Positions 1 through 64,000 of a stretch of 64,000 bases of DNA are shown here, one piece after another (positions within the stretch are counted from its first letter, which is position 1; each line of letters opens with the position of its first letter). This DNA comes from Callorhinchus milii. Lineage: Eukaryota. Below the pieces are notes generated by a model. It searched no databases, had not been told where the DNA came from, and was given only the letters and a program-made list of their open reading frames with translations. The DNA lies in assembly GCF_018977255.1 (NCBI RefSeq), contig NW_024704747.1:16678001-16742000 (forward strand), in the 5' to 3' direction. The position numbers were made by a program, and so were the translations under genes.

Positions 1-680
1 CTGCGAATCAAACCCAGGTCCTCTCGCTTGTGAGGCGAGGGTACCAACACACTGTAACTTTGCAGTGTGTTGGCACGATCAGCGATGGTGCGATTCGAGA
101 GCACACAGAGGCTGACACTTAAGTGCACACGCACGCAGGGATGCTCGCACGCAGGCACATACACAAACAGACACAGCTGAATACAGAAGTGCCGAGCACA
201 GACCTCTGCTGGAAAAGGAACTGGCATTTTCATAGTATCTTTAAACACCTCCGAGTATTTTGTGACTGTCAAGTGTAGGGGCTTGTTTTACAGATAAAGT
301 GACAGCAAAGTGTGATTGATCCATTTTATCAGGAGGATTGCTCGCCAGGTTAGGGGGCGAGGGTACTTCTTACTCCTTCCATTTTTTGGTTAATGTCAAG
401 GGATCTTTCACATCCACCTGTTTAACATCTCAAATAAATACTAACGTATTTAGCCTGTGCTCTTGGTAATGGAGCCAGTATTTAAGTCTGTGCCCTTGGC
501 TTGCCTTTAGCTTGCGTTTATGCCCATCGTTTGGGGAATCGAGACCAGGAGGCTCATGGTTATTACTATGACGGTGAGGGAGAAGATTAGAACCCCTTAT
601 TTTTACTCAGATGCTTGTTAGGATCTGGAACGTGTTACTATAAGTGGTGGCTGAAGCCAAGTAATTACGTCCATTGTGCA

Positions 681-1064
681 TCAGCTTGGCTCAGTGGTGG
701 CGCTCTCGCCTCTGAGTCAGAAAGTTGTGAGTTCAAATCCCACGTCGGGAATCGGCATCACATAGTCGAAGCTGACGCTCTAATGCGGTGCTGCGGCTGT
801 GTTGCATTGCCGGAGATGCTGTCTTTCGGATGGGATGTTAAACCGAGGGCCTGTCTGGCAGTTCAACTGACATTAAAGATACCACGGCAGTATTTGAAAA
901 GAGAAGGGAGTTTCTCCTGGTGTCCTGGCCAATTGTGCTGCCACATTTGCCTACAAATATACACTCCATTTTGCCATAAATCCTGTGAAGCGCTTTGAGA
1001 CGTCCTTCCGACGTGATGAGGTGCTATATCAAATGCAAGGATTATTGTTATTATTATTATTTTT
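681..1064 (+). mobile_element. tRNA-derived Deu-domain SINE (SacSINE1/AmnSINE-like), near full length
   Basis: Pol III A/B-box head (TGGCTCAGTGG...GAGTTCAAATCC), Deu-like core GGATGGGATGTTAAACCGAGG, L2-like tail AAGCGCTTTGAGACG...AAATGCAAGG(ATT)n; many other copies in the window. Confidence 0.8.
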
Positions 1065-2418
1065 AGAGGGAATTGGGGAAGGCACTTGAAGAATGAAGAT
1101 CTGAAAGAGTTTTGAGGGGAAATGGGCAACTCCTGACGTTCTAGTAATGAATGTGATGGTCTGTCCAGCTGATTGGGGGTTGTGGGTGTGGGGGGGAGTT
1201 GGGTGTGGATGAGAGACTGAGAGCCTTCTCTCCCGTTTGCCTTTCATTTAAAACAAAGGCATTTATTTTACAGAGTTTGCGTTCCACTAATAATACGTAC
1301 AGCCCTCAGTTAAGCTGTAGCTAAACTTTTACTGGAGAAAGCGTGGGTCTGCCTTTAACAGAAGAGAGTCTTGTTATATTAAATCTGTGCGTTTGACACG
1401 GCGCTTAATGTCTTGATTCACCGGGAATTCACAGGGAATTGTTAGTGAGCATAGTGACTGTTTATTTGTTGGCAAATATTTTATACAAAGTAAAGTTTCA
1501 CACTCCAGTGCAGGGTTGGGGGAGTACTGCATGGTTGGAGGTGTTGTCCTTCAGATGAGATGTTCCACAGAGGTCCAGTCTTCTTGTTCAGGTGTTCGTT
1601 TAAGATCCTGTGGTACTTCAAAAAGAGAAAGAAATCTCTCCCCGTGTCCTGGCCAATAATATCCCAGGTAGAATTGATCATTCACTTCACGGCTGTTTGT
1701 TGGTCGTTACTATATGGAAATTGGCTGCCTGGTTTGCCTATAAAATTATGCAGGCTATACAAAATTTCCCTTCAGTTTAGAGTCACAGATATAATAAACA
1801 GCAGTCAGGTAAAGGCTGAGAGAGAGAGAGAACGAGGGTTGATTTAGGTTTTGTTACTCTGGAGCAGGTAATGGTCATTTCTGGTCCTTTACATTGCTGT
1901 GTAAGATTGCTAAGCTGAGGTGATGCCTCTCCATGGGATGGGGGGAGAGCCTGTCATCTCTCCTGAGTGACCTTTGCTTGTGCTGACAGTGCGTTTGCAG
2001 GTAATGAGTAACCAAAGCGCCCATCCCCACACCCTCTCCCGGCACCTTTTGTGCTCAGTCTTTGATTGCCGTGTATGTAAAGACAGGCTTGGAGAAAGTG
2101 CGGACAGCTGCTGGCGACTCACAGGAACGCTAAATATAGCGAGGGCTCAGGGGGCACTGGTGTGGAGAGACCGGGGGCAGCACGTGCAACACCACCTGGC
2201 GATGAATACTCTGACTGTCCTGGCTCCCAGAACCTCGGCCTCCTGTCGGGAGAACACGTCAGTGATCTGGAGTCGCTACTTCATGAGTTAGGTCAAGAGA
2301 ATCCCCCCATCCACCCTCCCCTCATCATCTGATACCTGAAACCCCTTCGCAGTATGGAGCAGAGCAGCTTTTCACTCGCAGACAGGGATTTGGTGAGCGA
2401 CTGGTTAACCAGCGTGAG

Positions 2419-2419
2419 A

Positions 2420-2451
<32 letters not shown>

Positions 2452-2902
2452 AAGCGAATGTTCGTGTGTGTGTGTGTGTGAGACAGTAAGTTAGAAAAAG
2501 CAGTAGTAGTGTGAAATATTGGTATGTGCGTGAGAGAGAGAGTGTATATATGCTGTGTGTGTGTATATATGTGTGTGTGAGAGAGAGCAACAGTGTGAAA
2601 AGGCATCAATAGTGTGAAATATCGGTGTTTCAGTGGTAGAATTCTGGCTTGGATGCGAGAAATCCAGGTTTGATTTCCGGCAAAATTAAGCTTGTGTGGT
2701 GTTTTAAACGCCGGCATGGACTAGATGGGCTGAATAGCCTGTTTCCGTGCTGCGTAATGTATATATAAGGCAGCCTCTATGTAAGAGAGAGTGTGCGGGA
2801 AAGATGGTGTGTGTATGTGTGTGGATGTGTAGGCATGAGTGTGTATACACATGTTTGCGCATGCAAGTGATTGTGTGTACATATGTGTGTACATACGTGC
2901 TC
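2419..2902. repeat. (GT)n/(GA)n microsatellite and low-complexity tract flanking the gap
   Basis: Pure (GT)n at ~2420-2443 followed by degenerate GT/AT repeats up to the N run. Confidence 0.9.
2619..2688 (+). pseudogene. degenerate tRNA-Gly-like sequence (pseudogene or SINE head)
   Basis: ATCGGTGTTTCAGTGGTAGAATTCTGGCTTGGATGCGAGAAATCCAGGTTTGATTTCCGG aligns by eye to vertebrate tRNA-Gly(GCC) (TTCAGTGGTAGAATTCT...GGTTCGATTCCCGG); anticodon arm and T-loop are mutated. Confidence 0.6.
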
Positions 2903-3475
2903 NNNNNNNNNNNNNNNNNNNNNNNNNNNNNNNNNNNNNNNNNNNNNNNNNNNNNNNNNNNNNNNNNNNNNNNNNNNNNNNNNNNNNNNNNNNNNNNNNN
3001 NNNNNNNNNNNNNNNNNNNNNNNNNNNNNNNNNNNNNNNNNNNNNNNNNNNNNNNNNNNNNNNNNNNNNNNNNNNNNNNNNNNNNNNNNNNNNNNNNNNN
3101 NNNNNNNNNNNNNNNNNNNNNNNNNNNNNNNNNNNNNNNNNNNNNNNNNNNNNNNNNNNNNNNNNNNNNNNNNNNNNNNNNNNNNNNNNNNNNNNNNNNN
3201 NNNNNNNNNNNNNNNNNNNNNNNNNNNNNNNNNNNNNNNNNNNNNNNNNNNNNNNNNNNNNNNNNNNNNNNNNNNNNNNNNNNNNNNNNNNNNNNNNNNN
3301 NNNNNNNNNNNNNNNNNNNNNNNNNNNNNNNNNNNNNNNNNNNNNNNNNNNNNNNNNNNNNNNNNNNNNNNNNNNNNNNNNNNNNNNNNNNNNNNNNNNN
3401 NNNNNNNNNNNNNNNNNNNNNNNNNNNNNNNNNNNNNNNNNNNNNNNNNNNNNNNNNNNNNNNNNNNNNNNNNNN
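2903..3475. other. assembly gap (573 N)
   Basis: Run of N. Confidence 1.
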
Positions 3476-3502
3476 TCCCGGCCACCACAGCTAAGTCACA
3501 AT

Positions 3503-3650
3503 TTATATTCGTAGTCTGTCTGATCTGATGTGATTCCTGATTTATAATCCTTTAGCTGCTCCCATTCCCTCTGCCTTATATTCGTAGTCTGTCTGATCTG
3601 ATGTGATTCCTGATTTATAATCCTTTAGCTGCTCCCATTCCCTCTGCCTT
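3503..3650. repeat. perfect 73-bp tandem duplication
   Basis: TTATATTCGTAGTC...CCCTCTGCC occurs at 3503 and again at 3576. Confidence 0.9.
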
Positions 3651-4510
3651 CCCCACGCGACTAGGACAGTCTGGCTGTATCTAGGCCTGTGTTGGTAAAT
3701 AACCTGGATTGGTGGACTGGAGTCTGTGCTCGTCTGTGTTGTAGCAGTATGTGTGTGCGCGGGGTGTGTGTGTGTGTGCAGGAGCTGACCAGCTGGGAGC
3801 ATGTTGGTTGGGGAGAGGAAGGTTTACTTTGGGCCTCACTGTGCTACCTGAGAGTAACACCATTTGGAGAAGGTTGGACCTTGGCCAATACCAGTCCAAG
3901 ACAATCTTTATAGTGGTGAATCAGTCAGCTGATGCATCAATGAAGCATGCAGGTATCTGAATTAGTGTGAATTGCCAGGCACATAATAATTATAATAATA
4001 ATCATCATAAATAATAATGATGATAGTAATTATTGCATTTGATTTAGCACCTATAACATTGAAATGTCTCAAAGCATTTCATAGGATGTTCAGTAAACTG
4101 TATTTTGTGGGCAAACAAAGCAGCCAATTTCACACCACATTCCACAAACAGCCATGAAATGAAGAAACAATTTTATTTGGAAGAATTGTTGGCCAGGCAC
4201 CAGGAGAAACTCCCTTCTCTTGAATTGTACCTGAACCTTGGTTTAACGTCTTATTCAAGGTTGGCACCTTATCAGCCTGGATTGGTCAGTGGTCAGTCTG
4301 GATATTGGGAACAATCCTGTTTGTGATGTGTTTTAAAAAGGAATTTCAGGGACTGGGATCAGGTAACTTCACACAGAGCAATGAAACTTCCAATGTGGCT
4401 GGTCTGTATGACTCAGTGCAATTCATTAAGGTGCATTGTATTATAATAACAACAATAATAATACAACAACTTGCACTTATTCTACACAGGGTAGAGACTC
4501 AGAGTGCTTG

Positions 4511-4861
4511 TAATATTAATATTATAATAATCCTTGCATTTGATGTAGTGCGTTATCATGTTGAGATGTCTCAAAGCACTCCACAGAATATACATTAAAA
4601 TATATTTATTGGGGGTGAAAAGTGCGAGCCAATTGTGCACTGCAGTATCCTACAAACAGTCGTGGATTGATTGACCAAATTATTATTTTTTTAAGGGATT
4701 ATTCCCCCCAGAAAGCCTTCCTTCCACCAATCAAGTAACAACCAGGTTCCTACTGACTGCGAGGTAAACTGAGGCATGTGGAGTAAGGAAACTTGCCAAA
4801 GAATTGAACCCATGTCCTCTCGCTTGCGAGGCAAATGTTCGAACCTAAATGCTAAGGACTC
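4511..4861 (-). mobile_element. second tRNA-derived SINE family (Ala-like head), long variant
   Basis: Reverse strand reads GAGTCC..TAGC head, CTCGCAAGCGAGAGG, GGCAAGTTTCCTTACTCCAC, central segment, and the shared L2-like tail with (ATT)n. Confidence 0.75.
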
Positions 4862-5789
4862 CGGGGTTTTCTTCCTGAACCAAATAGGGAGTCCAGTTTC
4901 GGCTTGAATTTGTGTGTTTGTATTGAATACACAGCTCCTGAGATTGTGTTGGTCTGAAGCTCAAGCACTGGGTTATATGTTAATGGACTGAGGATAATGA
5001 GGGAGGAAGTGTTTAAAGCTGCCCATCTGGTGCCTCTAATTGATCTGAAACAACACTGTGCTCCCTTTCCGCTAAACTTCCTTTGTTGATATGAGACGAC
5101 CAGGGTAAGCCTAGCCCTTTCCTGCCCAGATTTCAAATGTAAAATTCATCCTTGTCTCGGTTTTCAAATCTTTCCACAGACTCACTCCACCCTGTCTGCC
5201 TTCACACCCACCCAACCCCATCCCGCACCCTCTGCTCTCCTGTCTCTCCTGCTTGTGTCCCTCTCCCTCAACACTGCTCCCACTTTCCAGAGACGTTGGA
5301 AGAGAGACCCTGGACATCACTCTCTGTGTCTTTAGATCCCCCGCGTGCACTGCCCCCCCCCCCCCCCCCAGTGTGTCTGACTATCTTCCGACAAGAGGAG
5401 AATATTAGTCCAGCAACATGGCTGACGTTGTGACAGGAGCTCGTTTTGTCCTGCCGCATCGAGGGTCTGGCACTGAATGGATTTGTCTCATTTCCCTCCT
5501 CGGTCGGCACTGATGAATCACAGTAAACCCTCGTGGCTAATCCTGTAATGCAGACTGATATAGAAAGGCAGTATCTCCCGGATTACACCAGATTGAGTGT
5601 TTCCAGTTTAAGCGGGATTAGCGATGCCAATCTGATTTGCCCCCCCGCCCCCTCCGGAGCTGCTTTCTCTCCACGGCCTTCACCGTGTTCCCATCCACGG
5701 CTAAAATTACATGGTCGGCAGGAATGGGGTTGTTGGGGGGGGAATTCAGAGATATAAAGATGAGCCAACAATGGCTTGTGTTCATCTTG

Positions 5790-6128
5790 CACCTCTGGGG
5801 AACAGACTCCCTAGGGAAACGGTGGAAGCAGAAAGTGTTGATTCATTCAAATACAAATTAGATCGATTTCTTTTAGAAAATAATATTTGGGAGATACAAT
5901 ATATGCGTGATTTGAGACGTAACGTATACTATGTGTGGTATGATTGGAAGAACTAGGCAACTGTGGATCTAAGGTTCACAAAGCTTTCCACTCTGTTGTA
6001 GACTAATCCATACAGAATTAATTGCTATCGACATCTCTGTTATTGTAGCATGCGACTACCAGGGTGGTAAAAGGTGAACCAGATGGACCTTGGTCATTTT
6101 CTCGTCTAGTAATTCCAATGTTCCTACG
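5790..6128 (+). mobile_element. CR1-like LINE 3' end
   Basis: Encodes LPRETVEAESVDSFKYKLDRFL (CR1 ORF2 C-terminus) followed by a 3'UTR; an inverted copy of the tail lies at ~18505-18595. Confidence 0.7.
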
Positions 6129-7871
6129 TGGCATGAATTGTCTTAAAGAGTTTCAGGGAGACGATGGGGAAACATGAGAGGAAATTAAAAAGCAGAAGGT
6201 GATGGTCAAAGACCTGGTCATAGAGGATTTCAAAAGTCTAGGGAGGGAGGGGAATAATAATCCTTGCATTTGATGCAGTGCCTTTCACATCATCTAGAAG
6301 TCTCAAAGCACTTCACAGGATACACCATAAAGTGTAGTGACTGTATATTTTGTGAGCAAAACGTGGCAGCCAGTTTGCGCATAGTAATGTCCAACGAACA
6401 GCCATAGGGTGAGTGACTGATTTTATTTGGGAGATTGGTGTTAGAGTATTGTGTTAGAATGCCAAGGGCAGAGGCACCAGCTTCCCCCAGAACCTGCGTC
6501 GCCCACACCCTTCCCCATCGTATGATTAGTTTCTTGAGAAATTCAATGCACCAGCCGAACTCAGGCACATCCTGTCCCACATCCTCCCTCTGAACATGGT
6601 GAAGTCATCAACAGCCTCACGCTCGCTCACTCACTTGCTCTCTCTCTCTCTCTCTCTCACCTCCCCAACACTATTTCTCTTCCCCTTCCTCCCTTGCAAT
6701 CTCTCACTCTCTTTTTCTGGCTCTTTCTGTCTGTCTCACATACTTTCTCTCTCCCTTTCTCCTTTGTCACGCAGACTTTTTTTGTTCCGTCTCTCGCTCC
6801 TCTCTCCCATACACTTTTTTCCATTATCTCTTTCTCACACACACTGTCTTTTCTCCACCTCTTTCTCTCTCGCTCCTGAGCTGAACGAGATTCCAGTGAG
6901 TCCTTCAGATTTGACCCTCTCTTGTATACTGTGCAATGAAAGCCGTACGTCTATCGGAAAGTGCAGAAGGTCATAACTGAGGGTGTTTCTAGTCTGACAT
7001 TGTGAGTTTTAACGTAAGCTGAAAATGCATGACAGGATATAATATAATATTAATCTTTGCATTTGATATAGTGTTTTAACACGTCATTAAGACAGAATAA
7101 TACGTCACAGAATATACTGTAAAGTGAAATGACTGTAAATTTCGTGGCGAAAAAGATATAGACTGGCCAATGAGGAGCTGCTCATGCCTCTGCTCCAACC
7201 AAAAACAAATTGCATTTTAATAACCTCTTTCATGTCAGGATGACGTCCCAAGGCACTGGACGAGGGTTTGCTCCTGAGCTGGGCATTGGAGTCAAAGCTC
7301 TTAAAACTCTTCATAGGATATACAGTAGTGTAGTGACTGTCTGTTTTGTAGGTGAACGCAGAATCCTGAATGTCCATTCATTGGATGGTGGACACGTTTT
7401 GTAATATAAAGTACTCAAGCTGTGCTCTTGCGATGCGCTTTGACCTGGCACGTCTTGGCTGCTCGAATATCCATTCAGTATAGACAGCTGGACAGACACG
7501 AGGAGGGGATGGAGGGAGTATGGCTGTGCCCAACACAGCATGAGCGGCCTGAGCTGCTGGCACTTTGAACGACATGCAACGACATGCACGACACCTGTCG
7601 GGGAGAGATGCACGTGTTCAGGTGTGGTGCTGAAAAAGATCAGTGAATCTCAGGGGCTGCCTTAGAATACAACAGGACCTTGTTAGCACCTCAGTAATGA
7701 GGGCAGCACATTATTTAGGACACTTTCTGACTACGTTTAAATTCAACCCAAATTTCGCCTACAAATGACAGTCAGAACACCTTTATGATATATTTTGTTA
7801 AATGCTTTGAGACATCTTCCTCATCTGAAAGGCCCTATATCCCTAAATCCCAGACTGACGAGTAAGAGCTG

Positions 7872-8246
7872 AATAATAATAATCCTTGCGTATGATATAG
7901 CGCCTTATCATGTCGTTGCAATGTCTCATAGCGCTTCACAAAGTATATTGTAAAGTTGATTGTTTGTGGGTGAAATACAGCAGCCAATTGCGGACAGCAG
8001 AGTGCCAGAAACAGTCATGGATTGAGTTACCACATTTTTTTGGAGAGATTATTCCTCCTGGAAAGCGATCCGCCAATTGACAAAAAAAAAGGTTCCTACT
8101 TACTGCTAGGTAAACAGAGCCATGTGAAGTAAGGAAACTTGTCTAAGGTTTTGCCTCGCCTCGTCCCACAAACAGTCATGGAGTTTGTGACCAATTTTAT
8201 TTGGGGTCCTCTCGCTTGCGAGGTGAGTGCTTGAACCACTACGCTA
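7872..8246 (-). mobile_element. tRNA-derived SINE (Ala-like family), rearranged long variant
   Basis: AATAATAATCCTTGC tail, GTAAGGAAACTTG and CTCTCGCTTGCGAGG motifs. Confidence 0.7.
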
Positions 8247-8640
8247 TTCCCTTGAGTTTAGAAAGTTGAGGTGTGATTTGATTGAGGTATTTAAGATGAT
8301 AAAGGGATTTGATAAGGTAGATACAGAGAAGCTATTTCCTCTGGTGGGGGTGTCCCAAAAAAGGGGCATAGTCTTAAAATTAGGACCAGGCCATTTAAGA
8401 GTGAAATCAGGAAGCATTTTTTCAATCAAAGGGTAGTAGAAATCTGGAATTCTCTCCCCCAAAAGGCCGTGGATGCTGGATCCATCCACATCTTCAAGAG
8501 TGAGGTTGATAGATTTTTGGTAGGTCAGGGTATTAACAGATATGGAGAGATAGCGGGAAATCGGAATTGAAAGGATTAGTTGAGGTACAGTTCAGCCATA
8601 ATCTAATTAAATGACAGAATAGGCTTGAAGGTTCCTATGT
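8247..8640 (+). mobile_element. CR1 LINE 3' fragment
   Basis: Translates SLEFRKLRCDLIEVFKMIKGFDKVDTEKLFPLVG, the typical CR1 ORF2 C-terminus; WNSLP motif; 3'UTR. Confidence 0.85.
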
Positions 8641-8982
8641 ACAGCACATAGGTCAGTGGTGAGTCTCTCTCCCCCCACTGCACTTTTGAGTGTTTTAGTG
8701 CTCAGCGGTTTCTTCTAAGACAGCATCCCTTGGGAAACTAACCTTTTTAAGAAGCGAAGCTCCCTTCCAGAATTTTCTGTCTTATGTTCGGCACTGAGGG
8801 TTTGCGGGAAAGTTCAAAGCTGAACAGAGAGAGGGCAGCTTTTTTTTCTACAAAAAAGAGTGCAGGAAAAATATACTGCAGCAAAGGAAGTTTCAGAATT
8901 TTCTGTGAATTAAGTAATTTGTCTTTTGTTGGTGTTGACAGTCCTTGTGCTGTGAGCTGGCTTTAATAATGATAATACAGAA

Positions 8983-9683
8983 ATAATAATCCTTGCATTT
9001 GATATAGTGCCTTATCACGTCCTTGAGAAGTCTCAAAACACTTCACAGGATATACTGTAAATTACAGTGACTGTGTAGTTTGTGGGTGAAACTGGGTAGC
9101 TGGTATGTGCACAGCAATGTCCCACAAACAGCCATGGAGTTCGTGACCAATTTTATTTGGGGGATAGTTGGCCAGAACATTATTCAAATGGCTTCCTCGC
9201 CAGTCTCCCCAGTTCCATCATCCTCAAAATCCAGCTGATCCAAAACTCCGCCGTCTGCATACTCACCTGTACTAAACTCCGTACCCCCGGAGTTGTTGTG
9301 ATTATTCCTTTCCCCTTCCCCTCCCGTCCCTTCTCCCCCCCCTGACCCCTGCTCAGGTCTGAAATGCTGTACACTGTCCAGCGCCTTGGGACTTCCTCCG
9401 AACGTGAAAGGCGCTATACAAATGTAATCTTGTTGTTGTTGCTGTTGTTGACTCCGGGAGAAACTCCCTTCTCTGCTCGAATAACGCCATGGGATCTTTA
9501 ACATCCATGTAAACAGGCAGATGGGACCTCGGTTTAATGTCTTATCCGAATGATGGCACCTCTGACATTGCAGCACACCCCAGCACAGCTTTACACTATA
9601 TGTTTCCAAGTCCTGACTTGGGGCTTGAACCTACAACCTTCTGACTCAGAGGGGAGAGTGCTACCACTGAGCCAGGCTGACAC
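8983..9683 (-). mobile_element. Deu-SINE interrupted by an L2 fragment (9181-9450, + strand)
   Basis: SINE halves join at GTTGGCCAGAACA / CCGGGAGAAACTCCC; the insert encodes YSNGFLASLPSSIILKIQLIQNSA (L2 ORF2) and has an L2 tail ending in (TTG)n. Confidence 0.75.
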
Positions 9684-12600
9684 GTTGTGCTGCGAACTTG
9701 AGCACCGCAGTTATCTGCTGGGTGATTGGAGGGAAAGTTGACCAGGATTTAATTGACTGATGAGCAACTACAGTGAGCGGAATTGTTCAGTAAAGGGTAC
9801 TCACTGTTATCATTCACTTTATCTTCCCACCAGCACTGCTTGCTGCCAAAGGCAGAGGCACAGCAGTGAGTTTGCATGTGAGGCCTTGCTGGCAGACAGT
9901 CCAACGTTAATGCTGCATGGTACCAAGTTTGACCCAAGAGCTTAGACACCACTTTCTGCTTGAGACCATTAACACATTCAGAGCGTGACTGAGAGTCACT
10001 AATAGCTGATTAATGGGATTTAAGCAAAGGTTCAGAAGGATCCAAGGTTACATTACTCCACATTACTGAAGTCTATGGCTGCTCAAAAGAAATGTTTATA
10101 TAACCAAAGCAGCTTGTGCTTGACCGGAATTTAGTGGTGCACAAATGGGATTAAACTTGTTCGTGACTCGCTCCGAGAGTGCAAAACACACGCTCTCTGT
10201 GTGAGTGTCTGCACAGACGGGGACCAACCTCTGGCTATGGAATAATGCAAACACGGGGGAGTCTCATGTCCCAAGGACCCACTTTTTCCGGGATTCGGTT
10301 TATCAGTGATCAGTAGAGCACATGATCACGGGATTGAGGAGTGACTTGCACTGAGCACACATGCTTTGGTACAGTAAGTAATAATAATAATCCTTGTATT
10401 TGATACAGCACTTTATGTTGTTAAAACATCTCAAAGCACTTCACAAGATTTACTGTAAAGTGCAGTGACTGTGTTTTGTGGGTAACGTGGCAACCAATTT
10501 GCGTACAATTCTGTGTCCCAAAAACAGAAATGTGAATGACTGATTTTATTTGGGAGATTGTTGGCCAGGACGCCAGCAGAAACTCTTTTCTCTTTTCGAA
10601 TAGAGCCATAGGATCTTTAACGGCCTCCTGAACAGGCAAATGGGACCTCGGTGTAACATCTTATCCAAAGGACGATACCTCTGACAATGCAGCAACCTCT
10701 TCCTCCCACCCCCCCATAACACTTTAACAAGGGGATTAGATTCTCAGATAATGGATTGCAAATTAATAGGCCCCTTGTGGAGGGACCTGTGTGGTTTGGA
10801 TTGTATTATATGACACTGAGATTTGCTGGTAAACACGGATTTACTCATACTTACCTTGCAGCTGTCACAGGCTTTCAACACTGTAAATCTGATCTTTTGA
10901 ACTATCAGAAGTTCTTCCGCTGGGTGGGGTGGTGGGGATTCTTATAAGAACACCCCCACCCCCCAACCTACACGGATTAATCAATACACTGATTACCTAG
11001 TGCTGTGTTGAAGATCCTAGGTTCAGAGTCGGGCTGGAACTGAGTTAGCTGATCTCAACCATGGAGGTGGAATAGATATAGTGAGAGCTCTACATACGTG
11101 CGTCACCTCCACATGGAACTTTCCCTGTGTTTGAAATGCACTGTACAATCTCTCCCTGGAGGGATTCATCCTGTTTATCTAATTTCTGGAGACTATTGGG
11201 TGAAAGTTGGACCCCAAAGTGTGCGTTGGGGCACTGCTGGAATCTAACCAGCTAAAACCACATAGCTTGCCATTGAAAGCTTCCGCTGCTTGTTCAGCTT
11301 ATAGGGTTAATAGGAACTGAGTAGGAAAAGTCCCTGCTCTAAGTGACTAATATGCAGTTCCGAGTCCTGCTGAGGCTGTCCGTGCTTCCTTCAGCAGTGC
11401 TTTGGAATACTGCGGACCCGCCTCGCCCAGAAGCTGGTCTACCAAGACAGCTACAGAGGGCTGACTCGTTCCGACATTCCATTGCCAGGAATGTCACCTT
11501 GGAGCCAGTTCAGCTCCAAGGAAACCCCACTTACCTCCTTCCCAAGGAGCATAAATCCTGTGAAGAGACCCCCTGACCTGAAAGAATTGTTATTAAGTCC
11601 TTAACTGGGAGGATGCTGTATGTTGGTGGTCCCAAGGTCACATTTCCAAGAAAAATGTATCCGATTCGAAAAGTTGCCACCTTCACCAACCTGTTTCAAA
11701 CATCCTTCTCTTTATTGTTGGCACTCGAGCCGATTGAATGACTGACATTCCTGAGGGCCAGTCACCTGTGACCCTCCGGGAAGGAGGGAAGGAGGAACCG
11801 AGGGAGGGAGGTTGATCCTCGGTTTAGGTTTCAGCTCACTCCACACTCGGGGAAACAGATGATCACAATGCAGGTGGTTTGAAGCTCATGTACAGTGAGA
11901 GGCTGGTACCGTTTCCAACTTCAACACAGAGCCAAGCTGACTCCTTCTCACATTCTCCCATCTGAGTCGGGCTGCCTCTCTATGTTCGGAGCTGCAATCA
12001 GTAGGAAGGTGGGAACTAAACTTTAAAGTGGGACTCTGCTCTAAGCAGGCTTCAGAGGCTGATTTGTTTAAAGATGACTAGTTCCGAACTCATTTGATTA
12101 TGAAATTAGCAGTGGATTAACATGGTGATTCATGACTGACAAATAATGGCAGACGCATGAGTAAGGCTTGTAAATCAGGGAGAAATCTCAACCGTGTCTG
12201 CGTTTACTGTGTTAACATAGTACAAGGTGATCAAAAAGTTGTGATACCATTAAAATGTCTAATAAGTCTTAAAGAAATGATGATATTTTTGTTTGTTTTT
12301 AGATAATAGGGTAGTTATCACGACTTTTTGGTCACCCTGAATTACAGAGCGCCCAGAATTTAAACGGTTTCTGAATTAAGTCTGTGTTAAAGAACTTGGT
12401 GTGGTGTGGATTTCTCCCCATTAGTTTTATACACACCCTCGATGTTTAGTTCACTTGATTATGACAAAAGTGCCTTTGTTCTGTTCATTGTAATGGTAGT
12501 CAGGACTGTCCAGACTAATTGGACAGAATGACCTGTCAAGTGAACCATCTCGTTTCAAAGGTTTTCCACTAGTGATAGAGCCACCGATCACTGCTGAATG

Positions 12601-14150
12601 CTGGTTGGAAATAAGGACCACTCTCTGCTGGGCAGCAGCTTTCTGGTGGGCAGAGTGTGCTCAGAGTTTGTTAATGTGCCTTCTCTGCACTGAACTGTGC
12701 GTTTTGCCCACCAAATAGGCAGTCAGACCACTTCACAGTACATCCTATGAAGTGCTTTAAGAAGTCTTGGCAACGTGACAAGCACTACATCAAATGCAAG
12801 GCTTATTATTGAACAGAGCCTGCAAGGAGTTTTGGCCTTGTTTTGTGACTCAGTCATATCTCTGGGCCAAGTGTCAGACAAACCAGTCCCAATTGTGTGG
12901 ATGTGATTAACCTGTTCCTTCCCCTCGGTGCTCCCCTGAGGCTAGGGCTTAATGTCGACAGCTATTTAGAATCAGTAGTTGTAGTTATAATAATAATGAT
13001 ACTTACATTTGATGGAGCACTTTCAGGTCAGGTCGATTGAAAGTGCTTCACATGATATACTCTGAAGTGTAGTGACTGTGTTTTATGAGCGAATGTCTTG
13101 TTTTGTCTTGTTTTCTGATGCAAACACAATCAAAATGAATTGCTGTCAGGTGTAGTGGATGTTTATGTGCAGGAAAACCCAGCGGACAATTTGTGTACAG
13201 CAGGGTCTCGCACTACACTTGTCAGCGCTGTCTTCTCCTAGGTTCACAGGGATCCTGGGAATAGTTTAGGGAAAATAGGACCCGCAAAATAGGCGATACC
13301 CAGCTGAGTCCTTTGGGGGAGAGGACTGACCTGACTGGACTGTGTCTGGGTGACCTGTGGCCTGATCCAAACGGATCTTGTGATCTTCACTCGTATTTTA
13401 AACCCTGAGCAAAGTGTTGCCATGGAGCTACTTTCCAAGCTGCTCTGGATCCCAGTGTTCAGCCGTTTGGCATTCCCCATCATCCACTTTGCTTATGATT
13501 CTAGTTTGGTTTTCAATGAGAAAGTTTGTTAACCAGAATTTCTCACAGTCTCTCCCAATCTCGCGGTGGGCTGGCCTAGCTACTCTCCTGTGCTAGGTGC
13601 TCAGGTGAAGGTGCCGGTGGGGTGGGTGGGGAGTGAATCCCTGACCATGGAAATGTATGTTACTGTCAGTCAGAAGGAGAAATGGGTTTCTCTCTGACCT
13701 CGTTCTTCTCGCTCAGCTTTAGCCGTTCGTCACTGAACACAACAAGTTACCCATTAACCCTGCAGTCACAAGGCTCTTTGTACGCGAATGCTGATAAGGT
13801 CTAAATAGCTCAGTTACTCAGTGTACTAGGAAGATGCTGAAACCAGCTCCTCCGCATAACTCTATTCAGGGGTATGTGATTCATTCCTCAATTCTGATCT
13901 CACTCACAGTGATGAGAAAGGTCTCCCCATCAGGGTATTCATGCAAGCGTGATGCCTTGTCCAATCAGCCCGCTGCCCTGGACCGGCTGCAGATCGGAGG
14001 AGACCATGGACCACCTCTTCCTGGAGTGTTAGTACGGGAAGGCTGATTCAATGTGGTGCTGGGGGAAGGTCTGCATTGTTAGAGGTGTCATCCTTCAGAT
14101 GAAACATTGCACTAAGGTTCTGTCTGCCTGTTCAGGTGCACTATTTGCAC

Positions 14151-14451
14151 AATAATAATCCTTGCATTTGATATAACGGTTTTCACGTCTTCTAGACGTC
14201 TCAAAGCGCTTCACAGAATATACTGTAAAGTGAATTGACTGAATATTGGTGGGCGAAACGCAGCAGCCAATTGCACGCAGCAGAGTCCCACAAACAGTCG
14301 TGGATTGAAGTGACCAATTTATTATTTTTTTCTTGAGGGATTATTAGGTGTGTGGAGTAAGGAAACTTGCCCAAGGTTTCGCCCTGCCGGGAATTGAACC
14401 CAGATCTTTCGCTTGAGAGGCGAGTGCTCTAACCACTGAGATACAGGACTC
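14151..14451 (-). mobile_element. full-length short-variant SINE nested in a + strand Deu-SINE (~14040-14665)
   Basis: Complete head (GAGTCCTGTA) and tail; CACAA on both flanks (14148-14152, 14452-14456) as putative TSD; the host SINE resumes afterwards. Confidence 0.8.
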
Positions 14452-14754
14452 CACAAGAGAAAGGAGTTTCTCCCAGCCTGCTGACCAACAATCCCCCAGA
14501 TAAAATTGGTCATTCACTTCATGGCTATTTGTGGAACATTGCTGTGCACAAATTATCTGCTGTGTTCACTTACAAAAAACACAGTTACTACTCTTTACAG
14601 TATGAAAGCTCTGCGATGTCTTGATGGCATGATAAAGAGCTATATGAAATGCAAGGATAATTATTAGTATTTATTATAAAACGGGGCGTGATGGGACTGG
14701 GCACAAGCTGTGAGACACAGTGTTAAACTTGATCAAGTCTGGTTATTGGACACG

Positions 14755-15210
14755 TGTGTCAGCCTGGCGCAGTTGGTAGCATTCTCACGTCTGAGTCAGA
14801 AGGTTGTGGGTTCAAGCCACACATCGGGACTTTGAATCACATAGTCTAAGCTGACAGTCCAATGCAATGCTGGAGGTGTTGCTTTGTCAGAGGTGACATC
14901 CTTTGAATGAGACGTTAAACTGAGATTCTGTCTGCCTGTTCAGGTGGATGCTAAAGATCCCACGACATTATTCAAAAAGAGAAGGGAATTTTTCTCTCCC
15001 CGTGTCCCGGCCAACATATTCCCAAATAAAAAATTGAGTCACTCACTCCATCGCTGTTTATGGGCCATTCATTCCTGTGCCTAACGGGGCTGTACGTTTC
15101 GCCCACAAAATACATAGTCAATCTACTGTATAGTATATCCTGTGAAGCACTTTGAGACGCCTCAACGATGTGATAAGGGGCTATATCAAATACGAGGATT
15201 ATTATTATTA
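14755..15210 (+). mobile_element. full-length Deu-SINE
   Basis: Head GTCAGCCTGGCGCAGTTGGTAGC...GGGTTCAAGCC, core GAATGAGACGTTAAACTGAG, (ATT)n tail. Confidence 0.85.
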
Positions 15211-15405
15211 AGGGATCGGGAGCCAACCTGTCCTGGGCCTGGCTTTACCACCGACTCATTCAGTACAAATCGTGCACCCAGCCCCGCGGGTAAACCAGTG
15301 TGAGGGCGTCAGGTGTGACTATGGGAGAGGCAACTATCTGTCTTGAGGTAGGTCTCGGTTGCTGAACACAGACCCTGCTCTAACATGTCCTTCCCTTGAT
15401 TCCAG

Positions 15406-15492
15406 GCTGAGGCCAGACTCGCTGCCAAGCGGGCAGCGCGGGCAGAGGCCAGGGAGATCCGCATGAAAGAACTGGAGAGACAGCAGAAGGAG
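15406..15492 (+). CDS. LRRFIP1: LRRFIP1 exon, N-terminal helix ([29 protein letters not shown])
   Basis: Matches the invariant LRRFIP N-terminal exon; ttccag acceptor, gtgagt donor, 87 bp, phase 0. Confidence 0.97.
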
Positions 15493-16149
15493 GTGAGTTG
15501 CTGCAATTAGTCTCCGCCTGACATGCTAGAGTCTCAAACCACAGTGAGACTCTGAGAGTGTTTAGGAGTCATGTTTACTTAGGCGGGGAGTGGGGGGATG
15601 AGGCGGAGGAGGGAGGGTGTATCATCTTTCCAGCAATGCTGCTCTGTAACTGGATGTTGGGAGGGCAGGAGGGGAAGGTTGCAGTGGGTCAGGTTATAGG
15701 TCAAGCTCCTTTACTTTGAGTGGCTTGAATAAGGTTAAATGAGCTGATACACAGTGACAGGAGCTGGGAGCAGTGAGATCAACTTGTACTGTAGAAGGTG
15801 ATTAGCAGCACATGCACTATTGGTATTGGTTGAAGTTGCATTTTTCCCTTCCTGTTGAATTTTTGAGCCTCCTCACACGACTACCCCATTTGGAGGGGGG
15901 TAGAGAGCGGAATCTTCCCCTCTCTCCCTCCCTCCCCATTTGAGGCTGATTGCCTGAGGAGGCCCTCCCTATGGAATTGCTCTGTGTACCTATATTTCTG
16001 TGCTCTGGATTGGACAGCAGACTGACTCCTTACTATATTGGAGGGATGCTGTTCTGTGGTTCTGTGTATCTCCCTCTTGAGGACACATAACAGGTTCTTC
16101 TTCATTTATACTGATGAGTTTGAGTTACTGAGCTCAGGGCTTATTTGAT

Positions 16150-16882
16150 ATAAATAAATAATAAATAATCCTTGCAATTGATACAGCGCCTTATTGTGTC
16201 TTTGAGATGTCGCGTATATTCTGTGAATATATATATATATAAAGTATATATAGCGCCTTTCATGTTGGTAGGATGTCTCAGAGACCTACACTGGATATAC
16301 ACTGTGTATTTTGGAGGCGCGAGACACCTCGGTTCAATTCCAGGCAGGGCAAAACTTTGGGCACGTTTCCTTACTCCACATATCTAATAATAATCCCTCC
16401 AAAACCCCCCCCAAAAATTGGTTATTTTCAATCCATGACTGTTTGTGGGACACTGCTCTGCGCAATTGGCTGCCGTGTTTCGCCCACAAATATACAGTCA
16501 ATTCACTTTACAGTGTATTCTGTCAAGCGCTTTGAGACGTCTAGAAGACGTGAAAAGAGCTATATCAAATGCAAGGATAATTATTATTATTATATGCTTT
16601 CAGCAATGTCCCACAAACAGCCATGAAGTGAATTATCAAATTGATCTGGTGGATTGTTGGCAAGGACACCGAGAGAAACTTTCTCCTTCTTTCGAATAAT
16701 GCCATGGGATCTTTAATGTCAATGTGAAAAGGCATGGATGGGACCTTGGTTTAATGTCTCATCTGAAGGACAGCCCCTCTGACTTAGTCAGCTTAGACTG
16801 TGAGCTCAAATTCCTGCTGCGGGGCTTGAACCCACAACTGTCTGACTCAGAAGTAAGAGTGCTACCACTGTGCCAGGCTGGT
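16150..16882 (-). mobile_element. Deu-SINE with a nested + strand short-variant SINE (~16312-16593)
   Basis: Minus-strand tail at 16150 and head at ~16880; the internal element has GGCACGTTTCCTTACTCCAC and an (ATT)n tail. Confidence 0.7.
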
Positions 16883-17358
16883 GCCAGCAAGCTAAGACCA
16901 TGGGGAACCTGGAGTCTATTACAGGTTAAGCTCCTGTGGAAGAAAAGCATGTTCTCCCAGTGTGCTGCCCGTCCTCTTCCAGATTCACCAGAGGTGAATC
17001 GGTTGTTCTTCCAGGGTGTGGGCTGTCGTTGTGGTGCCCGAAATAATCACAATATCTCAATGTTGCCGCGTGAAACTCTTTGAGACGTTTTGATGTGATG
17101 AGGCACTGAATCATTTTTCATACACTCTCCTTCCGCTTAATATTCAGATTTATTTTGAACAATGGGCATCTTGGGAGCTTCTCAGACTATTGGCGAACTC
17201 CCAATGTGAACACTTAGTGTGAAACTATAGTTACCAAGATTTTAACATGGACCACAGTCATGGTTTATGGCTCCTGTTTATTAAAGTTCTGCTGATGTTC
17301 TTTATTCTTTAACTTTTCTCTTTCTCTTCTTTTCCTTCTTCCTTCCTTCTCCCGGTAG

Positions 17359-17376
17359 ATTTACCAGGTTCAGAAG
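17359..17376 (+). CDS. LRRFIP1: LRRFIP1 18-nt microexon (IYQVQK)
   Basis: Long polypyrimidine tract, tag acceptor, gtgaga donor; peptide matches the long LRRFIP1 isoforms. Confidence 0.9.
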
Positions 17377-17434
17377 GTGAGACTTGTCTAATTCTCCTCG
17401 CCGAACCTCCCACCCGACCCCCGTCATGTCTCAC

Positions 17435-17469
<35 letters not shown>

Positions 17470-17672
17470 ACAGAGGATTTTCAGTGTGTGTCTGATCATT
17501 TTTTTTTTGCATGACAGACACTGCGTAAGCGCAGGCTATCACTGTTAAAATTGAAAGACAGTCTTGGAGGTGACCACTCTCTCGCTCTCTGCTGTGCCGC
17601 ATGCTCACCACCGTCTCTTTCTCCTACCGTCTCATTCTGCTCCTAAACTCTCTTTCCCTTTCTGTCCTTCAG

Positions 17673-17720
17673 AAATATTATGGGCTGGATACAAAGTGGG
17701 GCGACATCGAGCAGTGGATG
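17673..17720 (+). CDS. LRRFIP1: LRRFIP1 cassette exon (KYYGLDTKWGDIEQWM)
   Basis: Peptide matches the long LRRFIP1 isoform; cag/gtaggc; 48 bp. Confidence 0.95.
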
Positions 17721-17815
17721 GTAGGCCTGCACGCAGTGTTGTACAGTCCAGTACCTTTAGCCAGTTGGCCAGTCCGTGTTCTACCATTCCCTTACCCCAC
17801 CCTCATGTATATCAA

Positions 17816-18040
17816 GCCTGAAATTCCACCTGGTTTTATTTAGCCTTTAAGACTATTTTAACCTGAGAAAATATAAGATTACACAGAATTGTAGAAAGGT
17901 CTTTAGAAGTTAGTCCCAGTTTTGGAGGCCGGTTTACCACAGTTCCAAAAACCATCCCAAAGATAAATTTCCAAACTTCTGCTTGAACTTAAATTTGAAG
18001 GTGACAGGCTTAAAGGTTGGGACCGTGGGGAATTTGAGGC
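17816..18040. mobile_element. MITE-like element with imperfect terminal inverted repeats
   Basis: GCCTGAAATTCCACC ... GGGAATTTGAGGC; related copies at 39089-39423 and 46921-47151. Confidence 0.6.
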
Positions 18041-18189
18041 TTGTGGGTGAGAGTGGATCATTGGGATTGGAAAGCTCGGTGGACGGACTCACTCCGACAT
18101 TTCTGAGGAAGGACAGTCAGTGGCTCTCTAAAAGAGGGAACGTCCCCAAACCCAAGGATCATAATGTAACCTCAGTCACCATTAAGCAT

Positions 18190-18500
18190 CAGCTTCTCCC
18201 CCTGGAGATGAGCCGATTTGAGAGGAGACCTGATCAAGGTGTTTAAGACTCTGAAAGCATTGAATAAAGATGGGCATTATCAATAGGCTGTTTCCTCTTT
18301 TCGCTGAGACCAAAACAAGGGAGGGAGGGAAGTCACAAATATAAGCTAATCAGAGGCAGACCTAGAAGGAAGTTTAGGAGGAACTTCTTCACACAGGCTA
18401 GTGAGAACCAGGAACTCAGTGGAGGAAGAAGCTGTGGTTGAAAAGCAGAAAGTATCAACATATTGAAAAGGTAACCGGATTAATATGCGAGGGAGAAGCT
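18190..18500 (+). mobile_element. degraded CR1 LINE 3' fragment
   Basis: GAGAGGAGACCTGATCAAGGTGTTTAAG...AGGAGGAACTTCTTCACACAG CR1 motifs. Confidence 0.7.
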
Positions 18501-19557
18501 AATAGGAACAAAAGCACAGGAATTGCTAGACGAAAAAAGACCCATAGTCCATCCAGTTTGCCTTCTACCATCCTTGTAGTCGCATGCTACAATAATGGAG
18601 GGGTAGGGTAGAGGGGAATCGAGGGGTGTGAGAGAGGGGAATAGGAGGGGTGGAGGCTGGACTGGAGTATAAACATTGCCATGGTCTTGTTGGGTCAAAT
18701 GGTCTGCTTCTGTGCCATATTTCTCTATGTAAAGCAGAGGTTTTGCTGTTTGGATACAATTTCATTGCCATTTACACTCAATCCAATATGAAACCCCCAG
18801 AGATTAACAGCTCTCTCCTGACACCCTTAGTAACAGCCAGAGCTGAGGCCAGAAACTCCTCACCATCTCAACCTGTGGATCATTGCCTTAAAATGTTGCA
18901 ATCATGTTGGGTTTTGGAGCTTTCTTAAATTGTTATCAGGTGTTATTACTATTGTTAAATCCAGGCTTTGGGGAGATGGTTTTCTAGAGGGACTGCGGAA
19001 TCCCGGCTTCCAATTGAAGACCGGATTTAAGAATTTTTAACAAGTTTGGATGATCTTAAGTTTTAACTCAAAATGGTATTGAGGCTTGGAATATGAGCAA
19101 TTATGGGCTGGGGCGTGGGGAGTATGTAGGGAGGGATATTAACATCTAACGTTGACGTGTAATTGTTATGGTTTATAATCGCTGCGTTTTCTGATCTTTC
19201 AATGACCGAGGGTGAAAGGGAGACCTACCGAGAGATGGGAAGTGAACTCTGCTGTTAATGTCCTGGAGATCGTTGTACTGTATTGTATTGTGTTAGCGCT
19301 GGGGAGCGTGTTACTGTGTTCACAGGCAGTGGGCTCTGGGGTGTAGTGTTCAGGATAAGCTCCTGCCTCACATTGTCAGCGTGCGGTTGGAGCTTTGGTC
19401 TCTGTGCTTCACACACACTTTCTCGCGTGCTCGATTTTGTCCCTAAATTGTGACCTGACTGTGATTTTTCTCTCTTTCTCCTGCCTCTCTGTGTTCTATC
19501 TTGTCTTTTGCTTTTTCACCAAACTTTCGGCTTCTTTCCTCCTCTGCGTGACTGCAG

Positions 19558-19602
19558 GAAGACAGTGAGCGATATTCTCGTAGGTTCAGAAGACTCCCTT
19601 CG
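19558..19602 (+). CDS. LRRFIP1: LRRFIP1 exon (EDSERYSRRFRRLPS)
   Basis: Resembles human EDSERYSRRSRRNTS; ctgcag/gtttgt; 45 bp. Confidence 0.92.
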
Positions 19603-20129
19603 GTTTGTATCCTCTCTTTCTTTCTGCAACTTCATGTTTCTCTTCCTTCTGTGTAGGTGTTTCTTTTTCTCTCTCTCTGACTTTGTGTGTGTGTCGCTCT
19701 CTCTCTCTTTCTCTGTGTCTTTGAATCTCTCTGCATCCATGTGTATGTGTCTCGTCTCAAATCCTCCCTCTTCAAACGCGCCTACGGTCATCACCCTCTC
19801 CCCCTTCTCCTTTGCTTGATTGACATCCAACTATATCCTTGGAAAGCACTCCGAGATATTACCCTATGTGAAAGATGCAAATTGTTGTTGTTTTCTTTGA
19901 CTCTTTACCTCTGTGACTATCTGTCTGTCTCTATGTGTGATTTTGTCAGTCCCTGTGTGTGTGTGTACACACACGAGTGCGTATGTGTGTGCGACTCTCT
20001 ATGCTTTCCCCTCTGTGCCTCTACCTGTTTTCTTCTCTCTCGCTCCTCTCTCCCTCTCGCTGTGACATTGCATTGCACATTCTTCATCTGTTCCCACCCT
20101 CACACCTTGTTTGTTGCTCATGCCATCAG

Positions 20130-20180
20130 GTGTCAGATGAAGATGAACGGATGTCAGTGGGTAGCCGTGGCAGCCTGAGG
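20130..20180 (+). CDS. LRRFIP1: LRRFIP1 exon (VSDEDERMSVGSRGSLR)
   Basis: Near identical to the human peptide; catcag/gttagt; 51 bp. Confidence 0.95.
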
Positions 20181-21377
20181 GTTAGTAACCATCTTATTAC
20201 CAATTTCCCATGTTGCTGAGACTGTGACTGTCAGAGGATCGGTGGTGACAGTCGTCTGGACCTCCTCACTCTTGCTCTCGGATGTCTGTTTCCATTTCTG
20301 TATTTATAAGTTCTTAGCCATTTGTGTCATATGATTCTTTCTTTAGATTTCCCAAAGATCCCGAAGGGAATTATGAAATCATTTATTTGCTTTAACCATG
20401 TTTTATTTGCAATCATTTTGCATTTCGTATTTGCGTAGTTTTGAAGCGTGGTTTGGATTGACTGGAGCTAACTTTCCTTCCTTCCTCCCTTCCCCCCACT
20501 CCTCCCGCTCCAATCTTCCCTCCCCCCTTCTCCCCCCAGACTGGGGTGGGGGAGGATCTAATTTGTAGGATTTCTTACCCAGATCTCTCCATAAGGAACC
20601 CTGTTAGAATTCCCGTTGAGCTACAGGAACGGAGGTGAATTATGGAACTATGTATATTCAGTGAAGCGCTTTTGGATGTCTAGAAGACGTGAAAAGCGCT
20701 ATATCAAATGCAAGAATTATTTTATTATTATTATGTCGAGTAGAGTTTTTGTGGGATAAAGTGGCGTACTTCCCGGTTTCCGTGCACAGTCTTTGTTTGT
20801 GGTCGAATTGAGGTCTATTATGTGAGGCGTGCGAATGGTTGTGTTCAGAGTGAATGCCCTTCATGGAGGAAGAGAGCAGCAGCTGTTAGGTGCTGTCAGA
20901 GGCTGCAAACACTGCATTGAGATCTGTGTAACCATCAGCTTTCAAAGGCACTGAGCTGCACTTACAGAGGGAGAGTCACCCCCTCTCCCAGCCCTTCCAG
21001 GAACTGGGATAGAGATGACACGTAAACATGCTACTTGTGGCTACCGTCTCTTAAAGGGGCAATGTCCCAAGTACATGCTTGTTTAGGCAAAGGACTGATG
21101 TGATGGACGGAACAGCTTTTGTTGTTCCGCCCTGTGATTTTTTTTATTTGTGCATTTGTTTGGTCAAGTTGGAAACTTCTCGAAAGTCAAAATGAAGCAT
21201 CCTTCTGGAAGCCCCCTCAGGGATTCCAGAAGCTTCCAGTCACTCGCAAAGCATGCCAGCTTTTGAATGGAGACGTTTAATCTGTTATTTCCTGTGTTTG
21301 TGTACGACGATTTTTAAGGCTGCCTGTGTGTCTGTGTTTCTCTCTCTTTCCCCTCTCGCCACCATTTTACCGGACAG

Positions 21378-21410
21378 TCAGATCATGAGAGTGCTGGGGT
21401 CTACGGAGGG
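21378..21410 (+). CDS. LRRFIP1: LRRFIP1 cassette exon (SDHESAGVYGG)
   Basis: Polypyrimidine tract plus acag, gtgaga donor, 33 bp, phase 0; positionally equivalent to human SQPDLEYGG. Confidence 0.75.
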
Positions 21411-22569
21411 GTGAGATCACATAGCCTGCTTTTTGTGTTGAGTGATAAGCTCAGAAAATAGATCTTATACTAACATGAGTGAAATGCCTGTTATGTTGAG
21501 CCCAGTTGGCTGTAGTAATAGTGAATGCAGACCTCCAACCCCACTTAAACACAGCATCAATCCCATTCTTTGCTGCCCTGCACATTGACCTCTTGGTACC
21601 CTCTTCATCGCGCCAGCGATTGTCCTCCTGCCCACATGAGCACCAATTTAGTAACAAGACTGGGTACAGGAAAGAGCAGGGAGTGAGATCAGAGTAGAGA
21701 GCTCCCGTGGAAATCAGCACAGACACAGATGTGGAAAAAGAGCAGGAAAATTGAGTACAGAGCGCTGAGCTTCAGTGGGAGGAGCCAGCACAGAAACCAT
21801 AGTGAAAGAGCAGAGTAATGGGATCAGTCTCCTCTTCATTTGAGTTTGGCCCTGTCTATCTTGTAGCTTTGGATACCTCAGCATCACCGTGTGGCTCCTG
21901 CGGAAGCATGTCTGAAGTTCATGTTGACTGGTGAAGGGTCTGTACTGCCCCCCTCTGCTCCCCTTCTCCACGGGCTTTGATAGGAATGAGGAAACTGGTG
22001 GAATCCATCTGGCTCATTGAGCCTATTCCTCCGTCTTATTAGATCCCAGTTCCCTCAACTTTTCTCCATACCCCTTAAACGCCCTTATTTAAGGAATCTT
22101 GTATAGTATTTGTTAGAGCACTCACCCTGCAAGCGAGAGGACCTCGATTTGATTACCAGGCAGAGCGAAACGTTACGCAAGTTTCTTTACCCCACAATCC
22201 CAATTCATTCTCCCTCCACATCCTTTCTGGGTCAGTGTATCTCTGCATGAAGGAATGTCTTCTGATCTCACTTCTAACCCTCTTAATTATAATTGTTTTG
22301 GATCCCTGCACCAGAGGGAAGTCATCATTATTTTAAGCACCTTAATCAGGTCACCCCTTAATCTCCTCAGCTCTGAGACCTATAACCTGAGTTATGATCT
22401 AACGCACACCCACGGGGATTAACCAGCCTGAGACGCAACCTGCCCAGTTTCTGGGCTGTTCTGCTGTGTGAACTGTGAGTGAGTCCCTCTCACTGGCCCC
22501 TGGCTGTGTGCATGTCGAGCCTGGGCCCTCCAGTCGCCCTCTCACTGTCTCTCACTTTGTGTAACACAG

Positions 22570-22617
22570 GCTGGACAGGCCCCCGAAAAGACGAAAAAGA
22601 AGAAGAAATCCAAAGCA
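22570..22617 (+). CDS. LRRFIP1: LRRFIP1 Lys-rich cassette exon (AGQAPEKTKKKKKSKA)
   Basis: acacag acceptor, gtacgt donor, 48 bp, phase 0, open frame. Confidence 0.65.
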
Positions 22618-23488
22618 GTACGTACACCGGAGAGAGAGTCTCTACTGTGAGGGCTCCAGAGGGAGAATCTGAGGGGTTAATTCATCACTCCAATCACACA
22701 CTCACATTGAGTTAGTGTATGGTCGACTCTGCCCTGTCAGTCACTAGGAATTGGGGTGGTCCTGGCAGAAAGAGTGAGCCAGCAGACAGAAAGCTTTACC
22801 CCTCGCTCCTGTGCCGTTTTATCACGCTAGTTTTGCCGGGCACGGTCTTGTCTGTTTAGGTGTAAAAGGGGCACTCGCGCGCCTGCTGTGACCAGGCTGT
22901 GGCCTCCAAGTGAAGAGAGTGAGAGATTCCACCGGGAATTCGGTCTGATGGAAACTGCTCACAGAGCGAAATGGATCTATTTGTGGCCGCTCTGTTCACA
23001 TGTGGGAACGTGGTTTATAAATAGCAACAGGCAGGCACGGGGTACTGTGAGCTGCCACACTGCTCAATGAGGGAAGCTTTCAGTCATAGCTTGATCCCTG
23101 TGGTAATGTGGCCATTGAGTCTGGTCAGTGCACTGTGGGCGTCTCGTCTGCCTGCGTGAGTCGCTCTCTCTCTCGTGTCTATCTGTGTGTGTCTTACTCT
23201 CGCGCTCTCGTCTATCTGTGCGTCTCTTATCTGAGTCTGTACTCCTTGTTTGCCTGGGTCTTTCTCTCGGTCTCTCAACTAGTTTCTCTTTCTCTTGACT
23301 CGTATGTTCACGTGTGTGTGTGTGTCTCGCCTACTCCTCTTGCTCTCACTTGATTACCTGAGGGCTGAGGTGACGTTGAGGTGGTGTTGAGTTGAGGTGA
23401 CAATGTCACCTTTATTGTGTAATGCAATTGTTTGTTCTGGTCACTGCATCTCATCTGGTCTTGACTGATTCCTATTCTCTTTGCACAG

Positions 23489-23545
23489 ACCAATGGCTAT
23501 GATGAACTTTCTTACACCTCTGGCCCAAGTAAAAAGTCCAGTAGG
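23489..23545 (+). CDS. LRRFIP1: LRRFIP1 cassette exon (TNGYDELSYTSGPSKKSSR)
   Basis: Resembles human TNGYDGELYGSQSLNRRSGR; cacag/gtttgt; 57 bp. Confidence 0.88.
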
Positions 23546-23696
23546 GTTTGTATTGTGTGTGTTTACATTACAATAGTAATTCCACCTGATCCAATTCAAG
23601 GTTATCTTTTAGTGTGGTTTGACAAAGCTTCTGATACATAAAAAGACTAAAATCAGGTCTACCTGTTGTATTTTTTTTATCAATGGAAATGTACAG

Positions 23697-23759
23697 AGCT
23701 CTAGGTACAGTGACGAAAATCTTAGACCCTCAAAGATGTCTTCCAGAACGGATGCTTTG
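23697..23759 (+). CDS. LRRFIP1: LRRFIP1 cassette exon (SSRYSDENLRPSKMSSRTDAL)
   Basis: tacag/gttggt; 63 bp, phase 0; Ser/Arg-rich like its neighbours. Confidence 0.65.
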
Positions 23760-24928
23760 GTTGGTTGGATTTTCATTCCCTCCCACCTTCCTCTACCTCC
23801 CTCCGTGTGTATTTTTGCCTGTGACTGAAGAGGTGCCGAGTTTGTCACTCTTGTGTGTCAGGGCGTGCATGCTTGTCAGGCCGTGTGCGTGTCAGGGCAT
23901 GCCCGAGTGTGTGTCAGTACCTGAGTGTGTCAGTACCTGTGTGTCAGTATGTGCGTACGTGCATTTTTGTGTGTGTGTGTGTAACCTGGCTCCAAGGTGA
24001 CACATCTGACAATGGAATGTCAGAATCAAGCCAGGCCTCGGTGGCGCAGTTCTCCAGGGCACTGCTGATGAGAGCACAACCAGCCTGGCTCATTGGCAGG
24101 ACCTGGAAGGGCAGACTAAGTCACTGGGGGCAGGGCTCCTGCTACCCTGCAATCCAAAGCCCTAACACAAGCTTGCCAGACAGCAATATCAATGGCATAC
24201 TATGTGCTTTTAGCTGGTTAGACTCCAGTAGTTCTCCAACACACACTCTGGGGTCCCCAAGCCTTGGCTCTTGCCAACCTGCGCTTAAAACTTTCCAGAA
24301 TTGTGTAAGCAGAATGCGCCCCACCAGGAGAGAATACGTATTCCTTTCCAACAATCTTATCACAGGGATTTCCGTGTGTAGGTGGGATGCCATGGAAATC
24401 TCAGCTTAGTTTGAATGATCTGAAGCATGGTGATAGGTTTCCGCATGTGTCAGACACCCGGGTAACCAATTTTTTTTGGAATATATTAGATAATTATTTC
24501 GGGAAGACAAGTTTGTAGGGCTATGGGAAGAGAGCGGTGGAGTGGGATTGAATTGGATAGCTCTTTTCAAAGAACAAGCACAGACACAATGAACCTAGTG
24601 GCCTTCTGTGCTGTAAAATTCTATGATTTTATGATCATATGATATATATGTCTTGCGAGTGTGTGTGAATGTGTGGGACATTTAGAGGAAGCCCAGTGCT
24701 GTGCCTGTGATGTTAGGCTGGGTTTGATCTCCGAGCCTCTTACTCAGACCTGGGAGAGTCTCCACCACAGGTGGCATAACCTGTCTTGTCCTCATGAACA
24801 AGGCTTGGCTCGTGCCAGCACCTCTCTGTCCTGTGTTCCCTGACGTAGTTTTAGTGCTTTTCCTCTCTCTCTTTATTTCCTCAAAACTCTCCTGTTTCCT
24901 GACTGTTTTTTCTCCACGTTTCGCACAG

Positions 24929-25009
24929 GGCAGCTACCACTTCGACATCAGTCAACACACCCCAGGCCTAAGCTCCAAGTCCCACTCCTCATCCCACAAT
25001 GGATCCCGG
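24929..25009 (+). CDS. LRRFIP1: LRRFIP1 cassette exon (GSYHFDISQHTPGLSSKSHSSSHNGSR)
   Basis: Long polypyrimidine tract plus cacag, gtctgt donor; 81 bp, phase 0. Confidence 0.7.
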
Positions 25010-26337
25010 GTCTGTCTCTCCTCTCTCTCTCTCTCTTCCATTTTCCTTTTCAGCCTGTGATTTGGGTGTGGATGTGAAATCTGTTGTCTCTCCCCACCCC
25101 CTCTCCTCCAATAGCACTACAGACTGCCTACCATACATTGAGTTTAGTAAGTGTGAGAGTTACAGACCAATAATAGCAGTGTCTCATTGATCAGTCCACA
25201 AAGTCATATGCAGGACAAGCGCAATCGCTGCTGTGCCGGGAGATTGCACTCCGAACACCACATCCTATCGCTAACTCCACACCCGGCCTCTCACTTTAAC
25301 TTTCTGCCTTTTTGTGAAGTGATATTTCCTCCCGGCCTTCAGGTCCAGCCAGACGAACGGCAACCTCACTCGCTTGTTCAGTCACTCCCTCCCTCGCTCG
25401 TCCTCTCTGGAACGCTCCTTTGGGCGAAACAAGTTTTAATTTGAAGTTTGAACAACCACAATGTATGCTCCTGTTCACAGACTACGCCTCATGGTGTGCG
25501 AAGTACGGATTAATGGTGTCAAGACTTTTATATACCATTTGCTGTGTGATTGTAAGGTGCAATGCTCCGCGATTGTACAGTTCAGTGGAGTCTGACTGTT
25601 GCAATTGTGATGTAATGGAAATGCTGAATAAGTTTAACAGCAGTGATTGTGTGTGTTCCCAAAGAGATTGCTCTCCCCCCCACAACCCCCGCCCCCGGCA
25701 TTTACAGAGATTCTCTGGCTGAGAGGTTCCCTCAGTCTAACCACACTCCCTCCAAGTTGCCACAGTTAGTGATGGGAGGAATCTGTCACCTCTGGATTTA
25801 AAGGGAAGAATAATTTAATAAAGTCTTCCAAATGAGGTGTAAATTATTGTTTAAGCCGCGATCTCTTCCTCCCGAGCTTTGCGGAGGGTGGAATCTGGAC
25901 AGTCCCTTGGGATTAGCACTTCTGGCTCTCTCCTCCCCTTAGTCAGCAAACTCTGCGCCCTTGTGTTACCCTGTGTGAAGGAAGCTATATAAATGCAAAT
26001 TGCTGTTGTTTTGTTTCAGTGTTTACTGCTTCAGGCGTGCTTCCTTCGTGACATTGAGCCTCTATATTCCATTGGCACTGACCCAATCGCGGAGTTTGCT
26101 GTGTCGCTGTGTGATACCAAGTTGTTCTGTTTACTGTTTGATACTATTATTTCTACCAAATACAAGGATTATTATTATTAGCATTGTTTGACACTGAGTC
26201 TCTGTGACACTAAGTTGTTGTGTGACATTGTGTCACTGTGTTAGTGATCACTCTGAGCTGATCAGGGTGTGACTGACTCTCTCGCTCTCTCTGTGACTGA
26301 ACGGCTGGCTGCTTTCCTGACTGTGTTTATTTTCCAG

Positions 26338-26403
26338 GCGTCGCTGTATGAGGAGGGTGCGTACAGCGGGAATCGGCGCTGTAGCGCCTCCAGCTCCCGT
26401 GCT
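26338..26403 (+). CDS. LRRFIP1: LRRFIP1 exon (ASLYEEGAYSGNRRCSASSSRA)
   Basis: Resembles human ASVLDEGSFGGTRRGSTSGSRA; ttccag/gtaagg; 66 bp. Confidence 0.92.
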
Positions 26404-29058
26404 GTAAGGCTGTTTCCTCCATTTTGGTACCGAGCATGCCCTGTGCTGCCCTGAGCGTCCCCTTTCACTAGCTCCAGCCTGTAACCCTCGTCCCGGTAGC
26501 TGCAGTGCGATGTGCTCCCGTCTGTCTGTCTGTTCAGATCTCCTTGTCTCCTCACCCTCCCACCACCAACCCCCAGGGCTTGCACACTGATATAGTAGGG
26601 AATGGGGAAGTGAGGGCCGGGGGTTACTCAGGACAAGCAAAAGTATAATATTTATTTTAAACGGCCTTTTCTTGCCCTTTCTGGGGGTTCTGACCTTAAC
26701 AAGTGACACGATTCCACCAGCACCCAGAGAAGAGACCTGCAACCTCTCCTTGGTTCAGCCTTAAACATTTAAGCGAGTGCAGATTCTTAATAGTCAGCCT
26801 TTATTTGGACCTGGATTTACTGCAGTTCTTAAAGGAAAAACACTCTCAAATTAAGACTGGCTTTAAGACTTACCCAATCCTTTTGTCACTTCCAGCCAGT
26901 TCCTCATCCCACAGTACCTGTTTTTTTGTGGGTCTAAAAGTTCACAGCAACAAATTACATTTCTGTAGCACCTTTCGCGTCAGGAGGACATCCCAAGGCT
27001 CTGGTCTGGATTGGGCATCTGATCTCATTCCTGCAGAAGATTTTGTTTTCCCTCCAAAGGAGAAGGAAGTGGTCGTTGAGCTCAATGAGGCTGTGAACCA
27101 CCCTCTCCAAACAAAGGTCTAACCCTGTGAAATAAGTGAGCAAAGACGTAGAGTAGAGTTCGCTGCCAGAGAGGTGAAGAAGGAACCCTGCTCGCCCCCC
27201 AATTCCAACGTTCCTCCTCTTCGTGCATCGGTCAAAGTCCCTTTTGAAAGAATTATGGCCCCTACTTCGTTATTGGCTAGCAACAGGGTAATATCGTCAC
27301 CTGCATAATCCTTACATTGGTTGTGCTATAAATTCAACGAGCTGGTGTGTGTGTGTATTCTATATAGAGATCTGTGACTATAACTGCCTGTAATGTACAT
27401 AGTGACACTAACCACCCCCCACCCGTCTCTCCTCACCGAATAACCACTGACTGTCAGTTCTTGCACCTCAAATGTTGCTTGCACTGTGTGCGCGTGGAGC
27501 TGATGTTGTCATCTGTGTCCCGCAACTAACTTCTCTTCACAGTATCTCTCTCGGTTCCCAGACTTGTGCCCGATGTGATCAGTACAGCTCCCCTGCTCCG
27601 GCTGCGTGTGTGGGCTGAGTGTGTGTGTGTGTGTCTTTACGTAGCTCCTTCTTCATGAACTAAATGCTAACATTCCCAGAGTCAGTGGATATGTAATTTA
27701 ACTGGTAAAGTGAACCTCATAATTGGCAGCAATGAGTGAGTGTCTATCGGTGCCAGGCTCCAGTGGCGAGCCACAATGGCATCCAAACTAGTTCAATGGT
27801 TTGCTGTCTGGTTTAAATAAATCCAAAAGGCTTGGGGTGGGAAGGGGAGATCCATGGAAAAATAAAGAGCTCTCCATACCTGCCTGAGTCTGCCACAGTG
27901 GGCTGGATACTTTGTGCTATTAATCTCTCAGGATATCCAGTGGGAGACTGGGTTATCGAGGTGGTTAAGATTCTGGAAGGCCTGATAGAACAATAAACAA
28001 ACAAATTACATTTGTATACCACCTTTCACATTAAGAGGATGTCCCAAAGCGCTGAACAGTCAGGATTTGGACCCGAGCTGGGGTTTGGGATCAAGAGGGG
28101 TAGTTGTGGTTGACCAAAGGTGCAGTCGAAAAGGAAGGTCTTGAAAGGGGCCTTGAAGGAGGCAAGGGAGGGGTGAGGCATGCAGGGCGGGGGTCATGGA
28201 GCATGGACATGGAGCCCGCTGAGCAGAGAGTTACCAGGTCATAGAGGTAGGGATAGGGAGGAGCAAGACCGTGGAGGGCTTTGAAAGCAATAGGGAGAAA
28301 ACTTTCCCAGAAGTCACTTAGTGAGGCGCAGGATTCATTAGCGTCAATGGCATCTAAGCATAGAATTGTTCAAAAGGGAAATTAGGATAAGGTGGCCAAT
28401 AAAACAAGCAGAGAGGATGGGAAAGAGTAGGAAAGTGGGATTAGTAAAAAAAGATAATTTTGGTTTAGAAAAACACAGGGCTGGCAGTGGCACAGAGAGG
28501 ATGGGCTAATCTTTCTGCGTCAAAAATGTCTGTGTTTGGGTGTGGCTCTGGCCTGCGACCCTGGTTAGAGCTCTGGCTGGTGTGAGGACTTTTCCGCGTT
28601 CCTCTCGGTCATTGAGGGGTTGGCATCTCTGAGACCAACAGAATGTAGGAGACAGGTCCAGGCCCTGAGGGACTCGGGCCATCAGTCAGTGTGGCTAATA
28701 TGAGCGGCTTTTTTACATCATCAATCCTCGAGTGAGAGAGGGATGGAGGTTCCTGCTGAACAACTGCACCTTATTGCTTAAGGGGAGTTCAGGTTTCTGC
28801 TCCTAAGCTCCGTGAATGTCCTTCCCAGCTCTCAACGGGTGCAGGAACTCTCTCTTTCATGATCTTCCTCTCCTTTTAGAGTGAATAATTGTTCTCCTCC
28901 AGCATTGGTGTTTGTCAGTCTTTTGTCTCCCTTCTGTCCGCTCTTGCTGGTGGTTCTTTGCTCTGCGATTATGAAATTCTGCTTCTGAACACTCTATCTA
29001 ATGCTTCTCTCTCTCTCTCTCTCTCTCTCTCTTTGTGCCTCCTGGGCTCGCATGCCAG

Positions 29059-29136
29059 CCCTCAGAGTACAGCTGCTTTTTGGGCTCAGGATCCCGTGCC
29101 TCGTCCCGCGCCAGCTCGGCACGTGCCAGCCCTGTG
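29059..29136 (+). CDS. LRRFIP1: LRRFIP1 exon (PSEYSCFLGSGSRASSRASSARASPV)
   Basis: Conserved SRASSRASSARASPV; gccag/gtgagc; 78 bp. Confidence 0.95.
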
Positions 29137-29255
29137 GTGAGCGTCTTACTTACCGCTGCCCTCTTGCTCTGTGCGATGACTGTTCCCAACCCCAACAGAT
29201 ACTCGGCAAATGTTGCAATTCAACATGACTGTAGTAACGCGCTTGTCTACAAATG

Positions 29256-29530
29256 TGTGTCAGCCTGGCACAGTGGTAAACACTCTAGCCTCTGAGTCAG
29301 AAGGTTGTGGGCTCAAGCCCCACATTGGAACTTGGAATCACATGGTCAAAGCTGACGCTTAATGCAGTGCTGGGGTGGGCGTTGCATTGTTGGAGTTGCC
29401 GTCCTTTGGATGAGACATTAAACCAAGGTCCTGTCAGCCTGTTCAGGCAGATGTTAAAGGCAGACATGGCACTATTCAAAAAGAGAAGGGAGTTTCTCTT
29501 GGTGTTCTGGCTGGCAATATTCCAGTCCAG
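29256..29530 (+). mobile_element. Deu-SINE 5' part
   Basis: GTCAGCCTGGCACAGTGG...CTCTGAGTCAGAAGGTTGTGGG head; GGATGAGACATTAAACC core. Confidence 0.8.
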
Positions 29531-30520
29531 TCCCAATTGGGATGGTCTTTCTTTCTTACATAGCTCCCTCCTCCTTCAATGCCCGTATCAAGACTTTCCT
29601 CTATTACCATGCTTTCAGCCACGCTCCCACCTCCCCTCCACCCCTCTTGATTCCAAACCCCAGCTCGGATGCAAATCCTTAACTGTCCAGCGCCTTGGGA
29701 CATCCTTCCGATGTGAAAGGCTCTATGTAAGTTTAATTTTGTGGCTGTTGTCCTCCTGACATGAAAAAGGCGCCATACAAGTGTAAATTGTACTGTGCAT
29801 CGCTGTGCACAAATTGACTGCAGCTTTTGCCTACACAATGCACAGTGACTGACTTGGATTTGACAGTAAATCAACAATTGCACTTGATACTTTGAGGTAA
29901 TTGAGTTTTAAAAACGCTGTGTCACATGCAGACATTACAGTGATTCTAATTGTGAGGATTGGCCAGGCCTCAGTGGCCATGGTTGACCACAGGAGCTCAC
30001 TGTGTGTGGTCTCGGGCAGAACGAGTGCCCTCAGCCAGCGGCGCAGCTCAGTGTAAAGCAGTTACACTGAGTTACACTGAGCAGTTGTTTCATGGTTCTA
30101 GTTTGTACAGGGTGTTCACAAAGTCCTGTTACCCCCTTGTTTTTGTTCCTGCAGTGCACTGACCAACAACTCAAACACATGGAAGAATGATGATAATTGT
30201 ATTTAGTAGTACTTAATTGTATTCAGTACAAGTCTTTAACTGTATTTAGGTATTCAGAGGATCGGTGGGTGTGAGCACCATCATTTTCATGTCACGTTGC
30301 ATGTTTGGTGTGACATCTTCTGAAACATGGATGGAGTGATGAGGAAGTTACTGCTGTCAGACATTGTTACACTCGACTCATCTGAAAGCAAAAATTAATT
30401 GTACGAACAAACAACACAGAGGGGTAACAGGACTTTGTGAACACCCTGTATGTGTGTCAGTGACAAGTCTGGTCTAAGTGCAGCACTGATTCTGACATCC
30501 ACCAATAATGGGATGTTAAC

Positions 30521-30768
30521 AAAAACAGAAGTCGCTGGGAACCTTCAGCAGGTCAGGCAGCATCTATGGAGAAAGGAAAGTAGTCAACCTTTCGGGTCCA
30601 CGACCCTTCGTCAGAACGGTGACTGTTCCCAACGAAGGGTCGTGACAGTTCTGACGAAGGGTCGTGGACCTGAAACTTTGACTTACTTTCCTTTCTCCAT
30701 AGATGCTGCCTGATGTGCGACTTCTGTTTGCTTCAGATTTCCAGCGTCTGCAGTATTTTGCGTTTTGT
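30521..30768. mobile_element. palindromic Penelope-like terminal fragment with hammerhead-ribozyme cores
   Basis: ~63-bp inverted arms (30553-30617 / 30648-30712), each reading CTGACGA-A-GGGTC-GTG-GACC(C/T)-GAAA; a half copy lies at ~33205-33292. Confidence 0.65.
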
Positions 30769-30895
30769 TGATAATAGTGGGATTGTGTTGACCCCAGTGC
30801 TTGGTGTTGGGCACCATCCCTTCACGGGTGGGAGCGGGTTGTGCCATCTCTCTGTGTGTTACAATTCTCACCTCTGCCTTCCTCTCTATCCGCAG

Positions 30896-30931
30896 GTTGA
30901 GGAGAGGCCTGAAAAGGACTTCGGAGAGAAG
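30896..30931 (+). CDS. LRRFIP1: LRRFIP1 exon (VEERPEKDFGEK)
   Basis: Human VEERPEKDFTEK; cgcag/gtatgg; 36 bp. Confidence 0.95.
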
Positions 30932-31335
30932 GTATGGAATCCAGCAGGGGAGAAGGGACTCTGTGGTTGGTGCGTGAGGTGAAAAGGGGAGCGAGTTTCT
31001 CCTATTGCCCTGGCCAGATATCCTACCCATAGCTAGGTTACTCACTTCATGACTGCTTGCGGGTCCTTGTTGGGTGCAAATTGCCTGGCTTATGAAGTGA
31101 TCACCAAGCCTCATCATCTGCACACGTCAGGCAGAGTCTCTCAATGCCGATCGTTCAGTCCCTCAGTTTAGATTAGCCCTTAGCTTCTCTCAGTCTGACT
31201 CCGCACTGACCCCGGCTGCCCTCCCCTTCCCTCGGTGTATCCCGGCGCTGACCCTGCCTTCTCTGGTGGGGTACAAGGCAGGGCATAGCATAGCTGGTGA
31301 TCGACACCCTCAGTAATGGAGAGTTTGTGTTTCAG

Positions 31336-31461
31336 GGTTCTCGCACCACATCCAGCCTGTCTGCTGCCACCCTCGCCTCTCTGGGGGGCACCTCCTCCCG
31401 GAGGGGCAGCGGCGACACCATCGCCTCCGTGGACACCGAAGCATCCATCCGCGAGATCAAG
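31336..31461 (+). CDS. LRRFIP1: LRRFIP1 exon ([42 protein letters not shown])
   Basis: Conserved [18 protein letters not shown] motif; ttcag/gtaaga; 126 bp. Confidence 0.97.
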
Positions 31462-31799
31462 GTAAGACTCTGACTCGGCTCAGAGGCTCTCGACTCGGGG
31501 GTGGGGCTCAGCTCAAATCCTGAGGATCCTTTTAGTTACTCCCGGGCTCCATTATTCTATGTACCTTGTCTGGCCTGTCCCTCCGACACCCCAACCCCCG
31601 GATTAGATTCCAGCCTGTAACTCACTCCCAGAATCCATACTGTATATATAACGTCCCCCTCTCCCTGAGCCCCACTGGTTAGACTCCAGCCTGTAGCTGA
31701 GTCCTGGGTTAGGTTGCTGTCTATTTCTCACTGGTTTAAGTCAGTGTGAGTTGGGAGGAGGTGTTGTGAGTTGTAGTGCTTTCTAGCCGTTCTTTCAGA

Positions 31800-32150
31800 G
31801 ATGGGTTTGAATGAATAAGGCCCTTCGGCCCAACTGATGTCATCCCTCCAGAACACCCACCTTACCGCCCTCTCAAAGCAACATCACGCTGCTTTTTAAA
31901 TGAGTGTCCTGGCTCAACCACCTTTCCTTGCAACCTTTCCCAGTAGTTAATTACCCTCTGAGTAAAGAAAAAATACCTGGTGTCTGTCCTGCAATTGCCC
32001 TTTCCCGCTCCAAACCTATGTCCTCTTGTTCTACTATTTTGGTCTAACTTTTCAATTGCATTTAAAATGTTTATATGCCTCTACGAGGTCCCACTCTGAG
32101 TCGTCTTTTCTCAAGGCTGAAGAACCCTAGCTTGTCTGATCGTTGCTGAA
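31800..32150 (-). mobile_element. CR1 LINE 3' fragment
   Basis: Minus strand encodes LGFFSLEKRRLR, typical of CR1 ORF2. Confidence 0.7.
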
Positions 32151-32322
32151 GACATAGACGCTCTTTTTTTTCCCCCCGAGACGGTAAAAATGCCTGCCTT
32201 GGATTCTCGCTCTTGAGCACGGCTGGGGGTGTGGGCGGGTGCTGCAGAGACAGGCACAAAGTGGTGTGAATGATGCAGCGCTGCCTGTATCGACGAGGTC
32301 CTGTCGTTTCCTTTTCCACCAG

Positions 32323-32394
32323 GATATTTTTGAGCTAAAGGACCAGATTCAGGATGTAGAAGGCAAATACATGCAGAGCCTTAAAGAACTTAAG
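32323..32394 (+). CDS. LRRFIP1: LRRFIP1 72-nt cassette exon ([24 protein letters not shown])
   Basis: Human [24 protein letters not shown]; accag/gtatct. Confidence 0.95.
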
Positions 32395-33881
32395 GTATCT
32401 GGCTGAGGGATACCCTGCCTTGCTTTTTAACCGCATCTCCAAATGAGGACCGAAAGCCATTATTAACCTGCATGTGTGTGGCTGGTGATGCCTAATCTCT
32501 CTCCTCGCTGTGTGGATTTTCTTACTAACTAACTAACCTTGGTCTGCATTAAGCTGCTTTCTGATCATTTTCAGTGTGAAACCTCTGTGGACCTTGTGTG
32601 TGAAGTGAGCTTGAGGGGTGGATTATGACCAAAACCACAGATAACCTGCCTTAACACCCCTCCCTCGCCACACTCTGTGAATACCTGTGTTGAGAATCCT
32701 CTGCTTTCTTTCTCCACCTCGTACCCTCCCATTCCCCCAATCCACACACATGCACACACACGCAGACAGACTCTCTCTAGGTCCAAGAAATGCAAGGCCC
32801 AGATTCTTGGGAGAGGAGAATATTGCCAGGAACACATCTTCGCTGGGCTGATCAGGCGCTGTCGTTTGATGGATGCCTCCTGCAGCTCCTTAATGGGGGG
32901 GGCTTGCAGAAACTGGGAATGCCAAGAGTTACGACCAGTGGGAATGATCCCGATTGGCAAATTGAGCTGAGCTGTGAGGGAAGCATCATGGTGTGGGTTG
33001 GGAATGGCAGAAGCCTGCTGATTCCCAGCATCCAGTCCGCTCTTAGACAAGGTGACCATATGTCCCCGGATGAGTTGTTGTGTCCCTGGAGCCAAATTTG
33101 CCCTGTCTAGAGTTCAGCAACAAACTGAGCAAGTACAGTAAAATTCTAAAACCGATACACTCATCAGAGAAGCACAGCCATTAATCCAACAAACTTTTTC
33201 TCCTGAAATAAAAACAGAAGTCACCGGGGAACACTCAGCAGGTCAGGCAGCATCTATGGAGAGAGGAAAGTGAGTTAACATTTAGTCAGAACTCTCCTGT
33301 ACTTGTGCCGAGTTAAATTTCATTTAAATATGCGTCCCCGGATTTGGTTTACAAAAACATGGTCCCCCCTCTCTTAGGTACTCGGCCTACAGCCTCCTCC
33401 TGCCCCCCTCCTGTCCTGAGCTCCACAGACTGGGCCCTTGCACCTCCCTCATCGCTCGTTGGCTGCTGAGCTTTCGGGCACCCCTCTTTCTACTCCTCCT
33501 CGCACCACCTCTTCCTGTCTTCAAAAATCCCTCCCTTTTGGGCTGTGCTTTCTGTCTGGCCCTTTCCCTCCGACACCCCAGGCACCCCTTCCTTCTTTGG
33601 TTGTCCGCAGTTGCTTTGGGTTTGGGCAGGGGCCACATTCCTACTTTTCAGTGCAGGCTGGAGGTGATGTGCTACCCCTCTGCCCCCCAAAGTGGCAATG
33701 TGGTACTGTTGGATGGAAAATCAGCAGGGCTTCTTCCATCGAGATGCACAGCAGAGTGTGGGCATCTTTACCTTATGTTTATGGCTGGCAGCACAGGTTT
33801 GGTGGGGGATGGGGGGTGGGGGCAGGCAGGAGTTTTGCTCCGATTGTGATGGGCATGTGTGTCGGCTTTCTCCTCCCCCAG

Positions 33882-34052
33882 GATTCGCTGGCAGAGGTGG
33901 AGGAGAAGTACAGGAAAGCAATGGTGTCCAACGCTCAGCTAGACAATGAGAAGAACACTCTGATGTACCAGGTGGACACACTGCAGGATGTGCTTCTGGA
34001 GGTGGAGGAGCATCTGGCTGAGAGCAACAGGGAATTCCAGGAAAAGGCCAAA
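33882..34052 (+). CDS. LRRFIP1: LRRFIP1 coiled-coil exon ([24 protein letters not shown]...EKAK)
   Basis: LRRFIP signature [13 protein letters not shown]; cccag/gtgagt; 171 bp. Confidence 0.98.
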
Positions 34053-34577
34053 GTGAGTAGCCAGCAGAGGCAGCCCAGCCCAGCTCAGGGGAACTACCCT
34101 GGAGGTCGGGGGTTTGGGATGTGCACCGCCCTAACCGTTCGCTCCATTGCCATCCTTCAGATGAAACATTGAACCAAGGTTACTGCCTGTGGGGCTGGAG
34201 GGAGGTCAGGACAGCCTGGGAGGTGACGAGTGCGGTATGGGAGAGCGTGTGACTCCAGAGTCTTGATAATCTGGTGACCGAGCAAGAACGTGGTGAGGTC
34301 CTGGGAAATTACGGTGGGAGACAGATGGAGAAGTCTTCATTTTAACATAGCAAGGATTGGAGGAAGACAAGGATTGTGAGCCCGTAGAGCTGATTGCCAG
34401 CCTTGGAGGGAGGGAGGGATTGGGAGGGAGGGGAGAGAGGGAGGGAGAGTGAAGGAGAAGGAGGGAGGGAACCCAGCGCAGCAGAAGGCTGTTGTGATGT
34501 TTTCTGTTTAAAGCAGTTTGAAGCTGGTTGTGTGTGAGCTGAATTCTGTGCTCTCTCTCTCCTTTTTGATCCTCCAG

Positions 34578-34670
34578 GAGTTAGAAAGAGAGAAGCACGC
34601 CCACAGCGTGTTACAGTTTCAGTTTGAGGAAATCAAAGAGTCTCTGAAACAGAGAGAAGAGATGTTAATG
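34578..34670 (+). CDS. LRRFIP1: LRRFIP1 exon ([31 protein letters not shown])
   Basis: [13 protein letters not shown] is LRRFIP1-type; tccag/gtaagt; 93 bp. Confidence 0.97.
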
Positions 34671-35684
34671 GTAAGTGAACTGCTCCCCCCACCAGCCTGA
34701 CTGAACGTAACGGCTGGGGTCAGTGTGATCCAGCAGAGGCTTCATCCTCTCTTGTCTGGGTGCGTGGGAGGGTAGGGAGGCAAACTGATCTCAAGGCAAA
34801 AGTCAAAGTATCATGATGCCCACTTATAATGCTTTACATAGAGAAGTGCTGGGGAGAGCGTGAGACTCCAGTGACATGGCTGGCATCTAGGACCTGTTCC
34901 TCTTGAGCAGCTTTAGGTCAATGTTGGGAGTTTTAAATTGGGTCACGTCAGTAACCAGAATAAGCCGTCTGGGTCAGTGTGTCCTGGGATATCATTGGCC
35001 TGTGAGGAAGTGTGTCAGTCCTGGGTTAAACAGTGAAATGGTGCTCATAAGTGTCTCTACCTTTGAGCCTTACAGCCCCTCAGCCCTCCCCTTTCAGCAC
35101 TAGGCTGAGCCAACACATCTTATGGGATTGGCATTCATATCAATATTTAGCTTTACCTCCGCTTGTTCCTTCACCTCAGTAACAGCCCTGGTCTGTGTTT
35201 ACTTCAGTAACAGCGCCCTTTAAATGCTTGGCTCTACAATAATCCTTGCGTTTGATATAGCGTCTTATGAGATCGTTGAAACGACTCAAAGTACTTCAGA
35301 GGAAGCACCGTAAAGTGGGTTTAACTATGTGTTTTTCGGGCAAAATGTCCCAGGAAGCCAGCACCAGGGTAGACATGTGGAGTTGAATGGCTTTGACCCT
35401 CTGTGTCCTGTAATTGGAAGGTGCTCTGAACAGTTGTCCCCTGTTAAGCAGTAACACTCCCTCTCACAAAGGTTATATATGCTTCACATCTGGTTACATT
35501 AACCTCTCCAGATGTTTTGGCTGACAGTGTGTGTTTGAGGTAAATGGTTCTGAAATCCTTTTGTTACTTCTTGACAATCTCCTTTCTCTTCTTTTTCTCC
35601 TCCTCCCCCCCCCCCCATCTTTCTCTCCCCCTCTCCCCCTCCATCTCTCCCTCTCTCTTTTGTTTCAACCTAACCCGGAATCAG

Positions 35685-35777
35685 GAAATCAAACGGCTGA
35701 CCCATAGCAAAGAGACCTCTGCCAGGGAAATCTCTGACCTGCAGGAAACTATAGAGTGGAAGGACAAGAAGATAGGG
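35685..35777 (+). CDS. LRRFIP1: LRRFIP1 exon (EIKRLTHSKETSAREISDLQETIEWKDKKIG)
   Basis: Conserved REISDLQETIEWKDKKIG; atcag/gtagga; 93 bp. Confidence 0.95.
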
Positions 35778-36119
35778 GTAGGACATAGCAGCCATCAGAC
35801 TGTATAGGGCTGTATGCGACGTGAGATTTTATTGGCAAAAGCTATTGAAATGGACCCAGTGTCTGCCTAGGTCAGTTGGTAGCACTCTCACTTCTGGGTG
35901 AGAAAGTTGGATGAGATCCTCAATCTCATACATTGCAAACTTGAGCTCGCAACCCAGACTGACACTGCAGATGCAACGCCGGGGGAAGCAATGTGTTACA
36001 GGATGTGTTGTCCTTCGGATGAGATGTTAAACCGAGGTCCCGTCTGCCTGTTCAGGCAAATGTTAAAGATGGCACTATTTGAAAAGAAACTGGAGTTTCT
36101 ACCGGTGTCCTGGCCAACT

Positions 36120-36275
36120 GTGTAGACACTCTGTATTTAACCTGTGTTGTATCTGACCTGGGAGTGTAGATAGACAGTGTAAGGGAAGCTTTACTCGGTA
36201 TCTAACCTGTGTTCTATCTGACCTGGGAGTGTAGATGAACAATGCAGAGGAAGTTTTACTGTATCTAATTTGTGC
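36120..36275. repeat. ~64-bp minisatellite, about 2.5 copies
   Basis: TATCT/TTAACCTGTGTT..TATCTGACCTGGGAGTGTAGAT repeated. Confidence 0.7.
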
Positions 36276-36986
36276 ACAATAATAACACTAGAATTCATGA
36301 AAAGCTAAAGTCTTCTATTTGTCAGAATTGAGATCCCTCACCTTGGTCAGGAGACATTAAAGCTTCATAAATATACGGAATGAGATCTCCCAGACAGAGA
36401 TTTTTCTGACTGTTTTGTATTTGACTTCAGTTCCCCCTCAGAGGTCTGAGAACATGTTGCATTTATATGGTGTTAATTTGGCAGACGGTTTTCAGTAGTT
36501 CATAAAAATTAAGACTGAACTAAAGAATTGACTAAATTTTTTTTATTGTCAGTTGGGTGACTAACACACCCAGACACCCCTTTCCATGGTTAACAACAAC
36601 ATCAACGTTTAATTTAAGTTGTAATTTTAATGTCTCTAAATGAAAATACTTTTTCATATGATGTTGAAAATGAAACAAGACTAGCAGTAAAATAAAAATG
36701 ACCAGGTTAGCGAACTGACCACATCAGTGGAGTATTAGTTAGGGTGAGTTTTTGCTTTCAAATGCCAAGAAAATAGACCCAGGTGGAAGTTCTCTCACAG
36801 CTCCACAATCCGCTCACCCTCTTGTTAGAGGGATGGCACATGGAGCTTCTCCTCAGGCAGACCTTTGTATCTCTGTTCCCTCTGTTTTTTTAAACTGTTT
36901 CTGGTCTTCGCTGTTTGTTACGTTCTGCTCTCCTCCTCTTTCCTGTCTGTTTTGCTGCCTCTCTCCACACGCTGCCGGCACCTCAG

Positions 36987-37079
36987 GCCTTAGAAAGGCA
37001 GAAAGAATACTTTGATACCATCAGGAGTGAGCGGGATGAGCTCAAGGATATGGTGGTGATGCTAAAGGAAAAAATTAAG
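36987..37079 (+). CDS. LRRFIP1: LRRFIP1 exon (ALERQKEYFDTIRSERDELKDMVVMLKEKIK)
   Basis: Human ALERQKEFFDSVRSERDDL; ctcag/gtacac; 93 bp. Confidence 0.95.
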
Positions 37080-38329
37080 GTACACAATGAAACATATCAC
37101 AACAGAGGTTCTGTTGAAGAAGACCCTTCAGCCAATTTCATCTTATCCTTCCAGAATACCCACCCCACTGACTTTTGAAGCTTTGGAATTCTCTCCCTCA
37201 ATCCCTCTGCCTTACCCCCTCCTTCCCCTCTTTTAGATCACGACTGAAGACCTTCCTCTTTGACCGTGCTAATGGTCACCTCCTCCCTCTCCCAACCCCC
37301 CCCCCACTCATATTCTCCCCAGCTTGGGGTCAGGCTCCGCCACTGTTAAGTTCTCCAGCATAAAGGGTGCAAATTGTTGTTATTGTCTTCGCATCACAGC
37401 ATCACAGTGTTTCTGAATTGAGTCCAATGTGCTGACTTTAACCTCCCTCGTTGGTGGCCGATTTCCCTCTGTGACAAGAAATATTTCCTGGTATCTGTCC
37501 TAAACTTTCCCTTCACAATCCTGAACCTGTAATTCTCTTGTCCTGCCTCCTCGCATGACTGAAAGTATTCTTCTGAATCTTCTCCCTTCCCTGCCAGCTC
37601 TGAGTCAATCTTAAAACCAACCTAAATGTAACTTGTGGGCATGGAGTTGGTGTGCGTGTGTGTGAGTACGAGCATCGGGGGTGGGTGCGGGGAGGTTAGG
37701 GCAAAGTGGCTCTGTCATGGGGAGCCGGGCATAATGTAGCCAAAAAGTTTACTGTCTGGCAAGCTTTCCCGCTGCTTCTCCACCCTACCCGTTAGGGTTT
37801 GGGCTTGCAACGTTAACAGGAGTAGAGTGGGAGGATTCCCTTCCCCCAGTGACTGGTCTGCCCTTCCAAGTCCTGCTGATGTGCTGTTACCAGCAGTGCC
37901 CTGGAATACTGTGGATCCGCCTGGCTAAGGAACCGGTCTACCGAGACCTCCACAGAGGGCTGGCTCAATTCCGACATTCCATTCCCAATCCCAGTTCCAA
38001 GGAGACCCCGCCTACCTCCCCTGCCACGCCCCCTAAGGAGGATAAAAGGATAGTGAAGATTGCACTGTCAGGATGTGGTTAATTATTGTCACATCGAGTT
38101 AGAAGCATTGTCGAGTTCACTTATTTTGGTTCAATTAAAAGGTAAATTCAGTGCAGTCCAACCCCTTTATTACGGCACAGTTAGGGAGTCTTTAAACACA
38201 AGGCCATATTTTAGTGCTATAATTGGGAATGAATTGGGTCCAGTGGATTGGGAAAGATGGCGCTTGTGTGATTTGGACCTGCCAGTGACTTGCGTCCTGT
38301 TACCATGTGTATCTGCTGTGTACTTGCAG

Positions 38330-38462
38330 GCCCATGGGCTGGTGGTATCCGAAGTGTTAAATGGGGATGGGGGGAGGGAAGGTGACTCACACACAGACCC
38401 CGCGGAGGTGGCATCTCGGGACGCCGCGCCCCAGCTCCCGAACTGCCCCGACGGACCATTAG
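38330..38462 (+). CDS. LRRFIP1: LRRFIP1 last common exon (AHGLVVSEVLNGD...PDGPL+G), ends phase 1
   Basis: Equivalent to human KHGIIL...GDGTL; tgcag/gtaagt; phase 1 fits both downstream acceptors (40990 and 48786). Confidence 0.92.
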
Positions 38463-39088
38463 GTAAGTGAACCTCAGCTGAAATAACTTCTTGCACTCTG
38501 CTCGCTTTTGGCTTATCAGTCTCTGTGTTAACCGTTTGCCCTCATTCATCCCAAATATCAGTGTCTAGTGGACCCGGTTTTGGGGGGAGGAGGGTCGGGG
38601 GAAAAGATTTCTCAGGATCTTGAGTCTTATTGGGAATGGTCCAGTCAGCCACCAGTATACATTTGCTCCACTCTCATCACTTTATTATGGATTTGTCCAT
38701 GTATCTGACTTCGCACCAAGGCTCCGATTATAGAACTGATGGAACAACGCAGTTAGTGATCTCTCAGATGGTTACTTTCTCTCTGATTGTGGAGGGCCTG
38801 GGTGATGGGAGGTGGGGAAGAGGAGGTTTTGCGCTCATTATATTTGGGTGGCAGATAGAAGAAGTCTATTCTACCCAAAGGTGTTAGGCAAAATCGTGAT
38901 TTGGATCAAATGTGCTCTCATACCTTGCAGTGGGGGTGAGAAGGGAGGAGGAGTGAATGACAGGGGAGTGTTTTAAGGCATCGCCCGTTTGGTAAGCAGG
39001 ACGTTTCCTCAAAAACGAAGACTGCTTGTCCTGGACTTCTGGACAAGATCCTAAAAAGAGACTCTGTCCGTCCATCATCTTAATCCAG

Positions 39089-39423
39089 AGGCTTGAAATT
39101 CCACCAGATCTTAGTCTGTGAGACCGTTTTGTCTTAAAAAATTTAGTGGGAATGATGAAAAATTGTTACATTTATGTTGATTAATAATAATCTTTGCATA
39201 TGATAGAGCATCTTATCACGTCGTTGGGAGTCACAAAGCACTTTACAGAATATACTGTAAAGTAGATTTTGACTATTTTTGGGGCAAAAATGCTTAAATT
39301 CACTAGCCAGGTTTTTGCTTGAGGAATTGACTTCAAAATTAAGACTGAATTTAACAGTTTTCCACAATTCACTGTGGTCCTGCATTTGAATGAAAGTGGG
39401 TGGACCGGGTGGAATTTCAGGGC
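39089..39423. mobile_element. MITE-like element with an inserted SINE tail
   Basis: GGCTTGAAATTCCACC ... GGTGGAATTTCAGGG inverted ends; SINE tail at ~39180-39290. Confidence 0.6.
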
Positions 39424-40989
39424 TCAGGTGAGGAGCTGGTCTTTTAGGTCAGGGGAATCGATTATACCCAGAGATGCTGTCCTCTATGTCCGCTTAATCG
39501 TTCAGCACACTTTACCTCTCTCTCCTGACTTTTCTCTGGATTTTCTGTGTTTGCTCTCTCTTTGTTCCAGACTTCTGGAAGGAAATTGTAACTTATGTAA
39601 TACAGATGCTTTGCAGAGTTGACACTGGCAATCTGCTCGTTCAATTCTGCCTCGGCAGTGACGAGTATATTAATTGTTACTTTCATGTTGACGTATAAAT
39701 ATTTCTGGGTTATTTGAGGGGGGACGATGACGGAGTAATCCCTTCTAAAAATAGCCCTGTCATGATTGCTTTTTCTTAACCCTTCACCCACCCCGGGGAG
39801 ATGTCAAACTCAAATGTGGAACAATGTTGCCACCTCCTGGCACGACTCCAAAATTTTCAATTTTACTGGAGGAAAAAAATTGAAGGACAGGAACCAAAGA
39901 GCTCTCTCTCTCTCTCTCTCACGCTCACAAGCCTCCTTTTCCACCTCTCCCACCACCTCCACCACCCGCTCACAAAATACCTTTGCAATATGGTAATTTT
40001 CGACCACCTTGAGAGGGAAAGGGTTAAGTCAAGCCTGGCACACTCAGTAATTGAGGAAATCGTAGATCCCCAACTACATGATTGATTCTCTGTGGTTAAT
40101 GGCTTTCTTCTACCCCCAAAATTTACCACTTTATGATCGTGGCATTAACCCTTCAAGGACTGCGTAGCATTTTTTCTTATTTTGACGGGTTCTTCGAATG
40201 GGAGGTATATGGAGTGAGGGAGATTGTGTTTCTTTTCATCCTATTTTACATATACACAATCTCTCGGCTCAGGGAGCAAGTGAGGCCACGCAGCAGGGTC
40301 CAGGTTTGATACCTAGTCTGCAGTGGGGACCAGTGTAACCGGGGAGAAGAGGGGGAGGGGCGGGGGAACAGAGAGATATTAGTGCCACCTTCTCCTTGCT
40401 CTTCCCCTGCCTCATACCTCCCGCTCTAACTCTCTATCCCATTGCTCTCCGTGCTGCCTCTCATGAGCTTGTACGAGGCAACGCAAGGAGCAACGGGAAG
40501 AGAGCGGGTGGTAAAGGCTGTGCATATACCTAAAGGCCACCAGGGGGCGCATTTACCCCCCCCACCCACACACATGTTCCCAATTGCTGCTGCTACTGGT
40601 GAGAGGCTGGCATTAGCCGGGTTTGGGAAGCCGGCAGCCAGGGGTCCCCACTGCTAATCACTTTCCAGTGTATGTGCGTGGGAGTAAGCGTGGGGGGTGA
40701 GGACAGGATCAGCGGGCTCAGTTAATTGTCCTCAACGTTCCAATAATCTCCAATAATGGGGAACTGGAGAGAGGAGGGCATCGTTTCCACCCCCCCCACC
40801 CCTACATAGAGCTATACCCAGGGAACGATTAAGCACCTTCAGGAGAGAAGGTGGAGGAGGGAAGGGAAAGAAGAAAAAGTACAAATAAGAAAATTCACAG
40901 TCAAAAGCCACATTGGAAATTCAGAACTCAAAGGGTTAATTTGCACTGAATGGGTGTGGTGTCTTTACCTCTTCCAATGGTCCTTTTAG

Positions 40990-43900
40990 GCAAAACCCAG
41001 GAAATGGAGATGAGAAATGAGATTTTGGAGAATGTTGGGAGGAAAGGAGTCTTCCAGAATGCTGGAAATGATGCTGAACAGATGGAGAAGACTGGGGATG
41101 AGGAGGTGATAATGGATAATGTGGAAGGAAAGGAAAAGCAGACTGGCGGACACGAAAAGCAATGTGAGGACATGATTGGCACTGAGAAACCAACAGTCAG
41201 TGCTGCAGATAATGGAAACGTGGACCAGATAGGAAGCAAAGCCGCAGAAAATCTTGATGGAGAGCAAAATGCCTTTGGCGTTGGAATCAGTGAAGAAAAA
41301 GAGGTGTCTCAGGTGGTAAAGGTTGCGGACGACGTAGACATTGATGCAGGAGTGCAGATCTCTGCTAAAGCAGAGGAAAGTCAGAGAGCAATTGAAGTGA
41401 ATGATAGTCAGGCTCAAGGGAGGGGAAGCCTTAGTGATATTCACACAAGGGCGGATCAGTTTGATGGAGTGCACTTTGGAGGTACCGATTGCGAGATGGC
41501 AGAGGCAGTAGCCCCAGGGGTAGAGGATGAGTTGGGTGAGAATGTTGGGCGCGATGGAGACGGCAAATCAATAGCCCCAGAGGCAGAGGGTGAGTTGGGT
41601 GAAGATGTTGAAAGCGATGAAGATGGAAATAAGAGAACATTGGAAGAGGAAAGCAAGCAAATAGTAGATATCATTATAAAGCGGGCGGTAGAAATTGTGG
41701 AGCGGGAGATGGGCTTCAGTAATGTGCAGGAAGAGTTCCCAAAGGTAGAGGTTACTGAAGAGGAGACTGTCGACCAAATGCAAGGTGACCCCTCAGATGC
41801 AATGTGGGAAGAGGCTTGCGAATTAGTTTGTGACAAGGGGGATAGAGGGGATGAGATTATGAATGAGCAGTCCAGCATCAGTCATGTGGCTTCAGATAAC
41901 GCAGAGTTGAGCTCCGCATGCCTAGATGCTGAAAAACATCCAGGAAATCTTTATGAAAATGTAGATCTGGGAAGTGTGGAGGTAAACATGGTAGAACAAG
42001 GTCAAAGCGAACAGCCTGGGTCATGTCAGGAGACGACAGGCTCGATAGGTAATCAGTTGCAGGATGTATCTGAGAACGTGGGGAACAGAGAAGAGAGAGA
42101 ACAAGATCAGTTAGAGGAGAAAGACATCACACAGACATTAGTGAGAGAGAGGATTGACATTGAGCTAATAGCAGAAGAGGTGAAATCAGCCACTCATGGG
42201 GATCAGGGCAATAAGATCGAGAATAGTTTGCACAGAGAACAAGAGACAGAGACCTCAGCAGTCAAACAGAGGATTGGTCAGAATGAAGAGGACACTGGAC
42301 GTGCTGACCCGGAACAGGAGGTGGAGGCGGGAAGAGTGCGAAGGGCAGCAGACGATGACAAATTGATGCCCGCACAAAACAAAGAAACTGGTTCCCAGGA
42401 GAAATCCGATGAGACCCAGGAGATGTCCAGGCTGGGAGGCAGTGTGGAGCCTGGCTTTGTACAGGGCAGCCAGAATGAGACCATCATTGAAAGTGCAGCT
42501 AAAGGATCTGGAGTGGGTGAGGCAGAGACCAAGAGGCAGGATGTGAGCGAGATCAAGGCTGAGACCACAACCATGGAAGAGGATGAGTCTGGGATCAAAG
42601 GTGAGGTTAAGAGCCCTGGAGAGGATGAGGGTCAGGTGAGGACCGACCCAGAGGGGGAGGAACCTCGTTGTACAGACAAACAAGAGACTCTGGAGAAAAC
42701 AGTGAAGGAGACTGTTCTGGATGAAGGGGAGATAAAGGCTACTCAACCTGATTTTCACCACAGAGACGTTGTAGTGGAGGCTGAAGAGAAGGAAGAACTG
42801 AAGGAGAAGAGAGTGAGCGAGGTTGTACAGGGGGAACCGAACGACAGCGGGAAACACGACCGTGGCAAGAGTGAGGATGTTAATGAGCCGGAAAAGGTGA
42901 CCAAAGCTGCGGGTAATGTAAGTGCTGGCGAGAGACGCCCAGCGTTAGCTGGAGACGAGGAGGAGGCTGAAACAAGTAAAGATTCAGTTGTGCAAGAAAG
43001 TGTGGAGGTGGGAAATGGTGAAGCGGGACAGAGAGCTGAGATCAGTGACGAGGGTGAAGAGGCTCAGCTGAGGCTGCAGATGTCAGAGGTGGCCATGAAT
43101 GAGAAAGAGCCAGTGGCCAGAGGGGAAGAGGCGGGGGCCAGAGGGGAAGAGGCGGGGGCCGGAGGGGAAGAGGCCGGGGCCGGAGGGGAAGAGGCCGGGG
43201 CCGGAGGGGAAGAGGCCGGGGCCGGAGGGGAAGAGGCCGGGGCCGGAGGGGAAGAGGCCGGGGCCGGAGGGGAAGAGGCCGGGGCCGGAGGGGAAGAGGC
43301 CGGGGCCGGAGGGGAAGAGGCCGGGGCCGGAGGGGAAGAGGCGGGGGCCGGAGGGGAAGAGGCGGGGGCCGGAGGGGAAGAGGCGGGGGCCGGAGGGGAA
43401 GAGGCGGAGGCCGGAGGGGAAGAGGCGGGGGCCGGAGGGGAAGAGGCGGGGGCCGGAGGGGAAGAAGGGGGGCCGGAGGGGAAGAGGGGGGGCCGGAGGG
43501 GAAGAGGGGGGGGCCGGAGGGGAAGAAGGGGGGCCGGAGGGGAAGAAGGGGGGCCAGAGGGGAAGAAGGGGGGGCCAGAGGGGAAGAAGGGGGGGCCAGA
43601 GGGGAAGAAGGGGGGGCCAGAGGGGAAGAAGGGGGGGTCAGTGAGGAAGAGGCATTGGCCACAGGAGAAGAAGGTGAACAAGGGAAGCCCGAGTCCAACC
43701 AAGAAGCAGAGATGCTTCTGGACGAGAGCGGGCAGCCGGCCCTTCAGCAGAGCGTAGCGATATTGGAGGGTAGGTCAGAGCATGGAATGGAAACCGAGGA
43801 GGGTAAGAAAGGGGACAGCACGCAGGAGGAAGAAGCCAATACGGTGACGGATTCTCAGGAGAACAGCGAGAAACCACAAGAATGTCCAGGCAGTTCGGCA

Positions 43901-44368
43901 ACTCCGGAGGTCGAGGCAAAGCAGGAAGTGGGTGAGGAAAAAGATGGGTACATCAGGGAAGAGGTTCCGGCTAAATGGAACGAAGGAAAGAGAGAGATAT
44001 TGCAGGGAAAATCACATGGCAATGAACGGGATGACGTTGAAGAGCAGAAAGCGGCGCCTACTGAAAGCAACGAAGTGTGTGAGCCATTGGGCGGCCAGGA
44101 AGAGAATCCGCGGTCTGTAGTGGAGAGTAAACCCATCACAGTTAACCGGGCAGAGGAGGTGGAAGTGGTAGGAAGGGAGGAGGGAGAGGGAGGGAGTGAA
44201 GCTCAGGAAGCTAAGCAATTGAGTATTAGTGAGCAGCAAACCAACAACAACAATGGGGAAGAGCAGAGGGCAGAAGGTGGGGAACGTGAGGAGTCAAGTG
44301 AAATGTCACACAAATTCAAACCTGGTAAGGCAAAGAGAAAGAGTAAAGATGATTGTTTAATGTCCTGA
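40990..44368 (+). CDS. LRRFIP1: LRRFIP1 large acidic alternative terminal exon (GCF2/TRIP-type isoform), apparent frameshift within the VNTR
   Basis: ttttag acceptor, phase 1; starts (G)KTQEMEMRNEILENVGRK (human GRASEVEVKNEIVANVGKR) and ends KRKSKDDCLMS* (human KSKEDCTMS); ORFs 40950-43757 and 43655-44368 join if 4 G are restored in the repeat. Confidence 0.9.
43119..43639 (+). repeat. coding minisatellite, 25 units of ~21 bp (GGEEAGA/RGEEGGA)
   Basis: Unit GGAGGGGAAGAGGCCGGGGCC; 21 units are 21 bp and four are 20 bp. Confidence 0.95.
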
Positions 44369-45054
44369 AAACTAACGGAAGCCATCGACTCAACAAATCA
44401 TATCCATTCCATTGTCCGGTATACAATTTTATATTTATATATAGATATATATATACCCACACAAACATTCTAATCAGATTTTCATTTGATCGATCGTTCC
44501 GGCTATATTTTTGCACTATATTGACAGAGCGCACTACTGAGCTCGTTCTTCCTCACCCACTCTCTTGAGGGTAGGTGGGGCCGGGGAGGTCTATTCTCTG
44601 CAGCAAGGTTATGTCTGCACAAAAGCTCGGCTGGATACATTTTCCCGGCAAGCGGAGGGATCTTAAAACCCCTGTTACTCCCGCCGTTATCATCCAGACC
44701 CTTAACCCGTGTCAGGTCAGATCAGGCATTCCTGCTGAAAGCCGTCAAGTTGTTGTTTAAGAATATGTCAGTGACTCAAAAGGAAAGTTTCCCTGTTTGG
44801 GGAAACACCTCTCTTTTTAACACGTTCCCCGGTGGTTATCATTCAGCCCCTTTCGATTGCACTGTTTTCCGTTGAGGGTCAAACGCTGAGCAAAGGCTAC
44901 TTGCAAGAACTAGCATCTAGAAACGCACTAAAGTCCCTACTTGTTAATTATAGGTTCTCTATAACAAATATCAGCACTGTTAAAGGAAGTGACCTGTGCA
45001 CTATACTGTGCAGAGTATTCCACTGAACTGATCACCAACAACAACAAGAAATTG

Positions 45055-45360
45055 CCCGGTTGTGCCTTTAGCGTTTCTGTCCCCAGTCTCTGGAACTCCA
45101 TCCCGGAGCCCCTCTGCCTTGCCCATTCCATTATCTCCTTCAAGGCGCGTCTCAAGACCTTTTTATTTGACGTGCCTTTGATCAACTTCCCTCCTCCACC
45201 TTCCCTGCCCTCTTGACTGCAGCTTGCAGCTCGAGTGCAAACCCTTCACTATCCAGCGCCTAGGGACAACCTCCCAACGTGAAAAGCGCTAAATAAATGC
45301 AATTTGTTGTTGTTGTTGCATTTATGTAGCGCCTTTCACTTCGGGAGGACGTCCCAATCG
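45055..45360 (+). mobile_element. L2 LINE 3' end in the putative 3'UTR
   Basis: AFSVSVPSLWNSIP...SFKARLKTFLF followed by an L2 tail and (TTG)n. Confidence 0.8.
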
Positions 45361-45832
45361 CCAGATTACTTAATTATATTTCCATGCTTACAGTGCGATG
45401 CTCGCTGTTTTCCATGTATCCCTGAGATTTATTACACAGCATAACCCCAAGTGTACAAGACACATGCGGTTCAAACTCACCAGGCCATCACCTTGCACCA
45501 CGGCTGTAGGTTTGTCAGTGAGAGAATTAGATGAGGAAATGATGGCGGTGGGGAAGCTGTTACCAATGCACTGAAATGTGTCAAAGATGTCTGATTTCAT
45601 GTTGTGACATAACCTGCAGAGGAATGAGCTACTTAGAATTTTTTACAGAAAGTTTTTTTTAAAATGTGCCTTGTGGTTACACAGCTGAGGTGTTTTTTTT
45701 ATAGCAGCGTAAAGCTGGGCTCTGTAATTAGGAGACTGTTTAAGAGTTGAGCTTTGCTCCAAGCAAACCTAACCGCCACATGTAGAACTTGCGTGATGCT
45801 GATGTGTTGCTTCTTCAATAAGATGAAACCTG

Positions 45833-45838
45833 AATAAA
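45833..45838 (+). terminator. candidate poly(A) signal of the acidic isoform
   Basis: AATAAA followed within ~20 nt by a GT-rich tract (TGTGTGTTGTG). Confidence 0.5.
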
Positions 45839-46920
45839 AACGTGAATCTTGCATGTGTGTTGTGGACTGTTCTCAGTGTTGGTTTATTCCAGTTTACAAG
45901 TGTGTCAGAATAAGATACTAGGGGAGGGGAAGGGGCATGTTAGCCCATGCATCCTAGCTAAACATTGGCCTCATTGGATTTCTTACCCTTTCCTTCTGTG
46001 TAGCAATTATTTTAGCCTTGAGGTGGCTGAGTGGTTTAAATTGCTCTACCTGGTGTGGGAGCGAGCATGCATAGAGCAAACAGGACCAGAGATGTCCTGG
46101 GTTTGATCCTTGGTCCTTGGTCTGTGCTGAGTTACAGCTGGTCTATCCAGGACAGAGGTGGGGAGAGTGTGACAAGTGGCCTCAGGTGAGCCTGGTCGCT
46201 TAGTAGGTGCAATGAGGACAGGACCAGAGTTGGCTGTGATGCCCTCTGTGGTCACCCAACATCTGCCAACACTCTGATTCAACTCTCCTAGCAGAAGCTC
46301 ACACAAGTCCATGGAAACTCCCAGGAAGAGTCCAGGCTGGGGAAGGAAATTATCTGATCAGACTTTGTTAAGCTTCTCGCAGTGCACGATTTTCTCTTGG
46401 ACACAAGAATGGAAGAATTTCCAAATGCCAGTGATTTAAACGGCACTCCCATCCCCACCCCTTTCAGGTTATTGTAGGAATGCGTGCCATCATGCAAACT
46501 AATCAATTCTCTTCTCTTCAAATATTCTTGGGTGAGGATGTGCTCGTTACCAGCCATCCACCCCATGCCCAAGAGTTATTAAATCGTGTGTCAGTGAACA
46601 TCTCTGAGGAACCATCAGCGGGTCACAAGGTCATGTAAGTTGCTTCCGTTCATATCGGTAGCTTTGCTCGCCTTGCACCCTCCATCTTCACCTGTATCCG
46701 TGGAGGTGAGGGGCTCTTTCTCTTCACTCTTCTTGGGCTAGTCTGAATAAGCTACAGTATCAAGTAGTTCATCCTTTCTGGTGGCATTCGAGGGCTCTCT
46801 ATTTAAACCATTCTCTCTCTGTGATTGGGTTGGGCTCTGATCTCTGCTTTTCTCGCTTGCTGGCTTGTTTAATTGTACTTTGTTTAGTGCCTTCATGAAA
46901 TGTTTTCTTAAAAGACTTGT

Positions 46921-47151
46921 GTCCTGAAATACCACCCAATCTTTAAAGTCAAACTAATTTGTTTTAAAATTTAAGATATTGATCGTAGAATTGTGGAACA
47001 TTTTTAAATTTGTTAATTTGGAAACGGTTTACCACAGTTCTTATTAAGAAAAAGCTTCCAAATTAAGACTTTTTTTACACACAATTCTGCCCGACCTTAA
47101 ATTTTAAGCCAAAACTGAACTTGCTGGGTAACACTAGGAGGGATTTCAAGC
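46921..47151. mobile_element. MITE-like element
   Basis: CCTGAAATACCACC ... GAGGGATTTCAAGC ends; internal TTAAGA/AGAATTGTGGAA shared with the other copies. Confidence 0.55.
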
Positions 47152-48785
47152 TCTTCGTTGGGCTTTGCTTGACCTGTCGACAAATGCTAGGACTTTGCCC
47201 AAGTAACCCGAAATTAATGCCACTCAAGCCCTCATCTAATGCAGAGCTACAGGTTTAGTGTTGAATCCCAGCATATGTCAACATTTCAATGCTCCTAATC
47301 ACATTCATCCCAAGATTCATCCCCGAGTTTGCTCAACATAGGAAGTACTGATTTTTGACTGTTCTATTGGATCAAGGCCTGGTTCATGGAGGGAGATGGA
47401 CTGTTGGCCTTCCAACTCTACTCCGCCTGTCTCATTGAAAAGAAGCAAAGGGCTGTTTTATTCCTTTATCTTTTTAGGATGAAACAGCATCAAAGCCCAG
47501 CTCAATAATTCAGATTGTAGTAAATTGCGTTACAAAGCACCAATATTATACAACTGCTGAACAACAGAGATATCTGGAAATTGAGATGGCGTGGACAGGC
47601 TTTAAACAAGCCAAGTTGTTTGATTCAGTCGGTGATATAAGGCAGTCCTATCATCTCTCCTTGGAACTTGAATGGTGTTAGTGACTGAAATGCAATTGTC
47701 ATTACAACAGAATTTGTGATGTTCTTGCATGGTGTACTGTACATATATATGAAGTACGTTTAGTGAATCTTTACTTGACAAAATGACTGGAGTTCAATGT
47801 ATCCTGATATGGTGGTGAGAGGGAAAGAATGGTCATAGAAGAGCAAGTGATAGACTGGTCAAACGGAGTGCACAAAGAGAGAACATGTAATTTTGTTCTG
47901 TGTTAAATGTGTTTGAACGATTAACTGTGCTTTGTGAAATTCCATTGTATGCCCTTTAATACAGTGTTGTGTGGGTCAGATACCTCTCAGGGAAATCTGA
48001 ATCCTGCTGCTTACACAATGTTCAACACTTGCTGTTGGATCTTACAGTTGAATCTTCAGCATGCATTGCGCTGTCTCTTAGCAGCTTAGTAGCCACCTCC
48101 CCTGCATCTTACACGTGCTGCTTCACAGACTGACTGCACGATCACAGCATTGAGGCGTTTGAGTAGTTTAATAGATTATTGTATATTGTTGCAAAAAACG
48201 TGTATGTTGCAAATCCATATTGTGCAATAATCTAGTTATAACACACCTGCTGATCTCTTCAGTGAAATCTATCCAGAACTGGGGAGATAGGAGGGGGAAG
48301 CATTCATTTACACAGTAATAATGGCTCTGAGCTTGGAGTTCAGTACATTGGAGGGGAAATCACACCAGGATGTGAACAGTGTTCCCTGAATGTCATTGTG
48401 CATGCACAGGTTTGGGTTAGAAGTCTTCTCTCAGTTTCCGTCTCTTGTCTGAGGGGTCGGAAGGTGTGTTATAATTGTTTTGATGCTAACCCACGTTATA
48501 AGTTGTGTTTGACCCTAGAGAATGTTGCATGCTAAACTAAATAGAAGATTAAACTGTGTGCATGCAGCTAGTGGCAACGGGCATTTCCAATGACGTGAAC
48601 TAAACCTTGGCTGAACCTTCCCATATCTGTGGTACGTGAATAACTACATTCAACTTTGTACAACTAACCTCAACATTCCTTCATTTTATGTTCTCTTTTT
48701 TGATATTAAATGTTCGACTTCTCTCAGATTCTTCAATTATAATTTGCCTTTTCTGTGTTCTGTTTTTTTTCTTTTTATCCCCCAG

Positions 48786-48835
48786 ATTTTAGGCTGAGAA
48801 AATTATTAGATGAAAGAGATGTACTGTTAGAACAG
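48786..48835 (+). CDS. LRRFIP1: LRRFIP1 coiled-coil isoform exon ((D)FRLRKLLDERDVLLEQ)
   Basis: Human DIRLKKLVDERECLLEQ; long polypyrimidine tract, cccag/gtaact; phase 1 start. Confidence 0.95.
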
Positions 48836-49284
48836 GTAACTTTCTACATTCTTCTTGCTCAGAGCTAGGTTTTCCTTCCTGCTTTCATCAAAAACTCTTT
48901 CAAATATCTTGTATCTTGTTTTATTTTTTAAAAAAAGATTGTCTTTTCTCCTCTCCTCAAATGTGCTGACTAGAGCCACAGTCAGGTCCTCTTGTCAAAG
49001 TGCTCCGAACATTATCCTATGTGAAGGCTGCTATATTAGTGCAAATTGTTGTTGTTGTTGTGTTGACTCATTCCAGGTATAGATTCTCATTCCAACGTGC
49101 TAACTCGTGCCAGATGCAAGGTCTCGTACCAGGGCCCAATTTTTATCTATCGAGTTTAGACAATAAAGATCATTAAAATCATTAGACTATGGAGCTGCCT
49201 GGATATTCACATGAGGACAAGGATCACTGGAAAGGAACTCTGTCTGACGTTTCCTCCCTAGCCCAGGGACGTCAAAGCCAACTA

Positions 49285-49558
49285 AGAGAGACCTGAGTTC
49301 AATTCCAGACAGGGCGAAACCTTGGGCAAGTTTCCTTACTCCACACGCCTAATAATAATCCCTCCAAAAAAACAAAACAATAATAAATTGGTCATTTTCA
49401 ATTTACGACTGTTTCTGGGATATTGCTGTGTGCAATTGGCTGCCGCGTTCGCCCACAAATATACAGTCAATTCACTTTACAGTATATTCTGTGAAGCGCT
49501 TTGGGACGTCTAGAAGATGTGAAAAGCGCTATATCAAATGCAAGGATTATTATTATTA
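49285..49558 (+). mobile_element. short-variant tRNA-SINE, 5' truncated
   Basis: GGGCGAAACCTTGGGCAAGTTTCCTTACTCCACACGCCTAATAATAATCCCTCC ... (ATT)n. Confidence 0.8.
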
Positions 49559-49763
49559 TGATGCACTAGCTGTGATCAGCTAACTAACTGCCCAAATCAT
49601 ACAGCAAGGCTTGGCTTTACACCAGCTCGGCATAATTACCAATTAAACCACCAGGGGAGCTATGTTTCCTATTGAATGTATATGGGATTCAATGTAGAGT
49701 CATGCTAATCAGTGTAAAAGTTCTATAGAGTTATAGTTGTAACAAAATATGTGTTTCTTTCAG

Positions 49764-49881
49764 GTTAAAAAATTAAAAGCACAGATTGATGATAAAACGA
49801 AGAATGGGAAAGTGGATAATGTCATGTCGGATGATGCAATCTTACAAAACGGGACTGACCTGCAGATGATTGAAGTGCAAA
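49764..49881 (+). CDS. LRRFIP1: LRRFIP1 exon (VKKLKAQIDDK...NGTDLQMIEVQ+A)
   Basis: Human IKKLKGQL...ENGTDMHVMDLQ; ttcag/gtgagc; 118 bp. Confidence 0.95.
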
Positions 49882-49937
49882 GTGAGCTTCTCATCCGTGT
49901 TTCTCTGGCCAATATAATCTATGTTAGTATTAGTGGC

Positions 49938-50705
49938 AGCAGGCTCAGTTGGTAGCAGTCTCACCTCTGAGTAAGAAGATTGTGGATTCAAGCCCCACGT
50001 CGGGATTTTGAACTCAGTCTAGGCTGAGACTCCAGTGCAATGCTGAGGACACGCTACATTGTTGGAGGTGCCGTTGTTTGGATGAGATGTTAAACCGAGG
50101 TCCATCTGACTGTTTAGGTGGACGTCAAAGATCCCATTGACATCCTTCAAAAAGAGGAGGGAGTTTCTCTTGATGCCCTGGCCTACAATTCACCAGATAG
50201 AATTAGTAATTTCCTTCACGGCTGATTAGAGTCCTGTAGCATATTGATTAGACCACTCGCCTCGCAAGCAAGAGGACCTGGGTTTGATTCCCGGGCAGGG
50301 CGAAACGTTAGGCAAGTTTCCTTATTCCACGTGCCTCTGTTTATCTAGCTGTAAGTGGGAGCCCGGTTGTTAGTCGATTGGAGGATTGCTTTTCTGGGGG
50401 TAATAATCCCTTCAACAAAAATAAAAAATAATAAGTTGGTCACTCAATTCACAACTGTTTGTAGGACACTGCTGTGCGCAGTTGGCTGCTGCGTGCCACC
50501 CTCAAAAGTACGTAATAAATTCACTTTACAGTATATTCTGTGAAGTGCTTTGAGATGTTTCAAAGACATGATAAGGCACTGTATCAAATGCAAGGATTAT
50601 TAATATTATTGTGGGATATCACTGTGTGCAATTTGGCTGCCACATTCGCCCACAAGTACAAGGTCACTACACTCTACAGTAAAATCCTGTGAACCACTTT
50701 GAGAC
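49938..50705 (+). mobile_element. Deu-SINE with a nested full-length long-variant SINE (50229-50610)
   Basis: Host interrupted at CACGGCTGATTA and resumes at GTGGGATATCACTGTGTG; the insert begins GAGTCCTGTAGC. Confidence 0.8.
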
Positions 50706-50908
50706 TGGTCGACACGGTGAACTTACGATTCGGAAACGTTGACCATTTTTATTGCAAGGCCATTTATAAAGCAGGGTCTAATTTTTATGGACCCAAACCA
50801 CTCTGTTTTAATAGGATCTGACTGCATGTTGTATTACATACTGTTATTACTGTCTGATTTGAATGCAATCAGTCATTGAGCTCTGGTGTCATGTCTCCTT
50901 TTTTGCAG

Positions 50909-50988
50909 GAGATGCCAACAGGCAAGTCAGTGAATATAAATTTAAACTCGCAAAATCCGAACAGGAAATAATCGCTTTGGAACAAAAT
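50909..50988 (+). CDS. LRRFIP1: LRRFIP1 exon ((R)[26 protein letters not shown])
   Basis: Conserved RDANRQ.S..KFKL.KSEQE; tgcag/gtaagt; 80 bp. Confidence 0.96.
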
Positions 50989-51249
50989 GTAAGTTTGTGA
51001 CACTGCAAGGTGAAGTTTTATATCTGCGAGCTTCCTAGTTTAACTGCTGCCTGGTTTGCTGGCTACCATCTTAATGCTGCTTTTATATTACACATGAAGC
51101 AGTGAATTGCCCCAGGTTGTTGCAGCAATTTACCACCAGACACAGCCCAATGCAGATCACACTGGAGTCCTGCTCTTGGCACAACCTGGAGATGATTCAC
51201 AGAGCAGGCGATTTTCACAAATATACTTCACAGTATAGATGTGGCGCAT

Positions 51250-51460
51250 TAATCAGTGGCCATTGGGATTAGTGAATGAGCGTTGGGATTAATCAATAAA
51301 AAATTACATTAATCAATGATCATTGGGATTAGTCAAAGGGCATTAGGATTGGGTTGAGTCAGTGAGTGTTCAGATTTGGTTACATCAATGAGAATTGGGT
51401 TGGGTCAGTGGAATTGGGGATACGATTGGGTCAGTAGATATTGGCATTGAGTTAATCAGC
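51250..51460. repeat. degenerate ~20-bp tandem repeat (ATTGGG-TTAGTCAGTG-like)
   Basis: Recurrent CATTGGGATTAGT/TGGGTCAGT units. Confidence 0.55.
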
Positions 51461-51564
51461 CTTGTCCCCTGTAACTACTATCATGTAAGATTTACAGTTC
51501 ACTATATGTGATCACATTGTTTCTCTAATGTTTCTTTGGTGTGGGGGAAATTGTGATATTTCAG

Positions 51565-51669
51565 ATAATTCGTCTTGAAAGTCAAGTGTTGCGCTACAAA
51601 GGTTCCGCAGAAAATGCAGAGAAAGTGGAAGATGATCTCAAGGCAGAAAAACGGAAACTCCAAAGAGAG
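51565..51669 (+). CDS. LRRFIP1: LRRFIP1 exon (IIRLESQVLRYKGSAENAEKVEDDLKAEKRKLQRE)
   Basis: Highly conserved; ttcag/gtaact; 105 bp. Confidence 0.97.
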
Positions 51670-52434
51670 GTAACTCTAATAATATATACAGTAATATCAC
51701 TGAGATTGGTGGACTTTCATTTTCAGTATATTCCTGTGCACATTCCAACGTGGTTTGACCAGCCGCCAAGTTGGAATCTGGTGTCTGAACGGCTTAATTA
51801 TTACTCACTGAAGAAGTGAAACGATGCTTTAAAAAAAGGCAAAGTATAGATCACACAGTGGTAACGTTCTGTGGGAGTATTCCAGCAAAATACCTACAAA
51901 ATACATAGTCGCTGTACTTTACAGTAAGTCTTCTGCAGCACTTTGAGATGTCCTCCCAACATGACAAGTGCTACATCAAATGTATGGATTATTAATACCT
52001 CCTTGAGTAACCCCCTCTCTCCTACAGTCTACAGCTGGTTATCACTTGCCCATCTCTTAATGCAGCTCCACATTATACTCTTTTCTGTGTGAGAGGTGCA
52101 CAGCGTAAAAATGGCACACAAGAAATTGAATATTTAAAAAAAAGACTCTTGACGCGCCTCTAGAAGTCCGCTTTGCTTCAGTTTGACCAGAATTCAGGAG
52201 ACCAGAGACTTGTGGCTCAATCTGTTAGCTTGTGAAAAAAAAGGCCCTAATAATCTTAAAAATCCTTAATTGGACCCTAATGGGTGTCTTTGGTTCCTTT
52301 AAGTCTCCTGCCCTCACCAGTCGCTTTCCCTGAATATTTTGTGCTTGCTGCTTCAGAAGTGTTCATCATGTGTATGCACATCCATGCAGACAAATACACA
52401 CATATGTGACTCTGGACTGCTTGTATCATGACAG

Positions 52435-52545
52435 GTACGTTCGGCACTGGATAAAATCGAAGAGCTGGAAATGAGCAACAGTCATCTGGTAAAGAGACTG
52501 GAGAAGAAGAAAGCCAACAGGAGTGCCCTGCTTTCTCAGCAGTAG
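52435..52545 (+). CDS. LRRFIP1: LRRFIP1 terminal coding exon ([36 protein letters not shown])
   Basis: Human [36 protein letters not shown]; gacag acceptor, TAG at 52543-52545. Confidence 0.96.
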
Positions 52546-54528
52546 CAGATTACTTCGACAATCCATGGCGCCCGTTGGATGCCTGCAGTGTAAACCTTAT
52601 AAAAGTTTCCACGAGACACTTCCCTGTACCACACACACACACATATGCACACCGCTGATGAGAAAAAACACATAAAATGGAGAAAAAACCACATAAAACG
52701 GAAAAAAGCACGCACGTTTTCCGACTAGCCACTTTTCACTCTTGTTTCTGAGACAGTTTCAAGTCGGGACCTCTGCCGGAGAGCATTTAGTCTAGGTGAT
52801 TTAGCTTAACTTTTAACAGGAAGTTCTCTCCTAAGCAGAGCACTGCTTTTTTTTGTTGTTTTAAATGTAGGTTAGCCGTTGTGCAGAGAGCACCGATTCA
52901 CTGCATCAAGTTACCGATTTTAAGCAGCAGTCTCTGAAGTCACTCCGAGCATATTATATTTATTTGTGGTGCAGGAAGGCTGGTCTGGTCTCGACAGGTA
53001 GAGGGATTGGGAGAGACCGTGCGTTTTGAACCCATCGATAATGTGGGTTGTGTCGTTGCTCTCCCCATAGTGTCCATATCTATTTTATATTCTTGCCACA
53101 TTTTGCCAAAGTTGTTTGGCTGGAAACCACAACTGATGTTTTTTGCTTCCGAAAGAATTTATTGGGATGCCTGAATCTCTTTGGAGAATCGGAACATTGA
53201 ATCGCATGAAATCTCCTGCCATCCAGATCGCCAGCGACTGGCTGCTCAGCGTGATGTCCCTTCCAACACTCGCGACACAATGACAGTGTTGAAGTCTATT
53301 TTAAAATGCTGCAATAATTGAGGATTGACTCAAAATTTAAAACATTGCTTTGAGCTTATTTATACAGGGGATTAGCAAATCGTTTCAGCTATTAAAATGA
53401 AAACCTACTTTGAGTGATGTTGTACAGACTAGGGTGGGGTGGTGTGGGTGGGAGGGTGCAAAGAGGGGGAGTGAGAGAGAATGCTGCTTCAAACTGTATT
53501 TTATATGGAAGGAAGAGTCGAGTAGTTTAAAAGAGTTTGCTCTTAACCTGTGAGAAACCTGTGGCAGAGGTGTGCTCCAGCAAATGATTGTGTTTCCACT
53601 ACAATGCACAATAGTAGGTGGTTGTCCTTGGGTTGGGGTAGGTAGAGGGATCTTAAGAAAGTAATGAAATTCAGGCTTTCACCAAAAAGATCTGATCATG
53701 TGCCATCCGCTAGGATTTGGGCTTGAGTTTAACTGGCATCACTACAAGGAATACATGGGAGGGGGGAATGGGGATACCAGGAGGGTACATGATGGGAGGA
53801 GGGGGCTGTTCGCTCTGGGATGCAGTGCCTGGCAGCAAGGCCCATTTCAGTGTTCGTTTCATTTGCCGGTTTACTTGACCTTAACCCGCTGAAGATTAAG
53901 TGCCATCAGCAGTACACTAGTTCACGAGGTAATATTTTCCAACCCCCTGGTAGAATGTCTCTGGTGACATTGCTGATCTTATCTACAAATCTTTGACTGA
54001 GCTAGAGATACAAATGCAACCAGACTTCTTGGTCTGAATACACGATCGGAAAGGTGAAAGTGTGTTCAAGTCAAGGTTGGGGTGGGGGGGGGTAAGGGCA
54101 CAATATTTTTTGATGCATTGAAAGTGAACAGGACTGCTCGTTCAATTTTAAAAAAATGAAGTTTTTTCCATAATGGAAAATGACAGCAGTAACGTTAAAA
54201 TGTTAAATAAAACAGGTCTTTGGAATGATTTAATATATGTACATACTGTAGCTTTTAAAGAAAGAATTACTTTTTTCACGCGTGTACGTGGCGGGTGTTC
54301 ACTCATGAACAGATTGCAGATCAGGCGACTTGCTGTTTGTTTTCCTTCTACAAGCATGTTAAGCTTTCAGCTTTAGGAAGAAGAGTTGACGGAGTTATTT
54401 CCTGTTTGGGTATTTCACTGGTTCATTGGATTTTTTTTAAGAATGAAGAGATTCCAGGGTGTGATCTGTTAAGTAACGGTTACTGCACACCACTGCTGTA
54501 TTAATGGTGCCACTACATTCTCAAAGGT

Positions 54529-54534
54529 AATAAA
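54529..54534 (+). terminator. candidate distal poly(A) signal of LRRFIP1
   Basis: AATAAA followed by a T/GT-rich tract (CTTTCTTTGTGTGATTT); another AATAAA at 54206. Confidence 0.55.
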
Positions 54535-55478
54535 GCCTTTTAGAGAGACTTTCTTTGTGTGATTTATATTCTTTGTCATTCTTGGATGCTGGTCTGAGGT
54601 GAAAGTGCAAGGTGCAGCCCTTGGGCAAATTATAATAATACTTTTTTTAATATAGGCCCATGTCTTCATAAAAAAGCACACTCAAGCATGTGTTATATCT
54701 TATAATTTGGGCTGTAACTTTGATTTGATTTTTGGAAGATTGTGGGTTAGTCATGATAGACATATCCAAGTTATAAACAAGTTACAAGTGGGGTGGTGGC
54801 GGGGCCACTACATTGCCAGAGATGCTGTCCTGCGAATTAGACATTGACATTCTGTATGCTTCAATTCCCCAATCTGATTCATTGCTAAAACTACTTTCCT
54901 GTTTATGCCCTCATCTTACACATTCCCTGCCATACCCCTCTATGCTATTGCCCCCTCAAGGTTAGTCTTTTCCAAAGCTTATTGTGGGTTTCCCTAGCTC
55001 CACCCTCCAACTCATCCAAGCCTTTGCAGGCCATGTTCCTATCCTTGTCAAGGTCCATTGGCTTCCAGATTGATTTCAAGTATATTGGCCTTCAAATCGC
55101 TTCACAAGCTCAGCTCTCTCACCCCACGCCATTACCTAAATCTTTTGAAACCCTGTTCTCCTACGAGTACTTGATGCTCTTCTGCTTCTGGTCTATTGCT
55201 GGCTTCTCACTCCTTCAGCACCACCATCTGTGGCTGAGTATTCAACCTCCAGCAACCTTATAAATCAGTCTTCATGTAGAGGAACATATCTGAGTCAGAA
55301 GGTGGTAAGTTCAAACTCCACATCACGGCTTTGAGCTCAGTCTAGGTTGACACTCCAGTTGAGTGCTGAGGAAAGCGCTACGTTGTCGGACATGCTGCCC
55401 TTCGGATGAGATGTTCGAACGGGTGTTAAATTAGATCCCATCATCACAGGCAAAAAGAAGTGCAGGGACACGGGAGAT

Positions 55479-55900
55479 TTCAAGATCCTCATCCTCACCT
55501 ACAAGGCCATTCACGGCCTCGCTCTCTCTGACCTACTCTCCCCCTACTTACCTGCCCGTACCCTCCGTTCCTCTGGCTCCGGTCTGCTCCACATCCCCCG
55601 CCCCAACCGCCCTACCATCGGTGGTCGGGCCTTCAGCCTCTCAGCCCCGAGGCTCTGGAACTCTATCCCCCAGTGCCTTCGCCGCCTCCTCCCTTTCCTC
55701 CTTCAAGACCTTTCTCTTTGACCGAGCCTTCGGCTCCCCTCTCGACTCTCTACCCCCTCCTCGCTCCCTCCCTTCCCTCCCCTCCGCCCGGACCGTTTCC
55801 ACCCAATGCTCGGGTCCTGACCCAACTGTACAGCGCCTTCGGACGTCCTCCCGACGTGAAAGGCGCTCTATAAATGGAATTTTGTTGTTGTTGTTGTTAT
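55479..55900 (+). mobile_element. L2 LINE 3' fragment
   Basis: KILILTYKAIHGLA...PARTLRSS...GGRAFSLSAPRLWNSIP; tail AGCGCCTTCGGACG...GGCGCTCTATAAAT(TTG)n. Confidence 0.88.
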
Positions 55901-56049
55901 TGAGAAGCGCCCATCTCTTCAAATTAGTGCAGGCAGACGACACGGGGCCTCGGTTTAATAACGTCTCATCTGAAGGACAACACCTCCGATGTCACAAGTG
56001 CTCGAGCACTGCATTGGAGCGCGATCTCAGACCGTGAGATCAAGTCCCA

Positions 56050-56620
56050 GTGCAGCGCGAGGAACTCCCAAACTTCTGACTCAAGAGACCCAACACTGCC
56101 CTGGAGCGAGGCTGACCTGGTGCACGTGGAGAGGAGCACGTGGTGCTTCTGCCGCCCCAGACCCGCCCACTCACGGGGGCTCGTGACGCGCTTATGAGTG
56201 ACACCTCCGACCAAGCAGCATTGGCCGAGGTAAGTGGGGAGGGCGGGGCGTACCTGTGCCTGAGCCAATGAGGGTTGGCGAGTTGGGTCCCGCCCTCGCC
56301 TCGCCTCGCCCCGGGATCAGTCTGACTTCCGGCGGCGTGGCGGGCGGGTCTTCGCGCTCGAGGCGGCGGCGGAGCGACGCGACGCGAGGGCTCCAGGGGA
56401 TTGACGGTTACACAGCGGCTGTCGTGGAGGGCCGGGGACGGGGCCCATCAGCCCCCGCTTAGCGAGGAGGGATACTCCCGGTAAACTGTGAGGTTAACGG
56501 GGGGAGGATTGGAGGCAGACTCAGAGCAGGTTTGGGACACACGAGGGGCTGGTGAGGTTTGTAAGGAAAATGGCTGCCCTCAGTTTGACATAGCTTTGGG
56601 TGCCGGGCCCCCTGGGGAGG
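56050..56620 (+). promoter_or_regulatory. CpG-island promoter and probable non-coding first exon of RBM44
   Basis: High GC/CpG; GC box GGGCGGGG 56241, CCAAT 56265 (inverted ATTGG 56220), ETS site ACTTCCGG 56325-56332; donor CCG|GTAAAC at 56480 (also GAG|GTAAGT at 56229). Confidence 0.8.
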
Positions 56621-57674
56621 GCGCGGCAGAGGAGAAACCTCTGTAAATTTGCATTCAGATTACTAACCAACAGCCACAGCAACCTGGTTGTTAGTCGACT
56701 GGAGGAGCGCTTTTCTGGGGTAATAATTCCCCCCCCAAAAAATAATAATAATAATAAATTGGACACCCAATCCACGACTGTTTGTGGGAAACTGCTGTGT
56801 CCACTGCTTGGCTGCTGCGTTTCGCCCACAAGTTGTACAGTCAATTCACTTTACAGCATATTCCGTGAAGTGCTTTGAGACGTCTCAATGATGTGATAAG
56901 GTGTCATAATCAAATCAAGTATTATTATTATTGCCGATGCTTCACAGAAACGGGTTGTTCGACCGAACCTAACCTGTCTGAGCGTGGCAGCAAACTAGCA
57001 AATTGGCACATGGCAGCCCTTCATCAAAGGCTGTGAAGGGAACTTGTCTATCCGGGGGATTGTTGGCCAGGACACCGAGAGATATTTCCTTCTGTTTGCA
57101 AATCAGATAACGGGATCTTTAACACCCACCTAAACAAGCAAAGGGGACATTGGTTTGAAGCCTGATCTAATGGAATATCAACCTGGACTCTGTAAGCAAA
57201 GTCCTCGCATGGGACTTAAACACACAACATTCTGATTCAGAAACAAAAGTGTTACTAACTGAGCCAAGCTGACATGCTTTCAGAATGAATCTTTCTACTT
57301 TTTGTATAAATTGGACAAAGTCTCAGCATATAGCTATCAGTCTGTCTCTCGCCTCCGAGTCAGAAAGTTGTGGGTTCAACCCCTGCGTTAGGACTTTAAC
57401 TCTCCAGTGCAGTGCTGGAGGTGTGCCACATTGACGGAGCTGTCCTTCAGATGAGAGTTAAACTGAAGTTCTGTCTGCCTGTTCAGGTGGACGTTCAAGA
57501 ATCCATGGCACTATTTTGAAATTGAATGAAGTTTCTCTTGTGTGTTTTTAAATTATTAATCGTAAATTTTTGTATCCATCCCTAAAATGTTAACATTTTA
57601 ATTTCACAATGGAACTATTTCTAGCACTCAGCAGAATATAGTCTGAACCCTCAGAAGATTTACAGAAATTTGGA

Positions 57675-57694
57675 ATGTCTTCAGAACTCAACCA
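57675..57694 (+). CDS. RBM44: possible first coding part of RBM44 (MSSELN+CA) in an exon at ~57625-57694
   Basis: ttctag acceptor; CA|GTAGGT donor in phase 2 joins in frame to 58193 (MSSELNQSRMPTFY...). Confidence 0.4.
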
Positions 57695-58192
57695 GTAGGT
57701 ATATTCTGTGTAAAATAGCAGTAGTTATGGGAATTGGGACTATTTGTTTAAGAAGAACCTTGATAAAGAGGTTGCCTTATGAGGGCAGACACCTCTGACT
57801 TCAGGACTGCAAATGCCTAACTAGCATTTGTTATTCTTAAAAGTTAATAAGAGTAATCCATTCACCTTCTGTTTTGACTAAAATACACAGACTAGAAGAG
57901 CCACCAGAAGTTGGTGACCTTTTCCTTTTTCAGAAGTGTCTTGCCTAAAGTGGTTGTTCAAACCAAAGATCCCAGGTCACATCGGGCTAGAATTAATTAA
58001 TATTTTGATCTGATTAATATGCCTTCATCTCTGAGGGTTCTCTGAACTTAGTCAAAGCTAGTAATCTGGTCTGACTTCCCATTGCAATTTTTTCTATGTT
58101 GGAGAGAAGTTTTTTTTGTAGCTTTTCATGATAATGAGAGAACTGGTAAAGTTTGATAGCTCTATGTGTTTGTTTATCTTATTTCTACCTAG

Positions 58193-58323
58193 ATCAAGAA
58201 TGCCTACATTTTACTGTATTTGGCCTTGTGACAAGTGTGATTACTGCAACACTTTAGGTGTGCGGAAATGTAGGAATTGTGGTGAGCCATTGAAAGGGGC
58301 AGAGCAGCCTATGTATCTGGAAG
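58193..58323 (+). CDS. RBM44: RBM44 5' exon encoding a RanBP2-type zinc finger (MPTFYCIWPCDKCDYCNTLGVRKCRNCGEP...)
   Basis: Polypyrimidine tract plus cctag; ATG 58200; GAAG|GTAGGT phase-1 donor compatible with the 59938 acceptor; W-x-C-x2-C-x3-N-x6-C-x2-C. Confidence 0.75.
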
Positions 58324-58904
58324 GTAGGTGCGCTGAAATAACTGTCCTTGTAGAATCTAAAAGAAAGTCTTCAATTAACCAACTGTATTTTCATAGTGTC
58401 AACTCTCCTTTTTTCAGCCCATCCATTTTTTTATGTATCTCGAGATGTGGGCGACACTGGCAGGGCCACCATTTATTGTGTCTCCTTGGTATTCTGTTCA
58501 GTATTGATACTACCCTAAATGAATATGCCCTAATGCCACCTACCTTACTTATAACTAACTCCTTTTGCTTTCTGTTAATGATTATTAAGTGCTGGCCATA
58601 ATTATTTTACTTGCCTCATTGTGGCTTGTGGGTTTTTAAGTCAATGAAGGGAGCCTGGTGCTCATTTTGTCACATTTTGCCCCCGCTTGCAGAAAGCCAG
58701 TCAGCTGCTCCCACAAAGAACAGAATGGACTTACTTGTGCAAGTACGTTCGGTTGTGGATCAAGAGGTCGGCAAAATTCCATTATTGCAAAAATGGATAA
58801 CAAGATTTTCATGCTTTGAAATTGCAACATGTCAGGGTGCCTTATAGGCGAGACAAAGCTGTATTGAAGTGTGATAACAGTTTCCCTGTGTGGAAAACAT
58901 AGTG

Positions 58905-59205
58905 ATCGCTCGGGGCTCCGGCCTGCTTCATGTCCCCTGCCTTACCCGCCCCACCATTAGCAAGCGGGCCTTCAGCCTCTCTACCCCACCCTCTGGAAAT
59001 CCATCCTGCAATCTCTCTGCCTCGCTTCCTTCAAGACCCTCCTCTTCGACCATGCTTTTCAGTCGCCCTCCTACCCCTACCCGCTCTGCCCTCCACCACT
59101 CCTGATCCCAACCACCAACTTGGGTGCAGATGCCTGACTGTCCAGCACCTCGAAACGTCCTCCTGACGTGAAAGGTGCTATACAAATGTAATTTATTTTT
59201 GTTGT
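58905..59205 (+). mobile_element. L2 LINE 3' fragment
   Basis: GLLHVPCLTRPTISKRAFSLS followed by an L2 tail. Confidence 0.8.
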
Positions 59206-59360
59206 TGGATGGTTATATCATTCCCAGGTAATTCTTTTAAACTAGATGTCATCAGGATATTCATGTTTTAACAAAAATATTCAAAAGCTTACCAGGAAAT
59301 AAGAGAGAAAAAGAAGCTTTAAATGTTAAACATAATCATTTGTAACTCATTTTTAAATGG

Positions 59361-59673
59361 TAATAATAATAATAATCCTTGCATTTGATATAGCGCTTTT
59401 CACGTCTTCTATAAGTCTCAAAGTGCTTCACAGAATATACTGTAAAGTGAATTGACCATATATTTGTGGGCGAAATGCGGCAGCCAATTGCGCACAGCAG
59501 TGTCCCACAAACAGTCGTGGATTGAAAATGACCAATTTATTATTGTTTTTTTGGAGGGATTATTATTAGGCGTGTGGAGTGAGGAAACCTGCCCAAGGTT
59601 TCACCCTGCCTGGAATTGAACCCAGGTGTCTTGCTTGCAAGGCGAGTGCTCTAACCATTGAGCTACAGGACTC
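59361..59673 (-). mobile_element. full-length short-variant tRNA-SINE
   Basis: Very similar to 14151-14451; head GAGTCCTGTAGCTCA, (ATT)n tail. Confidence 0.85.
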
Positions 59674-59937
59674 AATTGCAATCAGATAAAGCTCTTTTGA
59701 CAAACTATACTGCTGTCCTCACAATCCTCTCACATAATTTGTTTCTTTGGAAGCACTTTGTTAAGTAAGTTCAGTGCTTAATATCACGTTATCCCATAAA
59801 TAATGAATAAAACAAAAACTAACGAGAGAAGTTTAGTGCAGGCCAAGCCCTGAACAGATTTTGAAGTTGAGTAGAAATGGGATTGTAGAATGTAAACATT
59901 TTATTTATTACACTAAAAAGTCTTGTGAATTTCCTAG

Positions 59938-61700
59938 ATAAGAATATGCTTGAAGCACACAACCAGAGAATCCTTACTTCTTGTCCAAAAGCAGCAAAAG
60001 GTCTCCTGTGCTTCACAACAACTAGAACTCCTTGTACTGTGAACCAGCTGATGGGTGGAGAGGGTGACTGTGCAAAATCCACCAAACAACTGTTTGACTA
60101 TGAAGACAGCATAAGCTCCCTTGATACAGGGTCCAAGATTCAGTTTAGCGAAGAAATCGTAAAGGCAAGCCTCGAGCTTTCAAAATCTTTGGACTCTGTT
60201 TATGAAGCAAATCAAGATGTGAAAGGAAATAGCACGTTTTCAGACCTTGAGCAAGGAAAATGTCTTGAAGTGGGGTTAGCAATGGAAATCTCACAAGAAA
60301 TGAATTTGTCCTTGGACACAGAGTTTGACATGTACAGAAAGCTGCATGTAATGTCACTAAAGCAGGCAGTTGGCAATGGCTGTTTTCAGGAGTGTAAAGG
60401 AGAACGTTTGCAACAGTACTTTCCAAAATGTAATGTTTCTGAGTCACTAGATGGTTTAGATCAGGAAACACTTCCTGATTATTGCAGCATGGACAGCACT
60501 GAAAATTACATTCGGTTCGATGACGACAATAATTTGCGGCATGAACAGATTTGCACTGAAATGCAAAATCCAACACCATTCTCTGACTTTCAGAATCCTG
60601 CAAATTTGAACTGTTATTCAGACTATCCTATTCGGGTCGAAGAAATAGATGAAGCCTCTTTTTTTTCTGCTGTCACTTCAGCGCAGAAATCATTTGTAAA
60701 TGAGGACAGTGCTTTTTCTATTCCTGCAGAAAGATCATCTGTAGAACCCTTTGTAGCCTGTAAATCATCAGGAAGCCCAGAGGTTGATGTTGAAAATAAT
60801 GTGATCGATCATTGCAGGACTGACCTCGATAAATCAATTGACATTCAGACTGAGCTCTTATTACCAGATTGCACTACTCCAAGTCAACATTATATTCCTT
60901 GTCAAATAGAGGAATTTGCTAATGACCACTTTGACGGTGCGACACCAACAAATGCTGAATTAAATGTAAGAGCTGACATTTTCGTCCCTAGCACATTTTC
61001 AAAAGCTGAGAATTGCATACAAAGTGAAAATGACTCAAAACAAAGCAACAGTTGGGCACAATATAGTATATTGTCTACGTATGGAACTATAGATGACTCC
61101 TGTGAATCCGCTGTACTTGACACTGAGGTCTCAAGAGATGCAGATCAGCTGAAATTATTTGAAGACTCATTTGTGTCAGCTGCTGGTGATAGCATAGTCT
61201 TCGGTTCAGAACTCAACTGTGATGCAACTAGCCACATGAATGACCTCTGTATACCATTAACTATGACTGGAGGCAATAATAAATCTGTCAATTGTGAATA
61301 CCAGACATCAGAATTTATAACTGGAGATGGCACTTTAACTGAAGAAATTTCTGTTGGCACCAAAGTGAAACATGCTTACTGTTCCAGCACAGATATTATC
61401 AAAATAGACCAGGGTATTGATGCCTGTACTGACTTTCGAGTTAATTTTACCATAGACAAAGCCACTATGGCCAAGAGTTCTGTAATTAACAAAGCTGAGA
61501 ACACAGATATAACTTTGATGAGCAAAAATAGACCAACTCTAGGTCAAAGTGGAACATGCAGGAGTGTTGCTTGTAACACTAAGTGGTCTACTATTGCATT
61601 TTCTGCGAAAGCACAAAATACCCAGACAACTGAGATTGGTACAGAGGAGAAATGCACCAATACTATCTTGCAGACAACTGATTTAAATTCATACTTAAAG
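59938..61700 (+). CDS. RBM44: RBM44 large exon
   Basis: 1763-bp open exon (ttcctag / AAG|GTACAG); IDQGIDACTDFRVNFT...ENTDITLMSKNRP...RSVACNTKWS matches RBM44 (human INQTVDVSTDFRACFT...NTEITMMNKKRP...KSVACSTDWS); synteny with LRRFIP1. Confidence 0.9.
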
Positions 61701-62405
61701 GTACAGTAACATTTGTAATGTGCAGTACTAGATACTTTGGGTTAATGTCTAGTTTTTCCTGGCAAAGTAATACATGTAACTAGCAAAATCAGAAGGAATA
61801 TTTTGGCTTGAGACTTCTTAGTTTTGAAATCCAGTGTGTTTCCAGCATTTGTGCCTTCAAGAGTCTATCTTCTCATCAGCTCCCAGTTTTGTTTCTGATG
61901 TTCCAATCATAGCTGTGTCCTCCAATGGTAATCTCATTTGATGCTTGGGGCTCAGTGAGATGAGATTGCGAGTTGACTGATTCCTTCCTCCTGAGTCCAG
62001 AGAGATAGATGATGGCCATTGTGCTCCTCCTATTGCTGAATCACCTGAGATCAGCTAACTAGGAAGAGACTGATCATTCAGTTCATCTCTAGGCTGAGCA
62101 TTGCATACAGCAACTTGCGTTTATATAGCACCTTGCACATGGGGTAGTATTTTGGAGCACTTACTGAACTGAATCACTGAGGAGCCCAGGGAATGCTTTG
62201 AAAGAACTGAAGATGTCTGCTCTGGAGGAGAAACAGGCTGTTTGTGCCTGCTTAAAATCTGCTAAAGGGTCATGTGCCCCAGTGGTTTCCTAATTTGGGT
62301 AGCCATTATCTCGTGGTATGTGATACTCCCACGTTTGAAGAATAATGCCGAATACTGATACTCAAACAATGCTTCCCTTGTTCTATATTATTTGTCTTCA
62401 TGCAG

Positions 62406-62485
62406 GAATTGGATGCTAATAGATATAAAACCAAATTGAAGAAAGCCCTGGATGAACTTGCAGAGCTGAAGAAAAAATATAAGAG
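62406..62485 (+). CDS. RBM44: RBM44 exon (ELDANRYKTKLKKALDELAELKKKYK+AG)
   Basis: tgcag/gtattg; phase 0 start and phase 2 end fit both neighbours; coiled-coil-like. Confidence 0.8.
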
Positions 62486-63809
62486 GTATTGTTAACTCTG
62501 CAGTAAATTGTTAGATTAATAACTCGTTTAAATGCATTCTAATAAGTCATATATACTTGAATGAGAAATTTGTATTTAAAATGACCAGATGAAATTTGGG
62601 AAGTTTAAAAAGCTTTTTAATTAGTATTAAGTTAGGTTACTAACCTATTAAAATCAACAGCTAATGTAACTTTCCAGCACTTCTCCCTGAACTTGTACTC
62701 TTTCCATCCACTCCAAGCTTCTTTGCCAACTAAACATCACTTCCTGAGACACCCCTTTCTACAAAAATACAAAAAACAATTTGCATTTCTATAGCACCCT
62801 TTATGCAGGGTAGCGTCTCGGAGCACTTAATAATAATCATTGACTTCTTCAGAAATCTAGAAATGTTTCCTACTCCTAATCTCTGACCCCTGATCTTATT
62901 GGAGTCTAGTTGGTCTTACTAATGCCTACTTATTTGATTGGCATCCAATGAGCTGGGCTTAATGGAATTTGAGCTCCCTATTATTCAGTAGAGCGAAATT
63001 GCTGACTTGGGTCTGGGTTATTATACCCCATGCCCTTGCTGAGGAGGTCACAAGTGATGTATTTTATAGTGTCCAAAAGCCAAGGAGGATTTGGGTGCAT
63101 TCCCAGACTCAGATATTCAAACATATTTCTCAAAGACAGTATGCTCTAAGACCGTCACTCTTCAAAAACACTGTGTGCCCTTGAGGTTGACCTCTAGGAC
63201 TCTTGTTTCCATCAAACCCCTGGTAGAGGGAGATAGTGTTGTCATTTTTAAATAATGGATAAATGCTATTGGTAAAAAGCATGCTGTGCTTAGGATCTTT
63301 TTGCCATATGCACCTTATGCTTTCAGTATCTGCAGAGATACTTTTGTCACTTATCATTTGTTCCTTCAAAGTGTATTTGATAGCCTATTTAGCCTTCCTC
63401 TGTACTGTAAATGTCTATGGTTCTATATACATTTCCACAATCAGATGGAAAAAGATAGTTCCCAAACTGGTCCAAAGTGAATGACCCCATTCTGGGATGC
63501 ACACAGCTCTTCTGTCCGATAATGTCCTCTTCTCTTGACTGTACTGTTTCTCACTTTCTTTCTAATGACGATGTTCAGTCCCAACCTCTGTGGGTTATTG
63601 CTCATTTACTATATAGGGACGTTTGTGAGTTACGTTCCTGCTTTTGGTTGAAGAAAAGTTAACATTAGAAATGCAGCAGGATCTGCATCAAACTGCCTGC
63701 AATTAATATTTTCCCCTCAGTTTAGTTGTTCAAACAATGCAAAGAGTACCTTAATCAAAATGCAGATCAGAGTCCAGTTTCTAAATGTTTTTTCACACTG
63801 TATTTAAAG

Positions 63810-64000
63810 TATAGAGCTGCAGGAACAACATCCTCTTTCTGGTACCAAGGATGTAAGTCATCCATCCAGCTGCTGCAGCAAAATGAAACAGAGGGCTATA
63901 AAGGCTGAATTGCAACTATTGAACATGCAGTATTGGATGTGTCAGCAGCATTGCTGGAAAATTCATAGCCTTACTATTGAGGAAAGTGCCTTTAGTGATT
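63810..64000 (+). CDS. RBM44: RBM44 exon, runs off the window (..[34 protein letters not shown]..)
   Basis: Matches human [28 protein letters not shown]; aag acceptor in phase 2. Confidence 0.9.

Follow-up and report, generated by a model that had tools for sequence, protein, structure and literature searches.

The long form of LRRFIP1 in Callorhinchus milii ends in an acidic tail that carries a conserved and probably functional docking helix, 22 residues long and encoded at 41637..41702 (+), as judged from translation, hydrophobic moment and ortholog alignment. The helix likely docks PKA RII, which would make the long form an AKAP, a reading to which we give a probability of roughly 55%. The long form would accordingly be a lineage-specific, likely membrane-tethered candidate PKA anchor, and it is a good candidate for, but not yet a member of, the type II AKAPs, since the Pfam threshold is missed.

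The analysed window, a stretch of 64,000 nucleotides, comprises most of LRRFIP1, and the exons of UniRef LRRFIP1 proteins were mapped over positions 2354-52542. Two exons at 33882..34670 (+) encode the LRRFIP coiled-coil domain (Pfam PF09738, E 4.4e-72 on P0003), and this coiled coil together with the splice into 40990 identifies the long form as a member of the LRRFIP family. The last shared exon lies at 38330..38462 (+), and its donor leads either to 40990 in the long form or to an exon at 48786 in the short form. In the long form, the alternative last exon is long and acidic, with its coding part at 40990..44368 (+) and an AG acceptor before it, whereas the downstream exons of the short form (48786..52542, +, from exon mapping and spliced contigs) carry neither the helix nor a CaaX box. 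A first homolog search with residues 14-330 of the long exon returned six chimaera proteins and no others, and over these residues the exon frame matches four UniRef proteins named LRRFIP1 at 100%; exon mapping and UniRef matches thus agree with the first-pass annotation, which had placed the segment in the acidic last exon of LRRFIP1.

That annotation had also proposed a choice between terminal exons, and spliced contigs contain both joints from donor 38462. In run X1, a contig of 2616 nt is spliced from 38462 to 40990 at GT..AG and continues across the helix up to 43100, and the same joint is present again in run X7, while contigs of runs X3 and X7 go from 38462 to the exon at 48786. Because both joints are found, both last-exon choices occur as spliced molecules, with the runs presumed to be RNA (none is recorded as such, and the case for transcripts is the GT..AG joints). 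None of the variant sites listed for four runs falls within the helix, and the internal donor 41163 of models P0005 and P0006 is absent among the joints and loose ends listed. Elsewhere in the window, contigs cover the intronic stretch 39182-39370 at very high depth in four of four runs, as expected of a high-copy repeat, and at 2903-3650 an N gap of 573 bases precedes an exact duplication of 73 nt, probably marking an assembly seam.

The 22 residues given in the first-pass annotation are encoded exactly, within the open frame 40950-43757, and in the non-repeat part of the exon the five highest hydrophobic moments, taken over 14 residues, all lie on the helix. The AKAP register quoted there (L2, S6, I9-V10, I13-I14, A17-V18) is correct, and it is followed by I20-V21. 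Eight of 17 positions are identical to AKAP-IS as the annotation quotes that peptide. The hydrophobic period is 96 degrees as against 103 for a heptad coil, and AlphaFold2, run on a 19-row alignment, predicts a helix with a pLDDT of about 95 across the core; at about six turns, the predicted helix covers the 14-18-residue amphipathic stretch of at least five turns that defines AKAP helices. A single-sequence search of the PDB with the helix gave two weak, unrelated matches. Directly 5' of the helix lies a 63-nt tandem duplication (41509..41630, +, from repeat analysis and ortholog alignment), which accounts for an offset of about 21 residues relative to the elasmobranch orthologs.

Chance expectation was assessed on shuffles of the exon. 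A loose AKAP pattern is present in 36% of 5000 shuffles, the plain hydrophobic-face score of the helix is equalled in 175 of 1000, and a stricter pattern, composed post hoc with the helix already known, occurs in 0.9%. The consensus LxxxAxxIVxxAIxxA, taken from PMC3682517 and independent of the ortholog finding, is matched by the chimaera helix at five of seven positions, a score reached by 45 of 5000 shuffles, or by 18 of 5000 when BLOSUM scores are used. Such a match is rare for a single exon and ordinary proteome-wide; therefore, the case rests on conservation, for which orthologs were needed.

The starting point for the orthologs was a set of 148 new representatives, in which P0180 from Rhinoraja matched the helix best, self-matches aside, and P0153 from Mustelus showed the same pattern. 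The comparison covers 19 elasmobranch proteins from 18 species, with a Cetorhinus duplicate (P0274) excluded from the alignment. All 18 shark and ray species examined have the helix in register, and it is gap-free in 19 species including the chimaera; degenerate copies occur in whale shark, with Pro at position 14, and in zebra shark. Past the first 100-110 exon residues, a cut-off that was chosen post hoc and sets aside an exon start of about 100 residues more conserved than the helix, it is the top-conserved 22-mer in both comparisons: none of 305 non-overlapping 22-mer windows past residue 110 equals its score between chimaera and elasmobranchs, and none of 315 past residue 100 does so among elasmobranchs alone, where its identity is 0.62 compared with a mean of 0.44. 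Between chimaera and elasmobranchs the helix has an identity of 0.28, and values of 0.28-0.29 are attained in some other windows. There is no indel within the helix in 19 sequences, whereas the flanks have many, and a deletion of about 36 residues immediately upstream in three rays leaves it intact. Changes on the hydrophobic face are nearly all conservative, with I/L at position 2 (18/19), S/T at 6 (19/19), I/V at 9 (19/19), V at 10 (17/19), V/I at 13 (19/19), V/L/I at 14 (18/19) and A/S/T at 17 (19/19). The check suggested by the first-pass annotation, that the helix be kept while its flanks diverge, therefore came out in its favor, the helix forming an island of conservation in chimaera, sharks and rays alike.

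The helix was not found in the bony-vertebrate LRRFIP proteins examined. With a profile built from the 19 helices, 23 chondrichthyan long forms, which are profile sources or their duplicates, reach 33-52 bits, and 264 other proteins reach at most 2.9 bits; of these others, 262 do not belong to the named chondrichthyan set. These 262 include 115 amniote-type proteins (113 of them named, from turtles, crocodilians, birds, lizards and carnivorans) and many teleost-like ones; the named mammals are carnivorans only, and human is not among the named proteins. A bird match equally far from the exon start was rejected as support: it has K/R or E at position 9, is not kept in crocodilians or carnivorans, lies in a region of unreliable alignment and scores below 3 bits on the profile.

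Other segments were observed in these tails. The first 30 or so residues of the long exon (within 40990-41300) are also kept in amniotes. In 10 of 49 teleost-like proteins (P0126 at 1131-1152, P0183, P0264 and others) an amphipathic segment precedes the CaaX end by 43-59 residues, several copies containing proline, and that of P0126 is the best non-chondrichthyan match to a matrix of the shark helix (0 of 200 shuffles). P0152, a non-amniote LRRFIP1 (1964 aa), carries an AKAP-like helix elsewhere in its tail, at 1032-1053; the profile gives no support for homology of this helix to that of sharks, and a tree of 23 rows, from which four were omitted as their anchor motif was not found, places P0152 among the non-amniote rows.

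As for the identity of the partner, the first-pass proposal of a membrane-anchored AKAP is partly borne out, by the conserved island, the splicing and the CaaX end, and is weakened by elasmobranch copies that fit the consensus less well than the chimaera does, with exact matches at 2-4 of the seven positions in 16 proteins and at none in whale and zebra shark. The helix is nonetheless the best consensus match of the whole tail in 13 of the 16 elasmobranch proteins scored, 15 of which have tails longer than 1300 residues (three proteins were omitted, their tail not having been located), and among 195 other tails five score 17-18, equal to the better elasmobranch copies. Neither position 6 nor position 13 ever has the consensus Ala, T/S and V/I being found instead. 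PMC12083921 describes an AKAP face of eight positions including position 5; the conserved pattern, small at 6 and 17 and with paired aliphatics at 9/10, 13/14 and 17/18, covers seven of the eight, and position 5 is always E or K. The F/Y-A pair at positions 1-2 that the same paper gives as a type I criterion occurs in 0 of 19 helices, and RI selectivity is therefore unlikely.

Database searches were equivocal. When the chimaera piece is searched in isolation, its top family match is Pfam RII_binding_1 (E 0.04 and 0.019), at 14.6-15.6 bits and thus below the gathering threshold of 18.8, and this model matches 1 of 19 members; three unrelated helical Pfam families match 3-4 members each with similar E-values, and longer exon pieces give no RII_binding_1 match. 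The 19-helix profile, searched against the PDB without a positive control, found no AKAP in 13 matches with E up to 10. In the ESM Atlas, an AKAP14-like cluster stood in row 2 of 10 of a structure search but under the tool's bar, and it was discounted because a lone helix resembles many things; a feature search with both helices gave no usable match. Acidic or polar residues stand beside the hydrophobic patches (E4, invariant, and E/Q at 19), broadly in the manner of the anchor model outlined in PMC11367651, a likeness that concerns the flanks. PMC3405040 notes that RII sites lack a clear consensus, and in talin the RII-binding site was not among the predicted helices, according to a preprint (bioRxiv 10.1101/2023.08.20.554038); motif prediction can mislead, and predicted AKAP helices may be wrong.

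The foremost alternative, in our view rather unlikely, is that the helix serves as a binding element for a partner outside the D/D fold, or that the two copies in an LRRFIP1 dimer pair with each other. Conservation shows selection and not the identity of the partner, and the polar face is as fixed as the hydrophobic one (E4 19/19, Q7 17/19, Q11 16/19, E15 18/19, with E/Q at 19), while a hydrophobic position 3 (18/19) and a charged position 5 (E or K, 19/19) depart from the usual AKAP face; profile searches of Pfam and the PDB yield generic helices, and the LRRFIP1 coiled coil is dimeric according to the title of a paper cited in PMC6406849. A partner of this kind would, however, leave the small residues 6 and 17, with the aliphatic pairs 9/10 and 13/14, to coincide with the top RII consensus site in 13 of 16 tails, and the 96-degree period is unlike that of a self-pairing heptad coil. 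Docking to another D/D-fold dimer, either DPY-30-like or one of the RIID2 proteins such as Sp17, would mean that the protein is not an AKAP, and we regard it as improbable: in PMC12203939 such helices are said to resemble AKAP helices without binding the kinase, AKAP28 being cited as a possible case for reclassification, but the same text places such proteins mostly in cilia and flagella, whereas the helix here belongs to a CaaX-tailed protein, and it specifies four turns for DPY-30 and five for R subunits, against about six in this helix. It is very improbable that the segment is a functionless chance amphipathic stretch that seems conserved through slow chondrichthyan evolution, since the frequency of loose patterns in shuffles, the unexceptional chimaera-elasmobranch identity, the degenerate copies in two carpet sharks and the lack of the helix in bony vertebrates are outweighed by its top rank past the exon start in both comparisons, its freedom from indels between indel-rich flanks and its conservative face changes.

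The first-pass annotation had further joined the helix and a CaaX tail in one isoform, of which the conserved CaaX end stands, whereas the two lie in different frames as assembled. By C-terminal alignment, a conserved lysine-rich stretch and the CaaX box CLMS, a predicted farnesylation signal, are encoded at 44315..44368 (+), the stop included (44366-44368). Between helix and CaaX box, repeat analysis finds a coding repeat of 21 nt in about 26 copies (43115..43653, +), and since four of its units at 43456-43556 are 20 nt long, each short of one G in a G run, the helix frame ends at stop 43757 and the CaaX end falls in another frame. Read in the helix frame, the first 17 units give Gly-Glu-Glu, as the last four do when read in the CaaX frame, and elasmobranch C-termini align with the frame that follows the repeat; the frame break is likely an assembly (homopolymer) error that breaks the gene model. 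The long UniRef models P0002-P0004 terminate at the start of the repeat, and other database models splice around the true end. Of the 115 amniote models, 112 have a CaaX-type end, as have 9 of the 19 from elasmobranchs; of the ten elasmobranch models without it, nine have the C-terminus of the short form and one ends early.

The same C-terminal alignment brought up a second conserved tail motif at 43970..44002 (+), which contains W and aligns with FEWD of elasmobranchs. Elasmobranchs have F/L-E-W-D here and bony vertebrates F-D-F-D, with acidic residues and xxx[ILV]L coming next, and the motif also occurs in P0180 near 1646 and in P0164 near 1219 and 1628. It is more widely spread than the helix, as the pattern is present in 15 of 19 proteins from elasmobranchs, in 55 of 115 from amniotes (0 of 52 from carnivorans) and in 39 of 49 teleost-like ones. 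We presume a resemblance to W-acidic kinesin-light-chain motifs or acidic dileucine sorting motifs.

In the proposed mechanism, the choice of last exon at donor 38462 would yield either a long form with helix and CaaX box or a short coiled-coil form that lacks both. The long form would dimerise through its coiled coil and offer the helix from a disordered acidic tail. Binding of AKAPs by a helix in the D/D groove is the textbook mechanism, and a natural RII D/D is found at L001:368-514 (Pfam RIIa E 7.5e-15, with RII-alpha chains at the top of the PDB matches). The helix would fold upon binding, with residues 2/3, 6, 9/10, 13/14, 17/18 and 20/21 facing the groove of RII and the small residues 6 and 17 allowing close seating, and RII would be preferred over RI, the FA pair at positions 1-2 being missing. 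Farnesylation at CLMS and the lysine stretch would bring about membrane contact, so that the long form would hold PKA near the membrane, where the anchored kinase might act on LRRFIP1 partners, e.g., Flightless I, or on a conserved RRGS site. This RRGS, a PKA-type phosphorylation motif, is encoded in a shared exon at 31399..31410 (+) and occurs in 18 of the 19 elasmobranch proteins and in all 115 from amniotes.

On a broader and doubtful reading, last-exon choice in chondrichthyans would be an on/off switch for a farnesyl-anchored AKAP that brings cAMP signals to a Flightless I/beta-catenin adaptor, and bony vertebrates would have kept the exon and the CaaX box and lost the dock. If binding holds, the protein would be an AKAP of a kind that escapes human-centred screens, and the 19 species with the helix, two of them with degenerate copies, would offer a natural gain-or-loss comparison of PKA anchoring with bony vertebrates; the long and poorly understood LRRFIP1 tail would also gain a defined role in one lineage. 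Interest is limited by the distance of cartilaginous fishes from medical models. Titles and abstract openings of the papers listed give no pointer to LRRFIP1 as an AKAP, although subscription papers, supplements or the in-silico AKAP list that the talin preprint cites might name it, and the terms PKA, CaaX and prenyl have no occurrences in PMC6406849, a review, or PMC13769427.

Among known systems, the helix is closest to the docking helices of type II AKAPs (RII_binding_1, PF10522; consensus from PMC3682517), which it resembles in register, spacing, the five of seven consensus residues of the chimaera copy, a length of five to six turns and a location within a disordered acidic region; it differs from them in falling below the Pfam cut-off, in S/T at 6 and I/V at 13, and in the charge at 5. 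The protein shares with the long isoform of LRRFIP1/GCF2 the gene itself, the coiled coil, the acidic last exon with its start and a CaaX-type end, whereas the amniote and teleost-like LRRFIP1/GCF2 tails examined are without the helix of the chimaera form. PKA helices gained in particular lineages are described for AKAP8/AKAP95, ERM proteins and OPA1 (PMC12203939), and AKAP79 is missing from fish (PMC12083921). As in AKAP8/AKAP95, ERM proteins and OPA1, the docking helix of LRRFIP1 is present in part of an ortholog family; unlike in these and in AKAP79, it is found in cartilaginous fishes and not in the bony vertebrates examined. Among the proteins compared, no tail from a jawless outgroup was identified, and the helix may have been either gained or lost. 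In the paralemmin family, alternative 3' exons set the CaaX anchor and splicing can add an RII site, as set out in PMC3405040, and LRRFIP1 is like paralemmin and PALM2-AKAP2 in that the choice of 3' exon decides on the CaaX anchor. In PALM2-AKAP2, however, the RII site is acquired via read-through into a downstream gene, whereas LRRFIP1 holds the helix and the CaaX box in one exon.

Follow-up and report, generated by a model that had tools for sequence, protein, structure and literature searches.

An exon for a predicted RanBP2-type zinc finger, spliced into RBM44 of Callorhinchus milii and likely ancestral to jawed vertebrates

The stretch analysed here (the window) comprises 64,000 nucleotides of Callorhinchus milii contig NW_024704747.1 and ends inside a gene of the RBM44 family, whose features are collected in Table 1. 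A query from 61371-61700 detects the database protein P0002 together with ten RBM44-named proteins from sharks and rays (E 4e-63 to 4e-25), and the C-terminal half of one shark or ray RBM44 retrieves the turtle, marsupial, sturgeon and coelacanth proteins; by sequence, the host gene is an RBM44 orthologue, as a preliminary description of this DNA had proposed. The upstream neighbor is a gene that resembles LRRFIP1. Its last coding exons (51565-51669 and 52420-52546) lie about 3.8 kb 5' of the first RBM44 exon, and its long acidic exon (40950-44368) contains a tandem repeat near 43100-43600 across which the open frame shifts (ORFs 40950-43757 and 43103-44368), which suggests an assembly indel or a length polymorphism. 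The placement of RBM44 downstream of the LRRFIP1-like gene fits the synteny given in excerpts of the mouse RBM44 paper (PMC3045441).

Table 1. Features of the RBM44 portion of the window (window coordinates)
Feature	Position	Strand	Remarks
First RNA-supported RBM44 exon	56342..56480	+	Non-coding, without ATG; X1 and X3 contigs join 56480 to 57625
Second exon	57625..57694	+	In-frame stop 57639-57641; likely start ATG 57675-57677; joined to 58193 in X1, X2 and X3
Zinc-finger exon	58193..58323	+	AG before 58193, GT after 58323; phase 1 donor; database model's ATG at 58200
RanBP2-type C4 signature WPCDKCDYCNTLGVRKCRNC	58221..58280	+	Sole six-frame match in the window
Intron, 1614 nt	58324..59937	+	GT..AG; interspersed repeats; skipped by X1, X2 and X3 contigs
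Long RBM44 exon, 1763 nt	59938..61700	+	Acidic/Ser-rich, poorly conserved linker; conserved block near the end
Following RBM44 exon	62406..62485	+	Helical/coiled region; joints 61700>62406 and 62485>63810 in X1, X2 and X3
RBM44 exon with conserved helical core	63810..64000	+	Gene runs past the window end

Beyond the window, P0002 carries an RRM at residues 921-986, about 880 residues from the finger, and a TTC3_9th domain at 1081-1128. The latter is above the Pfam cut-off (31.5 bits); RRM_1 scores 18.6 bits, slightly under its 20.7-bit cut-off, and is over the cut-off in nine of ten sharks and rays. A canonical RNP1 motif carries aromatic residues. These are missing from the RRM (P0002 921-986) of cartilaginous fishes and of teleosts, and are present as Tyr and Phe in turtles and marsupials; RNA binding by the fish RRM may be non-canonical. 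The TTC3_9th block (P0002 1081-1128) is the most conserved of the protein, and presumably recalls a CUE-like helical pattern.

Four sequencing runs (X1 to X4) were placed on 56100-64000 as assembled contigs; their label, "RNA?", is a guess, and none is RNA on record. X1 and X3 belong to one study (P1) and X2 to another (P2), and the tissue is off record. Several GT..AG introns are skipped by these contigs: 57695-58192, 58324-59937, 61701-62405 and 62486-63809 in X1, X2 and X3, and the GT..AG intron between 56480 and 57625 in X1 and X3. The splice from the finger exon to 59938, a phase 1 joint into the 1.76-kb exon that the preliminary description had predicted and named as a check, is thus present in contigs of three of the four runs (X1, X2, X3), from both studies. 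X4 has no coverage of the finger exon or of these joints, and says nothing about exon skipping. The predicted exon start at 58200 was slightly off, since the exon begins at 58193. The 5' end of the first exon is where a contig ends rather than a mapped transcription start. In X1 and X2 the contigs are three bases short at 59977, and the long exon also has several single-base differences; these are likely alleles.

The start codon likewise needs revision. The frame 58200-58322 translates as MPTFYCIWPCDKCDYCNTLGVRKCRNCGEPLKGAEQPMYLE, and P0002 (1140 aa), which starts at 58200, shows no mismatch with the translation of the joined exons (719 of 719 residues). Along the spliced transcript, the first ATG encountered is at 57675, in frame and adding nine residues ahead of 58200; from there the exons stay open for 728 codons to the window end. 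The second exon's product aligns both to the shark N-terminus (tblastn with residues 3-20 of shark P0003, 72% identity, E 0.001) and to the bony-fish linker preceding the finger. Translation likely begins at ATG 57675, not 58200. The Met at this ATG is an internal, conserved Met in bony fishes, and a Met stands 16-20 residues ahead of the first Cys in 38 of 47 finger-bearing proteins (isoforms counted). Sharks start slightly further upstream, at the position of the C. milii in-frame stop: within 57639-57677 the in-frame TAG sits at the shark start, with shark Met-Gln aligned to Ile-stop. This slightly longer shark-type start has likely been lost in C. milii.

The exon encodes an exact match to the RanBP2 signature, W-X-C-X(2,4)-C-X3-N-X6-C-X2-C in the cited portions of PMC12383448 and PMC7154859. 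The match at 58221-58280 is the only one in a six-frame translation of the window (127,996 residues), for which residue frequencies would give an expectation of 0.0005. The Pfam scan proposed in the preliminary description was unrewarding: Zn_ribbon_RanBP (PF00641, 27-bit cut-off) does not match the window exon at E up to 5, matches two of 12 family rows weakly (best E 0.039), gives about 10 bits in coelacanth, P0070 and P0100, and reaches its cut-off in no member. Pfam assigns the window exon Zn_ribbon_3 at E 0.064. Its best PDB sequence matches are the RBM10 finger (E 0.0019), the TAB3 NZF (0.05) and the Npl4 NZF (0.08), with archaeal eL40 interspersed; with the family profile as query, archaeal eL40 fingers come slightly ahead of RanBP2 fingers.

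The AlphaFold2 model of the finger (mean pLDDT 74.5; 85-88 over residues 11-30) consists of two orthogonal hairpins, each contributing two Cys, and superposes on the fingers of Nup153, RanBP2 and Trabid (0.5-0.8 A across 24-26 residues). In VIA-align the top 15 rows are all RanBP2/NZF-family fingers (Z 2.8-4.0); Foldseek returned nothing for the model at E 0.001. An ESM Atlas query with the window finger gave a lead, two weak clusters (0.76-0.77) in which one third of the members have Zn_ribbon_RanBP, and one with the sturgeon helix plus finger gave no usable match. Small finger models are weak evidence because random peptides of this size also receive confident AlphaFold folds, according to the cited part of PMC12383448. 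With the signature and the predicted fold in agreement, the model suggests a domain that likely folds as a RanBP2/NZF finger, its four Cys presumably coordinating zinc. The window exon has two extra Cys, at residues 6 and 16.

Among 11 named shark and ray models, seven have the full signature, Narcine lacks the Trp and Pristis the fourth Cys; the remaining two start downstream of the finger region. The full signature also occurs in coelacanth, sturgeon and paddlefish and in five further proteins (P0068, P0070, P0100, P0103 and P0121). A sturgeon N-terminus query gave 26 ray-finned proteins, many of them salmonid isoforms, of which two have the full signature, 22 have four Cys without the Trp and Asn, and two are broken; gar and non-neoteleost teleosts retain the four cysteines alone. 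The finger was found in none of 16 amniote RBM44 models, ten of them from turtles and six from marsupials. The absence from mammals claimed earlier holds for the six marsupial models, and the cited part of the mouse paper names the RRM as the single main motif (PMC3045441).

A profile of the N-terminal module, which detects only proteins retaining part of that module, was run over 1.84 billion representatives and gave 116 matches. These include no recognisable lamprey or invertebrate RBM44, which leaves the family without an outgroup and is not proof of absence; their tail holds repeat-rich zinc-ribbon proteins and P0152. A tree was built from 61 proteins chosen from 114 assigned to RBM44, over 346 columns in four C-terminal blocks (P0068, which lacks these blocks, stands outside it). 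The elasmobranch clade (support 100) excludes C. milii. P0070, P0100 and P0103 belong to a clade with long branches (100), likely amphibian to judge from the tree, beside turtles and marsupials (93), with four finger-less proteins nested inside it (99); P0121 groups with marsupials weakly (72). One teleost clade (98), next to the salmonids, consists of 19 proteins that have no finger; to judge from the tree they are likely neoteleosts.

Because the full signature recurs in cartilaginous fishes, sturgeon and paddlefish, coelacanth and tetrapod-side proteins, the finger is likely ancestral to jawed vertebrates on this sequence evidence. Of the two origins left open earlier, ancestral or lineage-specific, the shared finger of sharks, sturgeon and coelacanth supports the first and tells against a lineage-specific gain. 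The simplest reading would be one ancestral finger that relaxed in neopterygians and disappeared on three or more occasions; it is lost or degraded in the amniote models, the 19-protein teleost clade, the four-protein tetrapod-side subclade and bowfin. That the finger arose in cartilaginous fishes, or is a chance motif in a mis-predicted exon, has in its favor that Pfam cut-offs are unreached and that amniote models have no finger. This can be set aside as highly improbable: spliced contigs cover the exon, its position, linker and spacing are identical in sturgeon, coelacanth and teleosts, and the chance expectation of the motif is minute. The contigs, the distribution across taxa and a 12-row alignment together refute it.

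That alignment, which runs from sharks to teleosts, shows all four Cys invariant, along with the Thr and Tyr of the preceding PTFY. Constraint is not absolute, because the Trp and Asn are gone in gar and teleosts, the fourth Cys in Pristis and the Trp in Narcine; the Cys/Trp conservation on which the preliminary description had staked its case survives for the cysteines of the alignment and fails for the Trp in these lineages. Identity over the finger exon is 66-73% against nine sharks and rays, and 49% against both sturgeon and coelacanth. Among the nine elasmobranchs the next 480 residues are 25-45% identical and the RRM 61-68%. The exon equals the RRM in conservation here and ranks in the 99th percentile among P0002's 41-residue windows; against sturgeon and coelacanth the RRM falls to 36% and 42%. 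Y/F at position 14 and L/F at position 18 are kept in all 15 chondrichthyan and sarcopterygian-side fingers. The linker motif is present in 49 of 53 RBM44 proteins with a finger and in none of 61 without one, although the tests differed between the two sets. These figures bear on a further alternative, that the finger does little by itself and survives as a structural relic whose decay has run at different speeds. Its repeated loss or degradation in the four groups named above would suit a relic, as would the fertility of RBM44-null mice (PMC3045441, in part). Exon conservation equal to that of the RRM among cartilaginous fishes and cysteines invariant from sharks to salmonids run against it, and we regard it as improbable.

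In bony fishes the finger does not stand alone. A wHTH_TTC3 winged helix lies just ahead of it in sturgeon, paddlefish, gar, teleosts, coelacanth and tetrapod-side proteins, and TTC3_9th ends the protein; the helix spans residues 54-113 of P0016 and 151-227 of paddlefish P0032. It gives no score in cartilaginous fish, turtle or marsupial models, and no remnant was found in the window, where the best score is 2.8 bits against 38-126 in coelacanth and sturgeon. The neoteleost-like proteins and some frog-like ones have lost the finger and still have the helix. The earlier statement that RBM44 starts with the finger is thus apt for cartilaginous fishes and not for bony fishes. Cartilaginous fishes have likely lost the winged helix, their proteins now beginning close to, or exactly at, the conserved Met that precedes the linker; in amniotes finger and winged helix have likely both gone.

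In the predicted model of P0032 the helix (pLDDT 86-98 over 151-220) and the finger are each modeled confidently, with a low-confidence link between them. Compared with 48,161 chains, the winged helix of P0032 best fits Egalitarian, at Z 9.3 (rmsd 2.0 A over 74 aligned; the sole Z of 8 or more), followed by the TDRD5 LOTUS domain (Z 7.8, 2.4 A, 71 aligned), cullin (7.4 and 7.3), Tejas (6.9) and TDRD7 (6.7). Foldseek also ranks Egalitarian first, with E 0.32, and returned nothing at E 0.001. When the family profile was searched against PDB sequences, neither a LOTUS nor an Egl chain came up; Pfam WH_Egal is weak (E 0.0088 in one of 12 rows), wHTH_TTC3 being the better Pfam match. By structural comparison of the model, the bony-fish winged helix has a LOTUS-like fold. 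Among the matches, P0152 (2012 aa) has seven Egalitarian-type winged helices, a wHTH_TTC3 match and a C-terminal SpoIIIAA-like ATPase, and by sequence links the Egalitarian-type and wHTH_TTC3 families.

What the finger binds is addressed first by the established codes of its fold. RNA contacts of ZRANB2 in the portion of PMC6384913 cited are D4, N14, W17, R19, R20 and N24. The window finger has I, Y, T, G, V and R there, none of the six; 32 of 34 tabulated fingers likewise have none and two have one. The RNA-binding fingers of ZRANB2, FUS/EWS, RBM5/RBM10 and TEX13A share the signature spacing and predicted fold with RBM44, and differ in these contacts. With the finger about 880 residues from the RRM, there is also no adjacent RRM-finger unit of the RBM5/10 kind. 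The ssRNA-binding role that the preliminary description had implied accordingly loses its basis in that code.

A different RNA code is a tentative alternative, with the finger and its basic linker acting alongside the winged helix and the distant RRM to select germline mRNAs. Most species have a basic finger and linker (with net charges of +3 to +7 in neopterygians), which fits RNA binding too; the neighboring winged helix resembles Egalitarian domains, binders of stem-loop minor grooves in the cited part of PMC13186709; eL40 ribosomal fingers match the family profile as well as RanBP2 fingers do; and a shark and teleost RRM without the usual RNP1 aromatics makes a helper domain plausible. Against it stand the missing contacts and a net charge over the finger and 12 upstream residues of 0 in C. 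milii and -1 to +3 on the sarcopterygian side, and a finger without R19/R20 failed to bind RNA (PMC6384913, in part).

The ubiquitin code fits no better. Ubiquitin binding by NZFs needs Thr-Phe directly after the second Cys (PMC12383448, in the section cited). At this site C. milii has Asp-Tyr, most sharks Ser-Tyr and coelacanth Gly-Phe, and Thr13 occurs in none of the 34 fingers; the implied ubiquitin-binding role thus lacks the support of the NZF threonine. Ubiquitin-binding NZFs also have a hydrophobic residue before the last Cys, where the window finger has Asn; this position, 25, is polar in all 17 non-neopterygian fingers. The finger shares with the NZFs of Npl4, TAB2/3, Trabid and HOIL-1L the fold (0.5-0.7 A over 23-25 residues), the terminal position and an aromatic at 14. 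A divergent NZF binding ubiquitin or ubiquitin chains is conceivable, given two domains that RBM44 shares with the TTC3 ubiquitin-ligase family. TTC3 and DZIP3 are paralogous RING ligases. Like TTC3-type proteins, RBM44 has a C-terminal TTC3_9th (PF24905), to which bony fishes add an N-terminal wHTH_TTC3 (PF24812); unlike them it has an RRM and a finger, and a RING was found by Pfam in no RBM44 protein scanned. The aromatic at position 14 in 15 of 15 basal fingers would further suit ubiquitin, and the Npl4 and TAB2 NZFs stand first and second in the structural comparison, level with the other rows. That aromatic is lost in sturgeon, paddlefish and neopterygians, and ZC4H2, also without Thr-Phe, did not bind ubiquitin (PMC12383448, in part). 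We consider ubiquitin doubtful, and less probable than RNA by another code. Nor does the finger have the features of the Ran-binding nucleoporins, in which Leu-Val follows the second Cys and the fingers come in tandem arrays; it has Asp-Tyr there and is a single copy.

Protein docking is the reading we favor over both, mainly because the known RNA and ubiquitin codes are excluded, although our confidence that it outranks them is only middling. We hold with comparable reserve, at about an even balance, that the finger is a spliced-in, ancestral module of predicted RanBP2/NZF fold that docks a protein for germ-cell RNA-protein assemblies. The RBM44 finger would tie the protein to a partner in such assemblies through a surface made of the preceding LNKSRRPTFY stretch, the aromatic at position 14 and the large hydrophobic residue at 18; in bony fishes this surface would follow an Egalitarian/LOTUS-like winged helix. 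Germ-cell expression in C. milii is carried over by analogy from mouse, where RBM44 binds itself and TEX14 (PMC3045441, in part). As mouse RBM44 is located at intercellular bridges and TEX14-bound with no described finger, bridge targeting there cannot need the finger.

A more ambitious reading joins the winged helix to this scheme. Egl domains bind in the minor grooves of RNA stem-loops and also bind BicD (PMC13186709, in part), and Iwamori et al. put RBM44 forward as a shuttle that carries RNA through bridges (PMC3045441, in part). Ancestral RBM44 could have been a vertebrate counterpart of Drosophila Egalitarian, with winged helix and finger selecting mRNA structures and coupling them to bridge transport, later stripped stepwise; the helix would have gone in cartilaginous fishes, the finger in neoteleosts and some frogs, and both in amniotes. 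We think this unlikely as it stands. The paddlefish winged helix does fit Egl best and TDRD5 next within the Egl/LOTUS group (TDRD5, TDRD7, Tejas, MARF1, Oskar), but it differs in being 18% identical and present in one copy rather than three, cullin helices reach Z 7.4, and a shared fold shows no function. The parallel is a lead, and C. milii has no such domain. If true, the reading would account for the fertile mouse knockout, and RBM44 would be expected to be indispensable in the germ lines of fishes and amphibians.

Set against mouse and human RBM44, the fish proteins share orthology (through the named shark, turtle and marsupial RBM44), the long linker, the helical core and one RRM, and they add the finger, with bony fishes adding the winged helix as well. 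The mouse study, which used 5' RACE, gives the RRM as the single main motif, and the word "zinc" is absent from its text (PMC3045441). No RBM44 zinc-finger architecture appeared among the literature titles and abstract openings listed, a search with subscription journals outside its scope; no paper paired RBM44 with LOTUS, and nothing on architecture paired it with TTC3 or DZIP3. The joined RBM44 protein is already present in public gene models, and automatic pattern annotation of the motif in shark entries may well exist.

With gene and fold both known, the gain is a correction of domain architecture with a testable germline hypothesis, and no new system. Knowledge of RBM44 comes from a single mouse study, and the cited part of a 2026 review calls what it does at germ-cell bridges poorly understood (PMC13216642). 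Should mammals carry a reduced form of the protein, little can be concluded from the fertile knockout about the original role of the gene, and zebrafish-side teleosts, sturgeon and amphibians would be the places to test function. The finger itself seems to be a variant of the RanBP2 fold that has none of the three known binding codes and has been kept across jawed vertebrates; its ligand would extend the known range of that fold.
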